This document shows, piece by piece, positions 1 to 53,457 of a DNA stretch of 53,457 nt. Positions within the stretch are counted from its first letter, which is position 1, and each line of letters opens with the position of its first letter. This stretch comes from a virus. Taxonomy: Duplodnaviria; Caudoviricetes. Both the position numbers and the translations under genes were made by a program. The stretch spans positions 1-53,457 of the IMG/VR virus record IMGVR_UViG_3300040770_000286; one strand, given 5' to 3'. The notes beneath the pieces were generated by a model. It was not told where the DNA came from and searched no databases. It saw nothing but the letters and a program-made list of their open reading frames with translations.

Positions 1-204
1 ACCATGCCATTATGGTTTCCAACTTTATACAAGAGAGTTGAGTTCGGATGAAAGAAATGATTTACTTTACAAAAAAATAGGTGGTAACCATAAAAGGGAA
101 AATTGTTTTAGTGATGAAGAATTTGAAAGAGAAACAATCAAAGACTGTGAAATATTTAACATACCAAAAAGAGCAATTTCATTAATGTGGAATCAACGTT
201 CCGT
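1..204 (+). CDS. thyA: Thymidylate synthase, upstream exon (5'-truncated by window edge)
   Basis: Frame from nt 2 reads PCHYGFQLYTREL...ISLMWNQRS(V), with the catalytic PCH and QRS motifs of ThyA. It joins exon 2 to give QRSV-DTALGLPFNIASY. Confidence 0.95.
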
Positions 205-1228
205 AAACGAAAAATCTGCGGCTTAACACAGTAATGTGTTTCGAAAAATTCATCTAAACGGGGAAAACCTAAACAAGTCATGTTGTAGACAATCCCGTGC
301 TAAATTTTATGATGATAGCGTTTTAGGGTTACTTTTCAATTTACCAACATATTTATAATAAAAAAAATATGGGAGTTATTTACAAAATTATTAATTTAGA
401 AACTAATAAATATTATTTAGGTAGCACTAAAGAAATTGAGAAAAGGAGCTTAAGACATTTTAATGAGCTTAGAAAAAATAAACATCATTGTATTCATTTA
501 CAGCGAGCGTTTAATAAGTATGGTGAAGATAATTTTAAAATAGAAGTTATTTTCGAGTGTGAAGATTATAAAAATAAAGAACAAGAGTTATTAGATTCGT
601 TATGTTTTTCAAATTTATATAACACATCAAAAAGTGCTAGTGGTGGGGATTTAATAAGTAATCACCCAAATAGAGATGAATTAATAGCTAACGCTATAAT
701 AAATCTTAGAAACGCACCAAAACCAGAACCAAGATACGGTGATAAAAACCCTAATTGGCGTGGTGGTAAAACTTTTTGTGTATGTGGTATTAAAATTGAT
801 AGTAAGGCGAAAACATGTATGACTTGTCAAGATAAGAGTGGTGAAAATAATCCATTTTATAATAAAACTCATTCAGAAAAAACCAAACAAATATTAAGTG
901 AATTAAGAAAAGGAAAATATAATGGCAACCAAGAAAAAATAGTGATTGTTAATGAAATGGAATTTAAATCTTTATCAGAATGTGCAAAACATTTTAAAGT
1001 TGTTCCAGCCACTATTTTAAATAGGATAAGAAATAAAAATTTTCCAGAATATTATTATAAATAAATGCCTAACGACTATTCCGAAAGGAAGTACACTCAA
1101 GTGAGTGGAAACGATGAGAACCCTAATAGGGTTGTGATATAGTCTAATCTTTATGGAAACATAAAGCAGTTCATGAAACTCGGTTTCTGAGAACGGTATA
1201 AGATTAACGACCTTATACGAATATTATG
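205..1228 (+). mobile_element. Group I self-splicing intron in thyA
   Basis: The 5' exon ends in U (ccgt|204) and the intron ends in G (1228). The internal guide ATCTGCGG pairs with 5' exon CCGT (U.G wobble) and 3' exon AGAT. P7 elements CCTAACGACTA (~1068-1078) and GATATAGTCT (~1136-1145) are present. Splicing restores a GTA Val codon and the reading frame. Confidence 0.93.
369..1064 (+). CDS. Intron-encoded GIY-YIG homing endonuclease, I-TevI-like
   Basis: GVIYKI...YYLGST...R...HLQRAFNKYG catalytic domain, CxC-x10-CxxC zinc finger, NUMOD3-like NPFYNKTHSEKTK, and a C-terminal HTH. Confidence 0.92.
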   Translation: MGVIYKIINLETNKYYLGSTKEIEKRSLRHFNELRKNKHHCIHLQRAFNKYGEDNFKIEVIFECEDYKNKEQELLDSLCFSNLYNTSKSASGGDLISNHPNRDELIANAIINLRNAPKPEPRYGDKNPNWRGGKTFCVCGIKIDSKAKTCMTCQDKSGENNPFYNKTHSEKTKQILSELRKGKYNGNQEKIVIVNEMEFKSLSECAKHFKVVPATILNRIRNKNFPEYYYK

Positions 1229-1529
1229 AGATACAGCGTTAGGGTTACCATTCAACATCGCATCATATGGTATGTTATTACAATTATTTGGTAAGATGGT
1301 TAATATGGTTCCAGATAAGTTAATTGGTAACTTGGGTGACGTACATTTATACAGTAATCATTTGGATGGTGCTAGAGAACAAATAGCTATAACAAGTGAA
1401 GCATTTGAGCTACCGACACTGACAATATCAAACCGAGAAGTGGCTGATATATCAGATTATGTGTTTGAAGATTTAATATTAAATAATTATAAATCACATG
1501 GCAAAATAAACTTTCCACTTTCCAATTAA
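1229..1529 (+). CDS. thyA: Thymidylate synthase, downstream exon
   Basis: DTALGLPFNIASYG...GDVHLYSNH...PTL...Y..H..INFPLSN matches the ThyA C-terminus. Confidence 0.95.
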
Positions 1530-1548
1530 TAGTTATATTTATTGTAAT

Positions 1549-1665
1549 ATGACACATAAAGAATATGATGAGATTTATCCTAAATGTAAACTTGGTAGTA
1601 AGATATTAGTTATCATAATAATAGTAGATTTAATATTAATAGCGTTAGTGATTAACGCATTATAA
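1549..1665 (+). CDS. Small membrane protein (38 aa), not in ORF track
   Basis: MTHKEYDEIYPKCKLGSKILVIIIIVDLILIALVINAL*, preceded by the ATATTTAT motif and followed by a terminator. Confidence 0.5.
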   Translation: MTHKEYDEIYPKCKLGSKILVIIIIVDLILIALVINAL

Positions 1666-1670
1666 ATAAT

Positions 1671-1696
1671 AAAACACCATTCGTGGTGTTTTTTTT
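1671..1696 (+). terminator. Rho-independent terminator
   Basis: AAAACACCA-TTCG-TGGTGTTTT followed by a T run. Confidence 0.85.
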
Positions 1697-1732
1697 GTTT
1701 TACTTAATATTTATAATAAAACAAAAAAAGTT

Positions 1733-1978
1733 ATGGCAAAAATATTCGACATACATAGTATTATAGTACCAGCACAAACACCTAATTTCACAGCACATAC
1801 TTATAGTGAAATATATGGTGGGATATTAGGTTGTACGGTTACTATAAATGGGACATCAGTATCTGTTGGTGCAGCATCTGGATTTAATATTCTAGTTAGA
1901 AGTATTAGTGGTGGGAATGGTTGTTATCTATTAGGTGATAACCAAAACGCTAACCCAAGTGAAACACTACTAGGTTAA
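1733..1978 (+). CDS. Hypothetical protein, possibly virion-associated
   Basis: 81-aa Gly/Ser/Thr-rich ORF downstream of ATATTTATA (1707-1715). Confidence 0.6.
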   Translation: MAKIFDIHSIIVPAQTPNFTAHTYSEIYGGILGCTVTINGTSVSVGAASGFNILVRSISGGNGCYLLGDNQNANPSETLLG

Positions 1979-2034
1979 TTTTTACTAAAAACCTAGATAT
2001 TTATATAAAATAATACAAATTTAAACAATATAAA

Positions 2035-2721
2035 ATGGAAAATAAAATCAACCCAATTGGGCTTAAAGGAAATGAAATTAACGAACGTATAAAAGCGTTA
2101 ATGGGTGTTTCAACTATAAACGAAAATAACACAAAATCAGTTGTTGAATTAACTAAAATTGGCCCAGATGGTAAAGCTTACGCTATTGTAAGAGAGAACC
2201 ACGCTTATTTTATTAAATCTACTGATAAAAAAAACGGTCTTATATCAGAAGATTTTAACTATATTGGTGGTTTACAAAACAAATCATCTGAGTCTTACAA
2301 TTCTTATGCTAAAGCTATCAAACATTTAAATCTTAAATTTAATAGTCTTTCTGAGCAACATAACGCTGGTAGTAATATCAACGTATTCAAAAACGATAAC
2401 CTATTAACTGAGTCTGGTATTGCTGGATTCTCAAGTATGGGTAGTGGTTTCGCAAACGAAAGTGACTTGGAAGTTGAGGAAACGTTGTACGAGGAAGATG
2501 AAGAAGATGAAGAAACATTGTCTGAGGAAGAAAAAGCTGTTACCGATATGATGGAATCTGATGATGAGGAAGTTCCAGAAAATGATGAGGACCCAACAAA
2601 ACAACCAGGATATGTTCATGAAAATAAACTTTCTATTAGTAGAGCAATCGCTAATATGGATTCAATTATTGATGATTTAAACGAAGGTACTTTAAAAAAA
2701 AAAGTTTACACTCTAAAGTAA
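2035..2721 (+). CDS. Acidic putative head/core protein (short form, may frameshift into the next ORF)
   Basis: 228 aa with an acidic tract and many [ILV]xE motifs. Ends KKKVYTLK across an A10 run. Late-type promoter motif at 1997-2005. Confidence 0.75.
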   Translation: MENKINPIGLKGNEINERIKALMGVSTINENNTKSVVELTKIGPDGKAYAIVRENHAYFIKSTDKKNGLISEDFNYIGGLQNKSSESYNSYAKAIKHLNLKFNSLSEQHNAGSNINVFKNDNLLTESGIAGFSSMGSGFANESDLEVEETLYEEDEEDEETLSEEEKAVTDMMESDDEEVPENDEDPTKQPGYVHENKLSISRAIANMDSIIDDLNEGTLKKKVYTLK

Positions 2722-2738
2722 ACGAGGAAAAATATACA

Positions 2739-3626
2739 TTGAAGCTGGCTGCTCCAACAGCAGCCCCAGCTCCAGTGGCACCAGCAGCACCAGAAGCAGA
2801 TATGGATTTTGGTGGTGAAATGGGTGGTGAAGAAGCACCAGTTGAGGATAAACCTTTCGATGACGAACCATTTGATGCTGGAATTGAAGCTGATGAAGAT
2901 GCTGACCCAAAAAAATACATAGAACAACTAACTGGTAAGTTAGGTCAATCACTAAGAAAATATAATGATTCACAAGGAGCACCCGATTTCGAGTTAGAGA
3001 AATTTGCGGTGAATTCTTTATTGTCAGCAACCCATACAAGCCAAATGGATGCTAACGACCAAGGTGATATTATCAAAAAAGTTAAATCATCTGGTAATGA
3101 TGATGAAATAAGTGATGAAGAACCATCTGATGATATGGGTGATGATGAATCTAGTAACGAGCCATCTAACGATATGGGTGGTGAGGATGATGCACCTATT
3201 AATGGATTAGAGGAAAATGAGGACTTATTTTTAGATAACCCAAAAAAATGTAATATGTTTCAACCAGGTTCTAATGATGCTTTAGATGAAAATAAACCAT
3301 GTTGGTCGGGTTACAAACAAGTTGGTATGAAAACAAAAAATGGTAAAGAAGTACCAAATTGTGTTCCTATGAATGAAGGGTCTAAATTAGTCGGTGGGGC
3401 ATTGACTGTTAAGGAAAATAATAGTATTTTTGGTAAATATAAAATAAAACAAAAATTGCAAGAAACATTTAACCAAGAAAAAGAAGATGACGTAACAAAC
3501 CAAGTTGCGGAGCCAGAGGTTAAACCATTAGTTGCACCAAATAAACCAAGCGTAGCACCTAGCAGAAGAAATGACCGTTTCCTACCAAGACCTACAGTAA
3601 CGCCAGACCCTAAAGCACACGAATAA
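2739..3626 (+). CDS. Acidic putative head protein containing a CWxGY...VPNCVP module (probably the C-terminal part of a frameshift fusion)
   Basis: Only a TTG start, and the frame is open back to 2676. Contains PCWSGYKQVGMKTKNGKEVPNCVP. Confidence 0.7.
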   Translation: MKLAAPTAAPAPVAPAAPEADMDFGGEMGGEEAPVEDKPFDDEPFDAGIEADEDADPKKYIEQLTGKLGQSLRKYNDSQGAPDFELEKFAVNSLLSATHTSQMDANDQGDIIKKVKSSGNDDEISDEEPSDDMGDDESSNEPSNDMGGEDDAPINGLEENEDLFLDNPKKCNMFQPGSNDALDENKPCWSGYKQVGMKTKNGKEVPNCVPMNEGSKLVGGALTVKENNSIFGKYKIKQKLQETFNQEKEDDVTNQVAEPEVKPLVAPNKPSVAPSRRNDRFLPRPTVTPDPKAHE

Positions 3627-4036
3627 TGGATGATTTATTATTAATATACATCAATTTAGTTGGTAAAGATTATAAAGATAACTATATATATGAGTTTATT
3701 TTCTCAGACACAATTGTAGATGTAGATGGTGAGAGTTGGGATACATTCCCAGCTTCTGGTAGACCAGAACCACCACATAATCGATTTATTAAAAGTGTTG
3801 GTAGGCTTGAATCAGAAGTTATTATAGATGTTATACAGAACAGTGACACATTTGCTGTTTGGGATGCAGTAGATGGAGTTATCGCTTTAGGTTGGGAGAA
3901 CGTAAACGAATATGAGACTTATCCAGAATATAGGTTAATTTTTAAATTTGGTGAGTCAATGAAAAAAGTTAACACCATGCTGTATGAGAAGGACCTAATA
4001 CTAGATTATAAAAACAATAAAAACAAAGATGAGTAA
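3626..4036 (+). CDS. Hypothetical phage protein
   Basis: 136-aa ORF translationally coupled (TAATG) to the upstream gene. Confidence 0.7.
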   Translation: MDDLLLIYINLVGKDYKDNYIYEFIFSDTIVDVDGESWDTFPASGRPEPPHNRFIKSVGRLESEVIIDVIQNSDTFAVWDAVDGVIALGWENVNEYETYPEYRLIFKFGESMKKVNTMLYEKDLILDYKNNKNKDE

Positions 4037-4988
4037 CATAAAAAATATTAACGAAGGTGAGCAGATAAAAACTGATGCTGAGACATACGCTAAACTTAAA
4101 GGTAAGTTATCAAATACTACTACTGTAACTATTACTGGTGATAAACCAGCACCAGAACCAGTAACTGAGGATGAATCAGCAATCGAACCTAAAGATAAAT
4201 CTACTATTAAATACCTATCAAACACTAAGGACCCTAATACTGGTAAAGTTTCAGAACCTTTCTCAATTGAGGGTAAGAGGTACCAGATGGTTAGGGGTAT
4301 TTCAAATAAAGAAAAAGTTATGGCAGTGTACTGTCATGATGAATTAAATGAAGCTGGTGAAAACATTATTCACCCAATCGACCATTTTGAAAAAACAATA
4401 GCTAACCCAAGTAAAGAACGAGCAGCTATAGCTGAAGAAGAAGAAGCTAACACTAGGAAAGCTATATCATATAAAGATGATAAACATTTTTTAGTTAATA
4501 GAGAAAAAGGTGGCATCCGTAGCTTTAAATCAATTAAAGAATTGGTTATGACACGCAAATTAGACGAGGAAGATTATATGGGTGTTAAGGAGTTTAAACA
4601 ACATATGAACGAGAAGTTGTTTGGTAGCAGAAAAAGACCAGAAATCATGTCAGAAGAAGCACCTGTTGAGGATGAGAATAATGATGAACAAATGAACGTC
4701 AAAGCAAAAAAATTAATGGCATTAATTAGTAGAAAAATACCATCTGCGGTAATTGATTCTATAAAGTCACCAATAGCTAAAAGAGAAGTTATCGCAGCTT
4801 TTTCAGAGTTAATCGGTGTACCTAGAAATGGTTTACAATCATTGATTAGTGGATTAAAAGAGTTATCAAGAGCGAATGAAGTACCAGCACCAGCTGTGGC
4901 TGAATCTAAAGTTATTACAAAAAATTCATTACTTGAAAGCCTTGGGGCACCTAAAAATAAAATAGTTAAAATTAAAGATATTAGATAA
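4029..4988 (+). CDS. Hypothetical putative head-associated protein
   Basis: 319 aa with INE/VTE/MSE/VAE/LLE motifs, overlapping the upstream stop. Confidence 0.7.
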   Translation: MSNIKNINEGEQIKTDAETYAKLKGKLSNTTTVTITGDKPAPEPVTEDESAIEPKDKSTIKYLSNTKDPNTGKVSEPFSIEGKRYQMVRGISNKEKVMAVYCHDELNEAGENIIHPIDHFEKTIANPSKERAAIAEEEEANTRKAISYKDDKHFLVNREKGGIRSFKSIKELVMTRKLDEEDYMGVKEFKQHMNEKLFGSRKRPEIMSEEAPVEDENNDEQMNVKAKKLMALISRKIPSAVIDSIKSPIAKREVIAAFSELIGVPRNGLQSLISGLKELSRANEVPAPAVAESKVITKNSLLESLGAPKNKIVKIKDIR

Positions 4989-6278
4989 ATGGGTATTTAT
5001 AGAAAAATGGCTGAAGAAGCTTTAAGAAAAGCCAATACACCTAAAAAGGTTTTGGTCGAACGTGTAGTATATCCAGAGGGTTTAGTCGAAAGAATGCATG
5101 CTGAATTGGAAGATGATTTAGCTAATGGGACACACTCATTATCTAAAAGCCCTATTTTCCCAGAAGATGACGAATCTTCTTTTGAACAAAAAATAATGGG
5201 TAGACGTTTTAATGATGTAGCGAAACGATTCAAAAGAGCATACGATGTTAATGCTGTAAACGAAAAAGACCTAATTAGCGGCATGTCTTCACTTATAAAA
5301 GACACCGTTGATTTGGAGAAAGAACATACTAAAGCATTAGAAAAATTAGCAGTAGATATGATTCGTAAAGAGTTTGATATGGACGAGAGCGTTGTTGAAC
5401 TTAACGTAGAATTAACGCCAACAATTAATATGGTTGGAACAAAGAAAAACGCTAAACCAATTGCAGTTGAAATGGCTTTTAATAAACACGATGATATGGT
5501 TAAGGCCAAAGATGAGGTTTATAAACGTAGGTTTATTAATGCAATGATTCAAGGGTCTGCGAAAAAAGCATCACACATGTTTCATATGGTAGATGATGAG
5601 TTAAATGAACTAAACCCACGTTTAGGTAATAAATACTCTAAATTAATGGCTTCTGGTGATTACATGTATTATGTACTACCTAAGATGGATGAAATGCAAA
5701 ATGCTGGTATCGTTAGAGTTCAATTCCCAACAAAGGATAACCCTAAAGCGATTATTCACGTACAAGCAATGGTATTCCCAGTACTAGTTCACGAACTAGT
5801 TAAGGGTGTTATGGAGCTTATGTCAGCACATGGTTTACCTAAAAATAAGAAATTGGGTGAATATGTTATTAACAAAGCTGATTTCTTAGCTGCTGAACCT
5901 TGGGATATGAGATTAGGTCCAGCTTTATGGGAACAATTTACCGATGCAATCGATGATACTGATTTAGATTTAAAATATTATATCTACACTGATTTAATAT
6001 CATTACCAGTTAAAGATTTTAACATTAAAATGCGTGAGATAATGGGTGGCACTAAAATGGGTAAAAAAATAATTAAGGAACTAGTAGATACAATTAAAGA
6101 AGATTTAAAAAATGATGATTTTGACCAATCAATGGCAAACGTTCAAGGTGATGATGAGATTACACATACAGATGTTGAAGGTGATGATGGATTTGATTTT
6201 GATGAATTAATGAATGGGCTTTCAGATAATGAAAGCACTGATGAGAGTGATGGTTATGATTTTGATGAATTACTATAA
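4989..6278 (+). CDS. Hypothetical protein with a HExxK (degenerate zincin-like) motif and acidic tail
   Basis: 429 aa containing FPVLVHELVKGVMEL. Confidence 0.7.
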   Translation: MGIYRKMAEEALRKANTPKKVLVERVVYPEGLVERMHAELEDDLANGTHSLSKSPIFPEDDESSFEQKIMGRRFNDVAKRFKRAYDVNAVNEKDLISGMSSLIKDTVDLEKEHTKALEKLAVDMIRKEFDMDESVVELNVELTPTINMVGTKKNAKPIAVEMAFNKHDDMVKAKDEVYKRRFINAMIQGSAKKASHMFHMVDDELNELNPRLGNKYSKLMASGDYMYYVLPKMDEMQNAGIVRVQFPTKDNPKAIIHVQAMVFPVLVHELVKGVMELMSAHGLPKNKKLGEYVINKADFLAAEPWDMRLGPALWEQFTDAIDDTDLDLKYYIYTDLISLPVKDFNIKMREIMGGTKMGKKIIKELVDTIKEDLKNDDFDQSMANVQGDDEITHTDVEGDDGFDFDELMNGLSDNESTDESDGYDFDELL

Positions 6279-6300
6279 CATACATAAGATTAATAAGTTA

Positions 6301-6324
6301 AAAACACCCTAGTGGTGTTTTTTT
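6301..6324 (+). terminator. Rho-independent terminator
   Basis: AAAACACC-CTAGT-GGTGTTTT followed by a T run. Confidence 0.75.
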
Positions 6325-6378
6325 CGTTTAATAAGATTTACTTTGTTAACGTAAAGGCTATTATTTAGCTAAAAACTT

Positions 6379-7290
6379 ATGGAATTAACTAATAAAGAAA
6401 TGTTTACCGAATATGCTAGATGTTATAAGAATCCAGAATATTGTATTGAGAATTATTTTAAAATATATGATAAAATACAAGAAAAAATCATACCTATTAA
6501 ATTATTCTCTAGTCAAAAAGAAGTGTTGTTTGGACTAGAGAACAATAGGTTTAACATAATAAAAAAATATAGACAGGCTGGTGGTTCAACTATTACAAAT
6601 GCATATATTGCATTTTTATTAGCATTTTCAGAAGAAACCGAACACATAGCTATTATTAATTATAGACTAGATTTAAGTTGTGAGTCACTAAAGCAGATAA
6701 GAGAATATTTACTCCAACTACCAAGATGGGTCTGGGGTCCAGAATACTATGGTAACCCAAAAAACGAAGCAAAATCAATTTTCTTAACCGATTCAAAGAA
6801 AGCTATTAGACTACCTAATGGTTCTCAAATAAACGTATTATCAACACATAAAGATGCACTTCGTGGATTTACACCTACATATCTTATCATAGATGATGCA
6901 GCATATATTCATAACAGTTGTGAAATATTTGAACACGCTTCAGTTAGTTTAACGCCACTGGTCAAAAGTAGATACACACTTTTATCGACACCAAATGGTA
7001 CTGGTAACTTATTTCATAGAACTTATGAAAATGCTATAATGGGCCAAAATTCATTCAATATCACCAATATGAAATGGTATGAAGATTTACGTTTTAATAA
7101 GGAACTATATTGGGTTAAAAAAGATATGGCAAATATTAAAGAGATTAAATTTACAACCGCATCATTTTTAAACATGTTTGAAGCTGGGTATAAACCAACG
7201 TCTCCTTGGTATGAAGGTATGTCTCGTAATTTTAATAACGAAAAATGGGTTGCGCAAGACATAGATGCTGAGTTTGTGAGTTTTCAATAA
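6379..7290 (+). CDS. Terminase large subunit paralog, ATPase domain only
   Basis: Collinear with the first ~300 aa of 7335..9116. YRQAGGST Walker A region, IIDDAA (Walker B Glu to Asp), LSTPNG coupling motif. Stops before the nuclease domain. Confidence 0.88.
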   Translation: MELTNKEMFTEYARCYKNPEYCIENYFKIYDKIQEKIIPIKLFSSQKEVLFGLENNRFNIIKKYRQAGGSTITNAYIAFLLAFSEETEHIAIINYRLDLSCESLKQIREYLLQLPRWVWGPEYYGNPKNEAKSIFLTDSKKAIRLPNGSQINVLSTHKDALRGFTPTYLIIDDAAYIHNSCEIFEHASVSLTPLVKSRYTLLSTPNGTGNLFHRTYENAIMGQNSFNITNMKWYEDLRFNKELYWVKKDMANIKEIKFTTASFLNMFEAGYKPTSPWYEGMSRNFNNEKWVAQDIDAEFVSFQ

Positions 7291-7334
7291 ATTAACATAT
7301 TTATAAGTAACTAACAAATATTAGTTGGAAACTT

Positions 7335-9116
7335 ATGAATTTAACAACACAAGAGATATTTAAAGAATTTACTAAATCTTTAATGGACCCAACATATGCC
7401 ATTGAAGCCTATTTGGAAACATTCGATAAAACACAGGAAGGGTTTGTACCTTTTAAATTATTTCCTAGACAAAAAGAAATAATTGTTGCGTATGAAAAAT
7501 ATAGATTTAACTTAGTTACTAAGCCTAGGCAAGCTGGTGTGTCAACTACCACCGCTGCATATATGTCAATAAAGGTTGGTTTTGCCGACCCAGATAACCC
7601 AGAGGCGATACTAATTATTGCGAATAAACAAGAACTTGCGTTTGAATTTTTAGCTAAGATTAAAGATTTCTTATCTCAACTACCAAGGTGGGTCTGGGGT
7701 CCAGAATACTATGGTAACCCAAAAAACGAAGCAAAATCAATTTTCTTAACCGATTCAAAGAAAGAAATAAGACTACCTAATAAGAGTAGGGTAAAAGCAG
7801 TTGCGACATCTAAGGATGCACTTCGTGGATTTACACCTACATACCTTATCATGGATGAGGCCGCATATATCGACAACGGTGATGAGGTATTTGGTGCCGC
7901 TTTAACGGCATTAGGTACTGGGGGAAAAGCTACGCTTATCTCAACACCAAAAGGTATGGATAAGTTATATTATAAAACATATGACCAAGCCAAAAACGGT
8001 AAGAATAATTTTAATATCGTTGAAATGAAATGGTATGAAGATTTACGTTATAACGTTGGATTATCTTGGTTAAAGAATGATGAGGTTGTTAAAGAAATAG
8101 AATTCACCTTTGAATCATATGAGCGAATGGTTAGGGATGGTTATAAGCCAACATCTTTCTGGTATGAGGAAATGTGTCTGGGTATGAATAACGATGCTAA
8201 AATGATAGCCCAAGAGCTTGATGTGTCTTTCGTTGGTTCTGGTGGTAACGTAATCGATGAGAAATATATTGAATACCAGAACATACATAATGTTAGGGAC
8301 CCATTATATACCTTTGGGTTGGAACAAGAAATATGGGTATGGGCATTACCAGAAGAAGGACACCAATACGTATTAGGTTCTGATGTATCTAGGGGTGATG
8401 GTGAGGATTCATCAACCATTGTAATTGTCGATGTGACAACAATGGAGCAAGTTATGGAATACCAAGGTAAAATACAACCAGATTTACTTGCACAACTTGT
8501 AGAGGAATATGGTGAGAAATATAAAGCTTATTCTGTCGTCGACGTTACTGGTGGTATGGGTGTTTCAACAGTATTAAAATTATTAGAGTTTAATTATAAA
8601 CGATTACATTACGATAACGCAAACGGTAAGATTTTATCTGCTAGACAAAGAGAATTATCATCATATGATAAGGGTGATAAAATACCAGGATTTCACGCAA
8701 CATCTGTTCGTTTACCAATGCTTGCTAACCTTGAGTATCAAATAAGAACAAACGGAGTTAAAATTCGTTCCAGACGACTTACATCTGAAATGAAAACATT
8801 TATATTTAAAAACGGTAGACCAGACCATATGGACGGATACCATGATGATTTATTAATGGCTTTGGCGATGCCATTATGGGTAATCGAACATTCATTTAAA
8901 AATTTAGAGAGATTAGAGAAACAAACAAAAGCTATGTTGAGTAGTTGGGTTGGTGGTGCAACAAATGATGTACTTACCCCAGAAATTGAACGTGGTAATA
9001 ATTTTGTATCAAAAAATAAGGTGGTGGCACCGAAACCAAAATTTTCACACGTAGTATCCAAAAATATGCAAGACCCAACTGGTCAGTATATGTGGTTATT
9101 TAGTGGGTCAAAATAA
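7335..9116 (+). CDS. Terminase large subunit (T4 gp17-like)
   Basis: PRQAGVST, LIMDEAA, ISTPKG, nuclease motifs GSDVSRGDGEDSS and HDDLLMA. Lies just upstream of the portal gene. Confidence 0.95.
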   Translation: MNLTTQEIFKEFTKSLMDPTYAIEAYLETFDKTQEGFVPFKLFPRQKEIIVAYEKYRFNLVTKPRQAGVSTTTAAYMSIKVGFADPDNPEAILIIANKQELAFEFLAKIKDFLSQLPRWVWGPEYYGNPKNEAKSIFLTDSKKEIRLPNKSRVKAVATSKDALRGFTPTYLIMDEAAYIDNGDEVFGAALTALGTGGKATLISTPKGMDKLYYKTYDQAKNGKNNFNIVEMKWYEDLRYNVGLSWLKNDEVVKEIEFTFESYERMVRDGYKPTSFWYEEMCLGMNNDAKMIAQELDVSFVGSGGNVIDEKYIEYQNIHNVRDPLYTFGLEQEIWVWALPEEGHQYVLGSDVSRGDGEDSSTIVIVDVTTMEQVMEYQGKIQPDLLAQLVEEYGEKYKAYSVVDVTGGMGVSTVLKLLEFNYKRLHYDNANGKILSARQRELSSYDKGDKIPGFHATSVRLPMLANLEYQIRTNGVKIRSRRLTSEMKTFIFKNGRPDHMDGYHDDLLMALAMPLWVIEHSFKNLERLEKQTKAMLSSWVGGATNDVLTPEIERGNNFVSKNKVVAPKPKFSHVVSKNMQDPTGQYMWLFSGSK

Positions 9117-9134
9117 TAAAAAATAAAAAATAAA

Positions 9135-9383
9135 ATGAGCTTAAACGGAAAAGTTTTTATAAGGAAAAGTTCTGGACCAAAAAAATATAAATGGTCACCA
9201 ACCGACAATGATAAAGTAGCTTTTGAAGAAAATGTAAAATCCACTAATCGAAGATTTTACTGTACGGCTATTATTGGAAGCCAAGGTATCGATTGGATTG
9301 GAACGTATTCGTATGAAGTGGTTGTTAACGAACAGAGTATAGTTGTAAGGACACCTTACGTTGCCTGTGATTATGTTGAATAA
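9135..9383 (+). CDS. Hypothetical protein
   Basis: 82-aa ORF between terminase and portal with an A-rich start. Confidence 0.6.
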   Translation: MSLNGKVFIRKSSGPKKYKWSPTDNDKVAFEENVKSTNRRFYCTAIIGSQGIDWIGTYSYEVVVNEQSIVVRTPYVACDYVE

Positions 9384-9428
9384 CTATTTATTTTTCAGAT
9401 AAAAGCATTAAGATTAAATAAAAAAATT

Positions 9429-11510
9429 ATGGCAAAAGATAATTCAACAATATTCCAAAGGTTAGGTAGAGTACTTGGACCAGATGGTGTTAAACAAAAA
9501 CAAAAGCAACCGCAAACAACTCAAAATTATAATATTGGTAAAGGTGAACTACTTAAAACTAATAGTAAAGCTGAGTTTGACCAAGCAAAATTACAAGCAC
9601 AACAAAATAAATATTTAGGTAGTGTTTGGAAAAAAGTTGAGAATGGTTTGTTCCAACAATCAATTAATTATGAAACAACTAGAATTGGTTCATACGCTGA
9701 TTTTGAAGCAATGGAATTCTATCCTACAATTGCAGCCGCTTTAGATGTTATGATGGAAGAATCAACTACGCTTAACGATAAGGGTAGAATGATGAACATT
9801 TATTCTGATAGCAAGCGTGTAAAAGGAATATTAGAAGATTTGTTTTTCAATAGGTTAGACTTACACACATCATTACCTATGTACACTAGAAATACGTGTA
9901 AGTATGGTGATAATTTTGTATACTTAAATATTAGCGATAAACATGGAGTGACAGGCGCAAAACAAATGCCAAATTATGAAATGGAACGTAGAGAGAATGG
10001 TCTATTCGATATGATTTCTGGCCAACAAGGTTTAAACGATGAAGATACAGATGTTTCAGATAAAGTTAAATTCTTTTGGAGAGGTAGAGACGTTGAATTT
10101 AATTCATGGCAGATAGCTCATTTTAGGTTATTGGGTGATGATAGACGTTTACCATATGGTACGAGTGTATTAGAGAAGTCTAGAAGGGTTTGGAAACAGT
10201 TATTATTATCTGAGGATTCTATGCTTGTTTATCGTGTAACTAGAGCACCAGAAAGACGTGTGTATAAAGTATACGTTGGTAATATTGATGATGCTGATGT
10301 TGAATCTTATATTAACACAATTGCTGATAGATTTAAAAGAATGCCAATTGTTGACCCACAAACAGGTCAGATGGATTTAAGATACAATCAATTATCAAAT
10401 GACCAAGATTATTTTATCCCAGTTAGAAGTGAAAACGCACCAAACCCAATTGATACATTGCCTGGTGCTTCTAATCTAGACCAAATTGCCGATATTGAAT
10501 ATCTACAAAGAAATTTATTTACGGCACTTAGAGTACCAAAACCATTTTTAAATTTTGATGAAGCTGGTGGTGGTGGTGATGGTAAGAATCTTGCGTTACA
10601 AGATATTCGTTTTTCAAGAACTGTTAATAGAATACAACAATCTATGATACAGGAGCTTAATAAAATAGCTATTATTCATTTATACCTTCTTGGTTTTGAA
10701 GAGGATTTAGATAATTTTACACTTACATTAAATAACCCATCAACTCAATCGGAAATGCTTAAGATTGAGCATACCCAACAAAAAATTACCTTATTTAAAG
10801 ATGCAACATCTGATTTAGGTAATGGTTTTGCTGCAATGTCAATGACTAGAGCTCATAGAGAAATTATGGGTTGGTCAGACGATGATATCAAAGAGGATTT
10901 ATTACAACAACGTATGGAGAAAGCTGCCTCTGCTGAATTAGCTAACACAGCTAATGTAATTAAACACACTGGGACTTTCGATACAGTTGATAAGATTTAT
11001 GGTGATTACAAAGCCGCACTTGAAGGTGGCGTTGGTGCTGGCGGTGAAGAAGGTGGTGAAGGTGATGCTGGCGGTGGCAGTGGCGGTGGTCTAGGCGGTT
11101 CATTCGGTGGCGGTGGTGTCGGTGGAGAAGATTTAGATTTTGGCGATGAAGAAGAAGGTAATGACGATACTAGTGGTGGAGATGCTGGTGGTGATACAGA
11201 TTTTGGTGATGAACCAGCTGCGAGTGAAGAGTCTGTTGATGAACCAGCTGCTGTTGAGCCAGAGACTGTTGCTGAAATAATTAAAAGAAAAGAAAAATTA
11301 TTGATTGAAAATAAAGCGTATTTACATGAGAAGTTATCTAAACGTAAAATAAAATATCAAGATATATATATTAATAGATTAGTTGAATCTATTGGTGTTA
11401 ACACTAATAAAAATGCTGATACTAGAATACCGATTTACGATAAAAATGTTAGTGTAAATAGAGATATTGATGACATGATTAACAATATCGATAAAATGTT
11501 AGACGAATAA
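9429..11510 (+). CDS. Portal protein (T4 gp20-like)
   Basis: YGTSVLE, EDSMLVYRVTRAPERRVYKVYVGN, DYFIPVR, IDTLPG, ALRVPK and DIRFSR motifs, with a Gly/acidic C-terminal tail. Confidence 0.95.
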   Translation: MAKDNSTIFQRLGRVLGPDGVKQKQKQPQTTQNYNIGKGELLKTNSKAEFDQAKLQAQQNKYLGSVWKKVENGLFQQSINYETTRIGSYADFEAMEFYPTIAAALDVMMEESTTLNDKGRMMNIYSDSKRVKGILEDLFFNRLDLHTSLPMYTRNTCKYGDNFVYLNISDKHGVTGAKQMPNYEMERRENGLFDMISGQQGLNDEDTDVSDKVKFFWRGRDVEFNSWQIAHFRLLGDDRRLPYGTSVLEKSRRVWKQLLLSEDSMLVYRVTRAPERRVYKVYVGNIDDADVESYINTIADRFKRMPIVDPQTGQMDLRYNQLSNDQDYFIPVRSENAPNPIDTLPGASNLDQIADIEYLQRNLFTALRVPKPFLNFDEAGGGGDGKNLALQDIRFSRTVNRIQQSMIQELNKIAIIHLYLLGFEEDLDNFTLTLNNPSTQSEMLKIEHTQQKITLFKDATSDLGNGFAAMSMTRAHREIMGWSDDDIKEDLLQQRMEKAASAELANTANVIKHTGTFDTVDKIYGDYKAALEGGVGAGGEEGGEGDAGGGSGGGLGGSFGGGGVGGEDLDFGDEEEGNDDTSGGDAGGDTDFGDEPAASEESVDEPAAVEPETVAEIIKRKEKLLIENKAYLHEKLSKRKIKYQDIYINRLVESIGVNTNKNADTRIPIYDKNVSVNRDIDDMINNIDKMLDE

Positions 11511-11546
11511 TTAATTTTTACGGAATTTAACAATATTTATAGTAAA

Positions 11547-12341
11547 ATGATAAACATGCAGAATTTTGGTAAAATAAAAAACGCATTTAATGGTATCCTT
11601 GCTGATGGGATAGTTTCTAAAGATAAATCCAATAATGGGTTATTTAAAAACTACATTAAAATGATAAAAGAAAGCGAAATACTATCGACTCAGTTTGTAG
11701 TGTATTTAAATCTTGAAAAAAAGTTGGGTACTGACTATAATACAACAAATCTTTATGTTAGTGAGAACCTTAGACTATTAGAAAAGTATAAGGTTAGCGA
11801 CATAATAAAGGAAAATAATAAATTAATGACTATATCAAAGCTCATCAGTGAAAAAATCGATGAGCCTTATGATGAAAAGTTAACCTCATTACATGAGGGA
11901 ATCACTAGTCTTATCTTCACTAAAAGAGGTCCAAAAACAATTGATGTCGTTGTTGAAAGTATGTCAAAAGTTATTAAGTTGATTAATGAGAATAAAGCTA
12001 AGGAAGTTATTGAAGTCATTGATTTACCAAATAGTTTGTTGTCAAAGATTATGTTAGAAAAGTACAACGAAGAATATTCAGTACTTAATGAAACCGAAAG
12101 AGAAATTCTTAGGGTGTTAGTTGAATCAACTGACGATGATAAAAAGGTGGTTTACGATAAACTTATTCGAGAATGTATCGAGTGCGTTAATGAATCGCTT
12201 AAAGATAGTGATTTAGTTACTAAAGAAAAACTATTAAGTGTTAAAGATAAATTATTGAATGATAAAAAGGAAATCGATGAGGATTTTATAAATAAATTAT
12301 CTAAATTGATTGAACTTAAATCTAGTTTAAATAATAATTAA
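11547..12341 (+). CDS. Helical hypothetical protein of the head module
   Basis: 264-aa ORF after the portal, preceded by ATATTTATA at 11533-11541. Confidence 0.7.
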   Translation: MINMQNFGKIKNAFNGILADGIVSKDKSNNGLFKNYIKMIKESEILSTQFVVYLNLEKKLGTDYNTTNLYVSENLRLLEKYKVSDIIKENNKLMTISKLISEKIDEPYDEKLTSLHEGITSLIFTKRGPKTIDVVVESMSKVIKLINENKAKEVIEVIDLPNSLLSKIMLEKYNEEYSVLNETEREILRVLVESTDDDKKVVYDKLIRECIECVNESLKDSDLVTKEKLLSVKDKLLNDKKEIDEDFINKLSKLIELKSSLNNN

Positions 12342-12356
12342 TTAATATCGTTTTAA

Positions 12357-12635
12357 ATGAAAAGTGTTCCAAGTGAAAATATGTTAGCTTTAAAGATAAT
12401 GACTGAAAAAATAACAAGAACTCCAAGTGAGAACATGTTAGCATTAAAATTATTGACTGAAAAACTAACAAGAGACGAGTTTGAAGATTATAAAAACATT
12501 ATAAAGGAATTAGTAATGATTCTTGATGAGGTTAAATTAGTTCAGAACGAAAAAACAAATAAAGATAAATTGAAGTGTTACGAAGGTATGTACACTACGA
12601 TAACTGACCTGTTGAAGGATATAATACTATACTAA
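12357..12635 (+). CDS. Hypothetical protein with a tandem 18-aa repeat
   Basis: PSENMLALKIMTEKITR / PSENMLALKLLTEKLTR. Confidence 0.6.
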   Translation: MKSVPSENMLALKIMTEKITRTPSENMLALKLLTEKLTRDEFEDYKNIIKELVMILDEVKLVQNEKTNKDKLKCYEGMYTTITDLLKDIILY

Positions 12636-12637
12636 TT

Positions 12638-12979
12638 ATGAGTGAAGAAATAAAAGATACATGGGGTGGATACAGTAAGTTGGTTTTAAAGGAATTAGAA
12701 CGACTTAATGATAACTATGATAAAATGAGAGATGATATTGACCAGAAATTTGCGGATTTAAACCAAAAACTAACTGAAGTTAAGAATGTTGAAAAATCGG
12801 TTATTGTACAGAACGCTTGGATTGAAAAAGTAAGTGATGTTTGGTCACCTTCTCAAATGAAGGAAGCTAAGGATGAAATTTATAAACAAAAATCCCGTTG
12901 GGTTGCTGCAATAGCTATAATAACTTTTGTTCAAATAATCGTTGGGTTGATTATAACTATATGGGGTAAATTAAATTAA
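12638..12979 (+). CDS. Coiled-coil protein with a C-terminal transmembrane helix (holin-like/XhlA-like)
   Basis: Heptad-rich N-terminus followed by WVAAIAIITFVQIIVGLIITIWG. Confidence 0.55.
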   Translation: MSEEIKDTWGGYSKLVLKELERLNDNYDKMRDDIDQKFADLNQKLTEVKNVEKSVIVQNAWIEKVSDVWSPSQMKEAKDEIYKQKSRWVAAIAIITFVQIIVGLIITIWGKLN

Positions 12980-12984
12980 ATTGC

Positions 12985-13013
12985 TTGACTATCCTGGTTA
13001 AAATTACTATATT
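12985..13013 (+). promoter_or_regulatory. Early/middle-type promoter TTGACT-N17-TATATT
   Basis: The same pattern occurs on the minus strand at 20620-20647, 39754-39782 and 44245-44272, and a variant at 6337-6364 (+). Confidence 0.55.
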
Positions 13014-13030
13014 TAAATAAAATAATAGAT

Positions 13031-13471
13031 ATGAAAACAGGTAAGGAAATAAAACTAAATAATTTTAAAAACTATAATACGGTATTTGGTAGCGTAAACA
13101 GTAAATCACCAAAAGCAATTTATATTAACATCTCATCATGGGCCGAACCAAAAAATGAACATGTTACGATATATACAAGAGTGATTAAAGATTTAAATAA
13201 AAAAATAAAACAAACATTATTTACTTTATTTGATACAGGCGAATACCCCGAATTTGACCTAGATAAAACAATAGTTGATTTAGATATAAGGGAATCTGGT
13301 ATTAGATTTGGAAAGCGAAGTTTCATTAATTGTGAAGTAACTCTATTTTTAGACACAAACATGAGTGTAACGTCAGATAAAATGAAAATGATGTTAGATG
13401 GGTTAACAAATGAGATAATTTTATCTAATTTTGAAACAAATAAAAATTTTAAATTCTTTAAAAAGAAATAA
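13031..13471 (+). CDS. Hypothetical phage protein
   Basis: 146-aa ORF with its own promoter and terminator. Confidence 0.7.
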   Translation: MKTGKEIKLNNFKNYNTVFGSVNSKSPKAIYINISSWAEPKNEHVTIYTRVIKDLNKKIKQTLFTLFDTGEYPEFDLDKTIVDLDIRESGIRFGKRSFINCEVTLFLDTNMSVTSDKMKMMLDGLTNEIILSNFETNKNFKFFKKK

Positions 13472-13488
13472 TATAATAAAAATATTTT

Positions 13489-13520
13489 AAAAGCTCTAGT
13501 CGTAAGATTAGAGCTTTTTT
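13489..13520 (+). terminator. Rho-independent terminator
   Basis: AAAAGCTCTAGTC-GTAA-GATTAGAGCTTTTTT. Confidence 0.85.
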
Positions 13521-13556
13521 GTTTCTATCACATATTTATATCTATAGAAACAAAAC

Positions 13557-14270
13557 ATGAGTACAAATTTAAAATTATTAAGACGAGGTGAAACAGGTAC
13601 TGGTATTTTAATCGAGCATGATGCTGGGTTTATTAGCCCAGACGAACCAAGAAACCAACCGTTTATCAATGAAATGAAAAAACTAGATACAGGTAGAATG
13701 TCTATAGTTGAACCATTAGTTGTTTACGTTGTGTTACAAAAATATGGTATACTTAACCGTAATGGTAGAATATACCCAGAATCAGTTCTTAAAAAGCAAG
13801 ACCAACTTTACCAACAGGCAATTAGAGAACGTAGAGCTGTAGGGGAACTAGACCATCCAGAGTCATCAGTTATCGCTGGTGATAGAATATCGCATAACAT
13901 TATTGAAACATGGTGGGAGAATCATACCTTGATGGGTAAGATGGAAATATTAATGACACCTGGATATATTAATTACGGAATTGTGTCAACTAAAGGTGAT
14001 GATGTAGCTAACTTACTAAGAAATAGAATTAAAATCGGTGTTTCGTCTAGAGGTGTTGGTTCACTTAAAGAAGGTAGAAACGGTGAGCAAATAGTTCAAG
14101 AAGATTTTGAGATAATTTGTTGGGATGTAGTAACTGCGCCATCAACACCAGATGCTTGGATATTTAAAAACCATGAAGATTCAAAACCTTATGTAGAGAA
14201 CGCTGAAATTAAAAAAACACCAATAACAGAAAATTTAAATAACAATTTAGATAAATTTCTATTAGATTAA
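13557..14270 (+). CDS. Prohead core protease (T4 gp21-like)
   Basis: NRNGRIYP, GELDHP, SH, IGVSSRGVGS and WDVVTAPSTPDA motifs. Confidence 0.95.
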   Translation: MSTNLKLLRRGETGTGILIEHDAGFISPDEPRNQPFINEMKKLDTGRMSIVEPLVVYVVLQKYGILNRNGRIYPESVLKKQDQLYQQAIRERRAVGELDHPESSVIAGDRISHNIIETWWENHTLMGKMEILMTPGYINYGIVSTKGDDVANLLRNRIKIGVSSRGVGSLKEGRNGEQIVQEDFEIICWDVVTAPSTPDAWIFKNHEDSKPYVENAEIKKTPITENLNNNLDKFLLD

Positions 14271-14367
14271 AGAATTTTTGACTTTTTTTTAGTCTGAAAA
14301 TGTTTTTTCACTAAATAGGATATATTTATTATCAAATGGGGCAACTCAAACAAACAACAAATTAAAA

Positions 14368-15630
14368 ATGGCTGAAAAGAAATCAATACTTGAAAATGCA
14401 TTATTAGATATTAAAAATATCCAAAATGCACTTAACGCAAACACAAAAGAAATACTTCGTAGCGTAGCTAGAGAAGAAATTGATGGTGTAGTAAATGAAT
14501 CAATCTTAAAAGAAGATGATTACGAAGAAGAAGATTTATCAACTGACGAACCAGAAATTGGCGCAGAACCAGAAATGGGTGCTGAACCAGAAATGGAACC
14601 AGAAATGGGATTAGGTGATGAAGCTGGAGAAGATGGATTAAGTGGACTAGAAGACTCTCAAGAAGTAGCACCAGAAATGGGACTAGAAACAGGAATGGAC
14701 TCTATGGAGTTAGGTGGAGACGATATGGACATGACAGCAGCATCTGATGATGACGTTATCGCAATTTATAAAAAATTAAGCGGTGAAGACGAAATCGAAA
14801 TTGTAGGTGATGATATTCATTTAAACATTAACGAGCCTGGGGAGTACGTTGTAAAAGGTGCAGCCGTGGGTGGTGAAGGTGAAGAGGATTACGCAGCTGA
14901 AGAATTACCAATGGGTGATGATGAAATGGGTGATGAATCTGGAATGGATTATGAAATCGAAATGGGTGATGATGAAGAACTAGGTTCTGATGATTCAGAC
15001 ATGGTAGGTGATGAAGCACCAGTTGATGGTGGAGAAGAAGAAGTTTCTGACGTAGAAGCAACTGATGAACCAGCTGAAGACGAAGAAGAAGAAGAAGAAA
15101 TAGACGAAGCTATTAGAACAACGCAAGCACAAGCTAAAAAAGCTGGTAGTGAATATCAACCAAACGTATTGGGTGCTAAACAACTTGCTGAATCTAGAGT
15201 TTTAGTTTCTGAAACAACAAAAAAATATAATTCTTTATTAACTGAGGCTACAAAATTAAAAGCTGAAAATGAAGAGTTTAGAAAAGCACTTAAAGTTTTT
15301 AGAGGTCAATTAGTTGAAACTGTAGTTTTCAATAGCAATTTAACGTATACAACAAGATTGTTTATGGAGCACGCAACAACTAAATCTGAGAAACAAGATA
15401 TTATCAAACGTTTTGATAACGAAGTTTCAAACCTTATTGAATCAAAAAAATTATACAAAACTATCTCAAACCAATTGGATTCAAGAAAACCAATTAGTGA
15501 GTCAGTAGAGAACAAATTTACAAAAGGTGTTACTAGTAGTACGTCAAAACAATTAAACGAAAATACTGCATATGTAGACCCTTCAACAAAAAGAATCATG
15601 GATTTGATTAACAGAGTTGAAAAAAGATAA
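14368..15630 (+). CDS. Prohead scaffold/core protein (gp22-like position)
   Basis: Very acidic middle and coiled-coil C-terminus, located between protease and capsid. Confidence 0.8.
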   Translation: MAEKKSILENALLDIKNIQNALNANTKEILRSVAREEIDGVVNESILKEDDYEEEDLSTDEPEIGAEPEMGAEPEMEPEMGLGDEAGEDGLSGLEDSQEVAPEMGLETGMDSMELGGDDMDMTAASDDDVIAIYKKLSGEDEIEIVGDDIHLNINEPGEYVVKGAAVGGEGEEDYAAEELPMGDDEMGDESGMDYEIEMGDDEELGSDDSDMVGDEAPVDGGEEEVSDVEATDEPAEDEEEEEEIDEAIRTTQAQAKKAGSEYQPNVLGAKQLAESRVLVSETTKKYNSLLTEATKLKAENEEFRKALKVFRGQLVETVVFNSNLTYTTRLFMEHATTKSEKQDIIKRFDNEVSNLIESKKLYKTISNQLDSRKPISESVENKFTKGVTSSTSKQLNENTAYVDPSTKRIMDLINRVEKR

Positions 15631-15667
15631 TTAAAATAATAATAAAACAAAAACAAAAACACAAATT

Positions 15668-17506
15668 ATGTCACATTTATTAACGTCTGGACAAGTTGGA
15701 AATATTGGAATGAACCATATGAAAGCTATTCGTCTAGAAACTCAATCAAAATGGGATTCATTAGGATTCTTAGAAGGTCTTAAAGGTCACGTTAAAGAAA
15801 ACATCGCTCAGTTGTATGAAAACCAAGCGAGTACTTTGTTAAGCGAAGCTACAACTGCAACTAACTCTGGTTCATTCGAAACTGTAGTTTTCCCTATTGT
15901 ACGTAGAGTTTTCTCTAAATTATTAGCTAATGATATCGTATCTGTACAAGCTATGAACATGCCAATTGGTAAATTGTTCTACTTCGTACCACAAACATCT
16001 AGTCGTAATGACGGTCAAGGTGGATATGGTGACAACTATAACACTGATGGTGGTGCTTACGGTACAACTTTCTCTGCACATACTTCAATGGGTGCTGATG
16101 GATTACCAACTTGTGTACAACCAGCTGATGGATGTCCAATAACTACAATGCAAGCAAAAAACTTGTACGATGCATTTTACAATGATGGATTGTTTGACAA
16201 CTCTAAAGGTACTTTAACTATCCGTACAGGTGCTTACGCTGCTTGGACTTTAGGAAAAGATGGTGAATACGCAGCAGTTACAAGTGGAGCAACTTTTGCT
16301 ACTGCTAATGATGGTTCTGTAAGAAGCGTTGTTCTTGGAGTAACTGGTTTCTCTCCAATGCAAACGAATAAAGCTGTAATGACTGGAGCTGATGGTAACC
16401 AAATGGATACTGAATCATTCTTAGCTTCATTACACGTTATTGCAACAGCTGCAATTAAAGATGTTGATGGAAACACAATCATCGCTGCTGGTAAAGAAGT
16501 TCCATTCCGTTTAGTTACACAACAATACGGTAAAGGTATCGTTACTTATTCAAACTTAACTGATGCAACTGGTACATTGTACATTGCTTTAGATTTATCT
16601 CACCCAGTTGGTGTGTCTGTTGGAGCAGCTGTTGCTGGAACTTCAACTTATGATGGTTATGTTGGTGCAATGTCATCATTCACAATCAATAACTCTGCTA
16701 CATCAGCAGCTACATTCTCAATTGCTTGGGCAGAATATGCTTCATTAGAGATGGAAACTGAAATGGGAGAAGTATCTTTCAAATTAGATGAGGTTGTTGT
16801 TTCTGTTGAAGAAAGAAAATTACGTGCTACTTGGTCTCCAGAGCTTGCTCAAGACGTTAGTGCATTCCATAACATTGATGCTGAAGCTGAATTAACAGCT
16901 ATGTTGTCTGAACAAGTTGCTGCTGAAATCGATAGAGAAATCTTGAGAGATATCCGTAAAGCTGCTGCATGGCAACTAAGATGGGATTATAACGGTTGGA
17001 GAAAAGCTTCTTCTGCTGCAAGCCCATACACGCAAAAAGACTGGAACCAAACGTTAATCACAAGAATTAACCAAACTTCTGCTCAAATTCATAAATCTAC
17101 CTTGAGAGGTGGTGCTAACTTTATCGTTGTTTCTTCTGAATTATCAGCTATTTTTGATGACTTAGAGTACTTCCACGTAAGTGATGCTAACCCAGACCAA
17201 GACCAATACAACATGGGTATCGAAAGAATCGGTACATTAAGTGGACGTTACCAAGTGTACCGTGACCCTTATGCACCAGCTCATTCTTGTATCATTGGAC
17301 ACAAAGGAAAATCATTATTAGACACTGGTTACATCTACGCACCATACGTGCCGTTGCAACTTACTCCAACAATGTACAACCCTTTCAACTTTGCGCCAGT
17401 TAAAGGTATTATGACACGTTACGCTAAAAAAGTGGTAAACAACAGATTCTACGGTCACGTAAGAGTTGATGGTGTTCCAACATTTAATATTAACGAATTA
17501 AGATAA
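15668..17506 (+). CDS. Major capsid protein (T4 gp23-like)
   Basis: KWDSLGFL, FPIVRRVF, VSVQAMNMPIG, RKLRATWSPELAQD, IDAEAEL, EIDREI, YAPYVPL and GIMTRYA motifs. Confidence 0.97.
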   Translation: MSHLLTSGQVGNIGMNHMKAIRLETQSKWDSLGFLEGLKGHVKENIAQLYENQASTLLSEATTATNSGSFETVVFPIVRRVFSKLLANDIVSVQAMNMPIGKLFYFVPQTSSRNDGQGGYGDNYNTDGGAYGTTFSAHTSMGADGLPTCVQPADGCPITTMQAKNLYDAFYNDGLFDNSKGTLTIRTGAYAAWTLGKDGEYAAVTSGATFATANDGSVRSVVLGVTGFSPMQTNKAVMTGADGNQMDTESFLASLHVIATAAIKDVDGNTIIAAGKEVPFRLVTQQYGKGIVTYSNLTDATGTLYIALDLSHPVGVSVGAAVAGTSTYDGYVGAMSSFTINNSATSAATFSIAWAEYASLEMETEMGEVSFKLDEVVVSVEERKLRATWSPELAQDVSAFHNIDAEAELTAMLSEQVAAEIDREILRDIRKAAAWQLRWDYNGWRKASSAASPYTQKDWNQTLITRINQTSAQIHKSTLRGGANFIVVSSELSAIFDDLEYFHVSDANPDQDQYNMGIERIGTLSGRYQVYRDPYAPAHSCIIGHKGKSLLDTGYIYAPYVPLQLTPTMYNPFNFAPVKGIMTRYAKKVVNNRFYGHVRVDGVPTFNINELR

Positions 17507-17527
17507 TTAAAACTCTTAAATAAACTT

Positions 17528-17557
17528 AAAAGGATAATCGAAAGATTATCCTTTTTT
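17528..17557 (+). terminator. Rho-independent terminator after the capsid gene
   Basis: AAAAGGATAATC-GAAA-GATTATCCTTTTTT. Confidence 0.9.
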
Positions 17558-18437
17558 GCGTTATATAGATACTTATAGTTATGAAAGAAGTTATAAAAAA
17601 ATTACTTAGAGAAAGTTTATTATTTGAAAAATTATATCATGGGACTAATCGAAAAGAATTAAATTGGGAAGATAGGAACGAAAGTTCTGATTTTAATATG
17701 TTAGGTTATGGCATCTATTTAACCGATATCAAAGATGAAGCTAAATATTATGCTAAAAATAAAGCAAAAGGTATAAAATATGTCCATAGTTTCAAACCAA
17801 TTAACGCTAACATCGTTAATTGGGATGGGCCTCTACCAAAAACTATTTTAGATTACATAAATAACAATAATGGTTTTTTTACTGAGAAAATCACTGTTGA
17901 TTTTGATGCTTATAGTGTGGGAACAAATAATGGTACATTAGAGTGGGATTTTCTAGATGAAGATTTACCTCAGTGGGCCATAGATGATAATTTAAAACCA
18001 GGTTATTTTATTATGCAATATGATAAAAATTATAAACAAGTTGGGGAGACATTTTATGGTTTAACAAAAGAAGAAGTTTTAAAAATCGCAAATAAATTTA
18101 ATAATGGTCAAGGGATAGTTTTTGATATTGACCCTAACGTTTTCTATGGTATAACTGGAATTGAAGACAATAAATTAAACACAAAAAATATGTTATTATC
18201 AGTCGCTAATTTTTATACGTTTATATATTATAAATTAGGTTCAACTAAAAAAGCTTCTAATTTTTTAGTTGGTTTAAATATTGATGGAGTTACTAAACAA
18301 CAAGACACTAGTGATTTTGGTTATAGTGACCAAAAACCTAATATTACTGTTATCTTTAACCCAAAAAATTTTAAATTAATTAAAACATCTGTTGTTAAAT
18401 AAAGATTATCCTTTTTTGCGTTATATAGATACTTATA
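17541..18437 (+). repeat. 37-bp exact direct repeat (17541-17577 and 18401-18437) flanking one gene
   Basis: AAAGATTATCCTTTTTTGCGTTATATAGATACTTATA occurs at both positions. Confidence 0.95.
17581..18402 (+). CDS. Putative ADP-ribosyltransferase-like protein with a KKLLRE leader
   Basis: LYHGT...LGYGIYLT...AKYYA pattern and a C-terminal GLNIDGV...VIFNP. Confidence 0.55.
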   Translation: MKEVIKKLLRESLLFEKLYHGTNRKELNWEDRNESSDFNMLGYGIYLTDIKDEAKYYAKNKAKGIKYVHSFKPINANIVNWDGPLPKTILDYINNNNGFFTEKITVDFDAYSVGTNNGTLEWDFLDEDLPQWAIDDNLKPGYFIMQYDKNYKQVGETFYGLTKEEVLKIANKFNNGQGIVFDIDPNVFYGITGIEDNKLNTKNMLLSVANFYTFIYYKLGSTKKASNFLVGLNIDGVTKQQDTSDFGYSDQKPNITVIFNPKNFKLIKTSVVK

Positions 18438-18450
18438 CTAAACAATATTC

Positions 18451-19098
18451 ATGAAATTTAAAATATTTATTCTAGCACTAACACTACTATCAGTAAACCT
18501 TTACTCACAACTTAAAATAAGCACTTATAACGAACTAAAAATTAATCATGGGGACATAACACTCTATTTAAGTAATGATACCTTATCGCTCGTCTCTAGG
18601 CACGACATAAGCTACATTAACTTTAATAAACTAACACACGAACGAGATAACCGTTGGTTTGACGATGGATATAATAAGTATGATAGAAAATACTATCGTT
18701 TTAGTGGTTATGATTTGGGCCACTTGACCCCATCAGATATAACATCATATAGTAAAGTAGTAAACCACAATTCGTTCAGTCTTTATAATCAAGCACCACA
18801 ATTAGCTGGTTTCAATAGAGGTAAGTGGTCTAGGTTAGAGAAAAGTGTATATGATTCAATAAATAAGTATAAATCAAACGCTATCATAATTACTGGTGTG
18901 ATATACGATAGTAAAAAAGACTGTTATTTACCTAAATCTAAGATTAGAATCCCATCGTCATATTATAAGATATTAAATATAAACAAAAAGGTTTACTGTT
19001 GGATAGGGTCAAACATAAATGGTGAGGTGATAACAACAGATTTACTAACATTAAATGGCCTATTTAAAATTAATAGACTTAACCTTATTATCGAATAA
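18451..19098 (+). CDS. Secreted DNA/RNA non-specific endonuclease (NucA/Serratia family)
   Basis: Signal peptide MKFKIFILALTLLSVNLYS, SGYDLGHL, NQAPQLAGFNRGKWSRLE, IITG and IPSSYYKI motifs. Confidence 0.88.
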   Translation: MKFKIFILALTLLSVNLYSQLKISTYNELKINHGDITLYLSNDTLSLVSRHDISYINFNKLTHERDNRWFDDGYNKYDRKYYRFSGYDLGHLTPSDITSYSKVVNHNSFSLYNQAPQLAGFNRGKWSRLEKSVYDSINKYKSNAIIITGVIYDSKKDCYLPKSKIRIPSSYYKILNINKKVYCWIGSNINGEVITTDLLTLNGLFKINRLNLIIE

Positions 19099-19360
19099 CG
19101 TTAGTGTAAGTTAGCTTCACAATCTTTTTGTTATTTGAAGCATCAATTTTACCAAGTTCCCCTATACAAAAATTGTATGCACTACTGTATATAGTCCAAG
19201 TTTGTATAGTGGAACTTCTAGCTGAAGGTAATTGGTCTTTTGTTACGTATTGCCAGAACCCAATACCAAAAAAAAGTATTGTTTTATACTGTACCCAAAA
19301 GACCTCACCACCATCGACTTGTGTTCCTACAACTATCCTATACAAGGTTTTTCCCAACAT
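19088..19360 (-). CDS. Hypothetical protein
   Basis: Probable start at MLGKTLY (19360), which reduces overlap with the upstream HTH gene. Confidence 0.5.
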   Translation of the reverse strand: MLGKTLYRIVVGTQVDGGEVFWVQYKTILFFGIGFWQYVTKDQLPSARSSTIQTWTIYSSAYNFCIGELGKIDASNNKKIVKLTYTNVIR

Positions 19361-19568
19361 AGGTATATCTAGCAAATGAAACCTCGTCTTGGAATTTATT
19401 GGTCCCTTTAACCATTTCTGAAGTAATAACGTGACCATCTTTCTTTAACGAGAAAATTGTTGCCGCTAATCTAGTATTACCCAATTGAGTAAATGCGTAC
19501 CAAGTACTGATACTTCCGTGACTTGTTATTGCATCAAGTACTCTTTCTTTTTGTGTTTTTTTTGACAT
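19338..19568 (-). CDS. Small winged helix-turn-helix DNA-binding protein
   Basis: QKERVLDAI...GSISTWYAF..LG.TRLAATIFSLKKDGHVI, a common phage HTH pattern. Confidence 0.75.
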   Translation of the reverse strand: MSKKTQKERVLDAITSHGSISTWYAFTQLGNTRLAATIFSLKKDGHVITSEMVKGTNKFQDEVSFARYTYVGKNLV

Positions 19569-19604
19569 TTTATATTTGTTTTTAAATTAAACTATTTTTT
19601 TTTA

Positions 19605-19612
19605 CAAACCTA
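19605..19612 (-). promoter_or_regulatory. Bacteroidota sigma-A -7 element (TAnnTTTG)
   Basis: TAGGTTTG upstream of 19568, with TATGTTTG at 42411-42418 and TATATTTG at 44243-44250 upstream of other minus-strand operons. Confidence 0.6.
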
Positions 19613-19616
19613 CAAC

Positions 19617-19649
19617 AAAAAACCCCAAGAAACAACTCTTGGGGTTTTT
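19617..19649 (-). terminator. Rho-independent terminator (symmetric, bidirectional-type)
   Basis: AAAAAACCCCAAGA-AACAAC-TCTTGGGGTTTTT. Confidence 0.85.
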
Positions 19650-19674
19650 ATTTTACGTTAACTAATTATTTTAT

Positions 19675-20520
19675 TTATATCTTACTAGCGCATGCTGGGC
19701 AAAATTTAAAAGTTGGTTTTAATTTATGTGCACAGTTAGTGCAATACCTTTTAACGTTGATATCATCAGCGGTATTCACTTTTTGTGAAATAGGTAATAA
19801 TTTATAGCTTGTAACGTGGAAAGCAAAATAGTCGAATGATTTATCAACACTTTTAAATGTTTGAGTGGAATCACCGCCTTTTTCAACAGTACCAGTCTCT
19901 ATAGTACTTTTCATTAATTTTTTTTGACCACCAAAAGGTACGGATGTTGAAGTAAAACTGGTAGTAGTACTCGAACCAACACCAACCCCACCACTTGAAT
20001 AACTAGCAGTATTGAAACTAGTACCAAAATTTGTGTTCACGTAAGTACCACTACTACTTGAACTTAGAGGACTATATCCTTGTAGTATCCCGTTAGTAAC
20101 ATAAGCGGTTTTTTCTGATTGTATAAAGGCTGGTGGTTGTATGAACGATGGGGCTGACCTCTCATTATAAAACTCCACACTAAAATCACCATTTTCGATA
20201 ATAGCTTGTTTAGTTTCAGTATTATCATCAACGGTATAGGTGTCGAATAAGAATTTCTTAGCAACATCTAAGTAACGGTCTAGAAAAATCCTTTCAGCTG
20301 GTCTAAGTATTACCCCACCTTGTGAAATGTATTTACCATTTAGTCTTATTTTAGCTAAGACAGTTTTATTTGTTGGATTGTAAAGCTCTATGGAGAAAGT
20401 GTCCCCTTTAGCTAAGTAATAAGTTGGTGAATTATCAGTATCGTAAACTTTCACCCTTGATTTTTGCATACAGATATGCGCTGTAGGTGAACTTATCACC
20501 TCATTTTTTGTTTTTTTCAT
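19675..20520 (-). CDS. Hypothetical protein with a C-terminal double zinc ribbon
   Basis: YCTNC...KFCPACA at the C-terminus, a Ser/Thr-rich linker and a beta-rich N-terminal domain. Confidence 0.75.
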   Translation of the reverse strand: MKKTKNEVISSPTAHICMQKSRVKVYDTDNSPTYYLAKGDTFSIELYNPTNKTVLAKIRLNGKYISQGGVILRPAERIFLDRYLDVAKKFLFDTYTVDDNTETKQAIIENGDFSVEFYNERSAPSFIQPPAFIQSEKTAYVTNGILQGYSPLSSSSSGTYVNTNFGTSFNTASYSSGGVGVGSSTTTSFTSTSVPFGGQKKLMKSTIETGTVEKGGDSTQTFKSVDKSFDYFAFHVTSYKLLPISQKVNTADDINVKRYCTNCAHKLKPTFKFCPACASKI

Positions 20521-20541
20521 GTTTTTAACTTTTTTTTATTT

Positions 20542-20599
20542 GTACCAACATCTTCATTGCTTCCACAATTCTTAAGTCTATTAAACTCGATGCTAATAC
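20542..20599 (-). ncRNA. Candidate structured cis-regulatory RNA (three-way junction) in a 5' UTR
   Basis: P1 GUAUUAGCAUC/GAUGUUGGUAC (11 bp, 3 G.U), P2 GAGUU/GACUU, P3 AUUGU-GGAA-GCAAU. Confidence 0.5.
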
Positions 20600-20655
20600 G
20601 TTTAGTTAACGTAAATATAAATATAGTTAATACTGAAAAAAAGTCAAGTACTATA

Positions 20656-21129
20656 TTATATTTTTATAAAAATATTAGTATAATAATTCTTATCGTTTTC
20701 GTTTTTACGTATAGAAAGACCCATATGTGTAAACTTACCCTCTACATTAGCCTTATGTGTTACACTCAACAACCATGCATTTAATACACTTTTAGGTGTT
20801 GTATAATTATAAGCCACATTTTCACCAACATTTGTACAACCCAACACTTTTATAATATCGTCAAAACGTGCAACATTACCATTATGACTAACAATATTCA
20901 TCGAAATCATATTATTGTTATGTTCCTCACATTTAAGTGATATATAAGGTATTATGTCTAAATTATTTAGGCCAACACTTACTCGATATTCATTTATTAA
21001 TTGCATTGTTTCTAATTCTATATCGCTATGGATATAGCTATTATTTATTGGAGCTGAAATACTTATTGTCTTTTTGTGATTAAATATTCTAGCAAAAAAA
21101 CATTTGATACTGATTAATAATTTTTTCAT
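20656..21129 (-). CDS. CAP (SCP/PR-1) domain protein
   Basis: LINEYRVSVGL, H...M...VSH, VGENVAYNY, WLLSVTHKANV and YYTNIF motifs. Confidence 0.88.
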   Translation of the reverse strand: MKKLLISIKCFFARIFNHKKTISISAPINNSYIHSDIELETMQLINEYRVSVGLNNLDIIPYISLKCEEHNNNMISMNIVSHNGNVARFDDIIKVLGCTNVGENVAYNYTTPKSVLNAWLLSVTHKANVEGKFTHMGLSIRKNENDKNYYTNIFIKI

Positions 21130-21572
21130 TTTTTTATATTTTTAGTTGAACCATCCCATGTTCCTATGTTATTTATTGATTTGATTTTTGTTGCATCAAA
21201 TATAATAAAATCATCACCTAATTGTATTGCATCATAACCACGCTCTTCAATTTGACCCAGACCTAATTTATCGTATTCACCCCAACCAGCGATTTTACTT
21301 GCAGATAAATATACTGGCATAATTGTACTTGTACCAGCAGCCCCAGACTCACCAGATTCTATTTTATTTCTATCCGATGTAAACCAAAACACGCCTTGTG
21401 CTGAATATTTACCAATAAATTTTGTTATGTTTTTATTACTACCATGGTAACATACCAAAGGTTCGCCAGAAGCATCAACAATCTTACTGTTACCAAACCA
21501 TAGCTTAAATGCATCATTAAATAAAGGGAGTTTTAGGTTCTCCCTTAATAAAGTTTTTATAAATTTTTTCAT
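21126..21572 (-). CDS. ART-PolyVal-like ADP-ribosyltransferase-fold protein with a KTLLRE leader
   Basis: FKLWFGNSKIVDASGEPLVCYHGS...GVFWFT...PVYLS...GYDAI...IKSINNIGTWD. Confidence 0.65.
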   Translation of the reverse strand: MKKFIKTLLRENLKLPLFNDAFKLWFGNSKIVDASGEPLVCYHGSNKNITKFIGKYSAQGVFWFTSDRNKIESGESGAAGTSTIMPVYLSASKIAGWGEYDKLGLGQIEERGYDAIQLGDDFIIFDATKIKSINNIGTWDGSTKNIKK

Positions 21573-22972
21573 TATTGTGATTTACGTAAGTCTACTTGAT
21601 TTACTATCTCGAATTGTATAGCATTTTTTATTGTCGTTACTTCTAGATTAGAAGTAACTAATACATCTAAATAATAAGTGTTTGGTATCAAACTTGCCGT
21701 ATCGATTAAGAAGTAATAATAGTTACTTGCCATCTCAATAGGTTGGAAATCGATAACTGTTAACTCAGCATTTCCCTCATTAACATATAAACGGTATTTT
21801 AGGTCACTAATTGTTTGTGTTTGTTCAACAGTATAAGGTATTCTAGCCGAAACTATAACTTTACGAACATCACCACGTTTAATTTTTTCTCTACTTTTAA
21901 TACCACTTACGTTTATCGCAACTTTTTTAGGTAAGCTATCGGAATCCCCAATACCATAGTAGTCGATAGAATCTTTCATAACAAAGCTTAGACTAATATT
22001 TGGTCTTGATACGCCTTGTATTGAAATGCCACTCCATACATCACTGTACATAGTGTTTTCATTACTTATATTTGTAGGAATAATAATATCTATAGAATAG
22101 ATACCTTTAGTTACGTGAGTAACATACTCACTACCATATTGATTAGCTAACATATCGTTACTATCAAATACATCAACAGTAGGTATAGCATCCAAATTAG
22201 TAGGGTTTCCAGCAAGATTTACATAAAGGTATAGCTTATTAGGTTTGTCTAGGAAAAAGTTGTTCCTATCGTCTGTAATGTGGTTTGAATAAACTGTCTC
22301 AATTAATGGTTCATAAAAAGTCTGGGTGTTATTTGTGAAAAAGCCAACATAATTTATGTTGTTACTATTGGTTAACTCTAAATTTCTACTGTAAGCTATC
22401 CCTAGCCCATAGTTTACATCACCAGCCAATACGCCATTAACGTAGTCAGTTATATCGATTTCAATATTCTCGTTACCCTTGTCAAAATGTTGTGTAGCTA
22501 TTGTATCTGGTACGTCTGAATAAACACCTGTTCCGTTAACCCATCGTACACCAGTTTGAGCTTCAACCCAGTTAGATGGTGTACTTCCATAAGCTGAACT
22601 ACCAGTAAGTAAATCTGGTGATGTGAAATCATAACCAACACCATTATCCCATGTCTGGTTAATTTTAAATAAAACAATATCAAAAGAAGAAGCTCTAGAT
22701 TTACCATCCATCTTACCATTTAACAACCCAGTATCAAATGAACCAGTATTTGTTAATCTAAGGGTATGTTTTAATTTTGTTAAGTCGGTAAAAGTACCGT
22801 TATCATATAAAGCTTTAAGTCTTGTCTCGTCAAAATGAAACAAAATTCTACTATATTGTTCATCGCCATCTGGACCACCATAAAATAACTCAGCGACTGG
22901 GTTTAGACCAGTATTCGTTAACGAATTTTTGATTATCGTATTACATTTATCAAAATATGTTTTTATTACCAT
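21572..22972 (-). CDS. Putative virion structural (baseplate/tail) protein
   Basis: 466-aa beta-rich protein with NTGLNPVAEL, SRILFHFD and IDITDYV..NYGLGI. Late motif at 22987-22995. Confidence 0.6.
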   Translation of the reverse strand: MVIKTYFDKCNTIIKNSLTNTGLNPVAELFYGGPDGDEQYSRILFHFDETRLKALYDNGTFTDLTKLKHTLRLTNTGSFDTGLLNGKMDGKSRASSFDIVLFKINQTWDNGVGYDFTSPDLLTGSSAYGSTPSNWVEAQTGVRWVNGTGVYSDVPDTIATQHFDKGNENIEIDITDYVNGVLAGDVNYGLGIAYSRNLELTNSNNINYVGFFTNNTQTFYEPLIETVYSNHITDDRNNFFLDKPNKLYLYVNLAGNPTNLDAIPTVDVFDSNDMLANQYGSEYVTHVTKGIYSIDIIIPTNISNENTMYSDVWSGISIQGVSRPNISLSFVMKDSIDYYGIGDSDSLPKKVAINVSGIKSREKIKRGDVRKVIVSARIPYTVEQTQTISDLKYRLYVNEGNAELTVIDFQPIEMASNYYYFLIDTASLIPNTYYLDVLVTSNLEVTTIKNAIQFEIVNQVDLRKSQ

Positions 22973-23029
22973 TTTTTTTATTTTATTATAAATATCTTAA
23001 AAATGGTAATAAAACCTAATTTATTATGA

Positions 23030-24004
23030 TTAATTAATACGTATGTTTTTAGATAACATCTGTTTTTCTAGCTCATCAGCTTTTGATTTAAAAATAGCAA
23101 GTGCTTGTTTATTACCATCTGCTGTTAAATCGGTAGCTGGGTTACCGCTACCGTTGTGTACGTGACCGTACAAGGCATCTTTTAATAATCTTAAGTATTC
23201 TAGTAGTACATCACCAAAAGGTAGCTGGTGAGCCTCAGATAATATTTTATCCAACTCTGAATCACTAATTAAATTATCTTGATTGGTTAGATTAAACCTA
23301 GGGCTACCATTCTCATGTGTTAATAGATTTATTTTACTAGCGACAACATTAGTTACGGTACCTACATTACGTGGGTCCTCTTTATTTAATATAATACCGT
23401 TTTTTATCTGAATATAACCTTGGGACTTGGTGTTAAAAGAAAATGGGTATGGATTATTACCACTTACAGGGGATTCAACAAATTTACCAGCTTTTAGTAT
23501 AATCTCATTTTTTTTCTGAGTAATCTCAGTATTATACCTACCTTGAATTGAAACATCCTCTTCATTTGGTAGGACACCTTTTAATTCTGGTATGGTTTTA
23601 ATCGATACATTTGGAGCCTCACTACCTAGACTTAAACCAGCTAATGCTGACATATGGTATGGGTCGTAACCTAATAACTGAGGTTGTGATATAATAGGAC
23701 CGACATACATTCTATCACTAAACTTACTGTTATTACTAAGAGTAAATACAAAAACGGCCTCACCAATTTTTGGTTGTAAAGAAATATGTTTTGGGATTAA
23801 AGGGAAACACCAAGATAAATCAGCATCAACAATACCATCATCACCACCAACAGACCTAGACCCTTTAACTCTAACTTTGATTCTACCTAAATATTTAGTA
23901 TCGGTTACTGAAACAACCTCACCAATATCAAAATTTTTACCACCGTTTAAACTATCATAAGCACCTACTCCACCACGTTGTGTTTTATTATTACCTTCAT
24001 TCAT
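23030..24004 (-). CDS. Baseplate hub/spike protein (gp5-like OB fold)
   Basis: GEVVSVTD..LGRIKVRV...WCFPLIP...PKIGEAVFVF and a C-terminal HVH metal-binding tip motif. Confidence 0.75.
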   Translation of the reverse strand: MNEGNNKTQRGGVGAYDSLNGGKNFDIGEVVSVTDTKYLGRIKVRVKGSRSVGGDDGIVDADLSWCFPLIPKHISLQPKIGEAVFVFTLSNNSKFSDRMYVGPIISQPQLLGYDPYHMSALAGLSLGSEAPNVSIKTIPELKGVLPNEEDVSIQGRYNTEITQKKNEIILKAGKFVESPVSGNNPYPFSFNTKSQGYIQIKNGIILNKEDPRNVGTVTNVVASKINLLTHENGSPRFNLTNQDNLISDSELDKILSEAHQLPFGDVLLEYLRLLKDALYGHVHNGSGNPATDLTADGNKQALAIFKSKADELEKQMLSKNIRIN

Positions 24005-24005
24005 T

Positions 24006-24182
24006 TTACTCTCCTTTTAATCGTTTAAGTATTAGCTTATTTGCTTGGTCAAATTTAGTTTCTATGGCCATTAACTCATCATATTTAATTAATATATGTT
24101 GTTTTAACGCTTCATAATCAGCTTCCATTTGTTTTATATCAAACAAAATTTCATTATTTGTTTTATTTTCTAAATCACTCAT
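24006..24182 (-). CDS. Small coiled-coil protein (58 aa), not in ORF track
   Basis: MSDLENKTNNEILFDIKQMEADYEALKQHILIKYDELMAIETKFDQANKLILKRLKGE* fills the gap between two co-oriented genes. Confidence 0.65.
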   Translation of the reverse strand: MSDLENKTNNEILFDIKQMEADYEALKQHILIKYDELMAIETKFDQANKLILKRLKGE

Positions 24183-24185
24183 ATA

Positions 24186-24626
24186 TTATCGCATTATTCC
24201 ATCCCCGACACCCATTGTTGTTGTGGCTCCGTGGGTTATTACTGGCATACCAGTTGAATCGATTCCGACAGCCATTAATGCAATTCCAGGTGGTATAACC
24301 ACATTTACAACTGCATCATTATGTATCGCATCAATAAATTCTTGAGCTCTTATTACTTCCATTGCATCATCAACGTTCGGACCATCGGCAAAGACATCAC
24401 CACTTTTACCACCAGACTCAGAACGTCTAGCAATAATTTTAGATGCAATATCAATTGCTGATAATCCTGGTCTTAGTTTTGCACCAAACATTATCAATAG
24501 TGGCGGTAATGGAGCTATTGGTGTCTCAACAGACTTAAACGCCCCAAGCATTAAATTTAGTATACCAGTAATACTGTCTATATTAAAACCATTTTTACTT
24601 TTCTTACTTACATTTTTACAGCTCAT
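24186..24626 (-). CDS. Hypothetical baseplate-region protein
   Basis: 146-aa ORF in a tight operon. Confidence 0.65.
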   Translation of the reverse strand: MSCKNVSKKSKNGFNIDSITGILNLMLGAFKSVETPIAPLPPLLIMFGAKLRPGLSAIDIASKIIARRSESGGKSGDVFADGPNVDDAMEVIRAQEFIDAIHNDAVVNVVIPPGIALMAVGIDSTGMPVITHGATTTMGVGDGIMR

Positions 24627-24628
24627 AT

Positions 24629-26098
24629 TTATGTTTTTGGTAAAATTTCTAAAACTTTTGAGGAAACCTCATCAAATTTTTTACTTAATTTTTCGTACTG
24701 GTCTTCTTTTACACCAATAAGGCTGGCTAATTGCGCTTTAGCACTTTTAGTTTGCTCCTTAACTTTTTCATATTTAGCTAAAGATGCTATGACTACTACT
24801 TGTCTCATAACAATAGGTTTAAGTACTGATATAATTAAGCTTTTCACGCTATTAATTAATCCAGTAAATAGGTTTTTATTTTTTTTTATAAAATCTATTG
24901 GGTCTTTTATTTCTGATGAAATACCATATATTATTTTAAAATTAATTAAAAAAGGCATAATAACTTTAGGTGTAATCACCATTCCAATAATACCTTTTAT
25001 TAAATGCTCAATAATATTTTGAACAAAATTAAGTTTAATTGAGATGTGGTCGCTTGGGTTATCTGAATTAACCGTATTTTGTTGCGCCATTTTATTTAAA
25101 TTAGACGAAATAACAATTTTCTGCTCAATTTCAGTACCAGCAGTAGCCATCTCATCAGTAAAGTCTGTTAAAAAAGAAACTGGTATTGAAGCAGCTACTT
25201 TATTACAACACTCTAATTTTTTAATACCTTTTTTCCTAAAACTAGCTTGTTCTTGATGAACGTAAACCTCAGAATTAGTGAAAGTGAAATAGTTATCATC
25301 TATTATGTCATCACCATCAGCGGAAACGATACAATCAATAACATTATTTATCTTTGCTTCCATCTCTAACTGCTTACTTGTCTTGTTAACACTTACAGAA
25401 AAAGAACCGAACATAATATCAACAATTTTATTCAATATATCAGTACTATTGAATAATGATAAACTATCAATAAAATCATTATTTAAATCTGTAAGTGTTT
25501 TAGGCGCAGAACTGTAGGTTGGTGATGATTTTATAGTAAAAGTGTTATTGGGCCTACTACCACTACCTAGTGATTTAAATGTTACTTCATAGATACCTTT
25601 CCAAGTGTAAGTAGTACCATCACCTTGTATAACACCATACATGAATGTATTGAAATCGTTACTATTCGTTAAAATTGGTGTTACGTCAGTGTAAACTAAT
25701 TTTCCAGATGGTGAATTAGGGTCGATTTTAAAAATATCCATAAAATCTATCTTATTGACCTCAATAATTATACCATCACCAGTTGATTTAAGGAATGTTG
25801 GTATTGTTGGGTCAACACCACAACTAACAATATCTTTTAACGATTTTTTTAAAGCTTTTTTAACTTCTTTTTCAATATCAATCATTTTATATGTTAATGT
25901 ATCGACTAACGTACCAACTAATGCTTCATAACCAATTAATGTTTTAATCATCTCTGTTAAAAATGAGATTACATCACCATTGTTATTATTAAATGAAGAA
26001 GTTAACGATTTTAAATTTATCTTAGATACTTTATCAGCAATTGTTCTAGCCGCAGCTATTTTACCAAGTACATCTTTTTTTTTATCTACTACAGACAT
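24629..26098 (-). CDS. Hypothetical baseplate/tail-region protein
   Basis: 489-aa ORF in a tight operon. Confidence 0.7.
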   Translation of the reverse strand: MSVVDKKKDVLGKIAAARTIADKVSKINLKSLTSSFNNNNGDVISFLTEMIKTLIGYEALVGTLVDTLTYKMIDIEKEVKKALKKSLKDIVSCGVDPTIPTFLKSTGDGIIIEVNKIDFMDIFKIDPNSPSGKLVYTDVTPILTNSNDFNTFMYGVIQGDGTTYTWKGIYEVTFKSLGSGSRPNNTFTIKSSPTYSSAPKTLTDLNNDFIDSLSLFNSTDILNKIVDIMFGSFSVSVNKTSKQLEMEAKINNVIDCIVSADGDDIIDDNYFTFTNSEVYVHQEQASFRKKGIKKLECCNKVAASIPVSFLTDFTDEMATAGTEIEQKIVISSNLNKMAQQNTVNSDNPSDHISIKLNFVQNIIEHLIKGIIGMVITPKVIMPFLINFKIIYGISSEIKDPIDFIKKNKNLFTGLINSVKSLIISVLKPIVMRQVVVIASLAKYEKVKEQTKSAKAQLASLIGVKEDQYEKLSKKFDEVSSKVLEILPKT

Positions 26099-26100
26099 AT

Positions 26101-26484
26101 TTATTCATCCTCACTTTTTGATTCGTTATCTTTTTTTAACATCTCTCTGATTGATTTAAAATCATCTAGAGATGCAGAGCCATTACTTCTTACACTAACA
26201 GCTTCATCAATATCACCACGACTTTTAATGATATCACTTTGTAGTTTAGCAACCTCTAGTTTAATCCTAATCGCTGAATCTTTAAGTTTTAATAAACCCC
26301 CTTTTTCTTTTGCAATTTTGGTATGCTCATCTACGTCAGTACCAATAGCACTAACACCAAGCTCATTAATAATTTTTTGGGTATCTAATATTTGTAAACA
26401 AGCATCATTGTAGGTTTCTTGCATAAGACCCTCTAATGATGCATTATTATTTACTTTAATTTCTTGTTTTCTTTTTCTAGGCAA
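26101..26484 (-). CDS. Helical hypothetical protein
   Basis: 127 aa with a TTG start and a late motif at 26515-26523. Confidence 0.6.
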   Translation of the reverse strand: MPRKRKQEIKVNNNASLEGLMQETYNDACLQILDTQKIINELGVSAIGTDVDEHTKIAKEKGGLLKLKDSAIRIKLEVAKLQSDIIKSRGDIDEAVSVRSNGSASLDDFKSIREMLKKDNESKSEDE

Positions 26485-26549
26485 AATTTATATTATTTAA
26501 ATAATTGTTATTACTATAAATATACCGTAATTTGTTTTACAACTAAAAT

Positions 26550-27506
26550 CTATAAACCAAACTGTTTTAACCCATCATATAGTATTATATAACGCTTCAT
26601 GGCTAACCTAATATCTTTAGTAGTTAAATTGGTGTAGTTTCGCATTGTCTCTAATACTGAATTTTTATTGTATTTCGACCCACCATCCATTGTTTGAAAA
26701 GCTGTCTCCCAGTTTTCAAGTATAGCGATTAGTGCATAACCTACTTTTCGTTCATTTTCACTCAGCTTTTTTTTAGGTATCGAATTCTCATCTAGTAATT
26801 CTAATTTTATTCCATCAGTTAAATTTTTAATAAATTTATCCATTGAAAACTCATCAGAGTCAATTATATAAGTTAAATCGTCCCTACTTTCTATCTCATT
26901 ACAAACATCATCATATGCAGCTGTTTGTCTCATATATTTTTCGTCTTTAATTAAAAGTCCCAAGATATAATGTTTGGCAATTGTTCCAAAATAAGAATAA
27001 GCTTTTTTACCTATCCCAGTATCAAATTTATGTACTTTAGTCATTAGGAACGAAACTGTATCCCCATGAAGTTCTTCGAAGGTTTCACCCTTTCGATATA
27101 GTTTATATCTTCGGATAATCGATTCAATCATTTTATCTAACGGTGCTTTAAGCCATTCATTAAAAATAATATTACGTTCTATCTCATTTGTTATAATTAT
27201 GGTTGCATCAACGATACTTTCTGAAGTTGTAATATCCATACTTGTCTCAGAGATATTATCAACGGTAAAACTAGCTTCTACCGTTGTATATCTATCATCA
27301 TTATGGTAATAAATTTCATTCTCTATGATATAATTTACACTAACTTCAACATCAATACCCAATTTATGGATAACTTTGTGTTTTCTATTAGCCGATAAGT
27401 TGATGGTTTCAACATACCTAGAATCTAGAAATTTAACTACCGCTTCTTCCTCATCTGGACCAAAATATAACTCGTTTTTCCTTTTTCGCCCTCTTTTAGG
27501 TATCAT
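26550..27506 (-). CDS. Phage sigma factor (T4 gp55-like) with an inserted beta-rich domain
   Basis: YFGPDEEEAVVKFL...KMIESIIRRY...KFD...KAYSYFGTIAKHY resembles the sigma region 2 motif of gp55 (FD...FAYFTQI). Confidence 0.65.
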   Translation of the reverse strand: MIPKRGRKRKNELYFGPDEEEAVVKFLDSRYVETINLSANRKHKVIHKLGIDVEVSVNYIIENEIYYHNDDRYTTVEASFTVDNISETSMDITTSESIVDATIIITNEIERNIIFNEWLKAPLDKMIESIIRRYKLYRKGETFEELHGDTVSFLMTKVHKFDTGIGKKAYSYFGTIAKHYILGLLIKDEKYMRQTAAYDDVCNEIESRDDLTYIIDSDEFSMDKFIKNLTDGIKLELLDENSIPKKKLSENERKVGYALIAILENWETAFQTMDGGSKYNKNSVLETMRNYTNLTTKDIRLAMKRYIILYDGLKQFGL

Positions 27507-28304
27507 TTACCCATTCTGAACATCATACGTTATTTTTCTATCTTTCGGGAAATAGTATTCTTTTTTTGCAGTAGATAACCACCACCTAGCTTCTACAGGG
27601 TCAATATTTTGACTATAATCTGCGAATAAAGAACCTTGTCTTTGATTAACATGTTTGTAACCAAATCTTGGGATAACCATTACCTTAACATCTTTAAATG
27701 TCATACGCAATAAGAATTCATAGGTAAACATTAATTTGATACTTGGTTTGAATCCACCGAACTCATCAAATACTGATTTTTTCATAACCATACCATCAAT
27801 ATTAAATCCTTGGTAGTTTAATAATGCACTGTTATCTAAAATTCCAAGCTCGTCTGAGAAACTATTTGCCCATACAGCTTCATTTGTAAGTCCGACAAAA
27901 TTTTGTGTTTCATTAACATCAATAACTATTGGCATAAATATCTCAACATCGGTATGTGCATTTCTATATTCAACAACGTTTTTAAACCAAATTTTGGCAT
28001 ACTCGTCATCAAATTCTAAAATACTAAACCAATCAGATTTAGCAATACTAACACCAAAATTTACTTGTGATGAGAAATCAGTCTCACCTTCATTTTCAGC
28101 GAAAGTTACTGAGTTAGCGTAATCGCCATAATCAAAGCTTTTAACATAAGTAGCTACATCGCTACCTTTTGGTACAACGATAACCAACTCATCTGGCATA
28201 ACTGTTTGTTCTATAACGCTTAAAATTGCGTTTTGAAATAAAATTTTTGTTTCTTCGTTCAACTCATGCACTGGCAAGATAATTGATATATTTGTTTTTT
28301 CCAT
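27507..28304 (-). CDS. Glycosyltransferase family 2
   Basis: ISIILPVH, SVIEQT, ELVIV, LEFDDEY and FGGF motifs. Confidence 0.85.
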   Translation of the reverse strand: MEKTNISIILPVHELNEETKILFQNAILSVIEQTVMPDELVIVVPKGSDVATYVKSFDYGDYANSVTFAENEGETDFSSQVNFGVSIAKSDWFSILEFDDEYAKIWFKNVVEYRNAHTDVEIFMPIVIDVNETQNFVGLTNEAVWANSFSDELGILDNSALLNYQGFNIDGMVMKKSVFDEFGGFKPSIKLMFTYEFLLRMTFKDVKVMVIPRFGYKHVNQRQGSLFADYSQNIDPVEARWWLSTAKKEYYFPKDRKITYDVQNG

Positions 28305-28311
28305 ATTTTTT

Positions 28312-29466
28312 TTATTTTGTTGTTTCAACTAATTTAGTTTTATTTTCTTCTAGACTTAGCATTGCTTTTTTAAACTCAACTTTTCTATTTTCAACTAATC
28401 CGAAATACACTTCACTTAGAATAGCTTTTTGTTTCTCACTTGAGTATGCACCTTTATCATTTTCCATAATATCAAGTAATTCACTAGGAAGATTATCCTC
28501 TAACCATACTTTCATATAGGTAGCCATTAATTCTGGAATATTAATTGTTGTGTTAGTCCAAACACCATTATTTTTAATCGATACATTTCCTTCACTATCA
28601 ACAGATTCCATCCATTCTGGAATCATATTTGGTATTTTACCAATAATTGGAGTACCAGACTCAATAGCCTCTAATGGGAAAGTTCCAAAACCAGAGGTAT
28701 CATCAACCCATACAGCTAAACAAGCTTTTCCTAACTCATCTGCAAACTGTTCTCTTGTAAGTCCTCTTAACTCTTTAAACGTAACCCATTTATAGATTGG
28801 GTATTGTAAATAAAACGCTTTAGCCAATTTTGCAGCATCACCTTGGTTTCTAGTGTGAATAGCAATGATTGGTAATTTAGGTTTCTCGCTAGGTTTGAAG
28901 TAGCTTGGGATTGAAACTGGTACAACATGGGTGTTAATTGAAGGGAATAAAGTACTTAAGTATTGCGCTTGTTTTACACTAGTTGTAATAACATCATTGA
29001 ATCCGAAATCAACATTCCATCTTTTACCAATAGGTAACAACTCAAACAAGTAGTCATAACTTTGTGATAAAACAATTTTTTTACAAGGGAATTGTTTAAC
29101 TTGCTCCATAATATTTGCAAAAATTTCTGGAATGATAATAAAATCAGCTGGGCTAACATTTAAATCTTGTTTCTCAATCGAAACGTGTTTTAATTCACCA
29201 TACTCAGCACCTAACCAATCAGCAACACCATTACCGTTTTCGTCACCATTAATTTTATAATCATTTTTTTCATGAAGAATACTTGCAGAGTAACCTAACT
29301 CAGTCAGTAATTTAACGTGTTCATATATGTTTGCAACACCAGCTGCTGGATTACCTTTGGTATCCAAGGTGAAAAAGTAGATATTAAAATCTTTATTATC
29401 TAGTTTTTCAAGCACTGACTTAACTTGTGCCAATTGTTCCTCTATTTGTTGTTTTTTTTCTTCCAT
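28312..29466 (-). CDS. Glycosyltransferase, GT-B fold (GT4-like)
   Basis: PAAGVANIYEH, DFIIIPE and GFGTFPLEAIESGTPIIG motifs. Confidence 0.75.
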   Translation of the reverse strand: MEEKKQQIEEQLAQVKSVLEKLDNKDFNIYFFTLDTKGNPAAGVANIYEHVKLLTELGYSASILHEKNDYKINGDENGNGVADWLGAEYGELKHVSIEKQDLNVSPADFIIIPEIFANIMEQVKQFPCKKIVLSQSYDYLFELLPIGKRWNVDFGFNDVITTSVKQAQYLSTLFPSINTHVVPVSIPSYFKPSEKPKLPIIAIHTRNQGDAAKLAKAFYLQYPIYKWVTFKELRGLTREQFADELGKACLAVWVDDTSGFGTFPLEAIESGTPIIGKIPNMIPEWMESVDSEGNVSIKNNGVWTNTTINIPELMATYMKVWLEDNLPSELLDIMENDKGAYSSEKQKAILSEVYFGLVENRKVEFKKAMLSLEENKTKLVETTK

Positions 29467-29515
29467 TTTTTTTATATTTTATATTCGTTTGTTAGTGGTT
29501 ATATACCGTAACTAT

Positions 29516-29860
29516 TTATTCTTTTTCTTTTAAAACGCCACACTCAATTAGAGTGTTAAAAGCTATTTTAAATGAAAAACTTGTTTTACTTAAAGCTCTA
29601 TCAGAACCTAATGATTCTTCCATTTCATCCTCATTATCGATTATTTTTTCTAACATTAACCTAAGAACATCATATTTTGGAATATTTATTTCTCTATCTT
29701 TATCAGACGTATAAGTTATGTCAGTTGTTTTCTCAAGGTATCCCTCTTTAATTTGTTCTCTTTTTTCAGTTGTGACAAAATTTTCCTTAGTCTCCAACAA
29801 AATTAAATTATTAAATGCATCTAAGTCAATGTAATATAATGTACCAGCAAATTCTATCAT
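29516..29860 (-). CDS. Hypothetical phage protein
   Basis: 114-aa ORF ending FKIAFNTLIECGVLKE. Confidence 0.65.
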   Translation of the reverse strand: MIEFAGTLYYIDLDAFNNLILLETKENFVTTEKREQIKEGYLEKTTDITYTSDKDREINIPKYDVLRLMLEKIIDNEDEMEESLGSDRALSKTSFSFKIAFNTLIECGVLKEKE

Positions 29861-29862
29861 AA

Positions 29863-30471
29863 TTAGTTTATTTCAGTGTAAGTTATTATCTTTGTTTTTA
29901 ATATTTTCTCCCTAAGTGACTCATCTTTAATAAATTCCTCGATAGAGTCAATAGTGTAGTCAGCAGCCACATCTTTATTATATGATGCGTTCACCTTAAC
30001 ACTAATTTTACCAGTTGGTTTTGCATTTAATGCCTCTGGATTAGCAGTGATTAAGATATCAATACCTTCCCATTCCTCAGCACCAGTTCTAACATATCTA
30101 ATATCTGTCATTTTACAACCAGTTTTAGATAAAAAGAAGTTAGTTGCTGGAATACCTTTATCAATTTCTTTAGATACAAGTATTAACTTGTGCTCACCAA
30201 AATCTTTAGTATCCATAATGAACATGTTTAATTTATTCATTAAGTTATCCGACATTTGGTCAGCATGACCAAAAATCTCAAGAGGTGCTTCTAAGTATAA
30301 AAATGAGTTAAGTTTGTTTATATCATCAAATTTAAAAAATTCAATTAAATTTAAACTAGTTACATCACCCTCAGTAATCGCACAGTCCTCATCAATATAT
30401 TTCGTGTAGGTATACGTTAATTGACCAATAAAATCCCTTAACACCTCGTTTATTCCTATTCCTATTTTCAT
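29863..30471 (-). CDS. HAD/5'(3')-deoxyribonucleotidase-like protein with a degenerate motif I
   Basis: MKIGIGINEVLRDF aligns with the IxxDxDGVLxDF motif of the NT5C family but lacks both Asp residues. Confidence 0.55.
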   Translation of the reverse strand: MKIGIGINEVLRDFIGQLTYTYTKYIDEDCAITEGDVTSLNLIEFFKFDDINKLNSFLYLEAPLEIFGHADQMSDNLMNKLNMFIMDTKDFGEHKLILVSKEIDKGIPATNFFLSKTGCKMTDIRYVRTGAEEWEGIDILITANPEALNAKPTGKISVKVNASYNKDVAADYTIDSIEEFIKDESLREKILKTKIITYTEIN

Positions 30472-30509
30472 ATTACCAAGTTAGTTGTTATCATGGATAA
30501 GTAAAGTTA

Positions 30510-31370
30510 TTAGCTAAAAAGATTTTTAAGTTTACTTAAAAAAGTTACTTTATTAGGTGTTATTAGTCTAGGTCTATCAATTGCTTTAGTAACTGGTTCC
30601 TCACGTTTATAATTCGCTAGTATTTTAGTAATTATTTTATTTCTAACAATATCTTCATTACCAAACACAACCATACCAATCTCATCAATATTTGTGTGTT
30701 TTATAGTAGCATCGTATAACCCACTTTGATGGTAATGTCTAAATCTATCGGATTGGTCTAAATCGCCAGAAATAATGAATTTGCTATTATCACCAATACG
30801 AGTTAAAAGTGTCTTCATTTGATTTGGACTCATGTTTTGGGCTTCTTCCATTAACAAAATTGTATTGTCAATTGATTTACCTCTGATATACGCTAATGGT
30901 TGTACTTCTAAGACACCCAATTCCTCTAATTTAAGCCTATTAACTTTCCCAATTAATTTATCAAAGATATCTAAGGATGATGCAATAAATGGGTCCATCT
31001 TTTCTCGCATATCACCAGGTAAAAATCCATGGTTTTCCTCTGCTTCTACAGCTGGTTTTGAAATGATTATTTTTGAGTAAGGATTTGCAGTGTTTCTAAT
31101 TAACTCAAGTGCTCTGGCAATCATAATATATGATTTACCAACACCAGCTGGTCCAACGGCAATCGTTATTTCTTTTTCGTTAATTAAATTAATTAATAAT
31201 TTTTGTGTTTTATTTTTACACTTTAACTCTTCACGCATGTGAAGGATTGCGTTTAAATCAACACCTACTTTAGGTTTAGGTGCGGCTAAGATTGAATCAT
31301 CATTCTTTTTAGTTCTAGTACTTTTAACCGCACTTGTTTTGGTAACAGTACTTGCTTTAGCTTTTGTCAT
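30510..31370 (-). CDS. phoH: PhoH-family ATPase
   Basis: GPAGVGKS, GFLPGD, LAYIRG, EEAQN, TRIG, GDLDQSD and DIVR motifs. Confidence 0.95.
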   Translation of the reverse strand: MTKAKASTVTKTSAVKSTRTKKNDDSILAAPKPKVGVDLNAILHMREELKCKNKTQKLLINLINEKEITIAVGPAGVGKSYIMIARALELIRNTANPYSKIIISKPAVEAEENHGFLPGDMREKMDPFIASSLDIFDKLIGKVNRLKLEELGVLEVQPLAYIRGKSIDNTILLMEEAQNMSPNQMKTLLTRIGDNSKFIISGDLDQSDRFRHYHQSGLYDATIKHTNIDEIGMVVFGNEDIVRNKIITKILANYKREEPVTKAIDRPRLITPNKVTFLSKLKNLFS

Positions 31371-31380
31371 TTACGTTTAT

Positions 31381-32391
31381 TTATTTTCTTAATCGTTCCC
31401 TTATTATTTCATCCCAACTATCAACCATATCATCCATTAACGTTTCAAAAGTGTATTCTGGAACCCAACCTAATTGTTCTCTAATTTTAGTTGAATCGCC
31501 CTTTAAATATTTAAGCTCTTCTGGTCGCATGAATTTCTCATTTTGTGTCACATACTTTTTGTAGTCTAAACCTAATCTAGTAAACACATACTCAACCATT
31601 TCTCTAACAGAGTGTGTTGTCATGGTAGATACTACGAAATCATCTGGAACGTCATTATTGATTATTAAATGCATAGCTTTAACATAATCTCTAGAATGAC
31701 CCCAATCTCTATATGAATCCATGTTACCTAACTCTAACTTATCAGTTAAACCATATTTAATCTCAACAGCTGTTTTAACGACCTTGTTGGTAACAAAATT
31801 AGATGCCCTTCTTGGTGACTCATGATTGAATAATATTCCGTTAGAAGCATGTAATTTGTAAGCATTTCGATAGTTCCTAACAATGTTGTAACCAAATACT
31901 TTAGAACACCCATAAGGACTTACTGGTGTCATATTAGTTGTTTCTCTTTGGAACCCATCAGCATCAACAGAGTTACCAAACATTTCAGATGAACTAGCTT
32001 GATAGAATCTTGCGGTAGGGCATGCTCGTCTGTATGCCTCTAAGATGTTCAAAACACCGATTGCGTTACTCTGAACCGTAAATTGTGGGATATCGAAACT
32101 AATCCTAACATGGCTTTGTGCTGCTAGATTATAGATTTCATCTGGTTGTATATCACTTATCAATCTTTCTAAACTACCTTGGTCTAATAAATCACCATAG
32201 TATATGTTTAAATTTTCTCTAGTCTCATCACTTAACCTACTTTGTTGACTCTCAGATACTGAGTTCCTTCGTATAATACCGTGAACATCATACCCTAAGT
32301 ATAGTAAATACTCGGCAAGATATGACCCATCTTGACCATTAATACCAGTAATAAACGCTTTACGTCCAACGTATTTATTTTTTTCTTCCAT
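31381..32391 (-). CDS. gmd: GDP-mannose 4,6-dehydratase
   Basis: ITGINGQDGSYLAE, NLAAQSHV, YQASSSEMFG, SPYGCSK, GILFNHESPRR and RDWGH motifs. Confidence 0.95.
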   Translation of the reverse strand: MEEKNKYVGRKAFITGINGQDGSYLAEYLLYLGYDVHGIIRRNSVSESQQSRLSDETRENLNIYYGDLLDQGSLERLISDIQPDEIYNLAAQSHVRISFDIPQFTVQSNAIGVLNILEAYRRACPTARFYQASSSEMFGNSVDADGFQRETTNMTPVSPYGCSKVFGYNIVRNYRNAYKLHASNGILFNHESPRRASNFVTNKVVKTAVEIKYGLTDKLELGNMDSYRDWGHSRDYVKAMHLIINNDVPDDFVVSTMTTHSVREMVEYVFTRLGLDYKKYVTQNEKFMRPEELKYLKGDSTKIREQLGWVPEYTFETLMDDMVDSWDEIIRERLRK

Positions 32392-32442
32392 ATTTTGTTT
32401 TTATATTATAATATTAATTCTTTTTATTTATAAAGTCAATGA

Positions 32443-33153
32443 TTAAATCCATTTTGTAACATCTACATAAGTAGTATGATTACCAGTATCTTCATTCACT
32501 TCTGGTATTTTGTCCATAAGAATAATTCCTCTAGCAGCATCTTCTGGGGTCATATACATATGATAACCAAGCATTTTTACATGGTCGATATCAGTATATG
32601 GCGTATTTAAATCACGACCATCATATGAAGCCATTTTTAACCAGTTATACGCTTCCTCACTATCGGTTAAAATAATACCACCCTTACCAATTGGTATCCT
32701 TTTTTTTATTTGGAAAGATACAACCTGTAACGCATCTAAACCAACATACATATCTTTTGTCCATCTTACAGCACCATCCCACACTCTAGTTGGTTTTAAT
32801 TGATACACTCCAGACCATTCTAAGTCCTCACACTCAACTTTATTACCAGCATGTATGATTTGCATAGGTGCTGACACATAAGTCATCTTAGGTATCGTTA
32901 TAATCGATTCCTTTTCTAATTCATTTATACTCTGTAAGTATTTCATTGATAAGAATAGACCGTTTGAACAACAATCTACACTAACAGCAAATTTTGAACC
33001 AGCAAAAGCAGCCACTTTTTTTTCAAACATATCGATAACGTCTCTTGGGTCGGACCAATTGTACCCTAATTCTTTAATTATATTTAATTCTTGTCTTTGT
33101 AGTTCTTTTGGGACTTGACCTAACGGCCAACTACTGTAATTAGTTTTTTCCAT
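32443..33153 (-). CDS. DegT/DnrJ/EryC1/StrS-family PLP sugar aminotransferase (short form)
   Basis: FEKKVAAFAG..AVSVDCCSNGL and SFQIKKRIPIGKGGIILTD. Only 236 aa. Confidence 0.8.
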   Translation of the reverse strand: MEKTNYSSWPLGQVPKELQRQELNIIKELGYNWSDPRDVIDMFEKKVAAFAGSKFAVSVDCCSNGLFLSMKYLQSINELEKESIITIPKMTYVSAPMQIIHAGNKVECEDLEWSGVYQLKPTRVWDGAVRWTKDMYVGLDALQVVSFQIKKRIPIGKGGIILTDSEEAYNWLKMASYDGRDLNTPYTDIDHVKMLGYHMYMTPEDAARGIILMDKIPEVNEDTGNHTTYVDVTKWI

Positions 33154-33154
33154 A

Positions 33155-33967
33155 TTATTTTATATAAGTTTCATAAATGTAATCTTCAGCGATTGGCATA
33201 TTAATAGCCGTTTGGTAATTATCGAGTATCGCATCTCGTTTGCTTAAATACAATTCTGGTGATAGGTCATCAATATTAAAATTATCATCTAACATTATTA
33301 TACCATCTGCATTAAAAACATCACCTATATACTCAGAACCATAATAAATTGGTATGGTACCTGTTGCGAAGCAATCAGTTATTTTCTCGCTGTAAGCAAT
33401 CGGATAAGTATGATTCTCCATTGTTATTGAGAAACAATAATCGTTCAATCCAATTTCTTTATTCTGAATTTCATTATACCCACGACCATAAAGGTCTAAC
33501 CTACTAGCATATTTTTTTATAACTTCTTGTCGGTAAACATGTTCAGCGCACATAACTTTATTGGATGCAATCATCGAGACTAGTTTTGTTTTATTATATA
33601 CACCAACATTTTTAACCCAATGTTTTGCACCACACATAACAAATTTAAATTTATTTGATAACGGTAGTAAGCTCGTATCGTGTGTGAAAATCAATTCAAA
33701 ATTTTCCTCAAGATACCTAACATTATCAACACACCACTTATATAAATTAAAATTTATTGTTTTAGATTCGGCCAACCAAGCATAATTTTGTTTAGTTTTA
33801 TCAATTACATAATTGGTAATCCCGTAATCAATATATATTGATATCGGGGACTCATTTGTTCCTTTTACCCATTCAATTTTTACTGGTTCATGACCAGCTG
33901 ATGAACAAATATCGTGATAAAAACCACCACCAAACATATTTATTTTTTGCCTATTCATTCCTATCAT
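33155..33967 (-). CDS. Glycosyltransferase family 10-like (alpha-1,3/4-fucosyltransferase)
   Basis: YCFSITMEN...YSEKITDCFATGTIPIYYG GT10 signature. Confidence 0.8.
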   Translation of the reverse strand: MIGMNRQKINMFGGGFYHDICSSAGHEPVKIEWVKGTNESPISIYIDYGITNYVIDKTKQNYAWLAESKTINFNLYKWCVDNVRYLEENFELIFTHDTSLLPLSNKFKFVMCGAKHWVKNVGVYNKTKLVSMIASNKVMCAEHVYRQEVIKKYASRLDLYGRGYNEIQNKEIGLNDYCFSITMENHTYPIAYSEKITDCFATGTIPIYYGSEYIGDVFNADGIIMLDDNFNIDDLSPELYLSKRDAILDNYQTAINMPIAEDYIYETYIK

Positions 33968-34490
33968 TTTCCTCTATTTCTTGACCATATTTAATGATAT
34001 TGTCTTTCTCACGTGCTTTAACAGGTCTTGCTGGCGTACCAACATAAACCATCCATGGTTCTGTTGATTTTGTTACTAGAGAACCAGCACCAATTACGGA
34101 ACCCTCAGCTATTGTTACGCCTGGCATTATAACACAGTTAACCCCAACACAAGCATATTTTTCAATTGTAATTGTGGTAAATTTTGGTTCTCTATATTTG
34201 AGAGGTACTTGAGGGTTCATCATTCCTTTTGTAAAATCATCTGAACCACAAATTATTTTACACCCAGCGGCAATACCGCTAAAATCTTCCATAACTAATT
34301 TAGACATTATACCACCTATAATAACTGTATATGGTGCTATATGTACGTAGTTACCAATAGTTGCTTCAGTTGATATGTAAACACCCACATCAATAGCTAC
34401 ATGATTACCAACCTCGACTAATTCTGGTCGTTTAATAACAGCTGTTTCCGCAACAAATAAATCAATCCCTTTTTGTTTAAATTCTAACAT
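33951..34490 (-). CDS. Left-handed beta-helix sugar acetyltransferase
   Basis: Hexapeptide repeats and VGVNCVIMPGVTIAEGSVIGAGSLVTK...GTPAR. Confidence 0.9.
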   Translation of the reverse strand: MLEFKQKGIDLFVAETAVIKRPELVEVGNHVAIDVGVYISTEATIGNYVHIAPYTVIIGGIMSKLVMEDFSGIAAGCKIICGSDDFTKGMMNPQVPLKYREPKFTTITIEKYACVGVNCVIMPGVTIAEGSVIGAGSLVTKSTEPWMVYVGTPARPVKAREKDNIIKYGQEIEENDRNE

Positions 34491-35134
34491 AACCCACCAC
34501 TTATATTAATGTTTTGACCTGTTATATATTCTGTCTCTATTAAGAAATCGACTGTTTGGTAAAGTTCTTGTATTGTACCCCATCTTTTTAAACCTATTGA
34601 ATTTTTTATTGGTTCAACTACATTTTCTGGTAACCTATGAGCCATTCCACCATCAAAATAACCTAATTGTAGACTATTACAAGTGATACCTTTAGATATG
34701 TTTTCAAGACTAACAGTTTTAACTAAGTTATCAATAAAAGCTTTACTGGCAGAATATAGTCCAGTTCCTAGTGTCGGTTTTTCAACCAAAACAGATGAAA
34801 TTAAGATTATTCTACCATATTTTTTTTCCCTCATTTTTTGTAACGCCTCAGCTAACAAATTAAGTGTTCCGTATATATTAATACCAACCAAGTCAGTTAT
34901 CTGTGGCCATTTTTTTTCAATATCAATTTTATGTATAAATGAGTCGTAGTTGTACCCAGATAAATTGATTAATATGTCAATATCATTTTCTGAAAAGAAT
35001 TTTGTAACTTTATCAATTTCTGTGATATCAACATCTTTTGACGATATAGAGACTACGTTATATTTTTGTTCTAATAGTGGTGCTAACTGGGTACCTAATC
35101 CACCAGAGCCACCAAATAATGCTATTGTTTTCAT
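34484..35134 (-). CDS. Short-chain dehydrogenase/reductase
   Basis: GGSGGLG Rossmann motif, ISS, YSASK and YITGQNINISGG. Confidence 0.9.
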   Translation of the reverse strand: MKTIALFGGSGGLGTQLAPLLEQKYNVVSISSKDVDITEIDKVTKFFSENDIDILINLSGYNYDSFIHKIDIEKKWPQITDLVGINIYGTLNLLAEALQKMREKKYGRIILISSVLVEKPTLGTGLYSASKAFIDNLVKTVSLENISKGITCNSLQLGYFDGGMAHRLPENVVEPIKNSIGLKRWGTIQELYQTVDFLIETEYITGQNINISGGLC

Positions 35135-35135
35135 A

Positions 35136-35555
35136 TTAACCTATATTTAAAAAAGTTTTATCTAATTTTTGACCCTCGTAAGGCCCTGTTTTATATTCAT
35201 AAACAATTGTATCATCTTCTAGTATTTTATATGTGTGACCACCGTACAATGTAAAACTAGCATCACCAGCCTCTAGTATTGGTGTGGCAATTTCTGTATC
35301 ATCAATATCATAGAATATACATTTAACACTACCCTTGATAACAACCCAAGATTCTTGAGCTATTTGCTCTTGATAGGTTCTTTCTTTTGTTATATGTTTG
35401 TGCGGTGGGAAAGTTTTACCTTTTTCCATTTTTAAGGTTGCGCATTGAATGAAATTATCTTCGGGTACTATTTCATTCCTACCTTCGATATCTTTTAACC
35501 TAACAATAATGTGTAGCAATTTATTTGGCTCCACTTTTGAGAATATTTTTTCCAT
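35136..35555 (-). CDS. Cupin-fold protein (WbuC-like sugar isomerase)
   Basis: PHKH, QESWVVIKG, GGH and EYKTGPY motifs. Confidence 0.75.
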   Translation of the reverse strand: MEKIFSKVEPNKLLHIIVRLKDIEGRNEIVPEDNFIQCATLKMEKGKTFPPHKHITKERTYQEQIAQESWVVIKGSVKCIFYDIDDTEIATPILEAGDASFTLYGGHTYKILEDDTIVYEYKTGPYEGQKLDKTFLNIG

Positions 35556-35561
35556 ATTAAT

Positions 35562-36362
35562 TTAAAGTTTAATCCAACTATCTGATAAAACATCAGATGA
35601 GTTAAAATCTATTGCTGGTCCGAACCATATTTTAGGCCCAATAACCGTTTTATTTTCATTTTTATTTAACCATGCTCCCCACCAAGAAAATGATGAGTTT
35701 GACATAATTGCATTATCACACATACTCATTAGGTATAAATCAATATAGTCTTTTTCATTTTCAATGTAAACCATATTATCAAATTTTAAATTTAATTTAC
35801 ACCATTCAATATCATCACTGAACACAACGAAAACATCAGTTTTATCGGATAGTAAACTAATTGCTTGGCGATAATACTCCAATGTTTGTATTGGGTGATG
35901 GTTTGGTAGTTTCAAATAATCACCACGTCTAACATGGATTGCTGTAGTCCTTTGGTTTAACAAGTTTGAATACTTTCGTTTAATCTTTGTAACAACACCA
36001 TCTGATATTTTAATAAAATCAAGTATTTCGGCCCTATTGTGGTTAAAATATTTTTCAGTCTGAAAAAAACCATTAATCATATATTCATCACTAGGTGTAT
36101 CAATTGCTTGGAATTCAAACGGATAATTAAATAGTGGTATTGTACCATTTGGTTCAGCAGTATTGAAATGCCCAAACATATCTTGATATTCAAAACTATG
36201 TTTAATCGATGGGTTATAGTAATTATCTGAATCAATTAAAAGGTATTGATTAATTAAATTAGGAAAACTACAATCAATACCTTTATCAATCGCAAATGAT
36301 TTCGTTGCAGCAATCTGGAATAACATATTACATAGACCGCCTTTTAAGTTACAATAAATCAT
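35562..36362 (-). CDS. Glycosyltransferase family 11 (alpha-1,2-fucosyltransferase-like)
   Basis: GGLCNMLFQ, GFFQTEKYF, HVRRGDY, FSDDIEWC and NSSFSWWGAWL motifs. Confidence 0.92.
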   Translation of the reverse strand: MIYCNLKGGLCNMLFQIAATKSFAIDKGIDCSFPNLINQYLLIDSDNYYNPSIKHSFEYQDMFGHFNTAEPNGTIPLFNYPFEFQAIDTPSDEYMINGFFQTEKYFNHNRAEILDFIKISDGVVTKIKRKYSNLLNQRTTAIHVRRGDYLKLPNHHPIQTLEYYRQAISLLSDKTDVFVVFSDDIEWCKLNLKFDNMVYIENEKDYIDLYLMSMCDNAIMSNSSFSWWGAWLNKNENKTVIGPKIWFGPAIDFNSSDVLSDSWIKL

Positions 36363-37137
36363 TTGATATCTTTTTATATCTAGCCCCATTAAGTTTGATA
36401 TAATTACCATACTTTATAGCATTATCAGCACTTTTATTATGTTCATTTGTTGGTAGTTCATTATTATATAGGTATAAATTTTCATCTAAAAAATAAGATT
36501 TTTCGTTACCACACATTTCAATAAATGGATATAAAAAAGCAGCATCCCCAGCCCACGTAAAAAAAGAATTAGGTACTAATGGGTCCATTAAATCTTTTTT
36601 ATCTAATAATTTAAACAAAAACGATTTAGATGTTCTGAAATGAGTGACAGACCAATAATTTCGACCAGAATATATTACATCGTCACTCGGTAGTGGTTTT
36701 GATTGACCAACGCTACCGTTAGTATTTTTATGTTGTGACCAAACTAACCATTTATCTTGTGTTTCATAAATTTCACACATTTTACTTACAGCTTTACCAC
36801 TCATCAATCTATCATCACCATCAACAACACCAATAATTGCGTTATCATTACTAACATGGTTAATGACACTATCATAAGTGTTCCCAATAGGGTAAAATTT
36901 TTCTTTATTTCTGATGAATAAAACATCTTTACCATTATATGTTGTTAAAGTTTTATCACCTTCAATACCTAAAAACCTACGAACTATATCATCAGTTCCA
37001 TCGGTTGACATATCATCTCTTATTATAACACCTAAATCACCATAATCTTGAGTTAAGATGGATGCTAAACATTCCTCAATCAAATCTTTAGCATTGTAAA
37101 GAGGAATAACTATCACGAATTTATTATTTAATTTCAT
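36349..37137 (-). CDS. Glycosyltransferase family 2
   Basis: IVIPLYNA, SILTQDY, DDMSTDGT and VDGDD motifs. Confidence 0.9.
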   Translation of the reverse strand: MKLNNKFVIVIPLYNAKDLIEECLASILTQDYGDLGVIIRDDMSTDGTDDIVRRFLGIEGDKTLTTYNGKDVLFIRNKEKFYPIGNTYDSVINHVSNDNAIIGVVDGDDRLMSGKAVSKMCEIYETQDKWLVWSQHKNTNGSVGQSKPLPSDDVIYSGRNYWSVTHFRTSKSFLFKLLDKKDLMDPLVPNSFFTWAGDAAFLYPFIEMCGNEKSYFLDENLYLYNNELPTNEHNKSADNAIKYGNYIKLNGARYKKISNDLL

Positions 37138-38087
37138 TTTTTTTCTTTTTTAGCGTATCTTTCATCCAAAGAATCTGATTTATATTTCTCAAAAATATCC
37201 GAACCGTTAACAACAATAGTTGCCTTAAATTTTATAACATAATTCCCATCAAAACTAACTATTTTATCAAACCCATCAACGTCATACTCATATGCTAAGA
37301 AATCTCTGGTACCCAAATCTTTATTTGAGACAAACATTACATTATTAACACTAGTTATACCTAATCTCCTTGGGTTTTCAATAGTTTTTTTTATTTCACT
37401 AATAAAGAATCTGCTAGTTCTAAAGTACTCATCTGGGTACGCACTAACATAAAATTCCAAAAGCCTCTCAGTTTCATTTATTTTTCTAATGTGAAGTCTT
37501 TTGGTAAAAGTTTCCAATTCAAATAAAGGTAAAGTATCATAACTAAGCATTAAAGGTGCTATTTCTTTATGCGTTGCTGAATATTCAGTTGATTTTATCT
37601 CACCATGTGAAGCACTAAGTATTTTACCATCAGCATCATAGTTAATAACTGACTTATCATAAAGAGATATACCCTCGTTACTCATCGCCTCAGAACTACT
37701 TATAGCTATTTTATTATTATAAATCACCATCTCTAACGGGTAATCATCAAATGGGTCTTGTTTGACTCTATCAATTTGTTTAGAGTTATTAGATTTGGTA
37801 GTGGTAGTGATTGCAACCCCATCATTATCATAACCAGTAATAGTTGTTCTTAAACCCTCAGCGGCTGTCAATATTTTATACGTTCTATGACGTAAATCGA
37901 TTACTTCTTGAGTTATCTCACCATTGATTAATGAGTCGGCTAATTGACCTTGAGAGTGTTTCCTAACTTGGTTTGGTGAATCGCTCAAACCATCACCAGC
38001 TTGACCAAAAGCATTTTTTTCAACATTACTAAAAGATAACGCTAACATACCAGCTTTAATCTGTAACCATTTTTTAATATCAACCAT
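37134..38087 (-). CDS. Hypothetical phage protein
   Basis: 317-aa ORF translationally coupled on both sides. Confidence 0.7.
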   Translation of the reverse strand: MVDIKKWLQIKAGMLALSFSNVEKNAFGQAGDGLSDSPNQVRKHSQGQLADSLINGEITQEVIDLRHRTYKILTAAEGLRTTITGYDNDGVAITTTTKSNNSKQIDRVKQDPFDDYPLEMVIYNNKIAISSSEAMSNEGISLYDKSVINYDADGKILSASHGEIKSTEYSATHKEIAPLMLSYDTLPLFELETFTKRLHIRKINETERLLEFYVSAYPDEYFRTSRFFISEIKKTIENPRRLGITSVNNVMFVSNKDLGTRDFLAYEYDVDGFDKIVSFDGNYVIKFKATIVVNGSDIFEKYKSDSLDERYAKKEKK

Positions 38088-39739
38088 TACTCTATTATAG
38101 ATTTATATATTTCCATTATTTCTTTAACTATATTCTCACTTTTAAACTTATCAATATCTGATGGTATATCATGTAATTTTTTGGACAATACATCACCATT
38201 ACTACTAACATCATAAATCCAACCAGCTTTACCACACATCCAACCCTCAATTGTAGTTCTACCTAAAAGAATACCAGCCGTTTCGTCACATTGCTGTATA
38301 TATTGTTCAACATTATTAGTTGCATCAAAATAAGTGACGTGTAGTTGATTTTCAATCATTGAGTCTAAATAAGTGTCATTTTTCTTTCCAACAATCCATA
38401 ATTCTTGACCCATCTCACCAGTAGTGGTAATTAAATCACTAATTGTATTTTTTCTTAAATAATCTATAGTACCTACAAATAAAATTCTTTTTTTATCTCG
38501 TTTATCAGTATTTTGTATAATTTTAAACCTAGATGCATCAATTGGGTTATAAATAACATCAACCAATTTCTCGTCAACATTAAATTTATCCACAATATAT
38601 TCTTTAATTTCTGGTCTTATAGCTATAAACTTTTTAATACTATCGTGTATTACAGGGTCCTCTAGATTTATAACCTCAGAATGAATAGTCGTAACCATTG
38701 GAGTGTCTGGATATAACCTTAGTATATGCTTAGTAACTGGTTTGTGGTTTAAATGAATTACATCAAAATTTACCTCATTTAACTTATATAACATTTGTGG
38801 CGAAGAAACAACCTCACCTTCATTTGTCTGTAATACCCATTTACCATCACCTAGTTTAAATCCTGGTGGTTCTTGTAGTGAATATAATTTAATACCAAGC
38901 TGTGATGCAGCTAATGCTAACGGGTTTCCGATTGTCGAGCAGATACTAACTTCACAACCCTCACTAACTAATTGTTTCGCTAACTCATAAACATAAAGTT
39001 CTGAACCAGTATAATTATTGAAATTTAAACAAGATATCAAGACTTTTAATTTATCACCTTTATGTAGTACTCGCTTAATATTTATTGGTAGGTTATTAGC
39101 GTAATTATTAGCAAAATTAACTCTATTATTTTCCCATTGCTGGTTCGTAACACCTATTGATTGATGGTTAACCCTAACCATAGTAGTTACACCAACTTTA
39201 ACTCCTTTAAGGTAGTTATCTAAACAAAATGTAAGTTCGTAGAAGTGAAAACCTTCAACACTTTCATCAAAATTAGCTTTAATTCTACGTTTATCAACTG
39301 CAAAGAAAACACCATCAACAATAACAGCATCTTCAACTCTTTGACCTAAATCATCAGAATAAGTTGATAACCATGTTTTACCTTCATGCGTATGAGCAAC
39401 TCTACCATACATCTTTTTAGGATTCTCCCACCACTTACCGCTAGATGGTAATGATTTACTACCAGCGACACCTATAATACCAGTTTCTGGGTTTTTTTCA
39501 AACTGTTTCAATAACTTGTTCCCCCATTGCTTAGTTTCAATAGTAATATCATTATGTAAAAACACAACGGTATTATATTTGGCATCAACAAGCCCTCTAT
39601 TGTATATTTCAGTCAAAGAGAATTGACCTTTGTTTTCATAACCTAAAAATTCTATTTTATTGTGTAATCCAGATGTTTTTATCACGTGTTCCTTAAAATC
39701 CTCTAATGGGTATTGTGATGAGCATACTACTGTTATCAT
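38087..39739 (-). CDS. Two-domain glycosyltransferase (GT2-like plus GT4-like)
   Basis: N-terminal YNRGL, FLHND, VDGVF, FHFY; C-terminal TGSELYVYELAK, IYNPID, LFVGT, GRTTIEGWMCG. Confidence 0.8.
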   Translation of the reverse strand: MITVVCSSQYPLEDFKEHVIKTSGLHNKIEFLGYENKGQFSLTEIYNRGLVDAKYNTVVFLHNDITIETKQWGNKLLKQFEKNPETGIIGVAGSKSLPSSGKWWENPKKMYGRVAHTHEGKTWLSTYSDDLGQRVEDAVIVDGVFFAVDKRRIKANFDESVEGFHFYELTFCLDNYLKGVKVGVTTMVRVNHQSIGVTNQQWENNRVNFANNYANNLPINIKRVLHKGDKLKVLISCLNFNNYTGSELYVYELAKQLVSEGCEVSICSTIGNPLALAASQLGIKLYSLQEPPGFKLGDGKWVLQTNEGEVVSSPQMLYKLNEVNFDVIHLNHKPVTKHILRLYPDTPMVTTIHSEVINLEDPVIHDSIKKFIAIRPEIKEYIVDKFNVDEKLVDVIYNPIDASRFKIIQNTDKRDKKRILFVGTIDYLRKNTISDLITTTGEMGQELWIVGKKNDTYLDSMIENQLHVTYFDATNNVEQYIQQCDETAGILLGRTTIEGWMCGKAGWIYDVSSNGDVLSKKLHDIPSDIDKFKSENIVKEIMEIYKSIIE

Positions 39740-39792
39740 ATTTGTTTTTTTTAAATATAATAAAAAAAACTAAGATAGTAAAGCACCATAAT

Positions 39793-39824
39793 AAAAAAAC
39801 CCACTAAACATTTAGTGGGTTTTT
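39793..39824 (-). terminator. Rho-independent terminator
   Basis: AAAAAAACCCACTAAA-CA-TTTAGTGGGTTTTT. Confidence 0.85.
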
Positions 39825-39826
39825 AA

Positions 39827-40849
39827 TTATTTTTTAAACCTATTATAGGAATTATCAGTAATATGTATTATTTCGGGGCCACCGATAAAATCGTCCAAAG
39901 TTTTACTATTTGAATAGCTCATCGCAGAACGCAAGTAATCGGTGAAGTTTTCTGTCCACTGACCAATAGTATATTCAACTCGTCTAACCCTAACAACACC
40001 TTCTGAAGTTTTTAGTATTTGATTACCCCATTTGCGCTGAACTTCTTTGGTACTCATACCCCTAAATTTTTTATAAACAGGTATTTTATGTCTATAAGCG
40101 AACTTAGCCATTCGTTGTGAAACTTTTATCTTTTTCCAAAGATAATTATCACCAGCTGACTCGATTGCCTTATTAAACAAACTTCCAACCATTACATAAT
40201 CAGCACCAAGGGCTAAAGCTTTAATTATATCACTATAATTCTGCATACCACCATCAGCAACAATTTTAGCTGGGTTATCTAACTTACAAGATTCAGTATA
40301 ACACTCGCTAATTAAAGACCCCATAGGATAACCAATACCAGTGTGTAACGTAGTTGAGCAACCGCCACCATTACCAATACCAACCCTAACATAATCAGCA
40401 CCAGCATTAGACAAACTCGTATACGTTTCTGGGTTTGCAACGTTACCCACCATCAAAGTAATAAATGGGTAACGTGCTTTAATTGCTTTAGTCATATCGA
40501 GCATGCTTATCATATGACCATTCGCTACATCAATCAAATAACGGCCATTAGGTGAAAGGTTATTGGTCTCTAATCGGTCAGAAATATCATCTAGAGATAA
40601 AGATATAAATCTATTTGTAGAGTCCTCATATTGTAATGTTTGTCGCATTGAATTATTTCTTGGGACACAAGTGATTATACCTAATAATTCGTAATCAATA
40701 ATATTATCCTCGCTTACAACAGTATCCATTGGCGCAGCCATTAATGGTAAAGACCTTTGTTCAGTATAAGGGTCTATTTGTTTTCTACTAGTAATATCTG
40801 ACACTGCTGCTGGTTTTAACAGTATGTCATTAAAATCAAATTTATTCAT
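39827..40849 (-). CDS. GMP reductase / IMP dehydrogenase family (no CBS domains)
   Basis: FDFNDILL, AAPMDTV, IDVANGH, GNV, VGIGNGGGCST, ADGG, ALALGAD, FRGMST, SEG and LRSAMSY motifs. Confidence 0.9.
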   Translation of the reverse strand: MNKFDFNDILLKPAAVSDITSRKQIDPYTEQRSLPLMAAPMDTVVSEDNIIDYELLGIITCVPRNNSMRQTLQYEDSTNRFISLSLDDISDRLETNNLSPNGRYLIDVANGHMISMLDMTKAIKARYPFITLMVGNVANPETYTSLSNAGADYVRVGIGNGGGCSTTLHTGIGYPMGSLISECYTESCKLDNPAKIVADGGMQNYSDIIKALALGADYVMVGSLFNKAIESAGDNYLWKKIKVSQRMAKFAYRHKIPVYKKFRGMSTKEVQRKWGNQILKTSEGVVRVRRVEYTIGQWTENFTDYLRSAMSYSNSKTLDDFIGGPEIIHITDNSYNRFKK

Positions 40850-41225
40850 TTATTTTTTTTAAATAGTTTTTACTAATTAAATCCATGTACTCAGCTTCAC
40901 AATCTATCATATTATAACACACCATTTCACTAAGTTTATGAATTGATTCAACGTACATGTTAGAAATAACTTTAATTTCCCCCAATAACCCATCAAAATC
41001 TAACGTATCGTCAGACCTATTCTTGAAAATTCTTGATATCATCGGAAAAAGATTAAGATTTAACAAAAGAGCTTTATTTTTTGATACGTAACTCAAGTAT
41101 ATTATAGCTATTTCATATCCAGTCGCTAGTGTTTTAGAACCGTTATCCATTAACCCAATATCAGTCCATTTGTCAATTAAAGTGTTGTCTAATTTAGCCG
41201 CCTTATATGTTTTATTAAATTTCAT
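40842..41225 (-). CDS. Miniature major-capsid-protein-like protein
   Basis: KWTDIGLM, LATGYE, LFPMISRIF and IDCEAEYMDLIS match, in order, MCP segments KWDSLGFL, IAQLYE, VFPIVRRVF and IDAEAELTAMLS. Confidence 0.6.
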   Translation of the reverse strand: MKFNKTYKAAKLDNTLIDKWTDIGLMDNGSKTLATGYEIAIIYLSYVSKNKALLLNLNLFPMISRIFKNRSDDTLDFDGLLGEIKVISNMYVESIHKLSEMVCYNMIDCEAEYMDLISKNYLKKINE

Positions 41226-41227
41226 AA

Positions 41228-41812
41228 TTAAGACACACCAGTTGAACCGAATCCTTTATCACCTCTTGTACCATTACTAGCTATTTCATCAACATTAGTT
41301 AACTTTACCGAATTAGATGAATAAACTGGTGAAAACACACCTTGGGCAATTCTATCACCATGGTTAACAATAAATCGTTTATCACCTAAGTTAATTAAAA
41401 TAATTTTAACCTCACCAGTGTAATCAGCATCAATAGTTCCAGGTGTATTCAAAACAGTTACACCATTTTTAGCGGCTAATCCACTTCTTGGTCTAATTTG
41501 AATCTCAAAATTCTCTGGTATACTGAAAAATAACCCAGTAGGAATAATTTTTATTTGGTTTGGCATAATAGCGACACCATCTAGTAGATTAGCCCTTAAA
41601 TCAAAACCAGATGACCCTACGGTTGCGTAGGTTGGGTCTTCATTAGTTGAGTCATTTTTAAAGGCCAATACTTTTTTATTTATATCAGCATCAACAACAA
41701 TTGTTGCTTGGTTAGCACCAAACTCACGATTAAAATCTTTTTGTGAATATTCTACTGATTCATCACCTATCTTAAAGATAGCCGCTTGCATTTGTTCTAC
41801 AATTGTACTCAT
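41228..41812 (-). CDS. dut: Trimeric dUTPase
   Basis: SGFDL, RPRSGLA, GTIDADYTGE, GDRIAQ and RGDKGFGSTG motifs. Confidence 0.96.
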   Translation of the reverse strand: MSTIVEQMQAAIFKIGDESVEYSQKDFNREFGANQATIVVDADINKKVLAFKNDSTNEDPTYATVGSSGFDLRANLLDGVAIMPNQIKIIPTGLFFSIPENFEIQIRPRSGLAAKNGVTVLNTPGTIDADYTGEVKIILINLGDKRFIVNHGDRIAQGVFSPVYSSNSVKLTNVDEIASNGTRGDKGFGSTGVS

Positions 41813-42375
41813 TATGCTTTTATTTGTTCGTGTTTTATAGCTAATACGCTACCCATTTTAAGTAAATCACCAGTCATACTATTATGTAATTCAGCCATTT
41901 TGTCATCAGTTTTATCAAAGAATAAAATAGCTGATACTTCTGCCTCAGTCAATACAATACCATGTGATAATGCGTAATATACGCTACGCTCACTAACTCG
42001 CATAGAAACGATGTCGTTATTGTACTCATACATTTTTCCTTGATTTTTTCGATGCCATTCTGAGGTGCAAGGTGTGAAAAGGTTTGATTTACCAATTTGG
42101 TGTAACAAACAAACTTTTAACAATGATTCTTGTGATACTCTCTCATCCTCTGGTAATGATTTATTAATTAAAACAGCGTAAGATGATACTCTTAATAAAT
42201 GTTCGATTAAACCACCTTCAAATGCATTATAATATGAAGCCATGTTTGTCGCTGGGGCTGCGATAAAAGATTCCCCTAAAAAAGCCATTAATTCGTCATT
42301 CATAACACCTAATTTAGTTGTTGTGTCGAAGTATTTCTTTGTGTTAGCAATAATTTTTTCTTGTTCTAAAGCCAT
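41812..42375 (-). CDS. HD-domain-like protein (HD changed to HQ)
   Basis: APA...AFEGGLIEHLLRV...LLHQIGK, a YhaM-like pattern. Confidence 0.65.
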   Translation of the reverse strand: MALEQEKIIANTKKYFDTTTKLGVMNDELMAFLGESFIAAPATNMASYYNAFEGGLIEHLLRVSSYAVLINKSLPEDERVSQESLLKVCLLHQIGKSNLFTPCTSEWHRKNQGKMYEYNNDIVSMRVSERSVYYALSHGIVLTEAEVSAILFFDKTDDKMAELHNSMTGDLLKMGSVLAIKHEQIKA

Positions 42376-42446
42376 AGTAATTCCTAATTGTTTTTATGTT
42401 ATTATTTTTACAAACATACGAACAAATAAATAATATTGCAATAAAA

Positions 42447-42947
42447 TTATTTACCTATATTATTCATAGACCATTTTAACCTGTGACCCCTAAGTAAAAT
42501 TTTATCTTGGTTATGTAATTGTTTATGACTTCTTATTTTATCGATAGCTTTTTCTCTGCGGATATTAATGAAATCATCATCAGCATACACCTTATCTAAA
42601 CCACTTGACATTGGTTCATATAGTAACGGTAATTTAGTTGGACTTAGTTTTTTCCTAGCTTTTTCTAACTCTAAATTTAGTAAATGATACCTATCAGCAC
42701 CACTAATAAAATTATCGTTAGAGTTTAACTTTTCAGACACTAAGGTTGGGTCTACACCAACCATTTTAATAAATTCACGAACATAAACCATATGTTTGTC
42801 CTCACCATTAACAACAATTGTTGCTCGGTTAGCAGCAAAATCACGCTCATAGTCTGTACGTTTTCGTTTGGTTGTTGCATGTTTTACACTACTAGATTTA
42901 CTGAATAAACCCTTTAAAAAATTTAAAATTTTAATTACTATTTTCAT
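42447..42947 (-). CDS. Hypothetical protein
   Basis: 166-aa ORF with an amphipathic N-terminus. Confidence 0.55.
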   Translation of the reverse strand: MKIVIKILNFLKGLFSKSSSVKHATTKRKRTDYERDFAANRATIVVNGEDKHMVYVREFIKMVGVDPTLVSEKLNSNDNFISGADRYHLLNLELEKARKKLSPTKLPLLYEPMSSGLDKVYADDDFINIRREKAIDKIRSHKQLHNQDKILLRGHRLKWSMNNIGK

Positions 42948-42949
42948 GA

Positions 42950-44220
42950 TTATTGTTTATTAACTAACTCCAAATATAATTTTCTTCTTTCTGCGGTTAC
43001 GTTATCCATTGAATAAACATCTTTTACCGAATTATATAAATTGTTTTGGAGTTTTATTACTTGTTCTGGTTCCAATATTAATTTCTTAATAGCAGCATAC
43101 CAATCTTTAGTGTTTTTATTTGTATCAATTAATATTGCATTACCATTTTCATTGAAACCACCACCAAATTGTATAGCGTTAACTAAATCTATCTGGTATG
43201 GACCAAAATCTTGTGCAATAAGTGCTTTTTTATGGAAACCAGATTCAATTACTTTTAATTGACTTTTAACTTTATTGAAAACATTATCTTCTAATGGTGC
43301 CAAAGAGATATCGAATAGATTATAGTTACCAGCATACGTTGATATTGGTTTTGTCCAAACTCTGCGGTAAGGTTCATTCGAAACATTAGGATACTCACCT
43401 TTTTGGAACGACATTAAGAAACTTTTATATTCTGGGCTCACCGATTTGTAGTCGTCAGTAAATATTCTCTCATATTGATACCAAACAGTTTCAATAGGCG
43501 CAATAGGTCTTGACGTATGCTGACCATTGGCATCAATAGATGTATGTGTACCTCTTAAATCAAAACCACATAAAACAAACTGAACTTTATCTAATAAACC
43601 ATCGGTTCTTAGTTTACCGACAACACCATTCAATAATTCTAAATCTTTTAAATGACTAGAACCACCCAACCATCCTATTCTAATTCGACCAGTTGAAGGT
43701 TCAAGATTAGGTGTGAATTGTTTTTCAGTAGGGTCAATAGCATTCGCTAAAACAAAAACGTTTTTATTCACTTTAGCTATTTCAGCAGCAAATATATCGG
43801 TGGTTGTTGTAATGTTTTGCGCTAATCTTAGATTATTATGGATTTTAACATCAATCTCAGCGTTCTTAATCAATAAATAAGCTGGGTGATGTGGTCCTGG
43901 TGACCAGTGGTCATCTAAATCCATAATACTAATAATACCTAAACTCTTAAATTTAGCGTTTAACGCTTCCATTTGAGCATAGTCACTAATTGTTCTATGA
44001 TAATGAATAATATCATATTGTTTCAGCCATTCATCATTATTTAACTCTGGTTCATAGTCGATATCAACACTAAATTCTTCTGGGTAATTCGTTTCTAAGG
44101 CAATGTGTGGATTAACACTTCTAAAGTATCTTATCAGCTCACCCCAGTCCTGTCGCTAGGTACTACAAGTACTCTGATTTTGCGACTGACTGGGGTGATA
44201 GTTAGTTTATTTTCGTTCAT
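42950..44220 (-). CDS. GT-B glycosyltransferase interrupted by an 8-nt gap (44129-44136); recoded gene or pseudogene
   Basis: ATG at 44220 reads MNENKLTITPVSRKIRVLVVPSDRTGVS, then TGA TAA GA. From 44128 an open frame YFRSVNPHIALE...HYHR...MDLDDHW...IGWLGGSSH..D...FNKVKSQLKVIESG runs to 42950. Confidence 0.8.
44139..44198. repeat. GC-rich inverted repeat inside the first codons of the interrupted glycosyltransferase
   Basis: TCACCCCAGTC..GTCGC (44139-44156) pairs with GCGAC.GACTGGGGTGA (44182-44198). Confidence 0.9.
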
Positions 44221-44273
44221 ATCTATTATTTTTATAATATAACAAATATATTCACAAATAAATATTAGTAAAT

Positions 44274-44300
44274 AAAAAAGGAGCTAATTTAGCTCCTTTT
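44274..44300 (-). terminator. Rho-independent terminator
   Basis: AAAAGGAGCTA-ATT-TAGCTCCTTTT. Confidence 0.85.
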
Positions 44301-44308
44301 AATGTATT

Positions 44309-44842
44309 TTATTTTTTTAACGTTAACTTACCCTCTTTTATTAGAATATTCATTGTTTGTTTTATAACACTTTCACTTAAGGTTTTATTATAACTTTGAG
44401 TTAAATAATTTTGTACACCCTCTGAAATCATTTGTTTTAATTCAGATTTACTTATAGTAATCATATCTGACCCAGACCTATTCTCATTTAAACTTGTAGG
44501 TTGAGTTGTGTATGGTTGTCGTTTATTAGGTGTCATTTTAATATCATCTAATTCACTATCATCCTCTAGCTTAAAATTTTGAACTGGTGCTGGATTTTTT
44601 TTCATCATAGCATCTTTAACGTTTTGAGGAAAATTTGAAGCCATTACTTGTTCATTAGTGTACCCAACAGATGTAGGAGCTTTATACGCTAAAGCATTTT
44701 CTTGTTCCTCTACATTTGTTTGGCTTTGCATTCCCTCAGACATCACAAGTGGTTTATTCGTATCAGTAATTGCCATAAGTTTTTTAGCGTTTGCTAAAAT
44801 CCCAGACAATGCGTTTAAATTTACTGGTGGTGGTGTATTCAT
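44309..44842 (-). CDS. Hypothetical late protein
   Basis: 177 aa with MSE/LNE/ISE/LSE motifs. Confidence 0.65.
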   Translation of the reverse strand: MNTPPPVNLNALSGILANAKKLMAITDTNKPLVMSEGMQSQTNVEEQENALAYKAPTSVGYTNEQVMASNFPQNVKDAMMKKNPAPVQNFKLEDDSELDDIKMTPNKRQPYTTQPTSLNENRSGSDMITISKSELKQMISEGVQNYLTQSYNKTLSESVIKQTMNILIKEGKLTLKK

Positions 44843-44852
44843 ATTACATTAT

Positions 44853-45365
44853 TTAAATTTCTTCATTATTATCACCTAATTTAGGTCTTTGTGCGATATC
44901 ACTTCTTTGTCGTGTAAAAGTGCTTGCATCAACATTTATAACATCTGGTTCAAAAGATTTATCACCTAATTGGTTATACGCTGGTATGTCTGTTGCGAAA
45001 TCAGATACTGGGTGAACCCATTTCATCTTAGTTGCTGTCCAGCTTTTTATTTTATCAAGCCTAAAAATTTTCCATTTAGCCGAACCAGTTTTTGAACCAC
45101 CAGCAATCTGATATGCTCTAATCGCTCGGTTACCAGCAGATGTCTCACCTTTAGTATTTCTTGGTGCTGTAACACCTTTAGCGTATACTTGAATATACCT
45201 TTTGCTTGGTGCTGAATTAACATCATCTTCATATGTTATATTCACATTATACTTTCCATTAATTGCTGCAATCACATCACTATCGGAAACACCCTCAACT
45301 AATAAGTTACGACTTTTCTCAATCTCTTCTAATATAACCGTTTCATAAATATTGTAAAGTTTCAT
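44853..45365 (-). CDS. WYL-domain-like protein with an N-terminal ILE/LVE leader
   Basis: AAINGKYNVNITY...KRYIQVYA.G...IRAYQ..G.S....WKIFRLDKIKSW. Likely start MKLYN at 45365. Confidence 0.65.
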   Translation of the reverse strand: MKLYNIYETVILEEIEKSRNLLVEGVSDSDVIAAINGKYNVNITYEDDVNSAPSKRYIQVYAKGVTAPRNTKGETSAGNRAIRAYQIAGGSKTGSAKWKIFRLDKIKSWTATKMKWVHPVSDFATDIPAYNQLGDKSFEPDVINVDASTFTRQRSDIAQRPKLGDNNEEI

Positions 45366-45378
45366 ACGTTTTTTTTTA

Positions 45379-45756
45379 TTAAATATTAACTTGTCCAGCA
45401 TTTAAACTAGAATCTGGTGCTGTGTAGCTTTTCATACCTAACATTGTTGGTCCATATCCCCATGTTGAACTATTAAGTCCAAATGCTTGGTTTCTACCAG
45501 ACCCCACTGAAATAAATTGGTTACCATTTTTATCAAAATCACTACCAACACCACTATAGTTTTCAATATCTAAAAAACCACCAGAACTTTTTCCGTTATT
45601 TGGTGTTGTACTATCAGATAAAGCTCTAGTATGTGTTGCTTTATACTCATTTGATGGTGAAACATTATTATATGTATTTGTTGGTAGTAATACATTTCTA
45701 GCTGCAATTGCTGCTGCCTCTAATGGTGACTGTAAACCGTTGTATACTTTTTGCAT
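45379..45756 (-). CDS. Hypothetical late protein
   Basis: 125-aa Gly/Ser/Asn-rich ORF in the operon. Confidence 0.6.
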   Translation of the reverse strand: MQKVYNGLQSPLEAAAIAARNVLLPTNTYNNVSPSNEYKATHTRALSDSTTPNNGKSSGGFLDIENYSGVGSDFDKNGNQFISVGSGRNQAFGLNSSTWGYGPTMLGMKSYTAPDSSLNAGQVNI

Positions 45757-45758
45757 TT

Positions 45759-46241
45759 TTATAAAATTTGTTTATTGTTATTATTCATGTATTCTATTAA
45801 ATATCTGATTTCTAAAATTTCTTCAGATAAACCTTGTGCATTACTTAATATTTTATCTTTTACCTCTTTTGGTTGTAATGCTTGGTCATTTGTCATTATA
45901 TCATTAGTTGTACTTTTACCAGAATGGTCGCTACTTTTAGTAACCATAGCAATCCCAACTTCAGTACCATTTTTTTTCTTTTGGAATTGATTCTCAAGAC
46001 CAGCTTCCATACCTACTTTCTTTTTATTGTGGTTAATTACTTGTGTTTGTTTTACCAAAGGCTCTATTTGAATAATTCTAGCTTGACCACCAAGAGTATT
46101 AAATTCAGAACAGTTTTTAGATTCATCACAGATAACCTTAGCTTTTTTAAGCCTAGATAACTCCATAGCGAATGCTTGATGTTTTTTAGTATCATCATCC
46201 GATTGGGTTGTTAGATTTTTATCTTTTATTTGTGAATTCAT
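45759..46241 (-). CDS. Hypothetical late protein
   Basis: 160 aa ending LSEEILEIRYLIEYMN. Confidence 0.6.
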   Translation of the reverse strand: MNSQIKDKNLTTQSDDDTKKHQAFAMELSRLKKAKVICDESKNCSEFNTLGGQARIIQIEPLVKQTQVINHNKKKVGMEAGLENQFQKKKNGTEVGIAMVTKSSDHSGKSTTNDIMTNDQALQPKEVKDKILSNAQGLSEEILEIRYLIEYMNNNNKQIL

Positions 46242-46243
46242 TT

Positions 46244-46723
46244 TTAAATGTTATGTGTTTTACTTATGTTAGATTTTTTATCGGTAAGGGTTTTAGTTAA
46301 ATCAGCTAATTGTTTATCAGTTAAATCACAATCCTTAATTGAATCAATTAATTTTGATACCTTAGAATCATAACCTTTTTCAGTAAGGTCGGTGTCTTTA
46401 CTTTTTTTAACTAAATCTTCAATCAAATCTTCAACCGACTGTTTATTAACGACTGTATTGTTTTCGTTTACACCTATACCTCGACCAGTGCGTGTTCCAC
46501 CGAAACTATAAACTGCAAACCATGGAATGTCTTGTCTATAACGGTTAAAGACTCTATCAGTAGTTGTTGCGGTCCCTTTTTCATATTCAGAATTATCGTT
46601 AAACGGTTTCTGTACTGGCCCAGTTTCAATCTCACTATCACCAGTAGGGTTTCTATCACCACCAGATGAATTCATATCCCCACCGACCAGCTCGTTTAAT
46701 TCTTTCTTTTTAAATGTTGCCAT
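46244..46723 (-). CDS. Hypothetical late protein
   Basis: 159 aa with LNE/VNE motifs and a late motif at 46737-46745. Confidence 0.65.
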   Translation of the reverse strand: MATFKKKELNELVGGDMNSSGGDRNPTGDSEIETGPVQKPFNDNSEYEKGTATTTDRVFNRYRQDIPWFAVYSFGGTRTGRGIGVNENNTVVNKQSVEDLIEDLVKKSKDTDLTEKGYDSKVSKLIDSIKDCDLTDKQLADLTKTLTDKKSNISKTHNI

Positions 46724-46736
46724 ATTTATCTTTTAT

Positions 46737-46768
46737 TATAAATATAATCAAATATTGGAATATTTATA
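46737..46768. promoter_or_regulatory. Divergent pair of putative late promoters (sense ATATTTATA)
   Basis: TATAAATAT at 46737-46745 serves the minus strand and ATATTTATA at 46760-46768 serves the plus strand. The same motif precedes most structural genes. Confidence 0.7.
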
Positions 46769-46784
46769 TTAAAACACACATACT

Positions 46785-47186
46785 ATGCCTTTTGTAACAA
46801 AAATAGATATTTCTAACAACAGACAAGTAAGACAGAACGGAAACATTACAACTTCTGGTAACACTTATTTGGAAACTCAGACAATTTTAGCTGAAGATAA
46901 TAATATTGAACTGAACTATAATGGTACAGTAGCAACAGCAATTGGTGGTGGGGTCGTTGTATTACAAGCAATTAATGAAACAACACCAGCCGAATTATTA
47001 ACTGATGAAAAGGGTGATTGGGTCACTAACAACGATTTCAAACCAACTAAACTGACAATACCTTATTACACACCAACGTCAAGTGATGACATTAAAGGTA
47101 GTGTTGGTAACATAACCAGAAATGACGATTACTTATACGTAAAAACAAACACTGGATGGAAAAGAAGTAATTTAACAAATTTTTAA
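46785..47186 (+). CDS. Small tail-fibre-like protein
   Basis: EDNNIELNY and PTSSDD.KG.VG.ITRNDDYLYVKTNTGWKR, a fibre-tip-like motif. Confidence 0.6.
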   Translation: MPFVTKIDISNNRQVRQNGNITTSGNTYLETQTILAEDNNIELNYNGTVATAIGGGVVVLQAINETTPAELLTDEKGDWVTNNDFKPTKLTIPYYTPTSSDDIKGSVGNITRNDDYLYVKTNTGWKRSNLTNF

Positions 47187-48862
47187 TGGGAAATATAAAA
47201 AATTTTAATTTTAGTAAAACATCACTGAAAATCACTAATAATGGTTTTATGGATTTTTATTTAGCTAATGACGATAACAGTAGTGTTGGTTGTGATAAAC
47301 TAACCACTGGTGATTGCAGTGTAGTATGGTATGATTTTAATAACCAGTCTATATTTCCAAATAATAACCCACAATCATCAACAATTTATAGTTTAACTAA
47401 CTGGAATGGTGCAACTAATGAAGGTTATCTACTTGATACCGTTGGCCTTACAGGTATCGATAATGGGTTAATTTCATATACTAAAGATATTTCTGACACA
47501 AATAATGTGGCCTTATTAAATGCTTTAACTGGTTCAACACTAAACATACCTAGAAACGACACTAGATTACATTTAAGTAGTGTTAGTGGTATGACTGGTA
47601 ACTTTACCTACCCAATAGAATATGTTAGCGATACAACGCCTCTAGGTGGTCACGTTAAACTAACTGGTGGTTTCTACCAAGGATACTATAAACTTGATGG
47701 CATTTCATATGAAGTGTTGCCAGTTAGGGTTAACCAATCTTGGTCAGTTGAGTTTTGGTTAAATCCAAGTAGCTTAATAAACACAAGTAATACAACATTA
47801 AATGTTGCTTACCCAAATAATAAAGGAATATTCTTTTATATGGGTACACGTGCCGAGAATAAATTTTGGAATACATTTGAAGGTCTTGGTAATACCACAC
47901 CTAACGAAACTGATGTAGTATTATTAGACGATACTAATAATGTTGGTATACCGTTAAATCCACCGTTGATAAATGTTGAGTTGGTGACTAACCAATTCCT
48001 AATATATGGTAGAGCAGATAAGAATAAAAGAAAGTGTGGAACTTGTGGTGGTAACCATGATGGATTAGGTACACAGACCGTTTGTTCATACACTGGTGGC
48101 GGTATTAATGTTGTTACACATAGTCAAGTTAAAACTAATTTTACAAATCCATTCCTTGTTTACGGTAGAGCTAGTAAACATGGTCGAAAATGTGGGTGTG
48201 GTGGTAACCATGATGGATTAGGTAACGAAACAGCTTGTTCATTCAGTGGTTTTACACAAGACCAAAAACAACTAGATTACAAATTAGACATTATAGATAA
48301 CGCTCTAGCTTTCAGAATAAAAGATGATGGAAGTATTGGTTATAGACTTCTAACGGTTACTGGTCAATGTATTAATGACGTGTATGTTAGTGGGACTACA
48401 ATCAAAGAAGAATATTCTATAGCTGGAGTTGTCTCGCCAGATGAATGGTCATATCTTGTAGTTAAGTTCACAACGAACTATATGGATGATTGTGACATTA
48501 AATCAGCTAAACCTAGAAAGGGTAAATTATTATTTTATGTTAATAGTAGACTCAAATTTGTTGTAAATGATTTTGATGAGGTAGTGGCCAAAAGGTTAAA
48601 CGATAATAGGTTGAAACAGGTAGGTGTTCCGTTCAATATAAGTATTGGTGGTGGGACACAGGGACTACTTGAAACTCAGACTTTTGATGGTGCTGACCCA
48701 AGCGATATTGGGTTACCTTTAGAGGTTAATTTTGCTGGCTCATTCATTGGGTCGATATCAGAGTTCAAATTTAATATATGTAATTTATCTTTTTGTAATA
48801 TAGTAGATAATTATAAACAAGCCTTACCAAAATATATAAATAGTTTTAACAAAATAACATAA
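47186..48862 (+). CDS. Virion protein with a LamG/concanavalin-like fold and a duplicated Cys/His module
   Basis: WSVEFWL, W.YLVV, LLFYVNS, ISIGGG and FIGSISEFK motifs, plus two YGRA...CG.CGGNHDGLG..T.CS repeats. Confidence 0.65.
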   Translation: MGNIKNFNFSKTSLKITNNGFMDFYLANDDNSSVGCDKLTTGDCSVVWYDFNNQSIFPNNNPQSSTIYSLTNWNGATNEGYLLDTVGLTGIDNGLISYTKDISDTNNVALLNALTGSTLNIPRNDTRLHLSSVSGMTGNFTYPIEYVSDTTPLGGHVKLTGGFYQGYYKLDGISYEVLPVRVNQSWSVEFWLNPSSLINTSNTTLNVAYPNNKGIFFYMGTRAENKFWNTFEGLGNTTPNETDVVLLDDTNNVGIPLNPPLINVELVTNQFLIYGRADKNKRKCGTCGGNHDGLGTQTVCSYTGGGINVVTHSQVKTNFTNPFLVYGRASKHGRKCGCGGNHDGLGNETACSFSGFTQDQKQLDYKLDIIDNALAFRIKDDGSIGYRLLTVTGQCINDVYVSGTTIKEEYSIAGVVSPDEWSYLVVKFTTNYMDDCDIKSAKPRKGKLLFYVNSRLKFVVNDFDEVVAKRLNDNRLKQVGVPFNISIGGGTQGLLETQTFDGADPSDIGLPLEVNFAGSFIGSISEFKFNICNLSFCNIVDNYKQALPKYINSFNKIT

Positions 48863-48883
48863 AAAAATAAATAATAAAAAAAA

Positions 48884-49156
48884 ATGAAAGGAAGCCCTAG
48901 AGTATACACCTTCGAAACCGATTTATCAAGTGGCGATAAAAAAGCTAAAAGAGAATTTTTACCTACATCAGTAGGCGTTACAGCTAATGTTCCAAAAAGT
49001 GGTGGTGGTTCAGCACCAGTAATTGTTAGACCTACACCACCTACACCACCTACACCACCTACACCACCACCTACCCCAGTAGTTACTAACGCTTTACTAA
49101 CTGAAGACAATTTTATACTATTACTTGAGGATGGTGACGTATTAGACTGGATTTAA
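48884..49156 (+). CDS. Small protein with a Pro/Thr linker and LLTED..LLLEDG tail
   Basis: CCTACACCA x4 (49031-49066) encodes PTP repeats. Confidence 0.6.
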   Translation: MKGSPRVYTFETDLSSGDKKAKREFLPTSVGVTANVPKSGGGSAPVIVRPTPPTPPTPPTPPPTPVVTNALLTEDNFILLLEDGDVLDWI

Positions 49157-49210
49157 TATAAAATATTATTGTTTTATCTATTTGTTTCATATTTATATTA
49201 AAACAAATAG

Positions 49211-51529
49211 ATGAACAATAATTTAATTTTAAGAGCCACTAACAGCCCTTATTCAGACATAAACAAAGGTAGCGTTTTAACACATAACGATGTTGATGCT
49301 AACTTTATTTATTTAAAAGGTGAATCTATTTATTCAGCTAACACAACAACAGACTTCCTAATATTAAATAAATATAATGGTAATGATATTACAATACCAT
49401 TAACTAATGTAAATATTACTGGTGGTACTTACAATATAAATACTGGTAACGTTACGTTCACAAACAGTTCTGGTGGTACTTTCAGCGTAGGTGGTTTTAC
49501 CTCTGGCATGACAGATACTGATAGGTATGTTAATAGTGGGACCTATTCGAATGGTACAGCTACTTTTAATAACAATTCTGGTGGGACTTTTAGCGTTAAT
49601 GGATTTTATACTGGCGCAACTGATACAATATATACTGGTATTAGCACCCCAAATAAATTAATACTTAAAAAATTAAACGGTGCTGAAATCACAATACCGT
49701 TAATTATAGATACCTTAGTTATCTTTAGTGGAACATATCAAACATTAACAACAATGGTTGATAATAAGTCATTAGTTGTTGGTACTAAATATATTCTTAC
49801 AGATTACAAAACAAAGTACCAAATAAATAGTTCTAATAGCTCACCAATAAACAAAAAATACCCAATTATTGGTAACGCAAGCCAATATTCACAATTTGAT
49901 GAGGTTGATTCAACGATAGCTGTTAATGGTGACACTGCTTATGTTGAATACGCACCAGTTGGTTCTAGTGTCACTAGTGGTCAAGCAATATCTATTGTCG
50001 AGTACTATAATGGTAGTTATATTAGATTTTCACCTCAAATTACTGGTCCTAGTAATATTGGTGTTATAATTAGATTCGAAAGAAGAAGATTTTCAAATAT
50101 TTATTCAGACATAATAATTAACGATGATAACGGTAAACCAATTATGCAACCGTTAGGTGTTATAAACACTGATGTTCATGATGGAACGCCATACATGGGT
50201 ATGACTGGTATAGAAAATACTGCGCCAAAAAATGAAGTAATAGTTTTAACAGCAATTGATGTTGATAAATTCTCTTCAGATGCTGAAAGCCTTACATATA
50301 TTGGTGATAAATTAGCGTATGATTTCAATGACAATAAAATAGTTGATGAAAATGGAACGTTTATTACTAGTAGAAATGGGTTTGTTTTAAGAAGGATTAA
50401 TCTTAGAAATACAATTAATATTAATCAAGATTGGCGAGAGCAAAAATTTAGAAGATTTGCATTAAATGATGTGCTTTGGAATAACTTTTTATTGCGTAAA
50501 AATGCAATAACAAATACTAATTCAGCAACATCTGGGTCAACAATTTATTCAATCGATGGAATCAATTACTGTACAAACACAAGTAACGCAACACTTGAAC
50601 ATAGATTTATTTTAAGTGAACCAATAAAATTAAATGCGTACCAAGACTTTGCTAAAACAACGGCTAACCCATTTATTAGCGGCACTACATCCGCACCAAG
50701 TCTTGTATCATCTGAAAGGTTTAACGCTTATGATAGAACCGATTACAGTACTGATATAATATTAGAGCTAAACATTTCTGGAACACAAATAAGAGATTTT
50801 ACTATTTTACCATTAGTAGACAATGAACCAACTGATTTAGTTACTAAAGTTATTGTTAGAGATTTACAGAACACAGTTTTTTTAGTAAATAGTCAAAGGT
50901 ATGGTGATTCAAGAAATATAAGTATTTCATCTGAAAATGGTAATATAATAAATTCATCATTTATGTCTGGGGCAAATATTGATAATCGCTCATATATTGA
51001 TAATATGGCTAGTTTGGATTCAGTTAACTTAACAAATTCTAATTACATTACTAATATTAATACTTTAGGCCCTCTGAGTATGGATAATAATGGTGAACTT
51101 GAACAATTAACTTTTGGTTTTGGTTACATTGGTGCAAGTCAAAATGAATATACATCTTATAATTTTTCAGATTCATGTCATGTAATAAACTCAGTTTTTG
51201 GGACTCTTAGATTTGATAATCTATTTTTTAATAATTTTAAAGCAAACTCTGTTTTATTTATAAATGTTAATGGTGAAGTTAGCTCTTTTTCGGGTAACTT
51301 ATACCTAACATTATATAAAAATAAATATACTATTGCTGGATGTAACACACATTTAAATACTTTCAGCAGTCAAAAACTAAATAAAGGAGCGTATGGGTAT
51401 GTTTATGAAATAAACCAAGATATCTATGATATAGATTTACATAATAATACAAAGAATAAAAATTTGGTTTATCAAGAAATAGATGAAAATAACCTAACAA
51501 GTATAAAAACAATCGCAATAGCAAAATAA
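49211..51529 (+). CDS. Tail fibre / receptor-binding protein
   Basis: N-terminal KGSVLTHNDVDANF anchor-type motif, TGGTY..G..TF.N.SGGTFSV.GF repeats, L..G.KYILTDY and an Asn-rich beta-helix-like C-terminus. Confidence 0.7.
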   Translation: MNNNLILRATNSPYSDINKGSVLTHNDVDANFIYLKGESIYSANTTTDFLILNKYNGNDITIPLTNVNITGGTYNINTGNVTFTNSSGGTFSVGGFTSGMTDTDRYVNSGTYSNGTATFNNNSGGTFSVNGFYTGATDTIYTGISTPNKLILKKLNGAEITIPLIIDTLVIFSGTYQTLTTMVDNKSLVVGTKYILTDYKTKYQINSSNSSPINKKYPIIGNASQYSQFDEVDSTIAVNGDTAYVEYAPVGSSVTSGQAISIVEYYNGSYIRFSPQITGPSNIGVIIRFERRRFSNIYSDIIINDDNGKPIMQPLGVINTDVHDGTPYMGMTGIENTAPKNEVIVLTAIDVDKFSSDAESLTYIGDKLAYDFNDNKIVDENGTFITSRNGFVLRRINLRNTININQDWREQKFRRFALNDVLWNNFLLRKNAITNTNSATSGSTIYSIDGINYCTNTSNATLEHRFILSEPIKLNAYQDFAKTTANPFISGTTSAPSLVSSERFNAYDRTDYSTDIILELNISGTQIRDFTILPLVDNEPTDLVTKVIVRDLQNTVFLVNSQRYGDSRNISISSENGNIINSSFMSGANIDNRSYIDNMASLDSVNLTNSNYITNINTLGPLSMDNNGELEQLTFGFGYIGASQNEYTSYNFSDSCHVINSVFGTLRFDNLFFNNFKANSVLFINVNGEVSSFSGNLYLTLYKNKYTIAGCNTHLNTFSSQKLNKGAYGYVYEINQDIYDIDLHNNTKNKNLVYQEIDENNLTSIKTIAIAK

Positions 51530-51531
51530 TT

Positions 51532-53457
51532 ATGGCAATTAAACAACAAGGAAATAACACTTTTATTGGGTTACAAAACGAGTTACCATTAACGGGAATC
51601 AATGGTACCTTTTTCTTTACTGAAGATTTAGGTAATTATTATGGTTTTGGTGTGAATAATCAAAGAATACAGATTGGTAGTAAATTAACTGGTGGAACTT
51701 TTTCAAATGGGTCCATTAATTTTATAAGTAATTCTGGCAGTATATTTAGTGTAACTGGTTTAACCGAATCACCAATAACACTAGAACTCAGTACATCATT
51801 ATTTTCAAAAGGTATTAATGCTGGTCAAGGTGCAACAGGTGCAACTAGGTCAAATTTCTTTGGTTTGCAAGCTGGGTATTCTGCAACAAATGCTAGTGAA
51901 TCAAATTTCATTGGTGTGAGTGCTGGGCAAGAAGCAACAAACGCATCTAGTTCAAATTTCTTTGGTTATCAAGCTGGTAATAGTGCAACAAATGCATCTC
52001 AATCAAATTTCATGGGTCAGCAAGCTGGCTTTAACGCAACAGATGCTTCTAACTCAAATTTCATTGGTTTTAATGCTGGGTTAGCAGCAACAAGTGCTCA
52101 ATTCTCAAATTTCATTGGTCAAGGTGCTGGTTATGGAGCAACTGATGCTCAAAATTCAAATTTCTTTGGGGCGAATGCTGGTTATGGAGCAACAAATGCT
52201 AATAACTCAAATTTCATGGGTCAGTATGCTGGTTATGTAGCAACTAATGCATATAGTTCAAATTTCTTTGGTTTGCAAGCTGGGTATTCAGCAACAGATG
52301 CTTTTAACTCAAATTTCATTGGAGCTCAAGCTGGTGAAGAAGCAACAAGCGCATCTCAATCAAATTTCTTGGGTCAGCAAGCTGGTTATCAAGCAACAAA
52401 TGCATATAGTTCAAACTTTATTGGTTATTTTGCTGGTTATAGCGCAATAAATGCTAATCAATCAAATTTCATTGGTCCACAAGCTGGGTTTCAAGCATCT
52501 AATGCTTCTGGTGCAAATTTATTTGGCCAGAGTGCTGGTTATCAAGCAACAAATGCTTATTATTCAAATTTCTTGGGTTTTCAAGCTGGACAAAAAGCTA
52601 CAAATGCTAATAACTCAAATTTCTTTGGTACTCAAGCTGGTTCTGGTGCTACAGGTGCTAATCAATCAAATTTCTTGGGTCAGCAAGCTGGGTTTGGAGC
52701 AACAAATGGTTTTGGCTCAAACTACTTTGGTCAGCAAGCTGGTGCTGGTGCAACAAACACTAGTAATTCAAATTTCTTTGGTAATCAAGCTGGTAGAAGT
52801 ATTAGTAATATTAGTAATGCGTTTAACTCAAACTTCTTTGGTCAGAATGCTGGTTATAACGCAACTGGTGCATCTAATTCAAATTTCTTTGGTTATCAAT
52901 CTGGTCAAGTAGCAACAGGTGCAACTAACTCAAATTTCTTTGGTCAGCAAGCTGGTTATCAAGCAACAAGTGCTTTTGCCTCAACTTTTATTGGTCAGAA
53001 TGCTGGTTATGGAGCAACTAATGCTAATAACTCAACTTTTATTGGTCAGAATGCTGGTAGTAACGCAACTGGTGCATCTCAATCAACGTTAATTGGTTTT
53101 AGGGCTGGTATTGCGGAAGTTCTTGGTAGTATTGGTTCAAATAATATTATTATCGGAACGAACATATCTTTATCAAGTGGTACGATTAACACTATTAATT
53201 TAGGTGGTGTTTTATTTGGTAAAAATACATATGCAACAACGGGTGGGACACCAAGTATATCTGGACAAACAACAGGTAGAATAGGTATTAATTTACCTTT
53301 ACCAACAGAAGCATTAGACGTATTTGGTAATACAAAAATAAGTGGTAGTTTAACAGCAACAACAATTTCTGCAACAACCTACCAAAATTTACCACTAAGG
53401 ACTGTAACTGGTGGAACCTATTCAAATGGTACAGCTATATTTACTAATAATACTGGT
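51532..53457 (+). CDS. Tail fibre/adhesin with a 17-aa beta-solenoid repeat (3'-truncated by window edge, not in ORF track)
   Basis: Open frame from ATG 51532 (MAIKQQGNNTF...) to the window end, with SNFFGQQAGYxATNAxN-type repeats and then GRIGINL..PTEALDVFGN. Confidence 0.85.
   Translation, partial: MAIKQQGNNTFIGLQNELPLTGINGTFFFTEDLGNYYGFGVNNQRIQIGSKLTGGTFSNGSINFISNSGSIFSVTGLTESPITLELSTSLFSKGINAGQGATGATRSNFFGLQAGYSATNASESNFIGVSAGQEATNASSSNFFGYQAGNSATNASQSNFMGQQAGFNATDASNSNFIGFNAGLAATSAQFSNFIGQGAGYGATDAQNSNFFGANAGYGATNANNSNFMGQYAGYVATNAYSSNFFGLQAGYSATDAFNSNFIGAQAGEEATSASQSNFLGQQAGYQATNAYSSNFIGYFAGYSAINANQSNFIGPQAGFQASNASGANLFGQSAGYQATNAYYSNFLGFQAGQKATNANNSNFFGTQAGSGATGANQSNFLGQQAGFGATNGFGSNYFGQQAGAGATNTSNSNFFGNQAGRSISNISNAFNSNFFGQNAGYNATGASNSNFFGYQSGQVATGATNSNFFGQQAGYQATSAFASTFIGQNAGYGATNANNSTFIGQNAGSNATGASQSTLIGFRAGIAEVLGSIGSNNIIIGTNISLSSGTINTINLGGVLFGKNTYATTGGTPSISGQTTGRIGINLPLPTEALDVFGNTKISGSLTATTISATTYQNLPLRTVTGGTYSNGTAIFTNNTG
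51850..53110 (+). repeat. Coding tandem repeat with a 51-bp period, about 25 units
   Basis: TCAAATTTC-type unit starts at 51850, 51901, 51952 ... 52768, then one 60-bp unit, then 52828 ... 53083. Confidence 0.9.

Follow-up and report, generated by a model that had tools for sequence, protein, structure and literature searches.

A gene directly upstream of the large terminase gene of a large, uncultured, T4-like phage encodes a free-standing terminase ATPase domain. The window referred to below is the whole stretch of viral DNA that was analysed, 53,457 nucleotides in length. Our results confirm that this 303-codon gene is a real ATPase-only paralog of the adjacent large terminase (TerL) with an altered catalytic residue, and its origin by tandem duplication on the phage's own lineage is well supported. 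The features on which the argument depends are the following:

6300..6322, + strand: terminator-like hairpin after the upstream gene g429, with a 9-bp stem, 3 GC pairs and a T-run
6337..6368, + strand: decayed copy of the late promoter that precedes TerL in this clade, from by-eye alignment with the upstream regions of 31 relatives
6379..7290, + strand: paralog ORF, 303 aa, the whole TerL N-terminal ATPase domain without the nuclease domain
6565..6591, + strand: Walker A, K63-Y-R65-Q-A-G-G-S-T71, with K, R, Q, G, S and T all retained
6715..6825, + strand: gene-conversion tract matching 7677-7787 in the phage's own TerL; the 76 bases at its core are the same in both genes (6727-6802 = 7689-7764)
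6880..6897, + strand: Walker B strand, Y-L-I-I-D172-D173, with the Mg-binding Asp kept and the catalytic Glu (T4 E256) changed to Asp
7258..7260, + strand: Asp294, at the place where alignment to T4 gp17 puts the 'lid' Glu (T4 E351)
7276..7290, + strand: duplication junction, where TerL homology ends at codon ~302 and the TAA at 7288-7290 lies in the duplicated promoter region
7281..7305, + strand: intact late-type TerL promoter, with a T-run at 7281-7284, 12 nt, then ATATTTATA at 7297-7305 (PWM score 25.3)
7335..9116, + strand: full-length T4-type large terminase (TerL), 593 aa, from the ORF listing, Pfam and a profile match

The paralog corresponds to one complete domain of the terminase. 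BLASTP aligned its residues 1-301 with residues 1-301 of TerL (158/304 identities, 52%, E 7e-108), and the overall nucleotide identity between the two genes is 67% (608 of 903 aligned bases). Pfam PF03237 Terminase_6N recognises residues 66-273 of the paralog with 26 bits, above the cut-off of 22 (TerL scores 32.4 bits), and PHROG 5989, 'terminase large subunit', matches it with an E-value of 2.8e-26. The profile of the paralog/TerL family matches T4 gp17 with E-values from 7e-32 to 1e-30 (PDB 2o0h being a 385-residue gp17 chain); in this alignment the first ~100 residues of the T4 protein are missing from both the paralog and its own TerL. The last homologous residues of the paralog, F299-V-S-F-Q303, align with F356-S360 of gp17, and it is at T4 residue ~360 that the crystallised ATPase domain (N360) ends. 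Since the ORF stops at this point, the RNase H-like C-terminal nuclease domain is absent. The ESM Atlas model of the paralog (pTM 0.85, pLDDT 0.82) superposes on the N-terminal half of a 595-aa TerL cluster with a TM score of 0.94 over residues 2-303, and the protein is thus predicted to adopt the ASCE fold of a complete TerL ATPase domain. Its pI of 7.6 and net charge of +1 lie inside the range of TerL-N from 52 relatives and are therefore uninformative. The TerL of the window itself is 75-81% identical to its 80 nearest IMG/VR relatives.

Both glutamates of the arginine toggle are replaced by aspartate in the paralog, while the nucleotide-binding residues are kept. The Walker A is the variant of this clade, which has no classical GK[ST] lysine, and the equivalents of T4 R162, Q163, G165 and T168 are retained in it; the whole nucleotide-binding set that persists comprises K63, R65, Q66, G68, S70, T71, Q46 and D172. 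Also unchanged are the Gln that contacts adenine (T4 Q143), the Asp of Walker B and, in the coupling motif, S-T. In Walker B the paralog reads I-I-D-D where its own TerL reads I-M-D-E, the codon of D173 being GAT (6895-6897) instead of GAG, and the Glu column aligns with T4 E256. This column is 'DE' in all 181 TerL matches from related loci that cover it, and the lid position is Glu in 144 of the 144 matches that cover that position. According to a study on lambda TerL, the Arg of Walker A switches between two partners, the catalytic Glu and an acidic residue of the lid, the lid Glu being its second partner, and the equivalent E179D mutant is lethal, with weak ATPase activity and packaging ~13-fold slower (PMC6379665). 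The alignment thus shows Asp at both positions where Glu orients the Walker A arginine and the attacking water. By comparison with a functional TerL, the nucleotide-binding residues are preserved, and the catalytic Glu and the nuclease domain are missing. An earlier sequence-only reading of this DNA had described a gene collinear with the N-terminal half of the adjacent terminase, ending at the ATPase/nuclease boundary and carrying DD for the catalytic DE, and all three points are borne out by these comparisons.

The region in front of the paralog reads as a degraded late promoter behind a weak terminator. The hairpin at 6300-6322 is the homologue of the GC-rich hairpin of the relatives, and with -9.9 kcal/mol it is the weakest of 28 (median of the 27 relatives -16.6, range -19.9 to -11.0). 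In the promoter copy that follows, TTTAC is kept, the spacer is 18 nt long versus ~11, and the ATATTTAT box has decayed to ATTATTTAG; within the clade delimited at 57% identity or more, an intact ATATTTAT precedes TerL in 84 of 84 distinct upstream sequences. The best PWM score upstream of the paralog is 1.7, versus 21-28 at the 12 real sites, which confirms that the paralog lacks the motif ATATTTATA seen before TerL. The intact TerL promoter overlaps the 3' end of the paralog. In the window, ATATTTATA occurs 12 times versus 4.65 expected (0 of 100 shuffles reach 12), and every one of these sites sits 6-96 nt before a gene start of the same orientation. For TATAAATA, the late-promoter word of T4, no clear enrichment was seen (23 occurrences versus 15.5 expected, with 7 of 100 shuffles reaching 23).

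It had also been proposed that TTTACT-N16-TATTAT, located after a terminator, drives earlier expression of the paralog. The site is present at 6337-6364, behind the hairpin; however, it is only a 9/12 match, of a kind found 50 times in 9 kb versus 43.4 ± 5.8 in shuffled sequence. As a sigma-70-like site it is thus not above chance, and its TTTAC is homologous to the upstream element of the late TerL promoter of the clade; earlier expression finds no support in it. Because the promoter box is lost and the gene lies after a terminator, the paralog may be poorly transcribed.

The paralog is confined to one sampled lineage. Recurrence of such genes in related phages, which the sequence-only reading had looked for, was not found: a second TerL-N copy is present in 0 of 183 related loci, and none of 5 large relatives, among which is one complete genome, carries it either. 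Outside the paralog's own 3-member cluster, no protein more than 56% identical was found among 5.8 billion proteins, in IMG/VR or in metagenome contigs; among cultured phages all 1095 tblastn matches were below 60% (best 25.7%), and blastn returned none. The gene order g136-g319-g429-TerL-g82-portal is kept in the relatives, and only here does a paralog stand between g429 and TerL. The neighbours g429, g319, g136 and g82 belong to no family in PHROGs or Pfam, so that no small terminase was identified among them. Inteins are present in the TerL of two relatives (L118 and L085), several relatives carry ~1.2-kb insertions in their portal genes, and co-infection is likely common in the clade. A 231-aa ORF of the relative L051, HNH-like by eye, gave no Pfam match.

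It seems that the paralog is selectively kept, although its constraint is much relaxed. Its 303 codons are read without interruption, and the four internal indels (6, 6, 3 and 3 nt) are all in frame. When neutral evolution of TerL-N copies was simulated, the frame stayed open in 0 of 4000 runs, even at 80% nucleotide identity, that is, at one-third less divergence than observed; neutral decay therefore does not account for the ORF. The residue of the phage's own TerL is retained at 46 of 79 clade-invariant columns and at 8 of 39 variable ones (chi-square p 2.7e-4), a graded retention from 58% to 21%, with conserved columns kept ~2.8 times more often. At columns identical in 7 TerLs including that of T4, the paralog keeps 20 of 25 residues and changes 5, and 33 of the 79 clade-invariant residues are changed. 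For dN/dS, by which a maintained gene was to be told from a decaying one, the values indicate weak constraint: pairwise values are 0.36-0.53 (0.054-0.066 between the window TerL and close relatives), but the value on the paralog's own branch is not pinned down because synonymous sites are saturated, and may approach 1. Three-point estimates give a branch dN of ~0.41 for the paralog versus ~0.02 for TerL; as a protein, the paralog has changed at ~10-20 times the rate of TerL.

These data bear on the possibility, which we regard as unlikely but worth serious attention, that the gene is a non-functional leftover, i.e., a partial tandem duplicate that is being lost and has no role of its own, tolerated because its promoter was lost. 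Such a fate would agree with its occurrence in one lineage only, with the vanished promoter box, with the long branch (2.79 versus a median of 0.087 in the tree), with the loss of both the catalytic and the lid Glu, and with a GC3 of 0.208, versus 0.287 in TerL-N, drifting downwards towards the AT bias of the genome. Two near-identical copies on short contigs (P0001 and P0039) have frame-breaking homopolymer changes and miss one Asp of the DD, and they are either error-prone assemblies or decaying alleles; the T4 annotation, moreover, records a comparable old partial 5' duplication, alt.-1/alt.-2. On the other hand, the window paralog itself has none of the frameshifts, stops or conservation-blind substitutions of a pseudogene, unlike P0001 and P0039, which look disrupted. 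An early stop would have been the easiest route to silencing, yet none occurred, and all indels are multiples of 3. The survival of the open frame against all simulations, the preference for conserved columns, the fully intact Walker A and nucleotide-binding residues and the confident predicted fold also speak against a mere remnant.

The paralog arose, as is well supported, by tandem duplication of ~950 bp comprising the late promoter and TerL codons 1-~301. The upstream copy would have become a separate gene encoding exactly the ATPase domain, its stop codon being supplied by the second promoter copy. In agreement with this, the region upstream of the paralog is homologous to the terminator-TTTAC-promoter region of the relatives, and a perfect promoter copy precedes TerL. 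The dN between the paralog and its own TerL is 0.431, and higher values were obtained with all nine relatives (0.454-0.527). A tree in which the paralog and its own TerL-N are sisters has the higher likelihood (+8.67 lnL, p-AU 0.609) and is not rejected; in a free tree search the paralog remained unplaced at the base of the clade because of its long branch. Synonymous codons at shared residues agree in 64 of 104 cases, barely above the 53.8 expected from codon usage, and the duplication could not be dated from synonymous sites, as dS is saturated in all pairs (1.1-2.3, with the estimate failing for one). The two genes have continued to exchange sequence. Within 6715-6825 the TerL of relatives is at most 85% identical to that of the window at the nucleotide level, and exact matches between the paralog and any relative extend over 32 nt at most; the exact 76-nt tract common to the paralog and its own TerL thus marks gene conversion between them. 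Two further patches (6853-6881 and 7069-7093) were rejected as conversion because the TerL of relatives is equally near-identical to the window TerL there (97-100%).

A foreign origin, in which the N-terminal half came by recombination during co-infection from the TerL of an unsampled, ~50% divergent phage, is improbable in our judgement; it concerns the origin alone and is compatible with any function. The paralog is indeed about equidistant from all TerLs of the clade (66-68% nucleotide and 47-53% amino acid identity), at synonymous codons it is no closer to its own TerL (62% identity) than to the relatives (56-73%), the free search leaves it at the clade base, and the slot between g429 and TerL receives foreign genes in relatives. 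However, no donor appeared despite rich sampling of the clade (355 stretches): the protein, IMG/VR and metagenome searches gave nothing above 56% outside its own cluster, and no sampled relative emerged as a specific DNA source beyond the overall similarity and short exact matches given above. Residues conserved in every compared TerL, T4 included, are changed in the paralog, so that a foreign donor would not have been a working TerL. The match of the upstream region to the resident promoter and terminator, the lowest dN to the phage's own TerL and the likelier sister tree all favour duplication in place.

A role as an immune decoy is not supported by our analysis. It had been suggested that a pre-expressed, dead terminase ATPase domain could occupy terminase sensors without activating them, and with Avs1-3 and Upx as such sensors we consider this very unlikely. 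Rapid evolution of a maintained ORF would fit a conflict gene, and the altered active site is the part read by EcAvs2 via a bridging ATP and by SeAvs3 via 'immutable' residues, according to a recent study whose authors speculate that terminase-ATPase-like proteins such as T4 vs.8 may act in anti-defence (PMC13601566). The same source nevertheless reports that the isolated ATPase domains of five out of five terminases strongly activate EcAvs2, that the ATPase domain suffices to activate all three Upx homologues, that Asp-to-Ala mutants of Walker B or the nuclease mostly still activate Upx, and that vs.8 is toxic together with EcAvs2 (PMC13601566). By these accounts a free TerL ATPase domain would be expected to trigger the sensors, not to silence them, which counts against the silent decoy. 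The chance-level sigma-70-like site with a degraded late promoter in its place, i.e., no sign of early expression, and the lack of recurrence in relatives point in the same direction.

An assembly artefact, in which two strains were joined into a chimeric contig at the repeat they share, can be dismissed, although an exact 76-nt repeat is present and breaks a k-mer assembly graph. Run X1, probably the source sample, was assembled a second time from the same reads (and thus not independently), and one contig of this assembly (6773-7718) spans the 3' part of the paralog, the intergenic promoter and the 5' part of TerL. The flanks have even depth (23.3 / 23.6 / 26.7), with the repeat as a unitig of its own at 61.5, about twice that depth; the tandem layout is therefore not a mis-join. 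In addition, a stop codon and a junction peculiar to the paralog are present, and the same protein is recorded from 2 contigs plus 2 near-identical short ones.

Our best reading, put forward tentatively and with somewhat less than even confidence, is that the paralog is a lineage-specific, selectively kept pseudo-ATPase which modulates, or competes in, the assembly of the packaging motor. Judging by its residues, it would bind ATP, hydrolyse it slowly or not at all, and have no nuclease activity. It would be produced late and at a low level, probably by read-through from the upstream late operon, and could act through the contacts that the TerL ATPase domain makes with its ring neighbours, the portal or the small terminase. 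The motor whose assembly it modulates or competes in may be that of its own phage or, which would be of greater interest, that of co-infecting relatives. Interference of this kind is plausible: when subunits defective in ATPase activity are mixed into T4 motors, the motors engage DNA less, show more failures and are slower (PMC8589836), phages are reported to encode inhibitors of the terminases of rivals (10.1101/2025.02.27.640495), and co-infection is, as noted, likely common in this clade. The sequence-only reading's proposal of a packaging regulator or a poison of relatives' motors overlaps with this reading and, like it, is still an inference. A counterpoint is that a dominant-negative copy would endanger the phage's own motor too.

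A sharper version, in which the protein is a weapon or shield in conflict, seems doubtful to us: it would block docking of TerL and portal in co-infecting relatives, or soak up a host sensor or a rival's terminase inhibitor. As a weapon, the hydrolysis-crippled domain would prevent this docking or co-assemble with the TerL of relatives, the phage's own TerL having diverged enough to escape. If true, this would be the first natural 'dominant-negative terminase', born by partial duplication of the target itself.

It is only recently that stand-alone proteins similar to the ATPase domain of terminases have come to attention, the example being T4 vs.8, which triggers Avs2 (PMC13601566). The locus described here shows the birth of such a protein: a domain-exact tandem duplicate of TerL from which the promoter and the two carboxylates of the arginine toggle have disappeared, and that keeps an open frame, its nucleotide-binding residues and ongoing recombination with its parent. 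Among the new points are the structure of the duplicate, the stop within the promoter copy, the 76-nt conversion and the Glu-to-Asp change of the lid. Should the packaging motor be its target, the paralog would represent a naturally occurring pseudo-enzyme that regulates or poisons a viral ring ATPase; otherwise, it documents well how long a partial duplicate can persist in the genome of a large phage.

Among known systems, the ATPase domain of T4 gp17 (PDB 2o0h/2o0j/2o0k; full length 3cpe and 3ezk) has the same fold and motif order. Common to both are the Walker A Arg, Gln143, the Walker B Asp and the Thr of the coupling motif, with the paralog ending at ~360; in contrast to gp17, the paralog is a separate gene, has Asp in place of E256 and E351, and shares with its whole clade the lack of the GK[ST] lysine. 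T4 vs.8, the one precedent for a stand-alone terminase-ATPase-like protein found in our literature search, is likewise free-standing, encoded by a T4-like phage and taxonomically restricted (PMC13601566). However, the gene for vs.8 (219 aa) is located among early genes, at a distance from gene 17, and its Walker A and Walker B are the canonical GKS and DE, whereas the paralog adjoins TerL and reads D-D. The match of vs.8 to the paralog family profile is remote (hhalign probability 12.8%, E 0.0022), and no homologue of vs.8 was found in the window. By these similarities the paralog is an independent duplicate, far closer to its own TerL (52%) than to vs.8.

The lambda E179D mutant carries the same change of the catalytic Glu to Asp, though it is a laboratory mutant of the full-length enzyme (PMC6379665), while the paralog is natural, domain-only and has the second, lid Glu changed as well. 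TerI of Listeria prophages is reported to block the DNA packaging of rivals by targeting their terminase, and in this respect resembles the paralog read as a poison of competitors (10.1101/2025.02.27.640495). TerI is described as small, expressed from a prophage and accompanied by dedicated self-immunity proteins (10.1101/2025.02.27.640495). Finally, T4 alt.-1/alt.-2 are, by the note in the T4 record, a partial tandem 5' duplication adjoining the parent gene, as is the paralog; the alt copies, however, are split into two small ORFs by a stop, whereas the paralog is one intact, domain-sized ORF.

The window is one viral record, 53,457 bases long. It encodes a head module of the T4 type with a portal (Portal_T4, 245 bits), a prohead protease and a Gp23-type capsid protein, together with two adjacent terminase-related ORFs:
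6379..7290, + strand: paralog ORF, 303 aa, immediately 5' of TerL
7335..9116, + strand: large terminase (TerL) ORF, 593 aa
The two proteins are collinear across residues 1-301 with 52% identity (158/304, E 7e-108). Both pass Pfam Terminase_6N, and the family profile matches structures of T4 gp17 (E 7e-32 to 1e-30). In our alignment with gp17 taken from the T4 record (A3), the final homologous residues of the paralog are paired with T4 F356-S360, which is where the crystallised ATPase domain (N360) ends. An identical protein is present in the ESM Atlas with a confident predicted model (pTM 0.85, pLDDT 0.82), whose residues 2-303 superpose with a TM of 0.94 on a terminase cluster of 595 aa, across its N-terminal half. 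Since the ORFs, BLAST, Pfam, the gp17 alignment and the ESM Atlas model agree, the sequence-only reading was right to describe an ATPase-only paralog beside the real terminase; this observation is confirmed, and its interpretation is partly supported.

The stretch is present in one public read run only, X1, which is probably its source sample. In the k-mer assembly of X1, one contig runs from the upstream gene g429 into the paralog, reaching 6756, a 76-nt unitig (6727-6802) stands apart at a depth of 61.5, and a contig from 6773 to 7718 joins the 3' part of the paralog, the intergenic region and the TerL start; the remaining TerL is found on one or more further contigs. The flanks of the unitig have depths of 23.3, 23.6 and 26.7. 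A tandem layout in which the 76-nt repeat occurs twice explains both contigs and depths, while a chimeric join does not account for the bridging contig and for the depths of flanks versus repeat. The repeat is an exact run (6727-6802 = 7689-7764) inside a tract of ~110 nt common to the paralog and TerL, whose DNA is 67% identical overall (608/903). Because TerL genes of relatives reach at most 85% identity to the window's TerL in this tract, and the longest exact match between the paralog and any relative is 32 nt, the tract is evidently the product of a recent exchange within the genome. Conversion most likely proceeded from TerL to the paralog, as the protein sequence of the tract equals the clade TerL consensus. 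Two shorter identical runs were ruled out as conversion evidence, since relatives conserve them as well.

The related loci examined share the gene order g136-g319-g429-TerL-g82-portal. The g429-TerL gap, as read from 31 upstream regions of relatives, comprises a GC-rich hairpin, a TTTAC-like element and, ~11 nt further on, a CATATTTAT(A/T) box; the start codon follows 10-15 nt after the box. In the window, ATATTTATA occurs 12 times against 4.65 expected, a number reached in 0/100 shuffles, and 12/12 sites lie 6-96 nt 5' of a gene in the correct orientation:
349, 1707, 1997, 7297, 11533, 13532, 46760, 49189, + strand: ATATTTATA sites, each before a gene
20616, 22987, 26515, 46737, - strand: ATATTTATA sites, each before a gene
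The genes behind these sites include TerL and the prohead protease, and a T-run is often located ~12-17 nt upstream of the box. Among distinct TerL upstream regions, 84/84 from the clade of at least 57% identity have ATATTTAT no more than 60 nt from the start of TerL, compared with 0/14 from the distant clade (26-35%). The ATATTTATA box is a real signal and probably the late promoter of the clade; it reads as the reverse complement of TATAAATA, the late box consensus of T4.

Before the paralog, the hairpin and the TTTAC element are kept, the spacer is lengthened and the box has decayed to ATTATTTAG; the top PWM score in this region is 1.7, compared to 21-28 for the 12 real sites. The intact copy precedes TerL:
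7297-7305 (ATATTTATA), + strand: intact TerL promoter copy (T-run, 12 nt, ATATTTATA), its 5' part overlapping the paralog's final codons
Homology between the paralog and TerL stops at codon ~302, and a TAA follows two codons on, within this promoter copy. The simplest history would be a tandem duplication of the promoter plus codons 1-~301. Consistently, a tree with the paralog and its own TerL N-terminal half (TerL-N) as sisters is not rejected and has a higher likelihood (+8.67 lnL, p-AU 0.609), and at 0.431 the paralog's dN to its own TerL is below its dN to 9/9 relatives compared (0.454-0.527). Acquisition from an unsampled lineage keeps a low probability, since a free tree search left the paralog unplaced on a long branch (2.79 versus a median of 0.087) and synonymous sites are saturated in its comparisons. 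However, its own three-member cluster aside, a search of 5.8 billion proteins gave nothing above 56% (37 hits), the best identity was 51% among 54 loci in IMG/VR and 52% among 46 loci in metagenome contigs, and the paralog is altered at residues identical across all seven TerLs compared, T4 among them.

The sequence-only reading had also pointed to a sigma-70-like site at 6337-6364, and with it to expression earlier than that of TerL. The site matches at 9/12 positions, as do 50 sites in the 9-kb region versus 43.4 +/- 5.8 in shuffles, and its 'TTTACT' is homologous to the element found upstream in the late promoter; early expression is not inferred. The hairpin 5' of the paralog is the weakest of 28 (-9.9 kcal/mol versus a median of -16.6, range -19.9 to -11.0). 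Transcription of the paralog would be low-level and late, by read-through of the operon from the ATATTTATA site at 1997.

Recurrence of such paralogs in relatives was not observed: 0/183 related loci (flanks of up to 6 kb per side, contig permitting) and 0/5 large relatives have two TerL-N copies, each of the five records, one of them complete (288 kb, terminal repeats), giving one TerL match. The g429-TerL slot itself is variable among relatives and holds other cargo:
L088:4845-5951 and L118:4930-5946 (related loci): unrelated 338-368-aa ORF, no Pfam hit
L051:5047-5742 (related locus), - strand: 231-aa ORF, HNH-like by eye, no Pfam hit
The conserved 429-aa gene g429 (window 4989-6278) has an acidic tail, lies directly 5' of TerL throughout the clade and occupies the position of the small terminase gene in T4; it has no Pfam or PHROG family, and these two resources pointed to no small terminase in the window. 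In two loci (L118:5998-9090 and L085:983-3973) TerL is a single ORF, of 1030 and 996 aa, with intein-like insertions of ~400 aa flanked by Cys ... His-Asn, one ahead of the TGGKATLISTP motif, the second at the aspartate of the nuclease motif GxDVS; a 1022-aa TerL cluster with LAGLIDADG_3 is listed in the ESM Atlas. The portal genes of L005, L010, L034, L092, L095, L103, L117 and L118 contain ~1.2-kb insertions at recurring sites (~residues 156 and 348), candidate introns or inteins carrying homing endonucleases. In the window the portal gene has no such interruption; its translation has a long Gly/Glu/Asp-rich low-complexity stretch near the C-terminus (window 11040-11290, residues ~540-620), and portal matches of several relatives end at ~residue 530.

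Seven TerLs (T4, the window's, four from the clade at 57-88% and two at ~30%) agree in 25 columns. In 20 of these the paralog has the shared residue, among them Arg, Gln, Gly and Thr of Walker A, the Gln that contacts adenine (T4 Q143), the Asp of Walker B and the Thr of the coupling motif; in the other five it is altered (G133K, S240H, E256D, G277K and E351D in T4 numbering). E256, the catalytic carboxylate of T4, is thus an Asp in the paralog, while related loci have Glu in this column in 181/181 TerL matches and in the E351 column in 144/144. PMC6379665 describes E351 as the lid glutamate and, together with E256, as a partner of the Walker A arginine in its 'arginine toggle' model; it reports lambda E179D, the equivalent of E256D, to be lethal, with weak ATPase activity remaining and packaging ~13-fold slower. 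Given this effect, the retained binding residues and the change of both glutamates to Asp, the paralog looks like a pseudo-enzyme with nucleotide binding preserved, chemistry crippled and the nuclease absent. As for TerL itself, the clade, 26-35% relatives included, lacks the classical Walker A lysine (K63-T71, window 7521-7547), with K-P-R-Q-A-G-V-S-T versus S-R-Q-L-G-K-T in T4; the lysine two residues ahead of the Walker A arginine is invariant and recalls the lambda-type P-loop K-S-A-R-V-G-Y-S (PMC6379665).

In neutral simulations starting from TerL-N, 0/4000 frames remained open at 80%, 72% or 62% nucleotide identity; the paralog's four internal indels measure 6, 6, 3 and 3 nt. With conversion patches left out, the own-TerL residue is retained at 46/79 columns invariant in 52 relatives, 27/50 columns conserved at 90-99%, 30/82 at 50-89% and 8/39 variable ones (chi-square p 2.7e-4). 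Pairwise dN/dS between the paralog and TerL is 0.36-0.53, versus 0.054-0.066 for the window's TerL against close relatives. Since a three-point estimate gives ~0.41 nonsynonymous changes per site in the paralog after the split versus ~0.02 in TerL, the paralog's own dN/dS could range from about 0.4 to about 1. Its GC3 is down to 0.208 (TerL-N, 0.287). Judged by these measures, the paralog is not decaying, yet its constraint is much relaxed. Two near-identical copies of the paralog from short contigs, P0001 (177 aa) and P0039 (112 aa), have homopolymer frameshifts and read I-I-D-A-A-Y, one Asp of the D-D pair being gone; they would represent either the same phage population, assembled with errors, or disrupted or decaying alleles. 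That the paralog is a functionless leftover seems to us unlikely.

Taken together, the data favour a protein retained by selection that would bind ATP and be unable to run the motor cycle, and its parent works as a pentamer on the portal. Such a protein would modulate or compete in packaging-motor assembly. T4 motors with ATPase-defective subunits mixed in show less DNA engagement, more failures and lower speed (PMC8589836), and phages encode inhibitors of rivals' terminases (TerI, preprint 10.1101/2025.02.27.640495). On these grounds we tentatively give most weight to a modulator or competitor of motor assembly, in its own phage or in co-infecting relatives. Selection for keeping interference with its own TerL low would fit both the loss of the strong promoter and the fast divergence. 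The silent immune decoy of the sequence-only reading appears very improbable, because published assays (PMC13601566) point to activation: isolated ATPase domains activated EcAvs2 for 5/5 terminases tested, all three Upx homologues responded to the ATPase domain alone, and the ATPase-like T4 protein vs.8 was toxic with EcAvs2.

No description of a terminase ATPase-only paralog adjoining TerL was found in literature on terminase sensing, decoys or TerL duplication, and the portions of PMC7824862 with its eight occurrences of 'terminase' (five passages) mention none. Among known systems T4 vs.8 comes closest, a free-standing protein that resembles the terminase ATPase and has no assigned function. 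Since vs.8 is only remotely alignable to the paralog family (hhalign probability 12.8%), has a canonical GKS/DE active site and, unlike the paralog, is located elsewhere in its genome, the paralog apparently represents a separate and far more recent emergence of this type of protein. Its arrangement resembles T4 alt.-1/alt.-2, annotated as an old partial 5' duplication adjoining the parent gene.

Follow-up and report, generated by a model that had tools for sequence, protein, structure and literature searches.

The window (the whole stretch of 53,457 nucleotides that was analysed, DNA of a jumbo T4-like phage) carries, between two genes of nucleotide metabolism, the gene for a 127-residue mini-protein which, judging from profile comparisons, is very probably a paralogue, much reduced in length, of the gp23-type major capsid protein (MCP) that the same phage encodes. 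The best explanation as a whole joins this origin with a mechanism in which the mini-protein would take the place, in soluble form, of the N-terminal module of the MCP, having the scaffolding core as its partner, and this combined account is put forward as plausible, at somewhat less than an even chance. No earlier description of a phage that encodes a small derivative of its own MCP keeping only the inner-facing N-terminal module was found in a search of limited coverage that included the available part of a review of November 2026.

Relation of the mini-protein to the major capsid protein

The two proteins and the segments that correspond between them are located as follows.

15668..17506, plus strand: major capsid protein, gp23 family, 612 residues, the probable parent of the mini-protein (Pfam Gp23, E 2.2e-73, 248 bits; T4 gp23 chains, 2e-29)
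15743..15928, plus strand: MCP residues 26-87, comprising the propeptide helices and the beginning of the N-arm, apparently copied in the mini-protein (hhalign; T4 gp23 chain alignment)
16853..16915, plus strand: MCP residues 396-416, where the spine helix begins, putative counterpart of the mini-protein C-terminal block (hhalign; aligns with the helix region of T4 gp23)
40842..41225, minus strand: mini-protein ORF P0001, 127 residues, ATG start, probable accessory MCP mini-paralogue
41004..41177, minus strand: mini-protein residues 17-74, probably homologous to the MCP N-terminal module (MCP 26-87), with the motifs KW..G.L, L..YE and FP.I.RIF (hhalign E 1.1e-5 to 1.1e-7)
40929..41003, minus strand: mini-protein residues 75-99, a linker that varies and has no equivalent in the MCP, in place of about 310 MCP residues (family alignment)
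40866..40928, minus strand: mini-protein residues 100-120, similar to the beginning of the spine helix (MCP 396-416), with the motif ID.EAE (hhalign E 0.0032-0.0094, modest support)

The preliminary description of this DNA had pointed to four motifs shared in the same order with the MCP, the last of them more than 300 residues downstream of the others. All four are found in that order, at MCP residues 27-35, 46-51, 74-83 and 401-414, the fourth lying 318 residues beyond the third. In single-sequence comparisons of the mini-protein with the MCP, BLASTP gave no significant match (E 0.25 and 0.46) and the Smith-Waterman score of 37 was equalled by 86 of 500 shuffles, while a chain alignment with a flat gap cost was equalled by 0-1 of 300 shuffles (z 2.9-3.8). 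Profile-profile comparison showed significant similarity to gp23-type MCPs (N-terminal block, E 1.1e-7 to 1.1e-5). When five mini-proteins were aligned by hhalign to 25 MCPs, an E of 1.1e-5 was obtained; the N-terminal half alone gave 3.3e-6, the best of 60 column shuffles reaching 0.012, and the C-terminal part (MCP 396-419) gave 0.0094/0.0036, with 0.058 for the best shuffle. With six mini-proteins of the same family and 16 more diverse MCPs, the N-terminal half reached E 1.1e-7 (best of 40 shuffles, 0.13) and the C-terminal part (MCP 396-416) E 0.0032 (best of 40 shuffles, 0.096).

Among the 95 ORFs of at least 70 residues in the window, the MCP was the sole match to the family HMM (E 2.1e-8; next ORF, E 0.31), with an N-terminal domain at i-E 1.7e-6 and a second one, over the spine helix, at i-E 0.46. 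When the family profile was run against five related genomes translated in six frames, the MCP N-terminus was again the sole match in all five (E 1.6e-6 to 7.9e-6). Moreover, the MCP is identical at 7 of the 10 aligned columns that are invariant in the family, versus 17 of the 64 other columns (Fisher p 0.011). None of the five mini-protein members tested matched Pfam Gp23, a search of PDB with the mini-protein profile returned nothing below E 1.3, and hhalign of that profile to T4 gp23 itself fell short of significance (E 0.11). In the ESM Atlas the best feature score for the mini-protein was 0.86, against a level of 0.9, and the mean pLDDT of its model was 0.42.

The homology of the N-terminal block extends over MCP residues ~19-96, and nothing in the mini-protein matches MCP 97-395 or 417-612. 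The mini-protein thus has no HK97-fold body, as the I-domain linkers, the I domain, the P-domain sheet and the A domain are all missing, and for this reason it cannot be a shell subunit. It had been proposed that the N-terminal helices are fused to the spine-helix region; the N-terminal part of this proposal stands, whereas the retention of the initial spine-helix turns (MCP 396-416) has weaker support (E ~0.003-0.03), the E-value of this block being matched by 0 of 100 column shuffles. The invariant residues of the mini-proteins are mostly hydrophobic (L, W, L, F, I, F, Y) and may reflect a shared fold core alone, not a shared binding surface.

Gene setting, family and distribution

The genes flanking the mini-protein gene are given below.

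39827..40849, minus strand: IMPDH/GMP-reductase-family gene, downstream neighbour (PF00478, 1.2e-43)
41228..41812, minus strand: dUTPase gene, upstream neighbour (PF00692, 1.7e-26)
41812..42375, minus strand: HD-domain-like gene, the first after a 71-nt intergenic gap (PF01966, E 0.0021, 18.7 bits, not reaching the cut-off of 22)

The ORF at 40842-41225 on the minus strand is a real, maintained accessory gene, and both its length of 127 residues and its place between dUTPase and a protein with an IMPDH/GMP reductase domain agree with what had been described. The stop of the dUTPase gene is separated from the ORF by a 2-nt spacer, and the last 8 nt of the ORF are shared with the beginning of the IMPDH/GMP-reductase-family gene. 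At 32% GC, the probability that a frame stays open over 127 codons by chance is ~4e-5. In the related genome G001 both the synteny and the translational coupling are kept and, in the two phages, the gene lies within a run of nucleotide-metabolism and glycosyltransferase genes, on the strand opposite to the head module.

A search of 1.84 billion representatives yielded five small relatives, the family amounting to five clusters plus one 51-residue fragment. The reading frame is unbroken in all five full-length members, which are 27-40% identical to one another, versus 58-92% for their cognate MCPs. Searches of Pfam, PHROGs, PADLOC and NCBIfam with the mini-protein gave nothing usable, tblastn found no match to it in 50,697 phage records, a word-index protein search returned the mini-protein itself as the sole match, and scans of viral contigs with the homologues P0004, P0005 and P0006 gave no match. 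A match in locus L004 was rejected as spurious, since it falls within a 51-residue frame antisense to real genes, and those in L001-L003, which comprise the same 26-residue match, were dropped as well; a 138-residue ORF in L030 (E 9.4e-5) was excluded from the family, as it does not carry the MCP-like motifs. Separately, a protein of 2629 residues (P0007) was observed to match the mini-protein in five short stretches (E 6e-4).

A survey of related phages showed that the distribution of the gene is patchy. It is absent from all five related large phage genomes searched in six frames (274-369 kb, four of them complete), and in eight of the ten closest loci the dUTPase gene directly abuts the GMP-reductase-family gene. 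These absences argue against a core role in assembly. Other fillers occupy the same junction in L013, L014 and L082, including a Cys-rich ORF of 228 residues. Such variability, together with the tiny size of the family, would suit an evolutionary remnant: after duplication or recombination of the MCP gene, a decaying piece would have been left at a variable junction, with no function of its own. However, a frame kept intact in five members so divergent and in AT-rich DNA, the focusing of conservation in particular columns, and the tight coupling to the neighbouring genes in two phages all speak against decay. The same applies to a sister family of fragments, the 189-residue ORFs, which is under purifying selection (dN/dS 0.16-0.30 in 10 of 10 pairs). 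A remnant is considered very unlikely.

Promoter and expression

The element named as the promoter of this gene run is located as follows.

42411..42418, minus strand: TATGTTTG, claimed promoter element (motif present)

It had been described as a host-type TAnnTTTG promoter from which early expression would follow. The motif does lie at 42411-42418, but TAnnTTTG is no commoner in the window than expected by chance (88 occurrences versus 94.3 +/- 10) and, since it stands at chance frequency, neither its role as a promoter nor early expression is supported. No TTTG was found within the 71-nt gap at a -33-like distance, which corresponds to the consensus spacing. As for TATAAATA, the T4 late-promoter consensus, it occurs 23 times in the window versus 15.5 expected, with as many in 7 of 100 shuffles. 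Among the sequencing runs listed, a DNA run, the probable source, was the only one to contain this stretch, and no RNA run did.

A possible stand-in for the MCP N-terminal module

The head module of the window includes, in addition to the MCP gene, the following genes.

9429..11510, plus strand: portal protein (phrog_213, 1.6e-55)
13557..14270, plus strand: prohead maturation protease (phrog_207, 2.5e-39)
14368..15630, plus strand: candidate scaffold, an acidic 420-residue protein at the gp22 position, between protease and MCP, and candidate partner of the MCP N-terminal module

The protein at the gp22 position has no family match, and its homologues adjoin the MCP gene in genomes G001 and G003-G006. 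When this protein and the small ORFs of the head module were compared with the MCP N-terminus by single-sequence Smith-Waterman alignment, none was significant.

In T4, the N-terminal region of gp23 is located in the prohead interior, in contact with the gp22 scaffolding core, and it is the site of the length mutations A94V and G97S and of a portal contact at M98, according to the accessible text of PMC9546572. By analogy with the L/I-X-E rule of T4, as stated in the available part of PMC9026906, residue 60 of the window MCP is likely to mark the maturation site (LSE|A). The mini-protein would be a soluble substitute for this N-terminal part of the MCP, competing with freshly synthesized MCP for any partner that binds the module. 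Its most likely partner would be the scaffolding core, in which case it may either ride into the interior of the prohead or tune the interaction between MCP and core. This mechanism is possible, although the balance of probability is against it. Should the scaffolding core indeed be bound, the mini-protein would offer a natural probe of the poorly resolved interface between MCP propeptide and core that sets head size in T4-type phages.

The same contacts could be exploited in a different manner, with the mini-protein serving as a weapon against relatives: a dominant-negative piece of MCP that would disrupt capsid assembly in co-infecting phages, like capsid-derived restriction factors. The accessory, fast-evolving character of the gene would fit, as would the fact that, in the portions of PMC9546572 at hand, the retained segments mediate core and inter-capsomer contacts in T4. 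However, the retained motifs are identical to those of the MCP encoded by the same phage, which would be expected to poison itself, and there is no sign of a self-immunity mechanism. Such a weapon is therefore regarded as highly improbable.

The Gol segment, capsid sensing and host factors

The preliminary description had equated the FPIVRRVF segment of the MCP with the Gol region of T4 gp23. This segment (F75-F82 in the window MCP) aligns with M96-I103 of T4 gp23, and FPMISRIF of the mini-protein aligns with it through the window MCP, at what is probably the start of the segment equivalent to the Gol peptide; the general placement is upheld. The excerpt of PMC3014915 locates the 29-residue Gol region in the first quarter of gp23, describes it as the most conserved region of the protein, and reports that it binds domains II and III of EF-Tu, with a suggested role of this binding in gp23 translation or folding. 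Unlike the Gol peptide, the mini-protein keeps only the first ~8 residues of the segment, and the strand that follows (...VSVQAM...) is missing.

The early-expressed protein first envisaged was either a capsid decoy or an assembly modulator. As a decoy, it would mimic the most conserved part of unassembled MCP, which is exposed to sensors, and would thereby soak up or block a capsid-sensing immune protein (Lit/Gol-EF-Tu, CapRel or another) without activating it. A role of this kind would accord with the accessory, patchy distribution of the gene, its location outside the head module and the fast divergence of its products relative to their MCPs, as well as with the conservation of Gol, its binding to EF-Tu and the retention of the start of the equivalent segment. 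Several defence systems are triggered by MCPs, as the available portions of PMC13728456 and PMC9712102 indicate, and DSAD1, acting against DSR2, provides a precedent for a competitor of a structural-protein trigger in the accessible text of PMC11087589. Against this, sensors of this type are normally switched on when they bind the trigger, and hence a mimic might itself set them off. Furthermore, so short a piece of the Gol-equivalent segment is retained, early expression is unsupported, no match to a defence or anti-defence family was obtained (PADLOC gave 0 consistent matches among 5 members), and no MCP-derived decoy was found in the literature search or in the part of the November 2026 review available. 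The decoy is considered unlikely, and no more probable than an assembly modulator.

A further reading is the capture of a host factor. In this case the MCP-like N-terminus would direct the mini-protein to GroEL or EF-Tu, which would be pre-loaded, titrated or reprogrammed before the flood of MCP synthesis. In favor of this idea, the N-terminus of T4 gp23 strongly targets fusion proteins to GroEL, as stated in the accessible part of PMC3012670, the reported contacts of Gol with EF-Tu would offer a second route, and the mini-protein keeps the N-terminal KW..G.L helix that is invariant in the MCPs of the clade. However, the alignment of the family profile to the T4 N-terminus is not significant, and capture of a host factor appears quite unlikely. 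If the partner did turn out to be a host sensor, GroEL or EF-Tu, the mini-protein would represent the first self-derived phage mimic directed against capsid sensing.

Other pieces of the capsid protein in related phages

The mini-protein is no one-off, given the sister ORFs that carry other pieces of the MCP. In G001, ORFs of 159 and 189 residues pass Pfam Gp23 (46.6 and 34.5 bits, respectively) and correspond to different MCP pieces. In contig L095, a homologue of the mini-protein lies amid small ORFs carrying MCP 383-421 and 433-502, in a run located near a scaffold-like gene and a portal gene. The homologue P0004 and at least ten neighbouring ORFs have a common leader ending in V-L-F-E-K; the idea that the L095 leader is the MCP's own N-terminus was discarded, as the MCP N-termini of relatives do not support it.

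A broader concept could be built on these observations: that the jumbo T4-like phages of this clade have evolved a set of capsid mimics derived from their own MCP, small proteins under selection that each display a different conserved piece of it, with one lineage bearing a TR.VLFEK leader that resembles a prohead-protease/capsid-targeting signal. These mimics would be loaded into the head or made before the MCP, either to blind capsid-sensing immunity or to control the assembly of a very large capsid, and the window protein would be the member representing the N-terminal module. At present such a repertoire seems rather unlikely.

Comparison with known systems

Known MCP paralogues are full-length shell proteins, gp24 of T4 being an example. 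The mini-protein resembles gp24 in that it is probably an MCP paralogue encoded in the same genome, and its sequence appears homologous to the N-terminal module of the gp23-type MCP (PF07068) of this phage and, less surely, to the start of the spine helix. It differs from gp23 and gp24 in its size (127 residues versus 612 in the window MCP), in having neither the HK97-fold body nor a Pfam Gp23 match, and in being encoded by an accessory, not core, gene outside the head module.

A second comparison is with T4 gp67 (PIP), a prohead-core protein implicated in head size which, like the mini-protein, is small and propeptide-like. A similarity between gp67 and gp23 has reportedly been described in older work, and here gp67 residues 2-48 aligned with gp23 residues 20-67, a marginal result, as 3 of 300 shuffles equalled the score. 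This alignment suggests that the sharing of segments between core proteins and the inner-facing N-terminus of the shell protein may be a principle. No similarity to gp67 was detectable with the mini-protein family HMM (E 0.39 among 5 proteins). The gene for gp67 lies between those for portal and protease, a stretch that spans 9.4-14.3 kb on the plus strand of the window, whereas the mini-protein gene is found ~23 kb away, at 40.8-41.2 kb on the minus strand.

The internal proteins IPI-III of T4 are small, accessory and fast-evolving, and a short N-terminal peptide targets them to the scaffolding core and is then removed by gp21 after L/I-X-E, as described in the available portions of PMC9026906 and PMC3012670. 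The homologue P0004 shows a likeness to them, since its V-L-F-E at residues 10-13 fits the L/I-X-E motif. In contrast, there is no L/I-X-E, such as would end a propeptide of 10-19 residues, in the first 20 residues of the mini-protein, which has no sequence similarity to the internal proteins.

Finally, DSAD1 is not known to be derived from the structural protein with which it competes. This small phage protein acts against DSR2, a sensor of a virion structural protein, as reported in the accessible part of PMC11087589, and it would constitute the functional precedent for the mini-protein if the decoy reading proved to be right.

The mini-protein gene and its surroundings

Two genes of the window, one for the mini-protein and one for the phage's own major capsid protein (MCP), were compared throughout this work:
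40842..41225, minus strand: mini-protein, ATG start, 127 aa
15668..17506, plus strand: MCP, 612 aa, gp23 family (Pfam Gp23, 2.2e-73; T4 gp23 chains, ~2e-29)

The preliminary description had placed the mini-protein gene between those of a dUTPase and a GMP-reductase-family enzyme, and this arrangement was borne out by the open reading frame itself and by Pfam matches of the upstream gene to PF00692 (1.7e-26) and of the downstream one, of the IMPDH/GMP-reductase family, to PF00478 (1.2e-43). The dUTPase stop is separated from the mini-protein start by 2 nt, and the mini-protein stop and the reductase ATG overlap by 8 nt. An identical gene order (dUTPase, mini-protein of 129 aa, reductase and a glycosyltransferase-like gene), with overlaps as tight, was found in a 233-kb relative, G001. 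The same description had taken a TAnnTTTG element for a host-type promoter; the sequence TATGTTTG is indeed present at 42411-42418, within the 71-nt gap upstream of an HD-like gene, but the promoter reading is not supported: the window contains 88 copies of the pattern, versus 94 expected.

The junction was surveyed in 80 loci anchored on the reductase. In eight of the ten closest (L010-L019), the dUTPase gene abuts the reductase gene with a gap of at most 16 nt, and the remaining two carry unrelated short fillers; in another locus, L082, a 228-aa Cys-rich ORF lies between both genes. Apart from that of G001, the family HMM recognized in the reductase loci only a 138-aa ORF in L030, which is devoid of the MCP-like motifs and is doubtful as a member. 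A six-frame search with the family profile likewise found no mini-protein gene in the large genomes of five relatives, four of these genomes being complete. In three loci (L068, L070 and L082) the reductase match is split, with residues 163-339 located ~1.2 kb away from the first part. The junction and the reductase gene both look prone to insertion of elements, which may be homing endonucleases.

Members of the mini family are 27-40% identical among themselves, versus 58-92% for MCPs of the same clade; on these identities and its patchy occurrence, the gene is judged to be an accessory one, old, fast-evolving and patchily kept. That it is a functionless remnant seems very improbable: the chance of 127 open codons in this AT-rich DNA is ~4e-5, and the frame is intact nonetheless. 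Its source is an uncultured jumbo T4-like phage, of which the window represents a 53-kb piece with 32% GC. Close MCP relatives (76-92% identical) are found on contigs of up to 377 kb, and complete relatives measure 299-369 kb, while the nearest isolates (Flavobacterium phage immuto, Microcystis phage Mel-JY01 and others) are distant, with MCP identity below 60% over at most 45% of the protein.

Relationship to the major capsid protein

The four MCP motifs from which a likeness had been proposed are all present in the capsid protein, at residues 27-35, 46-51, 74-83 and 401-414. Direct comparison of both proteins was not significant, either by pairwise BLASTP (E 0.25 and 0.46) or by Smith-Waterman alignment, whose score was matched in 86 of 500 shuffles. 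A chain alignment charging a flat fee for long gaps was matched in 0-1 of 300 shuffles (z 2.9-3.8), a result that is only suggestive, given that the pair had been picked after the fact.

The relatives of the mini-protein were decisive. Five small ones, four of 128, 131, 109 and 133 aa and one a 51-aa fragment, were recovered when 1.84 billion representatives were searched exhaustively with phmmer. A 2629-aa protein, P0007, was matched by residues 50-74 of the mini-protein at five separate places (E 6e-4), probably through repeats or low complexity. The invariant columns of the family alignment (L16, K19, W20, G24, L33, F60, I66, F67, D108, E110 and Y121) coincide with the motifs initially noticed, and 7 of the 10 lying in aligned blocks are identical in the MCP, versus 17 of the 64 remaining columns (Fisher test, p 0.011). 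In profile-profile comparison with 25 MCPs, the family gave E 1.1e-5; its N-terminal half aligned with MCP 26-84 at 3.3e-6, to be compared with 0.012 for the best of 60 column-shuffled controls, and its C-terminal part with MCP 396-419 at 0.0094 (residues 96-127 alone, 0.0036), where shuffling gave 0.058 at best. When the six minis were compared with a broader 16-member MCP profile including three isolate phages, the N-terminal half reached E 1.1e-7 with a probability of 94% (best of 40 shuffles, 0.13), and the C-terminal part 0.0032 at MCP 396-416 (best of 40 shuffles, 0.096).

Two further searches did not presuppose the answer. Among the 95 ORFs of 70 aa or more in the window, the family HMM matched only the MCP (E 2.1e-8; next ORF, 0.31), in two collinear domains, 27-86 and 371-417. 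Across the five whole related genomes, in six frames, the family profile produced one match each, with E 1.6e-6 to 7.9e-6, and this was invariably the N-terminal end of the genuine MCP gene. On the strength of the relatives' profiles and of both searches, homology to the MCP N-terminus is secure. The initial proposal thus stands for this part; for the spine-helix block, which falls in the right place and order, the support is modest. The window MCP has 612 aa versus 521 in T4, the extra length lying between residues ~105 and 360, in the I-domain region; since MCP length varies from 528 to 638 aa among the relatives, this is the variable region.

Correspondence with T4 gp23

Residues 72-105 of the window MCP align with residues 28-61 of mature T4 gp23, and the numbering from P93 to R101 was confirmed by the T4 record, so that F60-F67 of the mini-protein correspond to T4 M96-I103. 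T4 gp23 loses its 65 N-terminal residues by cleavage; in the unexpanded head, residues 66-105 lack order and point inward, where contact with the gp22 core is probable; the length mutants A66D, A94V and G97S fall in this N-terminal region; and contact with the portal whisker is made by M98 (PMC9546572). By this mapping and literature, what the mini-protein retains of the MCP is precisely its inward-facing end, which binds partners, the shell-forming body having been discarded.

Other partners have been described for the same end of gp23. Its N-terminus targets fusion proteins to GroEL (PMC3012670), and EF-Tu is bound by Gol, a stretch of 29 residues within the first quarter of gp23 that is the most conserved part of the protein (PMC3014915). 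Capture of GroEL or EF-Tu by the mini-protein is regarded as improbable.

In the T4 genome, residues 2-48 of the 80-aa core protein gp67 align with residues 20-67 of the gp23 propeptide (Smith-Waterman 47; 3 of 300 shuffles) and gp22 191-246 with gp23 12-66 (12 of 300 shuffles), and no similarity to the gp23 N-terminal region was seen for gp68 in the same comparison. This suggests, as a marginal lead only, that core proteins share segments with the N-terminus of the shell protein.

Other small ORFs carrying capsid protein pieces

Two more small ORFs of G001 exceed the Pfam Gp23 gathering score, over different MCP pieces, and one of them has an orthologue elsewhere:
L007:1396-1875 (G001), minus strand: 159-aa ORF, N-arm segment, Pfam Gp23, 46.6 bits
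L008:1315-1884 (G001), minus strand: 189-aa ORF, strand plus spine helix, Pfam Gp23, 34.5 bits
L110/L111:1267-1929, plus strand: 220-aa ORF, syntenic orthologue of the 189-aa ORF, strand plus spine helix plus C-terminal strand, passes Pfam Gp23

No counterpart of the 159-aa ORF was found outside G001. The 189-aa ORF shows a further match, collinear with the first, to the C-terminal strand of the MCP, and its family extends to seven viral contigs, the 220-aa orthologue being syntenic in the related genomes G002 and G003. Its dN/dS was 0.16-0.30 in 10 of 10 pairs from five of the seven loci (L098 and L100 were dropped as apparent duplicates of L097 and L099).

In the 20.4 kb covered of metagenome contig L095, the mini-protein homologue P0004 belongs to a series of small ORFs read in one direction, close to a scaffold-like gene and the portal gene, and two ORFs of this series carry MCP 383-421 and MCP 433-502 (each E ~1e-10). 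Eleven ORF positions (L095:4500-12100 and 17637) have in common the peptide TR.V[L/I]FEK, with variants in two more, mostly close to the N-termini of small ORFs and on whichever strand is coding in the local gene run; in several of these ORFs the peptide is followed by MCP segments, which differ between ORFs. As its third codon positions vary synonymously, this leader is conserved as a peptide and not as DNA. Its L-F-E fits the T4 prohead-protease rule L/I-X-E (PMC9026906), so it may be a capsid-targeting or cleavage leader. The window mini-protein has no leader of this type. By these matches, the mini-protein is part of a wider phenomenon of small ORFs with MCP pieces.

Several further observations were made on the window:
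17581-18402, plus strand: N-terminus MKEVIKKLLRESLLFEK..., containing LLFEK, the sole window match to the L095 leader pattern
21126-21572, minus strand: N-terminus MKKFIKTLLRENL..., resembling that of 17581-18402
13031-13471, plus strand: 146-aa ORF of the head module, in the portal/protease interval, weak Sir2-like PHROG match (phrog_2162, 4.9e-5), an odd place for such a domain
14368-15630, plus strand: protein at the gp22 (scaffold) position, with a long, extremely acidic low-complexity middle (~residues 50-250) and helical-looking ends; no Pfam or PHROG match, homologues adjoining the MCP in all relatives examined

Proposed function

The mini-protein is an MCP-derived, maintained, accessory mini-paralogue, incapable of shell formation. 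It would imitate, in soluble form, the N-terminal module of the MCP and compete for the partner of this module. The scaffolding core is tentatively ranked first as this partner, on three grounds: T4 as a precedent; the L095 homologue, which has head genes nearby and a protease-like leader; and the numerous accessory proteins found inside T4-type and jumbo heads. Against the core stand the accessory distribution of the gene and its setting in a run of nucleotide-metabolism and glycosyltransferase genes. The invariant residues, mostly hydrophobic, may reflect only a shared fold core. Competition directed at another phage, as an inter-phage dominant-negative, appears highly unlikely.

A decoy for defence sensors, as initially suggested, is a rather unlikely role; no capsid decoy or MCP-derived small protein was found in the literature searched, including passages of a November 2026 review on phage countermeasures. 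It is similarly doubtful that the mini-protein forms part of a categorically new repertoire of self-derived capsid mimics, and it is grouped here with known kinds: paralogues of the MCP, and core proteins resembling the MCP propeptide.
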